DNA of 42,061 nt from Candidatus Thalassarchaeaceae archaeon. GTDB taxonomy: Archaea > Thermoplasmatota > Poseidoniia > Poseidoniales > Thalassarchaeaceae. The notes under the pieces are model-generated. The model was not told the DNA's origin, ran no database searches, and saw only the letters and a list, made by a program, of their open reading frames with translations. The position numbers and the translations under genes were made by a program. Location of the stretch: assembly GCA_030747675.1 (NCBI GenBank), contig JASLKH010000077.1:1-42061 (forward strand). The letters are read 5' to 3'. Shown here piece by piece: positions 1-42,061 of this stretch. How positions within the stretch are numbered: the first letter of the stretch is position 1; each line of letters begins with the position of its first letter.

Positions 1-105
1 TTTTCTTGGGGGACAAAAGAGGAATATCCAAAGATATTCCTAATGAACATCATTGGTGGCACCATAGGTGGGATTCTTCTGATTACAATTCCCTTCATTT
101 GGTGA
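1..105 (+). CDS. 3' end of a probable membrane protein (5'-partial)
   Basis: Frame 1 is open from base 1 to TGA at 103-105 (FSWGTKEEYPKIFLMNIIGGTIGGILLITIPFIW*). It ends in a hydrophobic helix 3 bp before the convergent pit stop, matching the tight convergent packing elsewhere. Confidence 0.5.
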   Translation, partial: FSWGTKEEYPKIFLMNIIGGTIGGILLITIPFIW

Positions 106-108
106 GGC

Positions 109-2202
109 TTAATTGTAAACAAGTGGTAAGAAAGCATTCGCAGCCTTTTCACAAGCGTTGGCTACATCATCTAACCTTTGTAAAACTCGATACATGTGCA
201 TAGCTGCAAGAGGATGGTCATCTCCTTCACTAAACACATGGGTGGCAGCAAGAACTTCATCTTCATCCGCCTTGTGTTCAAGTAAATTGACTTCGCGAAT
301 AAGTTGGCGTAAGGCACCACCTTCCTTCTTTCCGAATCCTGATAGGGCCAAATTTTGTAGCATTTCAACTGTGTCTTCATATTTCGAAACTGTTGAAGAT
401 ACTGTCTCAGCCATTACAAGCAAAAGTTTGCGTGCTTCTTCGTTCTCATACAATGGACGGAAAGATAGTTGCTCGGCAACATTTTGAGCATAATCTGCAA
501 TTCGATCCTGTCGAGTGACCATGTGAAGGAATGTAGTTTTGTTAACAGCTAAGCGTACACCTGTGCCAAGCATATCTCGAATTTCAGCTTTGATTTCATC
601 TGCCACAAGTTCGGCATCTTGAGTGGCTTTTATTGATTCAGTAGCATCATTACCAGATACTGTATCATTGACTGCTTGAAGCATGTGATTTACTGTCTTT
701 TCAACTGCAACTGCATGCTCATGGAATACTTTGAAGACTGACCTAGGTGTTCCAGATGTTGTATCTCCGTCCGGCATTTCAGACACTACAATAGGAACTG
801 TTTCCTTCTCTTTCAACTCTGCTCTAGTCATGACATAAATGACTAATACAACAGATATCACTGATACAATGAGGACGTTAATCGGATTCTGAGCAAATAG
901 GACAAAGAAAACAACTGCCCCTAAGCCCGCCACTGGGAGGCTAGCCACCCATGAAGCCGCACTCTTAGCGAATACACGGAAGTCAACTGCAGATGCTCCA
1001 CCCGCTAGGCCTACACCTACGACGGCACCTACCAATGTATGAGTCGTTGAGATTGGTACTGCGAGGAAGGGCATGGAAAATATGAGAACTGTTGTGGCTG
1101 CTCCGAATTCTGCTGCAAAACCACGAGAAGGAGTGATATGGGTGATTTTCTTACCAATCGTATCCATTACCTTGTAGCCCCATGTCGCAACACCGACTGT
1201 GATTCCTGCACCACCAAGCAGCAAGAGTCCTATGGGGACTTCGGCACTGGCGGCCAAGGTCCCATCTTGGGCGATTTGGTAAATTGCAGCCATCGGTCCG
1301 ATTGCGTTGGCGACATCATTGGCACCGTGAGCGAATGCAACATAGCAAGCGGTGATAATCTGTAACCAAACGAATACGCGCTCAACACCAGCATATCCAT
1401 CTTCTTTGAATTCATAGCGTCTCAATACCAAATACATAGCAATGCTAGCAAAAGCTCCGATTGCCATTGCGACAAGGAAAGAATTCAATGGAATCCAAGC
1501 GCCATCAGACATTGGATTGAAAGTAGTACCTGCATCAGCAGGTAACCAATTTGCTTTGTTGATGACACCTTGGGAATCTAGATTCTTGTAGAAGCCCTTC
1601 AACGCTTTGAACTGTAATGCCAAGCCAAGAACGAAAAATGTAGGAAAAGCAAGTATTGGTGCCACCACCCTAGTACGATCAACTGGATTATCATGTTCCA
1701 TTATCACTTTCTTAATGACCCAAAATGAAAGGAATGCGAGAATACCACCTAGAAGTGGCGAAGCCACCCAAGATAGAACAATCTCAAGCACCTTACCCCA
1801 GTTGACTGCAGATGGTTGGATCCACAATCCCATACCAATGACACCTCCTACGATTGAGTGAGTTGTCGAAACTGGTAAACCCCACTTGGTGGCCACGGTT
1901 AGCCAGATTGCAGCAGCAAGCAATGCGGCCATGAATCCAAACATCAGTTTGTCCGACAACTCCGCAGAGATTTCCTCATCACCAAAATCAAGGACACCTT
2001 TTCGAATCGTATCTGTGACGTGACTACCAAAGAGTACTGCACCAAGAAACTCAAAGACTGCTGCGACAATGATTGCGCGACGAAGAGTGAGAGCACCTGA
2101 ACCAACACTAGTGCCCATTGCATTAGCAACGTCATTCGCGCCAATATTCCATGCCATGTAAGCAGCAATTAGAATCGCAAGGACAACAATCAGTGTAAAC
2201 AT
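109..2202 (-). CDS. pit: PiT-family inorganic phosphate transporter fused to a C-terminal DUF47/PhoU-like domain
   Basis: Both PiT signatures are present (GANDVANAMGT; HGANDVANAIGP), plus PVSTTH and PISTTH and many TM segments. The last ~210 aa are helical with DUF47-type motifs (AELVADEIK, QDRIADYAQN, LEHKADE, LDDVANACEKAA). Confidence 0.93.
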   Translation of the reverse strand: MFTLIVVLAILIAAYMAWNIGANDVANAMGTSVGSGALTLRRAIIVAAVFEFLGAVLFGSHVTDTIRKGVLDFGDEEISAELSDKLMFGFMAALLAAAIWLTVATKWGLPVSTTHSIVGGVIGMGLWIQPSAVNWGKVLEIVLSWVASPLLGGILAFLSFWVIKKVIMEHDNPVDRTRVVAPILAFPTFFVLGLALQFKALKGFYKNLDSQGVINKANWLPADAGTTFNPMSDGAWIPLNSFLVAMAIGAFASIAMYLVLRRYEFKEDGYAGVERVFVWLQIITACYVAFAHGANDVANAIGPMAAIYQIAQDGTLAASAEVPIGLLLLGGAGITVGVATWGYKVMDTIGKKITHITPSRGFAAEFGAATTVLIFSMPFLAVPISTTHTLVGAVVGVGLAGGASAVDFRVFAKSAASWVASLPVAGLGAVVFFVLFAQNPINVLIVSVISVVLVIYVMTRAELKEKETVPIVVSEMPDGDTTSGTPRSVFKVFHEHAVAVEKTVNHMLQAVNDTVSGNDATESIKATQDAELVADEIKAEIRDMLGTGVRLAVNKTTFLHMVTRQDRIADYAQNVAEQLSFRPLYENEEARKLLLVMAETVSSTVSKYEDTVEMLQNLALSGFGKKEGGALRQLIREVNLLEHKADEDEVLAATHVFSEGDDHPLAAMHMYRVLQRLDDVANACEKAANAFLPLVYN

Positions 2203-2244
2203 GCCCTTCTCGCGCCGTTCACAGTATATTACAAGGAACCAATG

Positions 2245-2270
2245 TAATCTATATAGTTATATTTAGATTA
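2245..2270. promoter_or_regulatory. Inverted repeat TAATCTA-N12-TAGATTA overlapping the palindrome CTATATAG; candidate operator or bidirectional promoter
   Basis: TAATCTA 2245-2251 pairs with TAGATTA 2264-2270; CTATATAG lies at 2249-2256. All fall in the 82-bp AT-rich spacer between divergent pit and phoU. Confidence 0.45.
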
Positions 2271-2284
2271 TATCAGCACCACCT

Positions 2285-3331
2285 ATGGTCAAAGGCCCTG
2301 GTGAACTAGATGTCCGGAAATTACAGGTCACAGGGGGAGCCACCTATACACTCAGCCTGCCAAAGGAATGGGTGAAAATTAACGGCCTTGGGGCTAGAGA
2401 TCCTATTCAAGTCGATTGGCGGCCTTCTGGAGCTCTTCGAATTACTGCATTAGAATCAGTTAGAGAAGTTCGGCGAATAGCAATTAGCACAAATCGAATC
2501 CCTGTCGATGCGATTCTAGATCATCTCATGGGAGCATATCTTGCAGGGACCGATCGTATCAATATTCATCACGAAGCAAATGAAGTTAGAGAAATTAAAA
2601 AAATTATTCGGGATTTTCAACGTTTCACACGTGGCTTTGAAGTTGAAGATGAATCTGATTCACAACATACTCTCATCTGTTTATTGAATGCTAGTGAGAT
2701 GCCACTTCGAAGCAGTTTGAACCAAATGTTCCTGCGACTAAATTCAATCGTCCGTGACGTACTAGATGTTCTATGTGGTGGTGACATTCAACTTATTTCT
2801 GACTACGAGGAACGTGAACGTGAAATCGATAGTCAACATTTCCTAATTGAGCGCCAAGCAGGGATTATCCTTGACTCATACAAAGTTGCTGAATCACTAG
2901 GAATGACACGGCGGCAAGCTGTTGAACATGCGAATCTTGCGCGATGTCTTGAAAGAATGGCAGATCATGCATTCCAATTGGCAGATATGGCGACAAAATT
3001 TGGTGGTGTTCTTTCATTTAATTCGGAAAATTTACCACTCAATCAAATTCCGATTTGGCAAGAAGCAATCAGGGGTTTGATGATTAATATGCGAACTAAA
3101 GATGCGAGAGAAATTGAAACTGCCCGAAATGCACTAAAATCTGCCCAATTATCTCTCAAAGGACATGAGGAGGGTCTTTGGTCCGGCAAACGTGAAGCGA
3201 AAAAGGTGCTACTAGAAGACCATATTTCTGAATCCATACGCCGCATGTGTGCATACGCAAGAGACTTTGGAGAGACATTGCTCAACATGATTGCGCACGA
3301 AGAAACAATCACAACTCGAGAACAAGATTAG
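2285..3331 (+). CDS. phoU: Phosphate uptake regulator: N-terminal AbrB/SpoVT-like DNA-binding domain plus PhoU repeats
   Basis: The N-terminus RKLQVTGGATYTLSLPKEWV is typical of archaeal AbrB-PhoU proteins. PhoU motifs EREIDSQHF and ARCLERMADHA follow. It is divergent from pit. Confidence 0.88.
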   Translation: MVKGPGELDVRKLQVTGGATYTLSLPKEWVKINGLGARDPIQVDWRPSGALRITALESVREVRRIAISTNRIPVDAILDHLMGAYLAGTDRINIHHEANEVREIKKIIRDFQRFTRGFEVEDESDSQHTLICLLNASEMPLRSSLNQMFLRLNSIVRDVLDVLCGGDIQLISDYEEREREIDSQHFLIERQAGIILDSYKVAESLGMTRRQAVEHANLARCLERMADHAFQLADMATKFGGVLSFNSENLPLNQIPIWQEAIRGLMINMRTKDAREIETARNALKSAQLSLKGHEEGLWSGKREAKKVLLEDHISESIRRMCAYARDFGETLLNMIAHEETITTREQD

Positions 3332-4947
3332 ATGATTTTCGCCATCAAATCTGGTTGTGTGAGATATATTGTGAGCATGAAGCCTGCAAACATCATCATC
3401 CATGAACCAATTAATTTGATTGTTCCTGTGGCTCGTCGCAAGAAATCAATGGCAACTTGTCGACCTAGTCCTACAATGCCAGTCACTAGAATCATCAATA
3501 CCAGAAGCCCAACCATTAAGGAACCCAACCCGTAGGTCACAGCCCCTGTACCAATTGTTGAAAGATATACTACGAATGGTAAAACGGCGGCTGCTGTGCA
3601 ATCGACAGAAGCTGCAGCGTACCCAATCCCATACAAGTACATATTTCGCCGAGGTGTGAATCTCTCATCTGCTTCAGTAGTGGACCAACGATCTATCCAT
3701 TTCTGAATGAAGCCCATCAAATGTGCTGTCCCACCCATTAGCATGAATGATCCTAAAACAAAGAGTAAGATTGCAATTCCTAGTGCCAAATAATGGACCA
3801 AACCACTACTTGCAAACGCTTTACCCATTGCCATTGCAATCAATCCAATGAATATGAAAAATGTCCACATCCCTAAGCCTGAAAGGGAACCAATTACAAA
3901 TGAATTTGGCATCCTACCGCTTAATTTACCTGATTCAATTAACTCGTCCTCACGTGCACCAAGTGAAAGGTAGTAAGAAATGAAGCCTGGTAACACTGGG
4001 AAAGCACAGGGGGAGAAATAAACTAGAATTGAAAGCATGAGGCCGAGGAAAATAATTCCCATCATGCTAGTATCCTCTTCCGCTAGACCGAATTCCCTCA
4101 ACTCTTCAATTTCATCTTGAGTACCATTGAGAGCAGTTTCTACTGCGGAATCAAATGATTTCCAATTATCCGTCGGCGTACCTGTACTCTCTTTAGCTAC
4201 TATCCAACCCTCGTGGTCGATGACCATTACAACTGGTATTTGCCCAGTACCTTTTGGTGTAAAAAGACGCACTGGGTCTGCACGTTCATCTGTTGTTACA
4301 TTGACAATAGCTGCAGTATCACTACCAAATCCTGTAGGATAGTGTGGAACATGATAAACACCATCACTTTCATTCAGATAAGATATACTCTCATAATACC
4401 AAGCACCGTAAGCGATGATAACTAATTCTCTCCCAGATTCATTGGCCTTTTCGTCCCAATATCCCATTTCATCCTCAAGATGCCCTTGTACATAGTGACA
4501 ACTACCACAATCACGAGCCATCATGTCGAATATGACCACCTTTCCTCGATGCTCACTCAACTGAAACCAACCGGTTTCATTTGTGATATCTGATTCAACA
4601 CCCGTTCGATTCAATGTTTCAAAAACTACATCGGGAACCTGTTCAGGTTCGCCGGCTTCGTTCAGTAGTGCTGTTGAAAAACCGAATACTGAAAGACCAG
4701 CCCAGGCAATAAAAGTGAACATTACGACTGAAATGCAAAAAGCAATCCAAGTTTGTTTTTCAGAGAATACTCCCACATCACAACCAGTACGCTGCTGAAT
4801 GCGATATCGTAGGGAAGGTTTCCATTCTTCGACTACCGGTGCCCCTTCTTTATTCTCAACTATTGTTTCAACTAAATCTGGCTCTCCAGGATCTCCAACT
4901 GCGGTGAACATCCCTTCTTCAACGTCCTCAGAAATTTGGCTCACCAT
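3328..4947 (-). CDS. Thioredoxin-like domain fused to a CcdA/DsbD-beta transmembrane electron transporter
   Basis: N-terminal TM helix; redoxin fold (LSEHRGKVVIFDMMARDCGSC ... PVVMVIDHEGWI); C-terminal multi-TM domain with YFSPCAFPVLPGFISYY and a second Cys in ASVDCT. Confidence 0.8.
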   Translation of the reverse strand: MVSQISEDVEEGMFTAVGDPGEPDLVETIVENKEGAPVVEEWKPSLRYRIQQRTGCDVGVFSEKQTWIAFCISVVMFTFIAWAGLSVFGFSTALLNEAGEPEQVPDVVFETLNRTGVESDITNETGWFQLSEHRGKVVIFDMMARDCGSCHYVQGHLEDEMGYWDEKANESGRELVIIAYGAWYYESISYLNESDGVYHVPHYPTGFGSDTAAIVNVTTDERADPVRLFTPKGTGQIPVVMVIDHEGWIVAKESTGTPTDNWKSFDSAVETALNGTQDEIEELREFGLAEEDTSMMGIIFLGLMLSILVYFSPCAFPVLPGFISYYLSLGAREDELIESGKLSGRMPNSFVIGSLSGLGMWTFFIFIGLIAMAMGKAFASSGLVHYLALGIAILLFVLGSFMLMGGTAHLMGFIQKWIDRWSTTEADERFTPRRNMYLYGIGYAAASVDCTAAAVLPFVVYLSTIGTGAVTYGLGSLMVGLLVLMILVTGIVGLGRQVAIDFLRRATGTIKLIGSWMMMFAGFMLTIYLTQPDLMAKII

Positions 4948-5004
4948 CTATTGGGGGGCAAAGGATACACTTCAACGTCGTGCTGATACACCCAGTGACA
5001 CAAT

Positions 5005-5688
5005 TCATTCATTTTCCAAAATAGAAGAGGTCCCAAAACGAAACATTTCTGGATGAATGAAACCTTCACCCAAAGCAATTCGGACTATGTCGAGATAGCC
5101 TTCGGCTTGACCTGATTCACGAATCCCACCTGAGAGTTTTAGCCCTCGTATCTTTCCACTGTTTTCATGACTCCATTCAGAAATTAATTCTGCAAGAGAT
5201 CGTGCCACTAAAGGCGTACACCCTCCACGCCTACCTGTACATGTTTTGACGAAATCTGCACCGAACTCTATAGCCAACTTTGCCCCCAATTCAATGTAAT
5301 ATAAATCCAATTCTGGTGTTTCTAAAATGACTTTCAATATCTTACCTTCAGAAGCACGCCGTATTTGCGACAAATCAGTAGCAACCTTGTCACGATCACC
5401 TTCCATCAATGCATTGAAATCAATGACAATATCAATTTCATCTGCACCATCTTCAATCGCTTGTTTTACTTCATCAATTCTCTCATACAAGGGGCCATCA
5501 CCATTAGGGAAACCACCAGCAGCACATGCAATGACTCCATCATAGAATTCTTTAGCTATCAATACGTGCTCAGGTAGGACACAAATAGCTGCGAAGTTGT
5601 GCGCATTCGCCTCTTCCAAAAAAGATTCAATGTCACCTTTTGGATCCAACATAGTGTAATCACACAACTCAACCAGACTTCGTGACAC
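5005..5688 (-). CDS. deoC: Deoxyribose-phosphate aldolase
   Basis: Motifs DYTML, GFPNG, GADEIDIV, LKVILET, GADFVKTCTG (Schiff-base Lys), GLKLSGGIR and RFGTSS. Confidence 0.93.
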   Translation of the reverse strand: MSRSLVELCDYTMLDPKGDIESFLEEANAHNFAAICVLPEHVLIAKEFYDGVIACAAGGFPNGDGPLYERIDEVKQAIEDGADEIDIVIDFNALMEGDRDKVATDLSQIRRASEGKILKVILETPELDLYYIELGAKLAIEFGADFVKTCTGRRGGCTPLVARSLAELISEWSHENSGKIRGLKLSGGIRESGQAEGYLDIVRIALGEGFIHPEMFRFGTSSILENE

Positions 5689-5792
5689 AATATCGGTGCA
5701 GCAGCACTGTAAGATAGTCCCTTTGGAAAGATGTTGACAATTTTGTCTGACGTCTTCGAGCCACAGCCATCAAAGACCGACGCGAGTCTCCT

Positions 5793-6887
5793 GTGGGCGT
5801 GAAAGCAGGTCGTGTTCACAATTTCGGGGCTGGCCCTGCTGTGTTACCAATAGAAGTTGTAGAAGAGGTTCAAATGGCTCTCCCAAACCTCATGGATTCA
5901 GGATTTGGATTATGTGAAATTAGTCATCGGAGTGCAATATTTCAGGATGTTGTAGATAGTGCCATGGGCCGTGTTAGAAGAGTACTATCTGTACCTGATG
6001 ATTACACCGTCCTTTTTCTCCAAGGAGGGGCATCACTGCAATTTTACATGACGGCATTGAATATTCTCAGAACCGGTGAAATGGCAGACTACATCATTAC
6101 TGGAGGGTGGTCGAAAAAAGCACTTGCAGAAGCCAACCGTGTCGGCGATGCTCAAGCCTGCTGGGACGGGTCAAATAGTGGATTTAAATCAGTACCAAAT
6201 AAAGGAGAATACGAATTACGTGAACAATCAATTTATCTCCACTATACATCGAATAATACACTCTATGGGACACAATTCCACGAACCTCCCTCATCAGGAG
6301 GGAAACCCCTAATTCTTGATGCAAGTTCAGATATTGCTGGTGTCCCAATCAATGTTTCTTCACATGATATTATCTACGCAGGTGCACAGAAAAACTTGGG
6401 ACCAAGTGGGGTGACCCTGGTTATTCTTTCACCGTGGGCGATGTCTAGAGTGCAAGAGGGCATTCCTACGATGCTAGATTATTCTGTACATGCTTCCAAG
6501 GGATCACTATTCAATACACCAAACACATTTGGCATCTTTGTACTGGATTGTGTATTCAAATGGCTGGAAAAAAATGGTGGCCTAGATGGGGCTATATCCA
6601 GAAATCGTGCTAAATCTAATCTACTTTACAAGGAATTAGATCGATGTCAATTTTGGAAACCACATGCTGACATCGATTCCAGATCCGTGATGAATGTCAC
6701 ATGGAGACTCTCTAATCCAAAACTTGAACCTCTATTTTTGGAAGAAGCAAAAGTTGCAGGGTTGGGTGGACTGAAAGGACACCGTAGTGTTGGTGGAATC
6801 AGGGCAAGTTTGTACAATGGCTGTTCAATGGAAAGTGTACAGATACTCGTCAATTTCATGCAAGATTTCGAATCGCGCTATAATTGA
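5793..6887 (+). CDS. serC: Phosphoserine aminotransferase (bacterial SerC type)
   Basis: Motifs HNFGAGPAVLP, EISHRS, FLQGGASLQF, YAGAQKNLGPSG (PLP Lys), NTPNTF and GHRSVGGIRASLYN. GTG start at 5793 or 5799. Confidence 0.95.
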   Translation: MGVKAGRVHNFGAGPAVLPIEVVEEVQMALPNLMDSGFGLCEISHRSAIFQDVVDSAMGRVRRVLSVPDDYTVLFLQGGASLQFYMTALNILRTGEMADYIITGGWSKKALAEANRVGDAQACWDGSNSGFKSVPNKGEYELREQSIYLHYTSNNTLYGTQFHEPPSSGGKPLILDASSDIAGVPINVSSHDIIYAGAQKNLGPSGVTLVILSPWAMSRVQEGIPTMLDYSVHASKGSLFNTPNTFGIFVLDCVFKWLEKNGGLDGAISRNRAKSNLLYKELDRCQFWKPHADIDSRSVMNVTWRLSNPKLEPLFLEEAKVAGLGGLKGHRSVGGIRASLYNGCSMESVQILVNFMQDFESRYN

Positions 6888-7495
6888 GTGCGAGGGATGA
6901 AAGCAGAAAGACTGTTCGCGAGTTCATGGTGGTCGTCGGTATCGCAATGTTGCAAGGCGCCCGCCATGCTCATGTCAATGCGTTGGAAAATGCCGCAAAT
7001 GAACTAGGGATCAATATACAAATTGTCCAATTAAGAACAAAACTAGACTTTGATTCGAACCAAATAGATGCATTGATGCTACCAGGGGGGGAAAGTACTG
7101 TGATGCGATTAACTGGTAATAATGAGGCAAGTGAACTATTGCCTTCCATGTTTAACTGGTTGCGAGAAGACCCTGTAAGACCTGTACTCGCAACATGCGC
7201 AGGTGCAATTTTATTAGTAGACCCTCAAGATGGAGGTGAGGCCTTAATTGATGCTGAAATTGACCGTAATGCCTACGGTGGGCAAATTGATTCATTTGAA
7301 GCGTCGCTCGATTGTGGATTTCCTGGGATTTTCATTCGTGCACCGCGCTTTGGTGAAGTTCGTGATTCCATTGAATGTACACTCAATGGTGAAGTTGTTG
7401 GAGTTCGTAGGATAAATCGCATCGCCTTGACATTTCATCCTGAATTAAGTGATAACTCAAAATATCATCGGATGCTACTGGAGGCTTGTATATGA
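6884..7495 (+). CDS. pdxT: Pyridoxal 5'-phosphate synthase glutaminase subunit
   Basis: Motifs MLQGA, LPGGEST, ATCAGAILL (Cys nucleophile), RNAYGGQIDSFE, FIRAP and TFHPEL (His/Glu). TTG start overlaps the serC stop; alternative ATG at 6926. Confidence 0.92.
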   Translation: MSARDESRKTVREFMVVVGIAMLQGARHAHVNALENAANELGINIQIVQLRTKLDFDSNQIDALMLPGGESTVMRLTGNNEASELLPSMFNWLREDPVRPVLATCAGAILLVDPQDGGEALIDAEIDRNAYGGQIDSFEASLDCGFPGIFIRAPRFGEVRDSIECTLNGEVVGVRRINRIALTFHPELSDNSKYHRMLLEACI

Positions 7496-8562
7496 TTGAA
7501 TTACCATCTATCGACGAGGCTGAGGGTTGTATTCAATGTCAGATGGGGAGCAAACTGGTTCTGTTTATCACAGGTCACTGTCATTGGATGTGCGATTATT
7601 GTCCATTGTCAGAGAATCGACGTGAAATCGATTTCATGTATGCCAACGAACGACGAGTCGACATAGGTGATTGGGAAGCAGTTCTTGAAGAAGGGCGGGC
7701 AATGAATGCAACGGGGACCGGTATAACAGGAGGAGATCCCATGATGGCTGCTGAACGTAGTATCGAAGCTTGTCATGTTCTCAAAGAAGAGTTTGGGCCA
7801 AGTCATCATATCCACTTGTACACAAGTATCCCTTTCAAACCTGAAGTAGCTCAGCAATTGGCAGATGCTGGTCTAGACGAAATACGCTTTCATCTCTTAA
7901 ATTTAGAATATGGACGATATGTGCAAACTATGCAAGCCTGCCGTGATGCAGGATTATTTGTAGGGATTGAAATTCCATGTGAGCCTGACCATGCAGAAAG
8001 GTTACATGAATTAATTGAGGAAATGCGAGGAGGACCTGCATTGTTCATGAACCTAAATGAATTGGAGATTACTGTAGGTAATTTTGAGAATATGGAAATT
8101 CGGGGATTCAATCTTTCAAGCGAGATTACCGCAGGAGCAGAAGGGTCTTCGGAACTTGCCAAAGAATTGCATTCTAAGATAACTCCAGAGCATGGCTTTA
8201 TGATCAAATATTGCACTGCATCGTACAAAGACTCTGGTCAATTACGTAGAAGATTTCTACGCAGAGGGGAACATACAATTTCTCCACATGAACAACTTAC
8301 TGAAGATGGTACAATCATATTTGGTAGTATCTGGTGTGAGCCAGAAGATTCAGATAATTGGATTGCGGAAATACAAGAACAAACGGCAATTCCAAAGCAA
8401 TTCTTGTTCTACGATGCTTCAACAAATCGCTTGGAAATACCACTCCTATTGGCTGAAGAAATTGCCGGATTTATTGAAGCACCTGTTGCAATGGTAGAGA
8501 TACACCCCACTCATGAACGCTTGGAAGTAGGCTTAGTGTGGTTGAATGATATTCGACCATGA
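7492..8562 (+). CDS. Archaeal radical SAM protein (COG2108-like)
   Basis: GCIQCQMGSKLVLFITGHCHWMCDYCP carries CxxxCxxC; also YANER, ITGGDP, HLYTS, GLDEIRFH and NLNELE. ATG 7492 overlaps the pdxT TGA and has GGAGG upstream. Confidence 0.85.
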   Translation: MIELPSIDEAEGCIQCQMGSKLVLFITGHCHWMCDYCPLSENRREIDFMYANERRVDIGDWEAVLEEGRAMNATGTGITGGDPMMAAERSIEACHVLKEEFGPSHHIHLYTSIPFKPEVAQQLADAGLDEIRFHLLNLEYGRYVQTMQACRDAGLFVGIEIPCEPDHAERLHELIEEMRGGPALFMNLNELEITVGNFENMEIRGFNLSSEITAGAEGSSELAKELHSKITPEHGFMIKYCTASYKDSGQLRRRFLRRGEHTISPHEQLTEDGTIIFGSIWCEPEDSDNWIAEIQEQTAIPKQFLFYDASTNRLEIPLLLAEEIAGFIEAPVAMVEIHPTHERLEVGLVWLNDIRP

Positions 8563-8608
8563 TAGATATTCGTCGGATTCAAGAACGGTAGCCCCCCCGC
8601 ATGGACCA

Positions 8609-9124
8609 ATGTCCAAGGAGGATGGCCCTGAAGAGGTCGCTGAAGAAATACCCACTGAGGATGAAGTGGTTGAACCTACAATTGAGGAAAAACTTGCTGA
8701 AGCGATAGAAAGGGCGGAAAAGGCGGAAGCAGAAATTGGATACAGGGACGCCGATTTGATTAATCTTCGAAAACGTCACTCCATGGAGCGAAGTGAGGCA
8801 ATGAAATTCGCAGGCTTTAACTTATCATCACGTATTCTTCCAGTTTTGGATGGTCTAGACCGTGCACTTTTGGGAGCTGAAGATGGAGCATTCAAAGAGG
8901 GAATTCAGATGATTAGAGAGAATATGGTCGAGGCCCTTTCTGCTGAAGGAATTTCTTGCATTGAAGTAGAAGGTCTTTTTGACCCGAAAATTATGGAAGC
9001 AATCACAACAATGCCCGCTTCAGAAAATCATCCTGAAGGGACTGTAATTGACATTCTTGAAACCGGTTGGATGTACAAAGATCGTGTCCTTAGGCCTGCT
9101 CGAGTTGTAGTTGCCAAGGAGTGA
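8609..9124 (+). CDS. grpE: Nucleotide exchange factor GrpE
   Basis: Acidic N-terminus, ADLINLRKR, ILPVLDGLDRAL, FDPKIMEAI and GWMYKDRVLRPARVVVAK. Start chosen at MSKEDG (ORF is open from 8546). Confidence 0.93.
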   Translation: MSKEDGPEEVAEEIPTEDEVVEPTIEEKLAEAIERAEKAEAEIGYRDADLINLRKRHSMERSEAMKFAGFNLSSRILPVLDGLDRALLGAEDGAFKEGIQMIRENMVEALSAEGISCIEVEGLFDPKIMEAITTMPASENHPEGTVIDILETGWMYKDRVLRPARVVVAKE

Positions 9125-9581
9125 TTTTTTGCGAAGAGAATATTTTCTCATACCTGTCGCTATATGGCTAGTATCAATATTTCTAATACAGATTCTGGGG
9201 GCTATTTATGCACCAGATTCATCTGTAATTCCTGATGAATGCCCCAAAAATTCGGGTAATTGCGAGCGAGAATTATTATTTTACAGTGGGTCTCCGGAAT
9301 CGGTTCACTCAGCAGCATTGGAATGGGTAGATGCACAAACGATGGCAAGTATAATTGATTCAAATAATACAGAATCACACACCGTTTTCAGAACAAGTTG
9401 GCTAATGTTTCCAGATGATTTCTACCTTACGTCTAAATGCACACAAAGTGGGACTTCATTACAAATTCATTCAGAATCTAGGCTGGGTCTATCTGATCTT
9501 GGAGTAAATAGCAATCGAATTGATGAATTAGTAGAATATCTAGATAATATCGAATTTGAACCACACATCTGCTCTAGTTAA
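9111..9581 (+). CDS. DUF1499-family protein
   Basis: N-terminal hydrophobic segment, CPKNSGNC, FRTSWLMFPDD, and C-terminal IHSESRLGLSDLGVNSNRI (the family's SRxGxSDxGVN motif). Alternative TTG start at 9129. Confidence 0.8.
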   Translation: MPRSDFLRREYFLIPVAIWLVSIFLIQILGAIYAPDSSVIPDECPKNSGNCERELLFYSGSPESVHSAALEWVDAQTMASIIDSNNTESHTVFRTSWLMFPDDFYLTSKCTQSGTSLQIHSESRLGLSDLGVNSNRIDELVEYLDNIEFEPHICSS

Positions 9582-10147
9582 CCAACAGGTTCTCCGCCTG
9601 TACCCATATGGAACAAACGACGCTGCCAACCATTTTCGATGATTAGACGAGCAACTGGTTCTGGCATGTTCACTCCAAGAGCCGCAATAGCTGCTTCTTC
9701 TTCTACAACTGTAGATAGCATTTGCATGGTTGTCCTAATGCGCCATCCCTGCCAATCTTCCCTATTTACTAAATTACTCTCGATTACAAACCAGCCTGCT
9801 TCTCTATAGAGTGAAGATGTGGCCTCGTCGGTAGTCAATATTACACCCGCAGGGCCATGGAATTTCTCAGCATGACGAACATAATTAGGAGGATCTCCCA
9901 AATCGGGGACGTGGACTATTTCTGCATTTATTCCATCTAACCAAGTCGTAATCATTTGCTCTCGTTCTTCTGCACTCCAAGGGTTTTCCAAGGATTCCTC
10001 GGCTTGTGATGAACCAATGCAGATGCGCAAAGGCAGTTCAGTATCACCAACTCCCAAATAAGAAATTGCGGCATTGACCATTGCTGCGTGTCCATTATGA
10101 AATGGCTGAAAGCGACCCAATACAATCATTGCTTCTTCCAAATTCAA
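9578..10147 (-). CDS. nadM: Nicotinamide-nucleotide adenylyltransferase (archaeal NadM type)
   Basis: GRFQPFHNGH (HxGH motif), IGSSQAEESLENPWSAEEREQMI. Confidence 0.88.
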   Translation of the reverse strand: MNLEEAMIVLGRFQPFHNGHAAMVNAAISYLGVGDTELPLRICIGSSQAEESLENPWSAEEREQMITTWLDGINAEIVHVPDLGDPPNYVRHAEKFHGPAGVILTTDEATSSLYREAGWFVIESNLVNREDWQGWRIRTTMQMLSTVVEEEAAIAALGVNMPEPVARLIIENGWQRRLFHMGTGGEPVG

Positions 10148-10959
10148 GCCTCCGGTAGCCCATTTTCAAGTATATATCCAAGATTCCATTTCCCTTGACC
10201 CCAACTTGTTGCTTCGGTCCAATCTCGCCCCACCATGAGATGTAATTCAGGTAAATTAGCACTTTGTAAAGTGCGATGTAGACGGTCTGATGACGTCTGG
10301 TGAGCTTCCATTGTTGGTAAAATCCTAGGGTCTTGTTTCGGATCCATAGTTTCACCCAAGTCCTCTCTTGTTCTAATCCATTGCATCACAACTGATTCGG
10401 TATATGTTTCAATATCAACACATTCTACCAAATTTGATGCTTCCAGCCATGTTTTATCCGAATATAAATCATCAATGTCTTCGATTTTTCGATTTAATAA
10501 AACATCGAGATAGAGCATCATTCGACCCTCCCAGCAACGAAATGATCCAGGACTTGCAAATTCAGACAATAACCTCAACCCTTCAGACGCATCTGCGAGA
10601 GTAATATTTGATTTGCAAAGGTCATTCAAAAACCCTGAATTAGTCCAAACAATCGATTGTTTTTCAAACCAATCGAGAAAATCGCCTTCGGCGTCGATAT
10701 CAAATACACGCTCTAAAGTTTGTATTTCTTCAGGCCTCTTGACTCTCAATTCACCATTGGAAAGTGCCTCAGTTAATCGATTAGAAGGTATCGAACATAG
10801 ACCACGAAAAATAGCCGTGTCGATGAGTCGAGCCACTAAATCAACAGAAGCCACGATACGTTGTAGTGACGACCATCCATCAATGCTCGCACCATCCAAT
10901 ATCAACTTAGGAGGCGTTGTAAAGCTGTGTAGCAAGCCGTCAATAGTCCGTATTAGCAC
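10144..10959 (-). CDS. Hypothetical protein, translationally coupled to nadM
   Basis: 271-aa ORF filling the gap; its TGA overlaps the nadM ATG (ATGA). No family recognised. Confidence 0.7.
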   Translation of the reverse strand: MLIRTIDGLLHSFTTPPKLILDGASIDGWSSLQRIVASVDLVARLIDTAIFRGLCSIPSNRLTEALSNGELRVKRPEEIQTLERVFDIDAEGDFLDWFEKQSIVWTNSGFLNDLCKSNITLADASEGLRLLSEFASPGSFRCWEGRMMLYLDVLLNRKIEDIDDLYSDKTWLEASNLVECVDIETYTESVVMQWIRTREDLGETMDPKQDPRILPTMEAHQTSSDRLHRTLQSANLPELHLMVGRDWTEATSWGQGKWNLGYILENGLPEA

Positions 10960-11006
10960 ATCGAATTGAAGAACCTAAGTCTGGCCCATAGGGCCGGGCG
11001 AGCCGT

Positions 11007-11015
11007 GAGGAGGTG
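11007..11015 (+). promoter_or_regulatory. Shine-Dalgarno site GAGGAGGTG
   Basis: Ends 5 nt upstream of the ATG at 11021. Confidence 0.7.
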
Positions 11016-11020
11016 GAATT

Positions 11021-12136
11021 ATGGCGACAATCAAAGAGCAAATTGCTGAAATTCAAGCGGAAATCGATAAGACTCAAAAAAATAAAGCCACGATGCACCA
11101 TATTGGTAAATTGAAGGCCAAGATTGCGGCTCTAAAAAGAAAAATTGAGGCGAGTCAGGCGCATGCAAGAAGTAGCGGGCCCGCATCTGGTTTCGAAGTG
11201 AAGAAATCTGGTGATGCAAGTGTTGCGCTTGTCGGTTTTCCATCTGTAGGTAAATCCACTTTAATTGCGCGATTGACGGGGCAAGATTCTGAAACCGGTG
11301 CTTATGCATTCACAACACTAACCTGTATCCCAGGGTTAATGGAACACCGGGGGGCGAAAATCCAGATTCTAGATTTGCCAGGGCTCATACCTGGAGCTGC
11401 TGAAGGAAAAGGTAGAGGCAAGGAGATTCTAGGAGTCATAAGATCTTGCGACATGGTTCTGTATGTTGTTGATCCATTCCAAGAATCTCATTTCAATGTC
11501 CTCCATCGTGAACTAGAAATTAGTGGGATGAGATTGAACGAGGAAAAACCACCCGTGTTTGTCAAAAGAACCGACAGAGGAGGAATTATCGTTCGCAGTA
11601 CTTGTGAACAAACTCACCTCAATGAAGAAGAAGTTCAAGATATTGTTCGCTCATATGGAATTGTGAGTGGGCACGTAACTATGCGAATTGATACGACCGC
11701 TGATCACATTGTTGATGCGATGGCGGCGAACCGTATTTATTCGAAAGCAGTTGTAGTTGTGAACAAGATGGATATTGCAAGTAAGGAAGACCTTACTAGA
11801 ACGACTGATATGCTTCCGGAAGGTTGGCCAGTGATGCCAATCTCCGCTTACACGGGCATGGGAGTGGAGAAAATGAAGGATTTCATTTATGACAATTTAG
11901 GATTCATGTCAATATATCTGAAACCCCAAGGTCAAGAAGCGGATTTGGTTGAGCCTTTGATTGTAAAAGATACTTCAACCGTCGAAGACGTGTGCAATAC
12001 TCTCCACAGGGATTTTGTTCGGAATTTTAGATATGCTAGAGTGCTTGGACCCTCCGCTAAATTCGACTGGCAGCGAATAGGATTGGGTCATCGATTGAAA
12101 GATGGGGATTTGATTTCAATCATCATCAAACGCTGA
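11021..12136 (+). CDS. DRG/RBG-family (OBG superfamily) GTP-binding protein with TGS domain
   Basis: KNKATMHHIGKLKAKIA, GFPSVGKST (G1), YAFTTL (G2), DLPGL (G3), NKMD (G4); C-terminal TGS-like LHRDF...GPSAKFDWQRIGLGHRLKDGD. Confidence 0.95.
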   Translation: MATIKEQIAEIQAEIDKTQKNKATMHHIGKLKAKIAALKRKIEASQAHARSSGPASGFEVKKSGDASVALVGFPSVGKSTLIARLTGQDSETGAYAFTTLTCIPGLMEHRGAKIQILDLPGLIPGAAEGKGRGKEILGVIRSCDMVLYVVDPFQESHFNVLHRELEISGMRLNEEKPPVFVKRTDRGGIIVRSTCEQTHLNEEEVQDIVRSYGIVSGHVTMRIDTTADHIVDAMAANRIYSKAVVVVNKMDIASKEDLTRTTDMLPEGWPVMPISAYTGMGVEKMKDFIYDNLGFMSIYLKPQGQEADLVEPLIVKDTSTVEDVCNTLHRDFVRNFRYARVLGPSAKFDWQRIGLGHRLKDGDLISIIIKR

Positions 12137-12160
12137 TGTTACTTAACATCTCTAAAGGAG

Positions 12161-13432
12161 ATGTTGATAGGTACGAGTGCTATCCCAGTGCCCCGGGTGT
12201 GCAACATGGAGCGATATTATCCACGTGCTGGTTTGGCATGCGCCCTCTTTGCATTGGCCTTATGGTGTGTGTTCCTCTTCAATGGAGTATTGGGATTTTT
12301 CCCATCGATAATATTTGCAGATGGAGGTATTGGTTCAAAATTTCATTTTTGGTTTTTCATTGAAGATCGGTTGCTAGGAGGGTCTGCAAACTCAGTTTGG
12401 TCGGAAGCGGGTGTTATGACTGGGCAGGAGTGGTTTATGCTCAGCCTAGCAATACCATTGAGTGGGGGGGCATTATTCTGTCTTCGGCACCGACCTGAGT
12501 TTGGGAATATCGATTCTGGTGACCTAATGAATGAACGTGAGCAATTGGAAATGTCGACCTCGTCATCAAACACTTCAGGCACTGGAAATGCAAACACTGC
12601 AGCTATTATCGATTCCGTGATTTCAAAAGAAGGCGCGGTTGATGAAAGCACTGTTGCCGCAGCACTTGGTGAGATGGGAGAAATGGCCGCTGCTTATGCT
12701 GCAGAGATGAAAGTGGATGAACTCGATGAATCGGAGGATCCTATCTTAGATAGTCGATTTACCACAGTTGTTGATGATGGAAATTCAATGGAAATTGCAT
12801 CTGCGGCTGCCAGCGAAAAAACACCAATAATTCCAATTGTTGAAAATAACGTTCAATCAAAAATCATCTCTGAAGAAGAAATTGCAGATGATCCATTCGA
12901 TGATTGGCCAGTAATTGAAACCGTTATCACAAGTAAGTCCAAAGATAAAGACGAGGGTGAGAAGGAGGTAGAAGATGCTGCGAAGAAAAGTGTATTACCT
13001 TCTTTATCTGAAATCACTGATAAAATCTCAGCAGGGTCAGTGAAAGCAGTAGAGGTGTCAACATCTGCTGTGCATAGTATGGCATCAATGGCAGCGAAGG
13101 TCAAAAACAAGATTGTCGGGTCATCGAGAAAGCCAAAGTCAACTGTGATGCCTGTACGACCTGAGAACCTTCCTCCAATGGCTGAATGGGATGAAAATGA
13201 GGGAGAATGGGTCCTTTTTGGGCGCCCAATTAGAATTGCTCCTAAAATCGAACCTGTGCAATCAAAGCCAGATTGGGTCACTGAATCTGAAGATTTTGAA
13301 TCAGATATTATTCAAGAACAGTTGCCATTACTTCAGGCTAAACCAATATCTAATCAAACAAATAAGGGAACACCTGCGCCCGAAGAAAATTTGCAAAAGA
13401 GGAACGTTCCCAAAATTCCAAAATTGTTCTGA
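12161..13432 (+). CDS. Hypothetical membrane-anchored protein with a long acidic, low-complexity tail
   Basis: Two or three N-terminal hydrophobic segments, then ~300 aa rich in D/E/S/A/P. Start uncertain (12161 or 12206). Confidence 0.7.
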   Translation: MLIGTSAIPVPRVCNMERYYPRAGLACALFALALWCVFLFNGVLGFFPSIIFADGGIGSKFHFWFFIEDRLLGGSANSVWSEAGVMTGQEWFMLSLAIPLSGGALFCLRHRPEFGNIDSGDLMNEREQLEMSTSSSNTSGTGNANTAAIIDSVISKEGAVDESTVAAALGEMGEMAAAYAAEMKVDELDESEDPILDSRFTTVVDDGNSMEIASAAASEKTPIIPIVENNVQSKIISEEEIADDPFDDWPVIETVITSKSKDKDEGEKEVEDAAKKSVLPSLSEITDKISAGSVKAVEVSTSAVHSMASMAAKVKNKIVGSSRKPKSTVMPVRPENLPPMAEWDENEGEWVLFGRPIRIAPKIEPVQSKPDWVTESEDFESDIIQEQLPLLQAKPISNQTNKGTPAPEENLQKRNVPKIPKLF

Positions 13433-13451
13433 GACACGCTGAGGCGTTCCA

Positions 13452-14246
13452 ATGGTAGATTCAATTGATTTCGAAGACTTGCTTGATGCACCAAGAATGC
13501 GTGTTTTCCGAGTATTTGGAGCTCATTTACGGATGCGTGCAAGGTTGCTTGCATCTCTATTTGTGTTCGGTTTGATTGTGGGTTATCCTCTTGCTGGAGA
13601 ATTGATTGATTGGTTATTGGTTCAACCTAAACTAATTCCAGATGATGCATCAATAGTAACACTTCAACCACTTGAATTAGTACTATTGCGATTGCAACTT
13701 GCTGGGTACCTCTCAATTGGATTGGTAGTCGTCGCGTTAATTTTTGATGCTGCAAGATATGCAGGTAAAAATGAACATGTCTCTGAATTTCTATCTGAAG
13801 CCGAATTGCCAGAAATTCCCTCAGGGGCATTTTTCCGTGGTTTTATTGCAGTAATTAGTGCGATCACTTTGGCCATATTTGGATTAATTTATGCCTGGGA
13901 AATTCTAATTCCATTTTTACTTGAGTACTTGCAAGAAGATGCTTCTTCAGCCGGATTAGAAACTACTTGGCACCTCCAAGCCTGGATTGGATTTATCGCA
14001 TCACTAGCACTTGGTAGTGCTTTAGCATTCCAAGTTCCATTAGCCGTCCTCGTTGTCCTTAGAGGGGGTTTAGTTGAGCGTCAACTGATGACAAAATACA
14101 GGAGGCATCTATGGTTTGCAAGTATAGTCATTGGAGCGATGTTGTCTCCCCCTGATCCTCTCTCATTAGCACTCATTGCAGCACCTATGATTGTGCTATT
14201 TGAAATCGCACTAATCATTGATTCGATTATTCCTCAGAAAGAGTAA
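13452..14246 (+). CDS. tatC: Twin-arginine translocase subunit TatC (divergent)
   Basis: LQPLELVLLRLQ, ILIPFLLEYL, GSALAFQVPL, YRRHLWFASIVIGAMLSPPDPLSL, PMIVLFEI; six TM segments. Confidence 0.85.
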   Translation: MVDSIDFEDLLDAPRMRVFRVFGAHLRMRARLLASLFVFGLIVGYPLAGELIDWLLVQPKLIPDDASIVTLQPLELVLLRLQLAGYLSIGLVVVALIFDAARYAGKNEHVSEFLSEAELPEIPSGAFFRGFIAVISAITLAIFGLIYAWEILIPFLLEYLQEDASSAGLETTWHLQAWIGFIASLALGSALAFQVPLAVLVVLRGGLVERQLMTKYRRHLWFASIVIGAMLSPPDPLSLALIAAPMIVLFEIALIIDSIIPQKE

Positions 14247-15978
14247 TTCCTCGGTTCCTTTCATCTTCTGCAGTTGCTACAGCGATCCCATCTTCAACAT
14301 CAACCCAGCGCATCATCACAGTTCCTGCAATGATAAACATCGCCAAACTTGCGATGGCAACTCTACTATCGAATGTGACGGAAAGGATTGTGTAAACTGC
14401 TGGCCCAAAAAATGCCGAGACTTTGCCAAAGAATCCAAAGAATCCAAAGAATTCAGTGCTCCTTGTTTCAGGAACCATCTGTCCAAATAGGCTTCTTGCT
14501 AGACCCTGGCTACCACCCATCAAAACGCCTGCAAGGCAACCTAGAATCAGCCATTGCCAAAACACAGTCATACCCAACGGGGACCAGACATGCTCTCTAA
14601 CAGTAACAGGGATGAAATCCAATTTCCCATCTCCAAGGTTGGTCGGATGATCGATGCCAACCATCGTTGAATTACTGAGGGTTCCACCAATCACCGAGAC
14701 GCTATATCGTGTATCTTCATTGGCTGTAAGGAATGCAGTCATGTTTTCCAAATCAGCGGACCCATTAGTATCCTCTTCAAAGTGGTTGTTCTTACAATCA
14801 TCACAAAATGGGAGTATGTGCTCCCAATCATCCTTGAAGTCTTGATCTTCATCCCCCATGCCAACCAATTCTAGATTCCGAACCGTGATGACATACGATT
14901 CATCGTCCCATTCAGCTTGGTAATCATATTCTTCGTGCTCTTCAAGTGAAAGCGGGGCGAAAGACATGGCTCCAACAATCATCACGCACCACATAACCAA
15001 AGAGAATGTGAGGGCCTTCTTTGTAGACCAACGTTCTGCAAGCCAAGTGAAGAAAAATGCAGCAGGGAAGGCTACGAACTGAATCACTACGATTGTCATT
15101 ATCAAATCCGTCATCGTTAGTCCCAATACTGCGATACCAAAGGCTCCTGCAAGCGCTGTGACACTGTTGATCCCATCTATGAATAGGAAATATGCAAGCA
15201 TATAGATGAATAATGTACGGAAATTTTTCCATTCTTTCAACGTATTCCAAACCTCACTAACCCCCAATTTTGTGGCATCCTTCAAGGTCAAATCTTCAAC
15301 CTCATTCTCAATCTCTGGTTCAGCAACATAGGCAAAGGTGTACCAAGAGAATCCAAACCACCATACTCCTGAACTGGCAATACAGAATGGAACTACCCAG
15401 TCTCCTGTAACACCTAAAATAAGTCCCAGGTGGAATACCAAAAGCAAACCCCCACCCAAATAGCCATAGGCATAGGCCTTATTGGAAATTGAATCCATTT
15501 CATAATGTTCGCCTTGGTAAGGAAGTAATGCATTGTAGAATACGCCTGCTGCATTCAACCCAATATTCGCCATTAAGAACATGATAAAAATCCACATCCA
15601 ACTGTAAGTTGTGCCAAATAATGGTGCGAAGGACAGTAAAAATACTGAACCTGCACCAAGCCAAGTCATCCATTTTAAAGCCTTCATTTTGATTTTCTTT
15701 CGGTCAGCGATCACACCAATCGATGGGCTAACTATAGCAACCGCCATCGTACCGAGTGCAACTGCAAGAGACCAAGCAGCATCGCTAGTCATCTCAACTC
15801 CAATGACTGTTCCCGTGAGTCCATTGGCTTCCAAGAAAAGATATGCAAACCAAGCGGGAAGTATTGCAACGGTCACACTGGTCTCAAAAGCTGATTTACC
15901 CCAATCATACATACAATACCCATGAATCGATTTTTTCTTGTTCATAGCAACATCGTGTGCCGAAAGATTTTCTTCCAT
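14227..15978 (-). CDS. MFS transporter, UMF1/Atg22-like family, with an inserted soluble domain
   Basis: YCMYDWGKSAF, VFYNALLP, AYAYGYLGGG, YFLFIDGINSV, GGSQGLARSLFGQMVPETRSTEFFGFF and KVSAFFGP. A ~130-aa acidic insertion lies in the C-terminal half. Confidence 0.88.
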   Translation of the reverse strand: MEENLSAHDVAMNKKKSIHGYCMYDWGKSAFETSVTVAILPAWFAYLFLEANGLTGTVIGVEMTSDAAWSLAVALGTMAVAIVSPSIGVIADRKKIKMKALKWMTWLGAGSVFLLSFAPLFGTTYSWMWIFIMFLMANIGLNAAGVFYNALLPYQGEHYEMDSISNKAYAYGYLGGGLLLVFHLGLILGVTGDWVVPFCIASSGVWWFGFSWYTFAYVAEPEIENEVEDLTLKDATKLGVSEVWNTLKEWKNFRTLFIYMLAYFLFIDGINSVTALAGAFGIAVLGLTMTDLIMTIVVIQFVAFPAAFFFTWLAERWSTKKALTFSLVMWCVMIVGAMSFAPLSLEEHEEYDYQAEWDDESYVITVRNLELVGMGDEDQDFKDDWEHILPFCDDCKNNHFEEDTNGSADLENMTAFLTANEDTRYSVSVIGGTLSNSTMVGIDHPTNLGDGKLDFIPVTVREHVWSPLGMTVFWQWLILGCLAGVLMGGSQGLARSLFGQMVPETRSTEFFGFFGFFGKVSAFFGPAVYTILSVTFDSRVAIASLAMFIIAGTVMMRWVDVEDGIAVATAEDERNRGITLSEE

Positions 15979-16000
15979 TACTGTGGGCTAAAACTGGCAC

Positions 16001-17206
16001 ATGATTAGTCTTGGTGAAGGTGACGATTCAAAAACCGTATACTCCACCCATAGCATAATGGCGGAAGAATGGTCGAAGCCACCGGAGAATTCTCTGGCGG
16101 GGTTACGACACGCAATGAACCATATGGATGGAGTAGAATTTGATCTTAGATTGACCAAAGATGACGAATTAATTATTTTCCATGACAATCATATTTCAAA
16201 ATCTCAACGTGAAGATATAGGAGGGAGAAAATGGGTAGAAGACCATGAAGCTGAGAGTTTACAGGCTCTAGGAGCACCACTCTTTTCAGAACTAATCGCT
16301 GATAATGAATTCAAAACAGCATGGTTGGAGAAGGGGAAAATTGCTTGCATTGAACTCAAAATGCCTCACCCTAATGCGAAGCATGCAGGTTCTGTCAACC
16401 CACGCAAAAGAGAGAGGCATGCTCGAAAAATGGCGAAAATGGTTGACTCTATGGTTGGTGAATTAAATCCCCCTCATAATTCAGTTGTATTGTATTCTTT
16501 CAAACGCCGATTCCGACACACTTGTGCACGCGCAGGAGTAAGGTGGCCTGTTGCTCAATTGCAACCAGCAATTCCAGAAATTGGTAATGATACAGTCAAA
16601 CGAATTCTTACATTACCTTCTTTCATGTGGCTATCATTACCATTCCACCTCAAACATCAACAGAACGTTGGAGCACCGATGCTTCCTTGCGCATTAGAAT
16701 ATCTGGAAGGTTTCACTAGACATCTGACATTAGGTCGTACTGTAGGATTGAAAGGGTACACTGCAAGAAGACTTACGAGATTACGGCAAGGCTACCAAGC
16801 CTATGTATGGCCTGCTCCTTTAGAAGTTGAGCAATCTCTTCGTGATTTGGGATTAACTGGGTTATCTGATTACACATCACCTGAACTCTATACTCTACCA
16901 ACAGGGGAGGCCCGGTGGACTCGATGGGCTAGCCAACCATTAGATGAGGAACAACAAAATCTGTTCAAAGTAGCAGAACCTGAGCACCATGAAGCACTAA
17001 TTTCTGAAGCTGCTAGAGAAGTTTCTCCTTGGCGTGAACTAAGTGATTTAGAAAGGAGGAGTTTTCTTGCTAATTGGAGGAAAAAATGGCAATGGGATCG
17101 AGAAATCGATGAATTAGTTGAAGATTCAGGCGCCAATCGGATGCCTTGGGAAATAAGTCGATTACTAGGTCACCGAGGATCTGGAAAGAATAGCGACTCA
17201 TTCTAA
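16001..17206 (+). CDS. Glycerophosphodiester phosphodiesterase-family protein, apparently circularly permuted
   Basis: PENSL, GVEFDLRLTKDDELIIFHD, CIELK, LYSF and VWP; the HRG motif occurs only at the C-terminus (LLGHRGSG). Alternative start at 16058. Confidence 0.82.
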   Translation: MISLGEGDDSKTVYSTHSIMAEEWSKPPENSLAGLRHAMNHMDGVEFDLRLTKDDELIIFHDNHISKSQREDIGGRKWVEDHEAESLQALGAPLFSELIADNEFKTAWLEKGKIACIELKMPHPNAKHAGSVNPRKRERHARKMAKMVDSMVGELNPPHNSVVLYSFKRRFRHTCARAGVRWPVAQLQPAIPEIGNDTVKRILTLPSFMWLSLPFHLKHQQNVGAPMLPCALEYLEGFTRHLTLGRTVGLKGYTARRLTRLRQGYQAYVWPAPLEVEQSLRDLGLTGLSDYTSPELYTLPTGEARWTRWASQPLDEEQQNLFKVAEPEHHEALISEAAREVSPWRELSDLERRSFLANWRKKWQWDREIDELVEDSGANRMPWEISRLLGHRGSGKNSDSF

Positions 17207-18373
17207 GCGGCGGACTGTAGGGTCTGCCGCGATGTATTTCGGCCGATAAATTGGTGTTCCGCGGCCACCCCGAGCATTTCTTTCGTCAAGAATTTGTGCT
17301 GAAATTCCTGCAACTCGAGCCCATCCAAAGAATGTAGTGTAATATTCGGGCTTATGGAATCCAACTGCATTTAGCAAAGTCCCGCTAGCAATGTCTACAT
17401 TCGCATTTGGATTCGAGATTTTCGGATTTTCACCAAGAACACGGGGGGCAACTTCACGTAGTGTTTTGATAACTTTGAAATTATTATCATCAGGACATAT
17501 TTCTTCACCCAATTTGAATTGAGCTGCAGCACGTGGATCCTCAGCTCGTAATACTGCATGGCCAAAACCATAGATTGGACGACGGGCTGCTAACTCCTGA
17601 CGGACGAATGCCTCGACCTCTTTCTCATTGTCTGTTCCAATTCTTTGAACGAATTCAAGGCATGATTGATTTGCCCGTCCATGGAGTGGCCCTGAGAGGG
17701 CGTTCATTGCACTTGCCATGGAAGCATATAGACTGGCCCAGCCACTAGCAACAGCCTTCCCTGTGAATGTAGAAAGGTTTCCCCCTCCATGGTCCATATG
17801 GAGTACTAAGAAAACTCGTAATGCACGAATCATTTGATCTGCTTCAACTTCAGCCCCTAACAAATGCACAAAATTTTCAACCATACCTCGCTCAGGTTCA
17901 CTAGCAACATCAGGGGCACCTCTACCACCACGTAGTCTGAAGATTGTAGCCATTAATTCAGGGGTTCGAGCAATCAGATTCAATCCATCTGCCCTAACAT
18001 CACCTGTTGTCTCAGCAACCCCCAGAGCTTGAATACCAATAGATAGCCAATCCATTGGATGACCTGAACCCGGAGTTAAAGACTCTAGCACACGAAGAGC
18101 ACCGGTAGGTAATCGCTCTGCACGCTGAGTTAATTCATGCCTGAAATCTTGGGATTCCTGGCGGTTTGGTAACCTCTTTTCATAAAGTAAAAAGATGATG
18201 TCTTCAGGATCCATGTCTGCCAAGTCTCCAACCGGGTATCCACAATAATGAACCCCTTTCTTTGGGTCAACGAAGGATGTGCGACAAGTACCAACAGGAA
18301 TTCCTCTCATGCCAGTATTGAGGTGATCTTCGGTAACTTCAAAGATTACGTCCTTGCCATTTTCGTCACTCAA
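17198..18373 (-). CDS. gltA: Citrate (or 2-methylcitrate) synthase
   Basis: HPMDWL, LHMDHGGGNLSTF, GPLHGRAN, YGFGHAVLRAEDPR and NANVD (catalytic His, His, Asp); FGWARVAG. TTG start. Confidence 0.93.
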   Translation of the reverse strand: MSDENGKDVIFEVTEDHLNTGMRGIPVGTCRTSFVDPKKGVHYCGYPVGDLADMDPEDIIFLLYEKRLPNRQESQDFRHELTQRAERLPTGALRVLESLTPGSGHPMDWLSIGIQALGVAETTGDVRADGLNLIARTPELMATIFRLRGGRGAPDVASEPERGMVENFVHLLGAEVEADQMIRALRVFLVLHMDHGGGNLSTFTGKAVASGWASLYASMASAMNALSGPLHGRANQSCLEFVQRIGTDNEKEVEAFVRQELAARRPIYGFGHAVLRAEDPRAAAQFKLGEEICPDDNNFKVIKTLREVAPRVLGENPKISNPNANVDIASGTLLNAVGFHKPEYYTTFFGWARVAGISAQILDERNARGGRGTPIYRPKYIAADPTVRRLE

Positions 18374-18511
18374 ACTGAAGCCTCAAATATTCCGAATATG
18401 AGGGTTGGTATAAGTGCAAGGGTTATCCGCATTGTAGAGACAAGGTCAAAAATACCTGATTTTATTCATTGCTCAGGAAAATGACTTGGTTAAAACCCCC
18501 CTCACAGGTCC

Positions 18512-18985
18512 ATGCGGAGGAGGGGGGACAAGGTGTGGTACCAACAAGGTGTACCATTCCTATGTCTGCCAGATTGTGGCAAATGCTGTAATCAACCTGG
18601 TGGCGTGGTATTTCTTGCCAGGCATGATGCGGCCAAACTTGCAACACATTTTTCGATGGAAGTAGAATCGTGGCTGGAACAAGATTGTAGAAGAAGTGCC
18701 GATGGTCGTTGGGTATTAAAATCAAAAGGTGAGGATGGAAGTTGTATTTATCTCAATGATGACAACCAATGCACAGTATATGACAGTAAACCAGATCAAT
18801 GTTCTGCATTTCCATGGTGGAATGAAAATATGCGTTCTACTAGAGATTGGCACAAAACAATCCAATTATGCCCAGGATTGAGACATCCTGATGCCAAAAA
18901 AATCCCTTTGCCAGTAATCCAATCACATTTGGATGCTGATGCTGTGGCCGAGAAGGGTTTTCGTGTTTGGAAAAACAAAATCTAA
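18512..18985 (+). CDS. YkgJ/UPF0153-family cysteine-cluster protein
   Basis: CLPDCGKCC, CIYLNDDNQCTVYDSKPDQCSAFPWW and CPG. Confidence 0.88.
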   Translation: MRRRGDKVWYQQGVPFLCLPDCGKCCNQPGGVVFLARHDAAKLATHFSMEVESWLEQDCRRSADGRWVLKSKGEDGSCIYLNDDNQCTVYDSKPDQCSAFPWWNENMRSTRDWHKTIQLCPGLRHPDAKKIPLPVIQSHLDADAVAEKGFRVWKNKI

Positions 18986-20860
18986 CTACTCTACAGAAAT
19001 CGGCAATAAAACTCTCCTTTTAAGTGGGCGTAGTATTGCTTTCATTTCTCTTTGAGGCTTCTTTGGAACCAATACTTTTCGGGATACTGGTTGCAATAAT
19101 TCACTAGGGTTGAAGTCTTCAACTTCAAGCCCCCTAACTCCAGTTGTTAAATCTCTTAATTTATCCAAATGCAATTCAATTGCTAGCATTCTATCAGCGA
19201 AGGATACCAATTCTGATTCACTAGCAGAACCAATCTGATCTGAAATCTCTGAAATTTCACTGGTCAATTCACGCAATTCAAATCGGTGCTCGTGAATTAC
19301 ATTTTCTAAACGACCAAGGGCATTATCAGTCAATGCCTCTAGATTTGAGCCTGCAAATAATTCCGGCTTTGAAGTCGCTGCTCTACTTCTAGCCTCAATC
19401 TCCTGTAAGTGGCCTCTTAATTGATCACCTGCAATTTTTTGTGCAGAATCATAAGAATTGGGTAACGATATTTGCGGGGGCTCGTAATCATCATTCCAAT
19501 CTAAACCCTTACTAATAATCTCGGCTCGATAATCTGCCGGCTCCGGTAAAACAGTATCTAACACATCAGAGACAATTTTAGCCCCAATAGAATCAGAATC
19601 TAATACCGTTTCGATTTCATTATCACGCATCAATGGTTCATTTCCCGATAGCAATGAAATTATCTCAGCTGTACCTATCAATTCAGCACCAGATTCTATA
19701 GAAAGACAAACTGTTTCGAACTCTGCCTTGGCCCTACTCCATTCACCTCTACACCTTGATGCAATTATTTTCAACTGCGGATCTGTGAGAGATACGCCCC
19801 TTGAAAGGGAATTTTTCCTGAGAAAAAGAAGTACTGTTTCCTCGGATGGTTGTTTGAGTTCTACGTGTACACCTGCCAAAATAGCCTGTCGAAGTCGCCC
19901 CACGGGAAGGCTATCTGAGGATAGTTTTCGAGAAGATGTCAGAACTACTTGAGCACCAATATCAATTGCCCAACCCACCAAATTTGCAAGTAAATCAGCA
20001 CCTTTTGGTCTTCTGATGATTCTATCTGTATCATCGATAAGTAGAGTGCTTGCTCTCATCAATAAGTCATCCCAACCATCAGGTAACTCTTCGGCAGGAA
20101 ATGTTTCTGATGTTATCAATCGAACATCTCGGTCAGGAATATTTGCTGCAAGAGAGTCCCCTATAGCCCAGAGCAAGTGACTTTTCCCCGAACTAGAAGG
20201 ACCGGAAATGAGGAGAGGGTTCAACCTTTTACCTGGGTAATCAATAACTTCGTTAGCAGCTTGAGTGGCCACTCTATTCGATGGGCCACGCTGCCATTTA
20301 CTGAAATTGGAATTCGGCCTTGGGGACAAAATTGGTGGCCAATAACCGGCATAATGTACTGAAGGTGACATCGGTTCAGTAATCTGAGGGCTGCCTAATT
20401 CTGCTTCAGTAAGTGGTTCTGGAGGCGAAATATGTCGTTGTTGATCAAGAACTTCTCTCCAAACTGGTCGGACACCGTCTCGATCTGTTGGAGAATCCTC
20501 GCCGACGACCCAGCGAGGTGTCCCCGGTGGTAATTCTGAAGGATCAACTTCCAATTCCAAAGGACTACTCTGGAGTATTCGAGATCGCATAGCTTCCATC
20601 CGAGAATGAACTGTTTCAGCATAATTTGTCTCATCGCCACTCAATATCGAAAGGCGGTCGAGAGGACCGGGGGCATCACTTGGTAAATCGTGACGTTCAA
20701 TGAAGCGCTGTTCGGAACGCTTCTTTTCTCTAATTGAAATATGGTCAAACAACGTACTCTTTTGTTCATTTTTCCGATCATCATCGCCTCCAGAATGACC
20801 AAGGAATCTTCGACTCCTTTCCATTGCTTCACGGAAATTGGAGCGGTTATGGATACTCAT
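18986..20860 (-). CDS. DnaA-like AAA+ ATPase (domain III only) with a disordered N-terminus and helical C-terminus
   Basis: NFSKWQRGPSNRVATQAANEVIDYPGKRLNPLLISGPSSSGKSHLLWAIG; LLIDD; QVVLTSSR; GRLRQAILAG; ELKQPSEET follow the DnaA domain III motifs in order. No domain IV HTH was recognised. Confidence 0.8.
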   Translation of the reverse strand: MSIHNRSNFREAMERSRRFLGHSGGDDDRKNEQKSTLFDHISIREKKRSEQRFIERHDLPSDAPGPLDRLSILSGDETNYAETVHSRMEAMRSRILQSSPLELEVDPSELPPGTPRWVVGEDSPTDRDGVRPVWREVLDQQRHISPPEPLTEAELGSPQITEPMSPSVHYAGYWPPILSPRPNSNFSKWQRGPSNRVATQAANEVIDYPGKRLNPLLISGPSSSGKSHLLWAIGDSLAANIPDRDVRLITSETFPAEELPDGWDDLLMRASTLLIDDTDRIIRRPKGADLLANLVGWAIDIGAQVVLTSSRKLSSDSLPVGRLRQAILAGVHVELKQPSEETVLLFLRKNSLSRGVSLTDPQLKIIASRCRGEWSRAKAEFETVCLSIESGAELIGTAEIISLLSGNEPLMRDNEIETVLDSDSIGAKIVSDVLDTVLPEPADYRAEIISKGLDWNDDYEPPQISLPNSYDSAQKIAGDQLRGHLQEIEARSRAATSKPELFAGSNLEALTDNALGRLENVIHEHRFELRELTSEISEISDQIGSASESELVSFADRMLAIELHLDKLRDLTTGVRGLEVEDFNPSELLQPVSRKVLVPKKPQREMKAILRPLKRRVLLPISVE

Positions 20861-22884
20861 TTTTCGGCCTCCTCTAAGGACATTAGTGCGTTCTCAGGAT
20901 TAATCTCAAACATATCAATGATGTGTTTAGTTTCAATTCCTTTTTCGTCTAATAATTTAATCCTCTGCCAAATCGTTGATTCCTTATTGCCTCTTGCAGA
21001 AAAAGCATTCTCCATTGTGTGAATTCCAGATTTTTCTAAATCTGCTAACCTACCCGTCAAATGTAGTGTACGCTGAGCCTTACTACTTGCTTCCCTTACA
21101 GCATCGTTTGATGTTAAAGGTGGGGCTTGAATTTCTTGTTCAGAACCTGATGCCGCTCTAATTGCTGCATTCATACCAATTAATCGCATGTCAGGTTCAT
21201 CTTCAACACCAAAATCATTGCTGATTAGGCGTACTCGATTTGAGGCTGAATCAAGTACATCGCGACGACTTATTGCATCACCTGGAATGTTAACAGCGGC
21301 TTCGACATCTGTGGCTTTTGAAGCAGCCAATGCTAGACCATCTCGGGACAATTTTGTTGAGTCTTCAAAGAGTAATTCTCCAACTTCTTGTTTTACTTTC
21401 CCTGAATCTGGGAGGGCTTTCCTAATTCGCTTAACACGGCGGACTCTGCGGGGAGAATTACCTCTGTGGTTCACCGTAGGTTTCCTTGGGCCTTTGACTT
21501 CAATTTCTATTGGCTTAATCTGTTCGGTTTCGACTGGCTCTTTTTCAATTAATTCTGGAATTTCATCAACGATTTCAACAGAATCATCTGTACTGGTTTC
21601 AACGCCTCTATTTGCTGAAGGGGCTAATGCCCATTCAGGTAAATTGTCATCGTCTTCTTCAACGGTTCCACCATCCTCGAACGATGATGTAGCCTTTGTT
21701 GCAACATCTCCAAGTTCACTGTGCCTCTCTTCCCGCCAAGCCTCAACCAAACCACTAATGGAATATCGATTGACATCTTGGGATGGTAGCGGATCCGTAG
21801 ATTCAGGTTGAATTAATTCGGATTCAATCGGGTCTGGTATTTCAATTGCAATCCAATCGTCTGAGCAAAACGGATGCCCCTCCAAGCGTGCAGGTCTCTC
21901 AGCCCAATGAATCACTCTCTCATTGTTTAGCACATCGATTTCACGCGACAGAATTGATCGCTGGCGAGAATCCCAAACATCTAGATCCGCTGGCATTAAA
22001 AGCAAATTTTCCGATGTGGTAAATGTATCAACCAATGAGCGAATGAAATCGAGAGTTCGGTTGAAACCGTGATACCCTGAAAGAAATTCAAGACCATCTA
22101 AAACGATACATGCTCGAGTATTTCCGAATAAGAAATCATTAATCTTACGACGTATTTCTTCGAGAGCAACGCTGAGAGTATTTTCCCCACTACCCTTTTC
22201 AGTTAACCATGCAGTCAAATCTACTGGAATCCCCATTTCCGATTCCAACCGATTGGTAGGTATTCTTGAAATCACCAAAAGTGGATGCCCTATAGACCCT
22301 AGGTGGGATGCAATCTGAATTGTTTCTGTTGGAGAAGGAGAGTCAATTAACGCCACCATGCCCGGCAATATTTCTGAACCTGGGTGGAATGGCAGAGGTG
22401 GTAAATTCGAATCTAGAATTTCCTCTACTTGTTCGTCTTGATCGGTCCAATCATCGAGTTTTTTCCATTGCCTCTTCTTGCGTTGTCTTTCTCGCCACCA
22501 CAATTCAGACTCATCTGAATCAGCCCATTGAATGGATTCCCCTGCATCTAAATGGAGGCGTGCCAAGGGATGTAAATCTTCTATGATATCTAAATTAATA
22601 TCTAAGTGACATGACAATTGGCTACCTTCCAACCTTGATGCTTCTTGAAATGCACCTAGCGCCGTATGCCCAATCATCAAAGTTCCATCTGATGTTTCAA
22701 ACAGCACCATTGAAGGTGTCCCTTCACGAATGGTGATTTGCCCCACTGCACCTCCTAGTGCTCCTGCTTCACAACGAATGTAGCCCGTTTCGGAACGTTT
22801 CTGCATATCGACCAAAAGAAGTTCGAGAACACCAGCGCCACCACGCCGAGATTCCGTCAAATTGCCCCTAGGTAGTTCGACCAT
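20857..22884 (-). CDS. DUF835-domain protein with an N-terminal DUF2226/PATAN-like domain and acidic C-terminal tail
   Basis: The central region LVISRIP...AWLTEKGSGENTL...IVLDGLEFLSGYHGFNRTLDFIRSLVD...QRSILSREI fits DUF835. The N-terminus MVELPRG...LLVDMQKRSETGYIR...GQITIREGTPSMVLFE resembles DUF2226/DUF4388. Its stop overlaps the next ATG. Confidence 0.8.
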   Translation of the reverse strand: MVELPRGNLTESRRGGAGVLELLLVDMQKRSETGYIRCEAGALGGAVGQITIREGTPSMVLFETSDGTLMIGHTALGAFQEASRLEGSQLSCHLDINLDIIEDLHPLARLHLDAGESIQWADSDESELWWRERQRKKRQWKKLDDWTDQDEQVEEILDSNLPPLPFHPGSEILPGMVALIDSPSPTETIQIASHLGSIGHPLLVISRIPTNRLESEMGIPVDLTAWLTEKGSGENTLSVALEEIRRKINDFLFGNTRACIVLDGLEFLSGYHGFNRTLDFIRSLVDTFTTSENLLLMPADLDVWDSRQRSILSREIDVLNNERVIHWAERPARLEGHPFCSDDWIAIEIPDPIESELIQPESTDPLPSQDVNRYSISGLVEAWREERHSELGDVATKATSSFEDGGTVEEDDDNLPEWALAPSANRGVETSTDDSVEIVDEIPELIEKEPVETEQIKPIEIEVKGPRKPTVNHRGNSPRRVRRVKRIRKALPDSGKVKQEVGELLFEDSTKLSRDGLALAASKATDVEAAVNIPGDAISRRDVLDSASNRVRLISNDFGVEDEPDMRLIGMNAAIRAASGSEQEIQAPPLTSNDAVREASSKAQRTLHLTGRLADLEKSGIHTMENAFSARGNKESTIWQRIKLLDEKGIETKHIIDMFEINPENALMSLEEAEK

Positions 22885-22930
22885 GCAGTCACCGACGCTA
22901 CGCGTCGTCTACACACACCTCTTGAATCAA

Positions 22931-22950
22931 CCGCCCCCCATAGGGGGCGG
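22931..22950. other. Perfect GC-only hairpin CCGCCCCC-CATA-GGGGGCGG in a divergent intergenic region
   Basis: 8-bp stem (22931-22938 with 22943-22950) and a 4-nt loop; a T6 tract follows at 22958-22963. Confidence 0.55.
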
Positions 22951-23016
22951 GGTGCTGTTTTTTGGAGAAGATGTTAGAAGCGGTATGATTGAGACGTAGA
23001 GGTGTTTCGGAGGTTC

Positions 23017-23682
23017 ATGGCTGAAACCCCAAAGGGCACCCGGAAAATGTCCGACACTGAAGTGGGGGATTCATGGGTCGATTCTGCCCTGGTGTGGAAA
23101 AAAACATTTTATCAACTCTTAATTTTAGGTGTCGCATCGACAGCAACAAATTGGCTGACTCAAAGCACTACAATCTGGATATTCTATCTAGTCGTAACCA
23201 TACTACTAATTTGGAAAACTACATCCCAAATATCAGAAAAAAAAGAGGTTTTAGAGATAATTTCCCTTAGTGAAGGGCATCCATGGCATGATTCAGAAGG
23301 AACAGGAAAAGCATCAGTATTTGTTTCAGACTCCAATTTGGAATGGGTCAAATTAAAGACAAATGTTAGAGTAATCGTAACAAAGGATCCCTTACTTCCA
23401 AGATGGATTCTAAGAGAAGAGGACATTGAGGGGGCAATTATTGCTCGGTGGGATCAAAAGCCGCATGAAAATTTCATACCATTACTAAATATGGCTCAAG
23501 CACTAGCAGATGCCCAAAACAGGAGTTTGGATTCAGAGGACCCTATTGAAGAAGCCAGAGCAAGAGAAGATGTCGGAGAAAGCTTACTTGAGCGCGAATG
23601 GGAAGATACCGAACCAGGTAGTACTAATTACAAACCGGGAGCGCTTTTACGTTCCTTCAAAAACAAAGATGAGGGCGAATGA
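23017..23682 (+). CDS. Hypothetical membrane protein
   Basis: Two N-terminal TM segments and an acidic C-terminus; GGAGG precedes the ATG at 23017 (ORF is open from 23002). Confidence 0.7.
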   Translation: MAETPKGTRKMSDTEVGDSWVDSALVWKKTFYQLLILGVASTATNWLTQSTTIWIFYLVVTILLIWKTTSQISEKKEVLEIISLSEGHPWHDSEGTGKASVFVSDSNLEWVKLKTNVRVIVTKDPLLPRWILREEDIEGAIIARWDQKPHENFIPLLNMAQALADAQNRSLDSEDPIEEARAREDVGESLLEREWEDTEPGSTNYKPGALLRSFKNKDEGE

Positions 23683-23756
23683 AAATCAGTTGAATCGGTT
23701 TAAACTGACTTTTACCGACCCACAATATCATTAGAGGCCCGTTTTGGCTCACTTCA

Positions 23757-24407
23757 ATGACATGGCGCGACCGACTTGGTGAGTTGCCTATCGAACAACG
23801 CAACCTCATAGAGGGTGGGGGGTTGTCTCAAAGATTTTCCAAAATGCCACTTGGAATCACTCATCCCGCTTTAATTGGTGCATTTTATGGTATTCTAATC
23901 ACATTGACACTACTATTGCCATTAGGTGAGAATAGTAATTGGCAGAAAAATTGGGTTAGAGATTGGGCATGGATTGGAGTTTGGATTATTCTTCTCAATG
24001 CAATCGTAAGTCACATTTCGCTCCTCGTTGCAGGTATTCTGCGTAGGCCCCCGGTTTCATTACCTCGATCAATTGTTTATCCTATGCCATTTTTGGGATT
24101 AATTTTATTCACAATTATTTTGATTACAGACCTGGAAAATAATTTGCCTGACCCACTAATTTTACCAGCACAATACTTTTCTTTGATGTTATTACTTATC
24201 CCTGGCCCAATTTACGTTCATATGACATGGGCTCCACGATGGAGATTATTGTGTAAACTTGAAGATAATCTTGATCCTTTCGAAGGTGAGATTTATACTC
24301 CAAAAAAGACTGAATTAGAAGATTTACAAAGTGATGCTGATTTTGATAGTGCAATAGAAAGCATAGAAAAAGAGCCCCCATTAATCAATCAAAATGAAGA
24401 AGAATGA
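23757..24407 (+). CDS. Hypothetical membrane protein (about 4 TM)
   Basis: 216-aa ORF with four hydrophobic segments and an acidic tail; its stop abuts the convergent stop at 24408. Confidence 0.72.
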   Translation: MTWRDRLGELPIEQRNLIEGGGLSQRFSKMPLGITHPALIGAFYGILITLTLLLPLGENSNWQKNWVRDWAWIGVWIILLNAIVSHISLLVAGILRRPPVSLPRSIVYPMPFLGLILFTIILITDLENNLPDPLILPAQYFSLMLLLIPGPIYVHMTWAPRWRLLCKLEDNLDPFEGEIYTPKKTELEDLQSDADFDSAIESIEKEPPLINQNEEE

Positions 24408-25634
24408 TTAGATTAGGCCGACCTTTCTACCTGCCAATTCATAACCGGATAAAATTGCATCTAATTGTGCTATTGATAATCCTGCAGACAATTGATTTCG
24501 AACTCTTGCTGCATCTCTAGCCACCATTGGGAACACAATCGCTCCAGCAACAATTCCTTCTGAACGAAGAGCTGATACCAATTCCTTCGCTGTTCGGCTT
24601 TCTCCACACATCACTGGTATGATTGGAGTTGTAGAATGACCCAAATCAAACCCTAGGCTTTCCATTTCAGCACGGAATCGATTAGTATTATCCCAAAGGC
24701 GCGCATGGTGCTCAGGTTCAGTCATTAGTACCTCTACCGCTGCCTTCTGAGCTGCTGCAACTCCTGGTGGCTGGCTGCCAGATAAAAGCCAAGATCTAGA
24801 ATGATTCAACGCATGAGTCCTCATTTGTTCACTTCCAGCAACAATGCCTCCTTGGACGCCAAGGGCCTTCGAAAATGAACCGATTTCAAAATCAACTCGT
24901 CCTTGGAGTCCAAAATGATCTACGATCCCAGCACCTCCTTGCCCAAGCACGCCCTCTCCATGACAATCATCAACGAATATCATGGCGTTATGCTGTTCCG
25001 CTAATTCTGTGATTTCATCCAATGGGCAGATGTCTCCGTCCATAGAAAATACTCCATCTGTAATAATCAACTTTCTTTCAGCATCAGAATGTGATTTCAA
25101 AGCAATCTCGAGACCTGACATGTCATTATGAGGATATACTGCCCTCTGGGCCTTTGTCAGACGCACGCCATCAATGATTGAACCGTGATTTAATTCATCT
25201 GAAATTATGACGTCTTGTTTCCCCTGGACAAGCGTAGGTATCAAACCAACATTTGCGGTGTAACCTGCACTATAGATTAAACTCGCTTCAACACCTTTGA
25301 ATTTGGCCACGGCTTTCTCAGCTGCAAGATGGATGTCCATTGTTCCCGAAATGGCCCTTACAGATCCACTTCCAGCGCCATACTTCTTAGTTGCTTTAAC
25401 CATTGCATCCTTGACTTTAGGGTGGGTGGTTAAATTTAGATAATTATTTGCTGAAAGCATAATCATACGTTCCCCGTCAACAGTACATTCGGGTTCACTT
25501 GCACTTTCAAGGGTGGGCGGTTCCCAATTCAAACCACCTGCAACCAACTCTTTGTAGCGCTCAGCCATCCACTGATGTTCGCGTGCCATGCTACGCGACT
25601 GTTCAATTGGCTGTTGATGCTTACGCCAAGACAT
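24408..25634 (-). CDS. kbl: Glycine C-acetyltransferase (Kbl) / 8-amino-7-oxononanoate synthase family PLP enzyme
   Basis: LSANNYLNL, GSGSVRAISGT, SDELNHGSIIDG, ITDGVFSMDGD, VDDCHGEG and GSFSKALG (PLP Lys). Kbl is favoured over BioF, but the motifs do not settle it. Confidence 0.8.
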   Translation of the reverse strand: MSWRKHQQPIEQSRSMAREHQWMAERYKELVAGGLNWEPPTLESASEPECTVDGERMIMLSANNYLNLTTHPKVKDAMVKATKKYGAGSGSVRAISGTMDIHLAAEKAVAKFKGVEASLIYSAGYTANVGLIPTLVQGKQDVIISDELNHGSIIDGVRLTKAQRAVYPHNDMSGLEIALKSHSDAERKLIITDGVFSMDGDICPLDEITELAEQHNAMIFVDDCHGEGVLGQGGAGIVDHFGLQGRVDFEIGSFSKALGVQGGIVAGSEQMRTHALNHSRSWLLSGSQPPGVAAAQKAAVEVLMTEPEHHARLWDNTNRFRAEMESLGFDLGHSTTPIIPVMCGESRTAKELVSALRSEGIVAGAIVFPMVARDAARVRNQLSAGLSIAQLDAILSGYELAGRKVGLI

Positions 25635-25662
25635 TCATGGCGGAAGGTGTCTAGGGCCACCT

Positions 25663-26547
25663 ATGCGGAGTGTGCGAGTAACCGTTCTTGGTTCCGCCCA
25701 AGATGGTGGTTTTCCACAACCCGGATGTCAAAAAAAATGCTGTAATGTTGAGCCAAGTATGGAACTTCAAAGATTCCCCGTAGCCCTTGGAATCATGGGT
25801 TTAGATGGCACATTCCATTTAATTGAAGCGAGTCGAATGATGGAGAGGCAATTTAGGATATTGCAAGAAATTCTTGGAAAGTATCCCCCTGTACCGACTT
25901 CAATTAGCCTCACGCACACTCATTTGGGGCATATCGACGGATTAGGTTTACTTGGCAAAGAAGTGATGGGTGCAGAAGGGGTGATTGTTCATTGTAGCGA
26001 ATCTGTCGCTAGATTAATCAGAATTACACCTGCGTATCAAGAATTGATTAATCAAGATGCAATCGTCGTTCAAGTGTGGAATCAGTCTGAATCCTTTGAA
26101 CCATCTCCCAATTGTGGTTTTTCCATCAGGCCGATTCCTGTACCGCATCGCTCCGAATTAAGTGATAACCACGCGCTTATTATCGAGAGCCCTGGTTGCA
26201 ACTTACTGTTTATGCCCGACCACGACAGTTGGTTAGACACCTTGAAATCCCGAACTATTAGGGAATGGCTGTCGGAATTAAATATCGATATTGCCTTAAT
26301 CGATGGTACATTTTGGGACTCCAATGAACTCCCTAACCGCGATATGAAGAATATTCCACACCCCACTATACTAGATTCATTAGAACGACTGGGGCAAAGA
26401 CAAAATTCTGATCCTGAAATTCTCTTTTTCCACTTAAATCACACAAATCCTCTTTGCAACCCAAATTCAAGGGAGAGCAAAGAATTACAATTATTAGGAT
26501 GGGGTATTGCAAAAGAAGGGGATTCGTTCACCCTTGAACAGTTATGA
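25663..26547 (+). CDS. PqqB-like metallo-beta-lactamase-fold hydrolase
   Basis: VLGSAQDGGFPQPGCQKKCC, LTHTHLGHIDGL, PVPHRSE, MPDHD, IDGTFW, IPHP and HLNHTNP. Confidence 0.82.
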   Translation: MRSVRVTVLGSAQDGGFPQPGCQKKCCNVEPSMELQRFPVALGIMGLDGTFHLIEASRMMERQFRILQEILGKYPPVPTSISLTHTHLGHIDGLGLLGKEVMGAEGVIVHCSESVARLIRITPAYQELINQDAIVVQVWNQSESFEPSPNCGFSIRPIPVPHRSELSDNHALIIESPGCNLLFMPDHDSWLDTLKSRTIREWLSELNIDIALIDGTFWDSNELPNRDMKNIPHPTILDSLERLGQRQNSDPEILFFHLNHTNPLCNPNSRESKELQLLGWGIAKEGDSFTLEQL

Positions 26548-27044
26548 GGTTTGACGTTCGCGGCCACGATATGCGCCTTTCCGGACACGTCAGCAGCGGA
26601 CTAGGGAGAGCCCATATTTTCATGGCACAACCTCACTATCAAGACCAATTTCGCGCTGTTTTGGGCAATACTGCATGGCCTGGAACTTTGAATATCAAAG
26701 TCTCTGGCGATGATTTAGTCAAATATGTCGCTTTGAGGAGGCATTCTGGAATCGACACACCCGATCTAGAAGTTACAATTCATGACGGTGTTGAAAATGT
26801 GAATCTTGACAACATTGAATCTATCCGGATTCGGGGGTTTCTTCGTGAAGGGAGATCATTTGGTGGGGCTACTTCTTTCACTTCCACAATTTCTAACAAA
26901 GGAGAAAATGAACGGTTACCTTGCTCTATTTTAATCCCAGATTTAACACGACATGTCGATGTTGTTGAAGTCATTGCTATCGAATTTCTTCGAGAGCATT
27001 TGAACCTAAAAGATGGTGACTTAGTGAATTTAGAAATTAATTGA
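26544..27044 (+). CDS. ribK: CTP-dependent riboflavin kinase (archaeal, DUF120)
   Basis: SGHVSSGLGRA, WPGTLNI, ILIPDLTRH...VVEVIA...LREHLNLKDGD. Alternative start at 26571. Confidence 0.85.
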   Translation: MRFDVRGHDMRLSGHVSSGLGRAHIFMAQPHYQDQFRAVLGNTAWPGTLNIKVSGDDLVKYVALRRHSGIDTPDLEVTIHDGVENVNLDNIESIRIRGFLREGRSFGGATSFTSTISNKGENERLPCSILIPDLTRHVDVVEVIAIEFLREHLNLKDGDLVNLEIN

Positions 27045-27927
27045 GATACCCCAACCAAGATGCCTGGTGCAAAGAGTCCTGTTCTCCACGAGCCTTCTTC
27101 GCCCAAAGACGATATTGGCGGCCTGATGGGATTTCTCCAGCTCCAATTGATTCTGGAATTGGACATTTTCCTGCTAAAGTTAGCTTTGGTGATTCTGGAT
27201 GATTGAGCGCCCATAATGAAAGCCAATTTGAATCAGCCAATCCGAAATCAGCAGGATTATTTGGATTATCTATTGCTTTCTTGACTTTATTCTCATCAAT
27301 TCTTCCCGTCGCAATTCGGTGAAGAGAGGAAGCAATTCTGCGAACTTGATTCCAAACAAACCCTGATCCTGTAATTTGAAAACCTAGAATATTACTCTTA
27401 GAATCCAACCATGGTTTACAAATGAATACTTCCTTTATTGTGCTACGACCCTCTTCAGGGCGGCAAAAGTTTCTGAAGTTTTGTTTACCAATGAAAATAG
27501 AGCACCAGCGATCAAGGTCTTCCAAGGAGACATCATTGGGCCAACCTTCCATGGCCTGCAATCGATAAAGGTAAGTTCTGCTAAACGCATCTCTTGGACG
27601 GAAATCGGAAGGAACTAATTCAACAGCCCAAACTCTAATTGAAAGAGGGATTCTGTCATTTATTGCACTTATTATCCCTGATTCACCAGCACTAAGCCAT
27701 ATTTTATTATCAATATCAAATGAACAAATATTCATTCTTGCATCTACTCCAGCGTCTGTTCTGCTTGACATAGTGATTGGGTTTGCTATACCATTTGCCC
27801 ACTTTAACGAAGAAAGGGCAATTTGTAATTCACCTTGTACTGTCGAAACATTAGGTTGTATCTGACTACCCGAATAAGGCGCCCCCAAATACCCAACAGC
27901 GACGGCGATACGTACCGTCCCAGACAT
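27037..27927 (-). CDS. truA: tRNA pseudouridine(38-40) synthase
   Basis: GYLGAPYSGSQIQPNVSTVQGEL, SSRTDAGVDA (catalytic Asp), RTYLY, NFRNF and GFVWNQVRRI. Confidence 0.92.
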   Translation of the reverse strand: MSGTVRIAVAVGYLGAPYSGSQIQPNVSTVQGELQIALSSLKWANGIANPITMSSRTDAGVDARMNICSFDIDNKIWLSAGESGIISAINDRIPLSIRVWAVELVPSDFRPRDAFSRTYLYRLQAMEGWPNDVSLEDLDRWCSIFIGKQNFRNFCRPEEGRSTIKEVFICKPWLDSKSNILGFQITGSGFVWNQVRRIASSLHRIATGRIDENKVKKAIDNPNNPADFGLADSNWLSLWALNHPESPKLTLAGKCPIPESIGAGEIPSGRQYRLWAKKARGEQDSLHQASWLGYLN

Positions 27928-27936
27928 AGGTCAACA

Positions 27937-28452
27937 TCACTCGCTGGACAATGTAGAAATGGCGTCTTCTGCTGAGTAACCCAAGCCTCCAACTGCCCAA
28001 ATTAGAGCTTGTTTGAGCCAAGGTTGAATCATAGGTTGATCTCTACCTTGACCCACTCTTTCAATTGCATCAACAATTAATCTGCTGGCATCAAACAAGG
28101 TATCTTCAACAGGAATTTCCGCCAAATCTGCCATTTTCTCAAGACGTTGGTATTCTTTGATAGCCATAGGAATTCGGCCGCAATCAAGGCAGAAGTTTGC
28201 AAAACTAGCCACATACTCGATATTATCTTCATCTAATCGCATGGCTTTTTTGTACACCTGCATGATTTTCCCTGCTGGGACATCTTCTTCCATATCAATT
28301 GAAAGGCGCATGAATGCGGCTTCAGCCCAACCGTAATGCCCAATTGGGTTTTCTGGTTCTGCATCAATGAGAGTTTGGAAAACATCCATTGCACCCTTAA
28401 AGTCTCCACCTGACATTGCTTGAGCAGCCTTTAGCATAATCTCGTCTGACAT
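27937..28452 (-). CDS. Tetratricopeptide-repeat protein
   Basis: TPR-like helix pairs (GDFKGAMDVFQTLIDAEPEN; YKKAMRLDEDNIEYVASFANFCLDCGRIPMAIKEY). Confidence 0.72.
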   Translation of the reverse strand: MSDEIMLKAAQAMSGGDFKGAMDVFQTLIDAEPENPIGHYGWAEAAFMRLSIDMEEDVPAGKIMQVYKKAMRLDEDNIEYVASFANFCLDCGRIPMAIKEYQRLEKMADLAEIPVEDTLFDASRLIVDAIERVGQGRDQPMIQPWLKQALIWAVGGLGYSAEDAISTLSSE

Positions 28453-28503
28453 AACCCAACGGGGTCGAATCGCCTCTATGAATGAAGCGGCGTAGATATA
28501 TCT

Positions 28504-29607
28504 TCAAATCTCAGAGAGTAAATCATCTAAATCATTCAAATCTTCATCAGTCTCCTCAGAATTAGATCCGAGCATTTCTTGGATATTTTGCAACGCTTCT
28601 AACTGTGCATCGGCCTTAGAAACTGATGAGTTTTTCCTCTGTAACTTGTTAATCAAATCGTATACTTCTTCCCATTGCCGGATGCCATAGAATGAGATAT
28701 CAGGGGTGAATCGCTCAGTTTTTACTGTACGTTGATATGTGACAATAAAGAACAACTTCCGGAGGAATCCAAAGAACCCTTTACCTCCTGTAGAGCCGGG
28801 GACTCCAACTGCAATGCCAGTAGTCTCCGATGCAATATGGGATTGATCTCCAATGTTACAGTAAACCGTTGCATAACCGAAAATTGCACCAATGGGGGAA
28901 CGGAGTTTGTGGACTGCAATAATGTCTTCATGCAAAATTCGGTGTCCATCGCGTTCGTATATGAAATTCTGAGTGTGAATTATTCTTTCACTTGTAACGG
29001 CATAAAGGAAACTCTTCTGATACCAGAATGTAATTGCCCACATCAAAACAGCCCATAAAATCCCAAAGAATGTGAAATTAAAATCGAATGGTATGTACTC
29101 TTTTTCTGTATCAAATGCCCAATGAATAAAATCATCGAGATGTAAGATGAATGGTGTAATTGAAACAATCAACAAATAGATTGTGACCCATTTTCCACTA
29201 GCTGAGTGGTTAATTGCACGGTTTATCCATGTGAAAAATAGCATGACAAAGGCAAATCCTGTGCCTCCTGCCCAACCACTAGCATGAACCAAGAAATAGA
29301 ATATTTCCTGATACCATTCAGCATCATCGGGTGCTTCCGCCCACCCAAAAAATAGATGAATGCCCAAAATCAGTAAACCGATAAAATATATTGGTACAAA
29401 CGCAAAGAAAGATGGTCTCCTTGTCAAAAGAATTTCTTCATCATCTTCAACACGCAATTTATTCCTCAACTTTTGGCTAGAATCATCAGAACCTGATTTT
29501 GTATTCTCATTTTCAACTTCGATTTCAGTGGATTTTTCACTCGATTCTAATACTTCAGATTGGAGATTTTCGGGTTCGCTGACTTCGTGTGATTCATCTT
29601 CATCCAT
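28504..29607 (-). CDS. Membrane protein with a bacterial PH (bPH_2-like) domain
   Basis: EEILLTRRPS, four TM segments, YAVTSERII ... RSPIGAIFGYATV; acidic termini. Confidence 0.7.
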   Translation of the reverse strand: MDEDESHEVSEPENLQSEVLESSEKSTEIEVENENTKSGSDDSSQKLRNKLRVEDDEEILLTRRPSFFAFVPIYFIGLLILGIHLFFGWAEAPDDAEWYQEIFYFLVHASGWAGGTGFAFVMLFFTWINRAINHSASGKWVTIYLLIVSITPFILHLDDFIHWAFDTEKEYIPFDFNFTFFGILWAVLMWAITFWYQKSFLYAVTSERIIHTQNFIYERDGHRILHEDIIAVHKLRSPIGAIFGYATVYCNIGDQSHIASETTGIAVGVPGSTGGKGFFGFLRKLFFIVTYQRTVKTERFTPDISFYGIRQWEEVYDLINKLQRKNSSVSKADAQLEALQNIQEMLGSNSEETDEDLNDLDDLLSEI

Positions 29608-29686
29608 GGGACTACCTCAAACCGCACTGGTGATGGGACGATGATGAATCTTTGTACGATATGTTTTGAGAATTACAAATTATATT

Positions 29687-30877
29687 CTAATGCAATAGAC
29701 CCCAAGCATGTTCTGCATTACCGTGAATCCATTCAAAGTCATCATGCGTCCTTATTCCCTTTTCATCAAGAATGGTAATTTCTTCAACGTTAAGGGGATA
29801 TTCATTGTAAGTTAAGTGACTGACTAATCCTGCCCTAGTCGGTTGATCGAAGGTCCAATGAGCCCTACTAACGGCTCGAACCTGGATGCCAATTTGAGTT
29901 CGACCATTCCAGAGCCTTATTTTGAAACGCGGGAGGTGGGTGCCGTGAGAGTCGAATTCACCATCCTCAGGCAATAGTAATTCAACTTCACATCTCTCAA
30001 ATTTTTCACTACGTCCACGCTTTTCATCGTGTAATAATCCGGCCGTCCTAAGTGGTGCTCGAATGACATCTCGTAATTTCCATGCACGTTCATCTCTTGC
30101 AGTCATGGAAAATGAAGCATGAGGAATGAACCAATCAAGATATGTGCCGTCGCTGAAATGTAAAAATCCCCAAAACCAAGGTACACTCGGGGCCTGTACT
30201 GTGACTTTTTGGAAGTAAGCAGTTCCTTGCACTGCCTCCTCGTCGACCAGTCCCTCGGCGGAACAAGCATGGAGGCGGATGATGTCATAGCCCATTCCTT
30301 TACCAAATACATTGTTTGAATAGGCTGCAGATGAGGCTGCTTCAGTCAACGGAGTAATTCTAAATTCAAACTTCTTTGGCGCCCCGTCTGCAATTGCATC
30401 ACTTCCACCTTTACAATGAATCCAAAAATGGCTTCCATCATCTGAAAGACCCATTGAAAGGTCATCCTCAGTTACAGGAACTACTGCACCTGCCCCTGGA
30501 AATTCACCACTACCGGGCCACATTGGATGTTCTGAATCCAAAGCTGCAATTCGGGCCTCTCTAATCAGATAGGGTTCATACATTTCCTCGCCATCATACC
30601 ACCATGCACAAACCATCCCCGGAAGAGTATGCCCTCCATCTTGATCTATGTGGAATCGACCTTCGGGCATCCAATCATAATCATTTACTCTGACTTTAGG
30701 GGCATCTTTAGTCGACCATAGCACCATTAATTGGCGACACTTATTGGGGTCATTCGGATCTGGAATGACAACAAGCCACCACCACCACCACCAGGATAGT
30801 CTTCGAAGAGGGGGGAGGACATTAAGCCTCCATAGTGATGATAAATCACCGCCGAATTTTTCAGGTGGTTTATGCAT
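29687..30877 (-). CDS. Trp-rich protein, possibly tocopherol cyclase / AttH / CrtC superfamily
   Basis: SWWWWWW near the N-terminus. The segment AEGLVDEEAVQGTAYFQKV...PWFWGFLHFSDG resembles the second barrel of that superfamily. No signal peptide seen. Confidence 0.5.
   Translation of the reverse strand: MHKPPEKFGGDLSSLWRLNVLPPLRRLSWWWWWWLVVIPDPNDPNKCRQLMVLWSTKDAPKVRVNDYDWMPEGRFHIDQDGGHTLPGMVCAWWYDGEEMYEPYLIREARIAALDSEHPMWPGSGEFPGAGAVVPVTEDDLSMGLSDDGSHFWIHCKGGSDAIADGAPKKFEFRITPLTEAASSAAYSNNVFGKGMGYDIIRLHACSAEGLVDEEAVQGTAYFQKVTVQAPSVPWFWGFLHFSDGTYLDWFIPHASFSMTARDERAWKLRDVIRAPLRTAGLLHDEKRGRSEKFERCEVELLLPEDGEFDSHGTHLPRFKIRLWNGRTQIGIQVRAVSRAHWTFDQPTRAGLVSHLTYNEYPLNVEEITILDEKGIRTHDDFEWIHGNAEHAWGLLH
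30776..30793 (-). repeat. (TGG)6 trinucleotide run encoding six consecutive Trp
   Basis: The + strand reads (CCA)6 at 30776-30793, in frame in the 29687..30877 CDS. Confidence 0.9.
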
Positions 30878-30886
30878 TTTGACCCC

Positions 30887-32596
30887 TCAATTCAATTCAC
30901 GTCTCTTGAAAGAACGCTGTCCAATAAGAACGAAAACTGCGGTCAACAAAATCAATACAATAATAGAAAGTGCGAAATTTACTAATGGGTAAATAGTTGG
31001 AAATGGTGATAACCAAATTAACCAAAGTGGGCCTTCTGCAGCCCATCCAAAAGCTTCCGCTTGTTGCTGTAAAAGTAATTGATCAGACCACACCAACCAA
31101 CTTGTAGAATTGATAATCTCACACCCCCAAAATGACACTGACATAGTAGCCAAACCCATGTTTCTTGTGACTTCCATCATTGACAAAAATATCATCACGA
31201 ATTCATAGAAAGCAAATAACAAGGAAACTATTACACCATATTTGGGCGTAATAATTCCAAAAGTAGCGAATATGGCAGCATAGGCAAGTACTGTAAGGCA
31301 AACTGCGATGAATACTCCAAACCAAATTCCGAGGTCTGAAAATCGATAGAATGATTCACCGGGCCCGAAAAATCCAGTCACCAAAGCCGTACAGAAAACA
31401 AGTACAAACAAGTAAGGCCATGCTAGGCCAATAAAGCCTAACAAACGATACATCAGAACTTCTGCCCTGGCTATTGGCTTGCCAACCAAATAATGTAGAG
31501 TCCCTTCTTCTTGTTCATCTCGAATCAAACCTGTTGCCAAAAATAATGGTATGAAAATAGCCATTATGAAAAGATACCCGAACTTTCCAAACCCAAGTAA
31601 AAATGCTCGATGAACTCCTTCCTTTAGGAATTCACTATCATCCGGATCTTCATCTACGTTAGTATCTCTCTTTATGTCAACTAATTCACCATTTTCCCAC
31701 ACATAAAGTACGTTGCATTCGATTCCATCCCCATTTTTATCTCGTTCCCATGGATCATCTAGGCTCAAACAATCCCCATCGTCATCAAAACCTTGGTTAG
31801 GTTCTTCTGAACCATCCCAGTCAATTTTATCTTCATCAATCCAATCTGATTCTAAATCTGGTTCAACATAGAACCCTGAATCATATTCACCAAAACTAAA
31901 TCCATTCCATTGGGATTCAGGAGTAAAAGTTCCATTACCACTAATATATCTTCCAATTGTTCTAATTGTATTATTATCAACCCAGCAGCCACCAGCCCAA
32001 TATTCATTGTTTCCAAGCTGAGGTTCATTACCTATGCAATCGGGTAAATCGTTGACATATATGTGGTGCCACCATATACCCCATCGATTGCGCTGTTGGT
32101 CTGATTGATTCTGGCCCTCGGGAATTGAATTATTCAACCAATCGAAAGTGAATTCTCCCCTTCCACTAAAGGTTCCATTCCCGGAAAAAGAATCAGTATA
32201 CCAATTACCATCATCAATGAATTCAGGGCTGCCTGGGTAATCCATATACCAATTAGGGTCTGTTCCAAATGCTTTTTCCTGCCCTGTCGGATACCCATCG
32301 CCATCATAGTCTTCTGAATCTTCGTCCTGATCTATACCCTCGAACCCCTGGGCCATTGCTTCAATGTAGAATAAAAGTACCAAGGTTATCAAAAGAAAGC
32401 CAACAAATCCTACAACCCAAGTTGAGCGCTTTTTCCGGTATTGCCGCATGGTGAATTCTGCAATTGCAGTGGCTTTGCGGTCTAATTTTGTCCAGACTGT
32501 TTCAGCTAAACTCTTCACTCTATCACTTGGGGGTGATTTATTTTGTGTGGTAGGTAGAAGTGGGGGGTCGTTTGGAGGTAATTGGGAATCAATCAT
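30887..32596 (-). CDS. ABC-2-type exporter permease with a large acidic extracytoplasmic loop bearing DxDxDG-like motifs
   Basis: TM1; a loop with DYDGDGYPTGQEKAFGTDP, DDDGDC and DKNGDG; then LIRDEQEEGTLHYLVGKPIARAEVL and further TMs. Confidence 0.82.
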   Translation of the reverse strand: MIDSQLPPNDPPLLPTTQNKSPPSDRVKSLAETVWTKLDRKATAIAEFTMRQYRKKRSTWVVGFVGFLLITLVLLFYIEAMAQGFEGIDQDEDSEDYDGDGYPTGQEKAFGTDPNWYMDYPGSPEFIDDGNWYTDSFSGNGTFSGRGEFTFDWLNNSIPEGQNQSDQQRNRWGIWWHHIYVNDLPDCIGNEPQLGNNEYWAGGCWVDNNTIRTIGRYISGNGTFTPESQWNGFSFGEYDSGFYVEPDLESDWIDEDKIDWDGSEEPNQGFDDDGDCLSLDDPWERDKNGDGIECNVLYVWENGELVDIKRDTNVDEDPDDSEFLKEGVHRAFLLGFGKFGYLFIMAIFIPLFLATGLIRDEQEEGTLHYLVGKPIARAEVLMYRLLGFIGLAWPYLFVLVFCTALVTGFFGPGESFYRFSDLGIWFGVFIAVCLTVLAYAAIFATFGIITPKYGVIVSLLFAFYEFVMIFLSMMEVTRNMGLATMSVSFWGCEIINSTSWLVWSDQLLLQQQAEAFGWAAEGPLWLIWLSPFPTIYPLVNFALSIIVLILLTAVFVLIGQRSFKRRELN

Positions 32597-33585
32597 GCTC
32601 GACCCTCCATCAAATATCCAAGTAAAGACTCAAGGTTGTCATCAGGGTTCTCAATCGATGTAACCACTGCACCAGATTGAACGATAATAGATGGTAAATC
32701 CTCATGAACTCCTGACAGATTATTTGTTTCAATAATCAATTCTTCAGGATTAGGGAAGCGCACACCGTAGACGTGAGGGTGGGGCAAGAATTCTTGACCG
32801 AGTTCACGAGGGCTGGGGGTGCGTAGAAGAATTCGATGTGGAACGTGATCAAGTAATTCCCGAATAGCGTGAAGATTACCCAACGCCAATAATCTACCAT
32901 TATGCAAAATCACAATTTGTTCAGTGATGCGCTCAATTTCTGATAAAATATGTGATGTTACAAGAACCGTTTTCCCCATCGCCCCAAGTTCTCGGATGAC
33001 ATTCATTATTGTGGTCCGGGCTAGAGGATCACAACCCTGCAATGGTTCATCTAAGATGATTAAATCAGGGTCATTCACCAATGCATGAGCGATTTTAACT
33101 CGCTGGCGCATTCCCTTGCTGTATTTTCCAATCTCCTTATTAGAAACGTCAGTTAATCCGACGAAATCCAATACGTGTTTTGCCCTTTCTTTAGCTTCGC
33201 CTCTAGTCATCCCATACAGACGTGCTAAAGTAGTTACAAAATCAAGACCTGTCATCCAATCATACATTTTCTCAGATTCAGAAACATAGCCTAACCGATG
33301 ATATGGCGCCGGATTCTTGAATGGATCTGTCCCAAATAACCGAATTTGTCCTTGACTTGGTCGAAGCCTACCGACAATTATCTTGAGCAATGTTGACTTG
33401 CCTGCACCATTCATGCCCAAAACCCCTGTCACTCCACCACTAATGGCCAAACTGACATCATTCAATCCAATTACCTGACCGTACCATTTGGACACATGAT
33501 CAAGCATCACTGCTGGAGCATCCGGAATTGCATTCCAATTTTGAGTTTCGCCTTGCTCACCAATTTGATTCAAATCAGGCATCAT
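32593..33585 (-). CDS. ABC transporter ATP-binding protein
   Basis: GMNGAGKST, YSKGMRQR, IILDEP, VTSH. Start set at 33585 (ATGA overlap with the upstream stop; GGAGGTGA at 33593-33600). Confidence 0.93.
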   Translation of the reverse strand: MMPDLNQIGEQGETQNWNAIPDAPAVMLDHVSKWYGQVIGLNDVSLAISGGVTGVLGMNGAGKSTLLKIIVGRLRPSQGQIRLFGTDPFKNPAPYHRLGYVSESEKMYDWMTGLDFVTTLARLYGMTRGEAKERAKHVLDFVGLTDVSNKEIGKYSKGMRQRVKIAHALVNDPDLIILDEPLQGCDPLARTTIMNVIRELGAMGKTVLVTSHILSEIERITEQIVILHNGRLLALGNLHAIRELLDHVPHRILLRTPSPRELGQEFLPHPHVYGVRFPNPEELIIETNNLSGVHEDLPSIIVQSGAVVTSIENPDDNLESLLGYLMEGRA

Positions 33586-34655
33586 TCGCGAGTCACCTCC
33601 AAAGAATTCACTCGGCTGATTAGAATGTATAGGGAAATTACATTCATGACTAATAGGGCAACAAATGACCAAGCGACTGGGAATTTGTAGGTCGTATTTA
33701 ATTCCATCATCCATTGACCAACATGGGCCAAATTATCGTGAGGTGATAGTAAATAGAGCGTGTCTCTTTCAAACAATAAATTGATGAAAAACGCTAATAT
33801 TTTAGTTCCAAAAACTATTCCAATAAATGCAACAGCAGGGAAAAATTTACCCTTACTAATACTGGATAATGCTAACCCTATACTCGTGTAAGTTAATACT
33901 AACATTAAGGCAGCAACTAGTCCTCCAAAGAAATATGGGAAAGTGTCGAGAAGGTAACCCCAACCCTCGTTGTTCAGAATAATTGCAGCCGCATAATACG
34001 CACAATATGAGAATACAATAATCATAGAAAGCACTAGAGCCGCTGAAATATATTTCATCAAGGTATAATCAGTTCTAGTCACAGGTCTTGAGAAATATAT
34101 CGCTGAAGTTCCATGTTGACGATCTTCAGAAATTAAACCTCCTACTATCAACGCAGTAACAAGAGGCCAACAACATATGTTGTGGAAGGTACCAAGGACA
34201 TGACCCCAAAGAGTTGCTCTGGTAATACCGAATATTCTCATCAAATCATCAGAACCAGACATCACCCCTAAGAATGTAGTGAAAATGGGGATTAAGGAGC
34301 CCATCACAACAGCAACAATGACTAGTTTTGTGTAAGTTGGCCATGGCCTATGTCCTTTGGTAAAAATACCGTAAATATGGTGCCTTAAAATTGTCCAATT
34401 ACGTACCCAGCGTGAATTTAATTTACCTCTCCATGGGCGGTAAACTTGGTGAAATATTGTCCCTGAATCAATAGTTCCGGTTTTCGCGACAATCGCAGCA
34501 CTATCTCCGTCGCCATCTCCCGAACCATATGCTGCTTCCATGCGAGATTTACCAGTAACTTGGAGGCCTGATTGCCCAAGAAATTCCGCTTCTTTTTGCA
34601 AAGAATTAGGAGTGGAAGGAGCTGGCATTTGCGGTAAATCAGCTTCATCGCTCAT
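33582..34655 (-). CDS. ABC-2-type exporter permease
   Basis: LISEDRQHGTSAIYFSRPVTRTDYTLMK and about six TM segments; coupled to the ATPases on both sides. Confidence 0.85.
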   Translation of the reverse strand: MSDEADLPQMPAPSTPNSLQKEAEFLGQSGLQVTGKSRMEAAYGSGDGDGDSAAIVAKTGTIDSGTIFHQVYRPWRGKLNSRWVRNWTILRHHIYGIFTKGHRPWPTYTKLVIVAVVMGSLIPIFTTFLGVMSGSDDLMRIFGITRATLWGHVLGTFHNICCWPLVTALIVGGLISEDRQHGTSAIYFSRPVTRTDYTLMKYISAALVLSMIIVFSYCAYYAAAIILNNEGWGYLLDTFPYFFGGLVAALMLVLTYTSIGLALSSISKGKFFPAVAFIGIVFGTKILAFFINLLFERDTLYLLSPHDNLAHVGQWMMELNTTYKFPVAWSFVALLVMNVISLYILISRVNSLEVTRE

Positions 34656-35656
34656 GCAACACGCCTCCCCTGCAATGCGGCAGCATCCATTGCTGGTGTC
34701 TTCGATGCCAATAAATCAGAACTGGATTTTACTGAGTATCCAAGTCTATCCATAATTACCAAAAATAAATCTTCCAAACTTGGTTCGTAATCTTCCATCT
34801 TACGGACTTGTACATTAGTAGCAGCAGCAGCCTCCAATATTCCTCCATAAGTGGATTCGTCTTCTCTTGTAATGCGCATCACTCGACCTGTGCGACGCAC
34901 ATTGAGGCCATTATCTACTAGTTTTTGCTCCATCTTAGAAGCGCCCCCCCACACAGATATTTCGATCTCTCGATCAATGGCCTTGAGGTCCTCAATTCTT
35001 CCTTGTGCAATCACCTGACCTTTGTGTATCATTACTATTCTATCACAGATTCTTTCGACATCATCCATCAAGTGACTACTCATTAAGATTGAGCGCCCAC
35101 CTTGCTTTACAACTTGGAACAATGTATCGAGCATGAATCCGCGGGCTGTTGCATCCAAACCATTTGTTGGTTCATCACAGATAAGCAAATCAGGATCGTG
35201 GACTAATGAACACGCTAATTTTGTAGCCTGTTCCATTCCTGTGCTAAAGGTGCCTACAGTTCTATATCGTTGATCTTTTAATCCAACATATTCCATAGTC
35301 TCATGAGCACGTTGCAATGCTGCTTCAGGATGCATTCCAATTAGTTCCCCTGCATATCGAACCTGATGAATAGCTTCCATTTCAGGGATTAAACAATCAT
35401 ATTCAGGCATGTAACCAATTCTTTGACGGATTAATTGACCTTCTGTGGCAATATCATGACCTAGGACCTTACCACCTCCGCTAGTAAGCGAAATTAGACC
35501 TAGAATCGTTTTGATTAGAGTGGATTTCCCAGCGCCATTCGGTCCTAACAATCCAGTTGCACCTTCCTTAATTGAGAGGTTTACTTCATCCAGTGCAACA
35601 TGTTCTCCATACTTTTTGATTAGATTATTAGTTTCAATAATCCATTCATTGCTCAA
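34652..35656 (-). CDS. ABC transporter ATP-binding protein
   Basis: GPNGAGKST, FSTGMEQA (signature variant), ICDEP, MSSH. TTG at 35656 is preceded by GGAGGTGA at 35661-35668 (ORF is open from 35689). Confidence 0.93.
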   Translation of the reverse strand: MSNEWIIETNNLIKKYGEHVALDEVNLSIKEGATGLLGPNGAGKSTLIKTILGLISLTSGGGKVLGHDIATEGQLIRQRIGYMPEYDCLIPEMEAIHQVRYAGELIGMHPEAALQRAHETMEYVGLKDQRYRTVGTFSTGMEQATKLACSLVHDPDLLICDEPTNGLDATARGFMLDTLFQVVKQGGRSILMSSHLMDDVERICDRIVMIHKGQVIAQGRIEDLKAIDREIEISVWGGASKMEQKLVDNGLNVRRTGRVMRITREDESTYGGILEAAAATNVQVRKMEDYEPSLEDLFLVIMDRLGYSVKSSSDLLASKTPAMDAAALQGRRVA

Positions 35657-35743
35657 TGATTCACCTCCTCGATTCTTTGAACCTAACAATTACCTAATTC
35701 ATGATGAACTCTATCAACAATCCGATTGAGGGTTTGGAAACTA

Positions 35744-37762
35744 TTACTCTCCAATTCCGTCGCGAATCTTTATTGCTATACCTTTACGGAATCGCTTAGT
35801 TTCTTCTGCTGTGCATTGGGCAACCCCGTGTCCAATGAATTCGCCCTCACCGTTTTCTACCAAACAAGGTAATCCTGGTGTTAATTGTCCTTTTACTTCA
35901 TCGATAAATCCATGCATCACATTACGGCCTTGGCGGGTAAATGGAACTGAATCATCGATTACAACAACAGTTGGAATTTGGGTGCCATGAAGTAAGCGTG
36001 CTCCTGCGAGAGTCAAACTCAAACCACCATCTGTCAAGCGTGGTGAAAGAATATGGATCCCATCCTTCGTGATGATATTCTTGACCCTCTTAGTTTTGCT
36101 ATAAACAAACTTACAGCCAGACATAATATCTCTTGCCACTTCACAATTTAAATCTAAAAAGTATTTCATTTTCACAACTGCTGTTTCACGATCAATTGAT
36201 GTACGAACAATTGTTGAGTCGCCTTTTACTCCATCTCCAAATATCGACTCGATTTTGCTTATTTGAAGCGGTTTTTCATCTCCGATTTTTAATCGGACAA
36301 TATTCTTTTTTTCTCCACATAATGCTTCCAAATCAAATTCTAAATCTTCATTGTTCATTCTTTCCCAAATTGATTTAGGGCCATTAATGTGAGCCCATGG
36401 GCTAACATCTTCCATTGAATATGGAATTAAACCAAGAGGGGTTTCGATTAAGATAGCAACATTCGGCCAACGCCGATGAATTGTTTGTACAATACCACCA
36501 ATTCGTTCTCGCCAAGGGCCCGGGGATCCACCAAAAATAATTGCTCCTTCGCATTCAATTTGACAATTATTCAAAAGGCGTCCGAGAGAAGCAATTGATG
36601 GTGGTTGAGACCCTATATCTTGACTCATCAAGACCCCTCGTTGACGAAGGGGATTTGTTGTATCAATCAACCCCAAGGGCAGATTTTGGTACAAATATTC
36701 GGTTGCTTCCCTCAAAGAAGGATTTGTGTGGCTGCGCTCCTCAACCAATCTCCATATTGTTCCATCTCTAATTGCCTGCCTACATCTTGCAAGTTCACTA
36801 GCAGTAATCTCAAGATTATGTCTCGCAATTAATTCACAACGAGCTTGGTCCCCCAATGCCCTTACAGAATTAGGTGTGTATCCAGAAAGCGCCTCAGTTG
36901 AGGCTGGAAATTCATTCAAATCATCCAACTTCACAGTACCCCATGGCATTAGTAAACGGTCATCACGCGCAAAGAGCGCATATGCCGCTGAATCAAATAA
37001 ATCAGCACCTAATGCCACACAAATAGGGAATAGGTGGGGGTGTCCACAGCCAAACATGTGAACTGGTCTTTCCCAAGGGATATGTTTCCTACAAGCCAGT
37101 AGAATTTCTACCAATTCACGATACCTTTGACGTTCCATCAAAGGCACAATACCTCCAATAGGGTGTACTGAAAAATCCATTTCACCCATTTCTTCGGCAC
37201 TCTTTATTCTCAAATCTGCAAATACTCCGCCTTGAATTGGGCCATTCAATAATGTTTTTTTTGCCGCATCCAAAGACTGAGGCCCCCTGGATACAGTTTC
37301 CATTACTGCTGCTTCAATTTCTTCACGAGACATGCTTGGTGTTCCAAATACATCGAGCATGGTTGCGATGTCAACTCCGATTTCACGTTGAAATTCAACA
37401 ATTTCTTCTACCCCAACTTCAACGTCGCCATACACATAGTTCTGAAATGTACCAGAATCTGTCATGATTACCCCCGGATAATCAAGAAGTTTGTGAACTC
37501 CATCATTAAGAGCCGTTGATTTTAATGATTCATGTTTCCAAATGACATAAGAATTTGTAATAATAGCCTCAAAACCATATTTTTCCCACATTTCACGTGG
37601 TTCAACTGTTCTGATATTTGGATTAATGACCGGCAATAATGCTGGAGTATTCATCACATGTGTCGAAGTATGTAATCGACCTAAGCGTGCCCATCCATCC
37701 CGAGTGGTCACCTCAAATTTCCCACTATCGCCTTCTCGACAAGGATTCACAGCCCGGGCCAT
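35744..37762 (-). CDS. tgtA: Archaeal tRNA-guanine(15) transglycosylase with C-terminal PUA domain
   Basis: ARLGRL, TPALLPVINP, ITNSY, MTDSGTFQ, HPIGGIVPLME, HMFGCGHP, LFDSAAY, ARHNL, VEERSH and a PUA domain. Start set at MARAV (ORF is open from 37810). Confidence 0.93.
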   Translation of the reverse strand: MARAVNPCREGDSGKFEVTTRDGWARLGRLHTSTHVMNTPALLPVINPNIRTVEPREMWEKYGFEAIITNSYVIWKHESLKSTALNDGVHKLLDYPGVIMTDSGTFQNYVYGDVEVGVEEIVEFQREIGVDIATMLDVFGTPSMSREEIEAAVMETVSRGPQSLDAAKKTLLNGPIQGGVFADLRIKSAEEMGEMDFSVHPIGGIVPLMERQRYRELVEILLACRKHIPWERPVHMFGCGHPHLFPICVALGADLFDSAAYALFARDDRLLMPWGTVKLDDLNEFPASTEALSGYTPNSVRALGDQARCELIARHNLEITASELARCRQAIRDGTIWRLVEERSHTNPSLREATEYLYQNLPLGLIDTTNPLRQRGVLMSQDIGSQPPSIASLGRLLNNCQIECEGAIIFGGSPGPWRERIGGIVQTIHRRWPNVAILIETPLGLIPYSMEDVSPWAHINGPKSIWERMNNEDLEFDLEALCGEKKNIVRLKIGDEKPLQISKIESIFGDGVKGDSTIVRTSIDRETAVVKMKYFLDLNCEVARDIMSGCKFVYSKTKRVKNIITKDGIHILSPRLTDGGLSLTLAGARLLHGTQIPTVVVIDDSVPFTRQGRNVMHGFIDEVKGQLTPGLPCLVENGEGEFIGHGVAQCTAEETKRFRKGIAIKIRDGIGE

Positions 37763-37849
37763 ACTATCTGCCCTGAATAGGATGGCTTTCATTTCATCGG
37801 CAGACCACATTGGTCAACAACTAAACAATTTATCTTATGTGCGACAATT

Positions 37850-40501
37850 GTGCGAAACAAAAAAATGGTTTTTTTATTGACGCTTTTCTTATTATCGCCT
37901 GCACTTTTCGGTGGTCTGAAATGGGATCGAGACACCATTCCTGCAACACTTTCGAATCCTGCAAGTTCATCAATAATAGCAGCATGCAATGATGGAGAAA
38001 TACCTGTAAAAGAGGTTTTTCACTCCAATGACGCTTGGATTCCGAGCACATCGGTTGGCTGTGCACCCAAATCTAATGGTACTGTTGTTTTGACTTTAGA
38101 TGACCAATCGCACCTTCCAACATGGTGGACATATCGAAGCCAAATTATTGATTCAGGAATGAAATTAACAATGTTTTTGGACAGGTCATATCACCTAAAT
38201 GAAACAGAATGGTATTGGTTGGAAACGTTCTATGCTGATGGACACGAAATTGGTATCCATGGCAAGGATCACCTTGACATAACAAAATTCATCGAAGAAG
38301 ATGGTACCATACAAGAATATATTGATACCCAAATAATACCCGAAATAGAGACTTTCAATTCTCATGGAATTTACCCCACTGCTTTTTCCTACCCGCATGG
38401 ATTGAGAAATTCAAAAACTGATTCAGCGCTACTTGGATACTTCAACATATTACGTGCTACAAATCAGCAAATTACTAACGATCATTTGCCCATGATTATA
38501 CCCGAATATTCGAATAAAGTTATCACTGCTGCTTCAATGGATAGAGAATTTGACTCTCGTAATTATATTGAAGGGCTGATTCAAGATGCTGCCAATTCAG
38601 GAATGGCTGTGGCCACTTATGGGCACCGCTTAGATCCAAACGAAAATAAATACCATACGACTGAACCAGAAGATTTGTTTGCTTTTGCAAATCTTGCAAA
38701 GTCACTTGGAATGCGATTCGGAACCATCAGTGATTTAGCTAGACCTGCACATAAAAATGGCCTAGAAAACATGTATCAATATATGCGTAATGGAGATTTA
38801 CAAATCGCCAATAGAATGCTTGAAAATTGCTGGACTTTGCCACGATTTGACGAAGTCTGCCTGGATGGAGAATACCCCTCATGGCATGAGGACCCCTTCA
38901 ATGAAAATTACTGGCGCTTTGTATTTTACAGCCTACGGCCATTATCCCATTTACTGTATGCATGGGAAACAACTGGGAATTTGTCTTACAAAAATCACAT
39001 GTTGGAAATAATACGTACATTTTCCGATGCTGATGAAGAAAGCCCATGGATTTATGACCATCATGCGGATAAACATGGAGCCGCTTTTAGGGCGATGATT
39101 CTCACTCAAATACGATGGGTGCTTGATCATGATTCAGCACTTAATTTGGAAGAAATTGCGCTTATCGAATCCTTGATGGTAAAAACTGGGACCTATCTGA
39201 TGCATCCAAGTAATTTTGAATCGGGATATAATCATGGTTTTAATCAGGCCGCTGGACTATTAGTATTATCAACAAACCACCCATGGCTTCAAGATAGTTT
39301 AATCTGGGATCAAACTGCTAGAATACGGCTTAAAATGATGATGGAAGATGCTATCGATTCAGATGGCGTCATGATTGAAAGTAGCCCATATTATCACAAC
39401 TATATCCTAATCAAAATAGGAGATATAATTCGCTGGAGTGATGAAAATGATATTGTTATGCCAGATGTTGTTTCTGAAATGTTTCCTCTAATGCTTGATT
39501 ATGCAACTGATGTTGCCTATCCAGATATGGGTTTGCCTTTGATTGGAGCAAGCATACCAAGCCTAGGAATAAATTCAAACTCATTTGGCTCATTCGAAAA
39601 TTTACATGATAGATTGGCTTGGATTAGAACAAATGGGGTTAATGGAACACCTGGTGTTGAAGAATTTCTGTTCCACACAGCGTTCTATCCAGAATCTGGG
39701 CATGGGATTTTGAGATCTTCTTGGTCTACTGAAATAAATGATGTGAGTCACGTAGTCATTGATGCTGGTCCGTATCGAACTAGCCATTCCGATTATGATC
39801 ACTTTGGAATGACTTGGTTCTATGGCCAAGAAATACTTGTTGACCCTGGTCTTTATAGTTATGAAATTAGTGAAAAAAGGGATTATTTCCATGGCACATC
39901 TGCTCACAACGTCATACTTGTAGATGGAGATGATCAGCCTGAAGAATATGAAATTGGTCAAACTTCTATCTTTGAAGAAAACGGATGGGGAGGAATTGTT
40001 TCAACAATACATATCGATGATTGGTATTGGACCCGATCGGTGATAAGTATAGGCAACAATACAGTTCTAGTTTACGATGAAGTCGAGTCTACTTCAAATC
40101 ATGAATTCGATATCCTTTGGCACATGGCACCAGATCTTATAGCGACAAAATACAATTCAGGGTTTTCCATTCAGAATGAGCAAGAGCAAATTGCACAACT
40201 TCAAACTATTTCTTCTAGAGTATTAGAGGAAGAAATTATACAAGGTCAAACCGAACCTTTGCAAGGATGGGTTGCAGATGGTTACGAATCAATGATACCC
40301 GCCCCTGTAATCCGCCAATCTACATCAGGAAACAGTATCATATCTGCATCGTTGTGGAGTTCTTCTAATTCACTGTCCTCAATTGATGGTATGTTGTCTC
40401 CTGGAAATTCAAACCTGGAAATAAATGTATCAGGGTTAGAATCTACAATTCATATCTCACAAAATATTGATGGTGAATGGAATATCATTATCCAAAGTTG
40501 A
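37850..40501 (+). CDS. Secreted polysaccharide deacetylase (NodB/CE4-like) fused to a heparinase II/III-like lyase
   Basis: Hydrophobic N-terminus; VVLTLDD, GHEIGIHGKDH and FSYPHG (CE4); then YNHGFNQAAG, ESSPYYHNY, YPESGHGILR, SHSDYDH, VDPGLYSY and HGTSAHNVILVDG (heparinase II/III). Alternative ATG at 37865. Confidence 0.82.
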   Translation: MRNKKMVFLLTLFLLSPALFGGLKWDRDTIPATLSNPASSSIIAACNDGEIPVKEVFHSNDAWIPSTSVGCAPKSNGTVVLTLDDQSHLPTWWTYRSQIIDSGMKLTMFLDRSYHLNETEWYWLETFYADGHEIGIHGKDHLDITKFIEEDGTIQEYIDTQIIPEIETFNSHGIYPTAFSYPHGLRNSKTDSALLGYFNILRATNQQITNDHLPMIIPEYSNKVITAASMDREFDSRNYIEGLIQDAANSGMAVATYGHRLDPNENKYHTTEPEDLFAFANLAKSLGMRFGTISDLARPAHKNGLENMYQYMRNGDLQIANRMLENCWTLPRFDEVCLDGEYPSWHEDPFNENYWRFVFYSLRPLSHLLYAWETTGNLSYKNHMLEIIRTFSDADEESPWIYDHHADKHGAAFRAMILTQIRWVLDHDSALNLEEIALIESLMVKTGTYLMHPSNFESGYNHGFNQAAGLLVLSTNHPWLQDSLIWDQTARIRLKMMMEDAIDSDGVMIESSPYYHNYILIKIGDIIRWSDENDIVMPDVVSEMFPLMLDYATDVAYPDMGLPLIGASIPSLGINSNSFGSFENLHDRLAWIRTNGVNGTPGVEEFLFHTAFYPESGHGILRSSWSTEINDVSHVVIDAGPYRTSHSDYDHFGMTWFYGQEILVDPGLYSYEISEKRDYFHGTSAHNVILVDGDDQPEEYEIGQTSIFEENGWGGIVSTIHIDDWYWTRSVISIGNNTVLVYDEVESTSNHEFDILWHMAPDLIATKYNSGFSIQNEQEQIAQLQTISSRVLEEEIIQGQTEPLQGWVADGYESMIPAPVIRQSTSGNSIISASLWSSSNSLSSIDGMLSPGNSNLEINVSGLESTIHISQNIDGEWNIIIQS

Positions 40502-40502
40502 T

Positions 40503-40892
40503 TCATTCTTTGGGTTTATTCCACATTTCTGCCCGAATTGGGGGCTCTGCATCCCAATTTGGAAATTTACATGGAATCAATCTGACATCGAGTGCTTGTA
40601 AGAAAGAGAGGCGACTAGGAGATATTACTAAATCATCAGGTACTGCAATCCAAGTAGGGTACCCCTCGATAATTTCTTCTTCAAGAATCATGAACAACAT
40701 CTCAGTAATTGGCGTATATAGCTGTGTCAGCATTAACCCTTTTTTGTGCCCCATTGAGTCAGAAATAATGACCATCCAATCTTTTGATGGAGGCATTGGA
40801 AACCATTTCGTTTGTAGAGATTGAACTTCTCCTAACTCGTGTTGGAGGACAATCTCCAACGGTTCATGCCAGTCCTCGGGTATTGATGGCAT
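40503..40892 (-). CDS. Hypothetical protein
   Basis: 129-aa ATG ORF exactly filling the space between the convergent lyase and the divergent phosphatase. No family recognised. Confidence 0.65.
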   Translation of the reverse strand: MPSIPEDWHEPLEIVLQHELGEVQSLQTKWFPMPPSKDWMVIISDSMGHKKGLMLTQLYTPITEMLFMILEEEIIEGYPTWIAVPDDLVISPSRLSFLQALDVRLIPCKFPNWDAEPPIRAEMWNKPKE

Positions 40893-40960
40893 AGGTTCTC
40901 AATTAGCGGTAAAATAGTAGGGTTAAAATAGCCTTGCTAATATATGTAGAAGGGGATAAA

Positions 40961-41764
40961 ATGACTGAACCTATTAGAAACTATGAGACAGAATTTGAAT
41001 TGGAAAAAGCAATTGAAAGGGGAGACAAAGTATGGGTTATAGGGGATGTACATGGACACTCTGATGCCCTTGAAAATCTGATTTCAGAAATTGATCCAAA
41101 TCCAGGGGATAGAATTGTATTTTTAGGCGATTTAATAGATAGAGGGCCTGACTCAAGAATGGTTATTCGAATCGCAAGAAAACGTGCTGATTCATTTGTT
41201 CTCCGTGGAAATCATGAACAAATGACGATGGCGGGTTTTGGTGAAAGAAAAAATACCAGTTGGGCGCCACCTCTAGATTGGCTATTCAATGGTGGCAAGC
41301 AATGTCTAGATAGTTATAGAAATGCAGACGGTGAACTCAATACTGAGGATTGGATTGAAGATGTACTTTGGATGGCCCAATTACCTCACCTCTTTGTCCT
41401 AGAAAAATGGATACTTGTCCATGCAGGTCTTGACCCGAAATTCTCATTGGAAGAACAAAAGGCACATTCATGTTTATGGATTCGAAAAGAATTTCATGAC
41501 TCAAAAAAACCAATTGAATCAGAGAAAACTGTTGTTTTTGGCCATAGTATTACACATAGAGAATTAGGTCAAAGACCTGGGGAATTGGGTCTTAGTGAAG
41601 CGAGATTAAGTGATGGGAGACCACTTTGGGTCGGAATAGATACGGGGGCATGTGACCCTGTTTCAGGCTGGTTAACTGGACTTGACTTGACCTCAGGAGA
41701 CATAATTCAGGCTAATGACCAAGGTGATACTCGAAGGCAAGAGTCATTATTCAAACGAAACTAA
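40961..41764 (+). CDS. Calcineurin-like metallophosphoesterase (bacterial PphA/PrpA-type Ser/Thr protein phosphatase family)
   Basis: GDVHG, GDLIDRG, LRGNHE, LVHAG, LWIR, VFGHS and IDTG. ATG at 40961 (ORF is open from 40934). Confidence 0.88.
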   Translation: MTEPIRNYETEFELEKAIERGDKVWVIGDVHGHSDALENLISEIDPNPGDRIVFLGDLIDRGPDSRMVIRIARKRADSFVLRGNHEQMTMAGFGERKNTSWAPPLDWLFNGGKQCLDSYRNADGELNTEDWIEDVLWMAQLPHLFVLEKWILVHAGLDPKFSLEEQKAHSCLWIRKEFHDSKKPIESEKTVVFGHSITHRELGQRPGELGLSEARLSDGRPLWVGIDTGACDPVSGWLTGLDLTSGDIIQANDQGDTRRQESLFKRN

Positions 41765-42061
41765 CGCCGCCATGCTTCAAGACAAATTCCCGACCTAGGT
41801 CGTCAAAAGTATCCAATAATGATGATGAAAATTGAACTTGAGAAACCTCGCCTGTCGCAAAAAGGTCTTTTTGTATCCCTTGCAATGTGCCTGGTGCAGC
41901 CCCACAAGCTATGCAAGCCCCATCTAAATTCAGAACTAATCGAACGGATTCTCCATCCAATTCCGCTGACTCAACTTTGATACCTCCTCCATGCCCCATT
42001 AAAGCAGCCCGGACAGCCCCCAGTCGTGAAAGAATTGCTGGAACTAAATCTGGTGATTCAA
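41751..42061 (-). CDS. NifU/NfuA-like Fe-S carrier protein (5'-partial)
   Basis: The frame stays open to the window edge (...ESPDLVPAILSRLGAVRAALMGHGGGIKV...LNLDGACIACG), a NifU C-terminal domain with CxxC. Confidence 0.85.
   Translation of the reverse strand, partial: ESPDLVPAILSRLGAVRAALMGHGGGIKVESAELDGESVRLVLNLDGACIACGAAPGTLQGIQKDLFATGEVSQVQFSSSLLDTFDDLGREFVLKHGGVSFV

What the first reader, a model, noticed from the sequence alone, without database searches (positions are those of the whole stretch)
18986..22884. Coupled pair: PATAN/DUF2226-like + DUF835 protein and a DnaA-type ATPase, a candidate undescribed archaeal signalling or positioning system
Seen: two large minus-strand genes joined by an ATGA overlap at 20857-20860. 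Gene 1 has an N-terminal domain (~22555-22884), a clear DUF835 domain (~21925-22360) and a long acidic tail. Gene 2 has a DnaA domain-III ATPase between a low-complexity N-terminus and a helical C-terminus. Established: DUF835 is an inactivated KaiC/RecA-fold domain linked to archaeal signal transduction, and PATAN/DUF4388-type domains occur in bacterial proteins tied to polarity and motility signalling. Inference: the two proteins form a nucleotide-switch complex, with DUF835 as adaptor or sensor and the AAA+ protein as effector or scaffold, for example in cell-cycle or spatial control. I know of no characterised DnaA-fold/DUF835 system.
Basis: partly seen in the sequence, partly recalled or inferred. 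Interest (0 to 1): 0.82.

Follow-up and report, generated by a model that had tools for sequence, protein, structure and literature searches.

The report
Split archaeal DnaA-core / dead-KaiC gene pair
A marine Group II archaeon carries two co-translated genes that are the separated, partly degenerate pieces of an unstudied archaeal protein built around the ATPase core of the bacterial replication starter DnaA; it most likely acts as an assembly scaffold or switch, not as a replication initiator, and its cellular job is still unknown.

Summary
Two minus-strand genes (20857-22884, 675 aa; 18986-20860, 624 aa) share an ATGA stop/start overlap. Gene 1 is a PATAN/DUF2226-like N-domain (structural resemblance only), DUF835 (a RecA/KaiC fold without a P-loop) and a long tail. 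Gene 2 is a DnaA domain-III AAA+ core plus a helical C-terminus, with no DNA-binding domain IV.

The pair is adjacent in all 30 Poseidoniales loci examined and was lost once, in the streamlined Thalassarchaeaceae clade. In other Thermoplasmatota the same three domains are fused in one protein (35 of the 150 best cluster representatives).

The fused forms keep all DnaA catalytic motifs. The Poseidoniales split forms lack the arginine finger (0/31 basic), have a shortened initiator-specific motif, and often replace the Walker A lysine (13/31; intact in this window).

Links to the archaellum, the replication origin and defence systems found no support. A pilus-type link is a weak lead. No paper describing the family was found. 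This scan has reported the family before on other DNA, in both fused and split forms. Function remains unknown; interest is moderate to high.

The parts
20857..22884 (-). Gene 1 (675 aa): PATAN-like N-domain + DUF835 (inactivated KaiC) + long tail with short conserved motifs
   Evidence: ORF; translation; Pfam DUF835; family alignment
22540..22884 (-). N-domain, aa 1-115, the best-conserved part of gene 1; alpha/beta fold resembling PatA_N (PATAN)/DUF2226 and, more distantly, Roadblock
   Evidence: AF2 pLDDT ~90-96; ESM-Atlas structural TM 0.81 to DUF2226 and 0.79-0.81 to PatA_N clusters; no Pfam HMM hit
21865..22389 (-). DUF835 domain, aa ~166-340: RecA/KaiC fold lacking a Walker A motif
   Evidence: Pfam; Foldseek and VIA top hits FlaH 4yds (Z 13.6), PH0284, KaiC; no GK[ST] in the alignment
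21385..21849 (-). Tail: acidic stretch aa 346-460, then the conserved basic patch aa 461-500 (GPRxP...R motif, P466 nearly invariant)
   Evidence: composition; conservation
20857..20860 (-). ATGA stop/start overlap between gene 1 and gene 2; GGAGG at 20868-20872
   Evidence: an exact 4-nt overlap recurs in 16 of 30 related loci (coordinates)
18986..20860 (-). Gene 2 (624 aa): weakly conserved N-region + DnaA domain-III AAA+ core + helical (coiled-coil-like) C-region + tail motifs; no DnaA domain IV
19631..20368 (-). DnaA domain-III core, aa ~165-410. Walker A GPSSSGKS and Walker B LLIDD are intact here. The ISM is shortened, the box VII Arg-finger position is Ala326, and sensor II is altered
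   Evidence: Foldseek 8bv3_A/2z4r_A
19151..19456 (-). Long helices aa ~469-570 (probable oligomerisation region)
   Evidence: AF2 secondary structure, pLDDT 70-92
18512..18985 (+). CxxCxxCC (PF03692, YkgJ-type) Cys-cluster protein, 157 aa. Always next to gene 2; same-strand and overlapping its stop in most Poseidoniaceae, inverted (convergent) in this window. Probable third member
   Evidence: Pfam; adjacency 30/30; not found in 5/5 genomes lacking the pair
23002..23682 (+). 226-aa membrane protein (at least one TM, aa 52-70), divergently transcribed from gene 1; same phyletic pattern; possible fourth member (weak)
   Evidence: (seen in 22/30 loci; the other 8 loci may end too close to gene 1)

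Best explanation
The two genes encode the two halves of one machine. In other Thermoplasmatota that machine is a single polypeptide: PATAN-like N-domain, DnaA domain-III AAA+ core, then DUF835 (inactivated KaiC). In Poseidoniales the ancestral gene was rearranged into two co-translated proteins, which I infer still associate. Gene 1 supplies the PATAN-like interaction domain, the P-loop-less RecA-fold domain and a long tail with short linear motifs. Gene 2 supplies the DnaA core and a helical oligomerisation region. The split DnaA core has lost the trans-acting arginine finger everywhere, has a shortened initiator-specific motif, and often has no Walker A lysine. The complex therefore most likely works as a nucleotide-binding (at most slowly hydrolysing) or nucleotide-independent assembly scaffold or adaptor that brings partners together. 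It is not a replication initiator or a motor. Shown: domain identities, conserved adjacency and overlap, fusion in relatives, motif decay. Inferred: physical association, scaffold role. Unknown: the partners and the cellular process.
For: Domains. Linkage: both genes were found in 98/151 Poseidoniales genomes, in the same genera. They are adjacent on the same strand in 30/30 fetched loci, with an exact 4-nt overlap in 16 and ATGA in the window. Fusion: N-domain + Bac_DnaA + DUF835 occur in one ORF in L067, L068 and L072, and DnaA + DUF835 in L064 and L069. Of the 150 best cluster representatives, 35 are fused, 4 more are DnaA-III + DUF835 without the N-domain, and 52 have the split gene-1 architecture. 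Descent: the Poseidoniales DnaA cores form one clade (0.987) on a long branch nested among the fused forms. Motif decay: fused and solo archaeal forms keep GxGK[TS]H, a full ISM, DRP, RLxxRF and NxRELEG like bacterial DnaA, whereas split forms do not. In split forms the Arg-finger position is basic in 0/31 and the Walker A Lys is kept in 18/31. Not an initiator: there is no domain IV hit, TIGR00362 scores 79.9 bits against a cut-off of 343.9, Orc1/Cdc6 genes are present, and the locus lies about 300 kb from the nearest one in a single-contig genome.
Against: No direct evidence that the two proteins bind each other. The domain order differs from a simple split (fused: N-domain, DnaA, DUF835; split: N-domain + DUF835 | DnaA), so the geometry of the fused protein need not be preserved. 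In this window Walker A and Walker B are intact, so ATP binding and perhaps hydrolysis may persist, which favours a switch over a pure scaffold. The whole neighbourhood is syntenic across the order, so adjacency alone is weak evidence. The absence from streamlined genera reflects a single loss event. The DnaA-III tree has moderate backbone support and long branches.
Confidence: 0.55

Rival explanations
1. An active ATP-dependent switch. Gene 2 binds and hydrolyses ATP, using another basic residue (for example R322 or R324) in trans, and DUF835 senses or transmits the nucleotide state.
For: The window protein keeps GPSSSGKS and LLIDD. R322 is kept in 23/31 members. Fused relatives have fully canonical motifs and are probably active.
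Against: The Walker A Lys is replaced by Arg, Cys or Thr in 13/31 members, mostly Poseidoniaceae, although the protein is otherwise conserved. The canonical Arg-finger position is never basic. Sensor I DRP and sensor II NxRELEG are altered. A function shared by the whole family therefore cannot depend on canonical hydrolysis.
Confidence: 0.22
2. A regulator or adaptor of a type-IV-pilus-like (T2SSE/T2SSF) surface or DNA-handling machine, docking through the PATAN-like domain.
For: The PATAN domain of cyanobacterial PatA-type regulators binds the pilus ATPase PilB1 (bioRxiv 10.1101/2021.06.11.447907). A DnaA-III + T2SSE fusion exists (L065). Within Thalassarchaeaceae, the ~415-aa and ~515-aa T2SSE classes occur only in module-positive genera. 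One sits in an operon with an SSB-like OB-fold protein and a split T2SSF.
Against: All module-negative genera form one clade, so the co-distribution is a single loss event in a streamlining lineage. There is no genomic adjacency between the module and these operons. The N-domain is PATAN-like only by predicted structure. The archaellum, another T2SSE machine, does not co-vary.
Confidence: 0.12
3. A DNA-metabolism accessory factor (replication or repair regulator, or ssDNA-binding assembly), reflecting the ancestry of the DnaA and RecA folds.
For: DnaA-III fold and RecA-like fold. Fused homologues lie directly next to PolB (L076), topoisomerase I (L079) and a Rad51-family gene (L072, overlapping), and within about two genes of an XPD-like helicase (L084) and GyrB (L067).
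Against: No DnaA domain IV or other DNA-binding domain was detected. The ISM, which contacts ssDNA in DnaA, is shortened in the split form. The locus is not near Orc1/Cdc6. The Poseidoniales neighbours are metabolic genes. The neighbour pattern was noticed post hoc in about 13 loci, some of them related.
Confidence: 0.08
4. Two unrelated neighbours kept together only by general synteny, or a defence island component.
For: The whole region is syntenic across the order.
Against: Recurrent fusion of the same domains in other lineages. Conserved stop/start overlap. No PADLOC match. Vertical inheritance within a housekeeping context.
Confidence: 0.03

Closest known systems
Bacterial replication initiator DnaA, domain III (Pfam PF00308; TIGR00362; PDB 8BV3, 2Z4R, 2HCB/3R8F)
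   Same: AAA+ initiator-clade fold (TM by target 0.85 to 8bv3_A); the Walker A/B layout; the lead-in 'PGxxxNPL' and the lid domain.
   Different: No domains I, II or IV. Shortened ISM, no box VII arginine finger, altered sensor I and II. A helical C-terminal extension. Archaeal host that has Orc1/Cdc6. Score far below the DnaA equivalog cut-off.
Hda (DnaA-related regulatory inactivator; TIGR03420; PDB 3BOS, 5X06)
   Same: A DnaA-III-only protein that does not bind DnaA boxes and works through protein contacts; structural hits at E 2.4e-10 and 2.3e-7.
   Different: Hda keeps its arginine finger and acts on DnaA-ATP with the beta clamp. Here there is no DnaA to act on, no QL[SP]LPL-type clamp motif at the N-terminus, 39 bits against a cut-off of 194.8, and a dedicated DUF835 partner.
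Uncharacterised Thermoplasmatota fusion family: PATAN-like N-domain, DnaA-III, DUF835 (database names such as 'DnaA ATPase domain-containing protein'; for example L068:5005-6840:-, 611 aa)
   Same: All three domains are homologous by HMM. The Poseidoniales core nests within this family.
   Different: Here the domains are split over two co-translated genes in a different order, with decayed catalytic motifs, long tails and a CxxCxxCC neighbour. The fused forms instead have a convergent double-zinc-ribbon protein and often a KaiC-like ATPase nearby.
DUF835 / iKaiC output domains of archaeal signal transduction (PF05763; Galperin et al. 2018, PMC5847659)
   Same: Gene 1 carries a bona fide DUF835 (69.8 bits) with a RecA/KaiC fold and no P-loop.
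   Different: The published architectures are REC-DUF835, PAS-DUF835 or membrane sensor-DUF835. Association with a DnaA core and a PATAN-like domain is not mentioned in the one held paper that names DUF835.
PATAN (PatA_N, PF14332) / DUF2226 (PF09987) domains
   Same: Similar predicted fold and size; N-terminal position in a multidomain regulator.
   Different: No HMM-level similarity. DUF2226 was not detected over its cut-off in 201 Thermoplasmatota genomes. Roadblock/LC7 is also a structural neighbour (TM 0.72).

Membership tests
DnaA/Hda AAA+ family (Pfam Bac_DnaA PF00308) | Domain-III sequence profile above the Pfam gathering score | tested here: met
   57.6 bits against a cut-off of 23, aa 185-315
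DnaA/Hda AAA+ family (Pfam Bac_DnaA PF00308) | DnaA domain-III three-dimensional fold | tested here: met
   AF2 model against 8bv3_A: E 4e-14, TM by target 0.85, rmsd 2.6 A; also 2z4r_A
Chromosomal replication initiator DnaA (TIGR00362 equivalog) | Full-length equivalog score | tested here: not met
   79.9 bits against a cut-off of 343.9
Chromosomal replication initiator DnaA (TIGR00362 equivalog) | C-terminal DnaA-box-binding domain IV (PF08299) | tested here: not met
   No hit at E<=1; the C-terminus models as long helices
Chromosomal replication initiator DnaA (TIGR00362 equivalog) | Box VII arginine finger (RLxSRF) | tested here: not met
   The aligned position is Ala326 in the window protein and non-basic in 31/31 family members
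Chromosomal replication initiator DnaA (TIGR00362 equivalog) | Full-length initiator-specific motif (ISM) | tested here: not met
   About 10-13 residues shorter than in bacterial DnaA P0060 and in the fused archaeal forms
Chromosomal replication initiator DnaA (TIGR00362 equivalog) | Walker A GxxGxGK[ST] and Walker B hhhhDD | tested here: met
   GPSSSGKS and LLIDD in the window protein. The Lys is replaced in 13/31 relatives
Hda (TIGR03420) | Equivalog score; N-terminal clamp-binding motif | tested here: not met
   39.1 bits against a cut-off of 194.8; no QL[SP]LPL-like motif in the N-terminus
DUF835 / inactivated KaiC (PF05763) | Profile above the gathering score | tested here: met
   69.8 bits against a cut-off of 33.1; 28/31 family members hit
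DUF835 / inactivated KaiC (PF05763) | RecA/KaiC fold without a Walker A P-loop | tested here: met
   VIA Z 13.6 to FlaH 4yds and 11.8 to KaiC 8dba; the loop after strand 1 reads DSPSPTE with no GK[ST]
PATAN / PatA_N (PF14332) and DUF2226 (PF09987) | Sequence-profile match | tested here: not met
   No hit at E<=5 in any of 31 members, nor in the fused forms at E<=0.01
PATAN / PatA_N (PF14332) and DUF2226 (PF09987) | Shared fold | tested here: inconclusive
   ESM-Atlas predicted models: TM by query 0.81 (DUF2226 cluster; 0.67 by target) and 0.79-0.81 (PatA_N clusters), but also 0.72 to Roadblock/LC7. Both sides are predictions, and no solved PATAN structure was compared
Thermoplasmatota PATAN-like / DnaA-III / DUF835 fusion family | All three homologous domains present | tested here: met
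   HMMs built from the window's family match the N-domain, DnaA-III and DUF835 of L067, L068, L072 and 35 representatives
Thermoplasmatota PATAN-like / DnaA-III / DUF835 fusion family | Single polypeptide with canonical DnaA catalytic motifs | tested here: not met
   Two genes here; motifs decayed
Known anti-phage defence systems (PADLOC-DB 2.0) | Any component model match | tested here: not met
   No family at E<=0.01 for the four proteins

The most novel reading that the evidence does not exclude
The pair, together with the fused family it derives from, defines a previously undescribed archaeal assembly system. In it, a DnaA-type AAA+ oligomeriser captured from bacteria is coupled to an inactivated KaiC domain and a PATAN-like docking domain, and organises a membrane or surface machine (for example a type-IV-pilus-like or DNA-handling apparatus). 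Poseidoniales would represent a stage in which the engine has become a pseudo-ATPase scaffold.
Probability: 0.3. Interest if true: 0.8.

Novelty: new variant of a known kind. Interest (0 to 1): 0.6.

Why it matters
Marine Group II archaea are among the most abundant planktonic archaea and are uncultured, so conserved genes without any functional assignment are blind spots in models of their biology. The result shows that the ATPase core of the bacterial replication initiator has a second, non-replicative life across the archaeal phylum Thermoplasmatota, and that in one order it was split and lost its catalytic signature while staying under selection. That makes a concrete, testable case of an AAA+ protein evolving into a probable pseudo-ATPase scaffold. 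It also offers natural 'before and after' proteins (fused active-looking against split degenerate) for biochemical comparison. Finally, it warns annotators that the label 'DnaA/Hda family protein' in these genomes does not indicate a bacterial-type replication system.

Tried and rejected
1. **Complex prediction.** A job with gene 1 aa 1-345 plus gene 2 aa 165-624, using paired 31-row alignments, returned 'no answer' (ipSAE 0.00). It counts neither for nor against binding.

2. **Archaellum link: rejected.** Archaellin PF01917 was not found in module-positive genera g2, g3 and g10, and is present in module-negative genera g9 and g13.

3. **Replication-origin proximity: not seen.** Orc1/Cdc6 lie at 0.70 and 1.83 Mb against the module at 1.52 Mb in G003, and on other contigs in G000.

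4. **Defence system.** No PADLOC hit.

5. **PATAN/DUF2226 by sequence.** No HMM hit. A PF09987 search of 201 Thermoplasmatota genomes gave nothing over the cut-off, so I could not build a profile-profile test. The wide structural search was filled by the RecA-like domain and did not test the N-domain.

6. **Accessory genes beside the fused forms.** Homologues of the 226-aa and CxxCxxCC genes were not found next to the fused genes.

7. **Phyletic co-loss as evidence for a four-gene module and for a pilus link: downgraded.** All module-negative genera form one clade, so there was one loss event. The 216-aa gene at 23757-24407 is retained in 3/5 genomes lacking the pair and is not part of the module.

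8. **Conserved context of the solo ~425-aa DnaA-III genes of another family.** The neighbours are methyltransferases, an RDD protein, TtuA and a TPR protein, which gave no functional hint.

9. **Makarova et al. 2017 (PMC5717392).** This is the primary description of iKaiC, but it is not held in the library, so I could not check whether it mentions a DnaA association.


Full report
**Observation.** The window is a contig of a Poseidoniales (Marine Group II) genome; database names on near-identical proteins point to Thalassarchaeaceae. ORFs at 20857-22884(-) (675 aa, P0001) and 18986-20860(-) (624 aa, P0002) exist as stated. The sequence shows the shared ATGA at 20857-20860 with a GGAGG about 7 nt upstream of the second start. 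P0001 has one Pfam hit, DUF835 at aa 186-316 (E 2.5e-19). P0002 hits Bac_DnaA at aa 185-315 (E 2.3e-15). It scores far below the equivalog cut-offs for DnaA (79.9 against 343.9 bits) and Hda (39.1 against 194.8 bits), and has no domain IV hit.

**Structure.**
- *DnaA core.* An AF2 model of P0002 aa 165-624 (31-row alignment, mean pLDDT 80) superposes on DnaA domain III (8bv3_A TM by target 0.85, rmsd 2.6 A; also 2z4r_A) and ends in long helices.
- *DUF835 domain.* A model of P0001 aa 1-345 (pLDDT 84) has two confident domains joined by a disordered linker. The second is a RecA/KaiC fold, with best hits FlaH 4yds (Z 13.6), PH0284 and KaiC. It has no Walker A motif, which agrees with the published label 'inactivated KaiC' for DUF835 (PMC5847659).
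- *N-domain.* The N-domain (aa 1-115) matches no Pfam model in any of 31 family members. In the ESM Atlas its predicted structure superposes on clusters carrying DUF2226 (TM 0.81 by query, 0.67 by target) and PatA_N/PATAN (0.79-0.81), and less well on Roadblock/LC7 (0.72).
- *Tail.* The 'acidic tail' is an acidic stretch (aa 346-460) followed by a conserved basic patch (aa 461-500) and a mixed C-terminus.

**Distribution and linkage.** In a sample of 151 Poseidoniales genomes each gene was found in 98, in the same genera: all 74 of one family (f3), 2/2 of a second (f2), and 21/74 of the window's own family (f1).
- In 30 fetched loci the two genes are always adjacent on one strand. There is an exact 4-nt overlap in 16.
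- A CxxCxxCC (PF03692) gene always follows. It is same-strand and overlaps the stop of gene 2 in most f3 loci, but is inverted in this window.
- A 226-aa membrane protein gene is divergently placed upstream in the 22 loci where that side could be read.
- In genomes without the pair, the flanking citrate synthase and aminotransferase genes lie 82-1225 bp apart. The CxxCxxCC and 226-aa genes are not found there either.
- Two cautions apply. The wider neighbourhood is syntenic across the order. A marker-gene tree places all pair-negative genera in one clade (support 0.992), so there was a single loss in the streamlined small-genome lineage. Phyletic co-occurrence therefore adds little.

**Fusion in relatives.** This is the decisive evidence for a functional link. 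A profile of the DnaA-like protein finds DnaA-III domains in many other Thermoplasmatota families.
- Several of these sit in single ORFs together with the same N-domain and DUF835: L067 (743 aa), L068 (611 aa) and L072 (867 aa). Pfam confirms them with Bac_DnaA E 1e-57 to 1e-60 and DUF835 E 1e-21 to 1e-25.
- Other combinations are HEAT + DnaA + DUF835 + Zn-ribbon (L064), DnaA + DUF835 (L069) and DnaA + T2SSE ATPase (L065).
- A profile of gene 1 aa 1-345 was searched against 1.84 billion representatives. Among the 150 best hits, 35 were fused N-domain-DnaA-III-DUF835 proteins, 4 were DnaA-III-DUF835 proteins, and 52 had the split architecture.
- Databases name these proteins only automatically. 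No held paper mentions DUF835 together with DnaA.
- In a DnaA-III tree the Poseidoniales proteins form one clade (0.987) on a long branch nested among fused forms. This fits an origin by rearrangement of a fused ancestor followed by fast divergence, but backbone supports are moderate.

**Catalytic motifs.** I aligned the cores with a bona fide bacterial DnaA (P0060). The fused and solo archaeal cores keep GxGK[TS]H, a full-length ISM, sensor I DRP, the box VII RLxxRF arginine finger and sensor II NxRELEG. The Poseidoniales cores differ in four ways:
- the ISM is shorter by about 10-13 residues;
- the Arg-finger position is non-basic in 31/31 (Ala326 here);
- the sensors are altered;
- the Walker A Lys is replaced by Arg, Cys or Thr in 13/31, mostly in f3.

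The window protein itself keeps Walker A and Walker B. A function common to the whole order thus cannot rest on canonical, oligomer-dependent ATP hydrolysis. Both P-loop-type domains of the pair look like binding or structural modules. Conserved short motifs in the tails fit a hub or adaptor: an N-terminal amphipathic helix, PEGEWDIDE...DDLL and a terminal GEEE in gene 2, and the basic GPRxP patch in gene 1.

**What it is not.**
- It is not a replication initiator. There is no DNA-binding domain, Orc1/Cdc6 genes are present, and the locus is about 300 kb from the nearest of them in a single-contig genome.
- It is not tied to the archaellum.
- It matches no known defence system.

**Leads on partners.**
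- *Zinc-ribbon and KaiC neighbours.* Next to fused genes a convergent double-zinc-ribbon protein recurs (L067, L074/75, L076, L081, L083), sometimes followed by a KaiC-like ATPase. Zn-ribbons are also fused in L063 and L064. The Poseidoniales CxxCxxCC protein occupies the same position but is not detectably homologous.
- *DNA-metabolism neighbours.* PolB, Topo I, an XPD-like helicase, a Rad51-like gene and GyrB appear near 5 of about 13 fused loci. This was noticed post hoc.
- *Pilus-like systems.* Prompted by an earlier scan note, I found that two non-archaellum T2SSE/T2SSF systems occur in Thalassarchaeaceae only in pair-positive genera. The PATAN domain is known to bind the pilus ATPase PilB1 in a cyanobacterium. 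But this co-distribution is the same single loss event.
- *Complex prediction.* The job gave no answer.

**Verdict.** The best reading is a split, catalytically decayed derivative of an uncharacterised Thermoplasmatota DnaA-core/iKaiC family that acts as an assembly scaffold or weak nucleotide switch. The cellular process is unknown. This scan has already reported the same family on other DNA (fused forms e1-5475947, e1-5614628, e1-5579742, e1-4987647, e1-5230684, e1-5579753; MGII split operon e1-5242152, e1-2803359). My independent tests agree with those readings. They add the single-loss phylogeny, the archaellum mismatch, the intact Walker A in this genus and the inverted CxxCxxCC gene.

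Noticed in passing
G000 contig C95 (locus L085:3096-8801): Conserved six-gene operon in the window's genome and in G002 (L087): a 580-aa protein with an SSB-like OB fold, two unknown proteins (323 and 114 aa), a split T2SSF platform (194 + 248 aa) and a short 417-aa T2SSE ATPase. It is a non-archaellum type-IV-filament-like system with a possible nucleic-acid-binding component.
   Followed up: partly
L065:5356-7797:+ (genome G169): An 813-aa Thermoplasmatota protein fusing a canonical DnaA domain III (E 1e-69) to a T2SSE (PilB/ArlI-type) ATPase with a PilB3-like C-terminus.
   Followed up: no
P0260, P0266, P0273, P0290: Gemmatimonadales bacteria carry ~640-660-aa 'DnaA/Hda family' proteins with a DnaA-III core but no DnaA C-terminal domain hit. 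This would be a bacterial non-initiator DnaA-core family; in the domain tree it sits among the archaeal fused forms.
   Followed up: no
L061, L062, L071, L066 (genomes G313, G198, G203, G157): One Thermoplasmatota family (23/24 genomes sampled) has a ~415-425-aa solo DnaA-III protein with fully canonical motifs and no domain IV. In L061, L062 and L071 it sits in a conserved context of methyltransferases, an RDD protein, TtuA and a TPR protein.
   Followed up: partly
window 18512-18985 compared with loci L021-L030: The CxxCxxCC gene is same-strand and overlaps the stop of the DnaA-like gene in most Poseidoniaceae. It is inverted (convergent, abutting the stop codon) in this window and in most Thalassarchaeaceae, which indicates a local inversion.
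   Followed up: partly
window 23757-24407 (+): A 216-aa protein without any Pfam hit, conserved across the order and retained in 3 of 5 genomes that lost the pair (one copy has an internal TAG).
   Followed up: partly
one search hit table (for example G049:C23:5586-5972, G119:C92:11866-12279): Most Poseidoniales genomes have a second, stand-alone DUF835 protein of ~290-340 aa elsewhere in the genome. It was not found in G000 (78% complete) or in the streamlined genera with this query.
   Followed up: no
L070:3452-4636:- and L070:5350-6954:- (genome G180): A 7TM (HisKA_7TM) + DUF835 membrane protein lies one gene away from a DnaA-III protein with an fn3/purple-acid-phosphatase-like N-terminus. 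This is another unfused DnaA-core/DUF835 neighbourhood.
   Followed up: no
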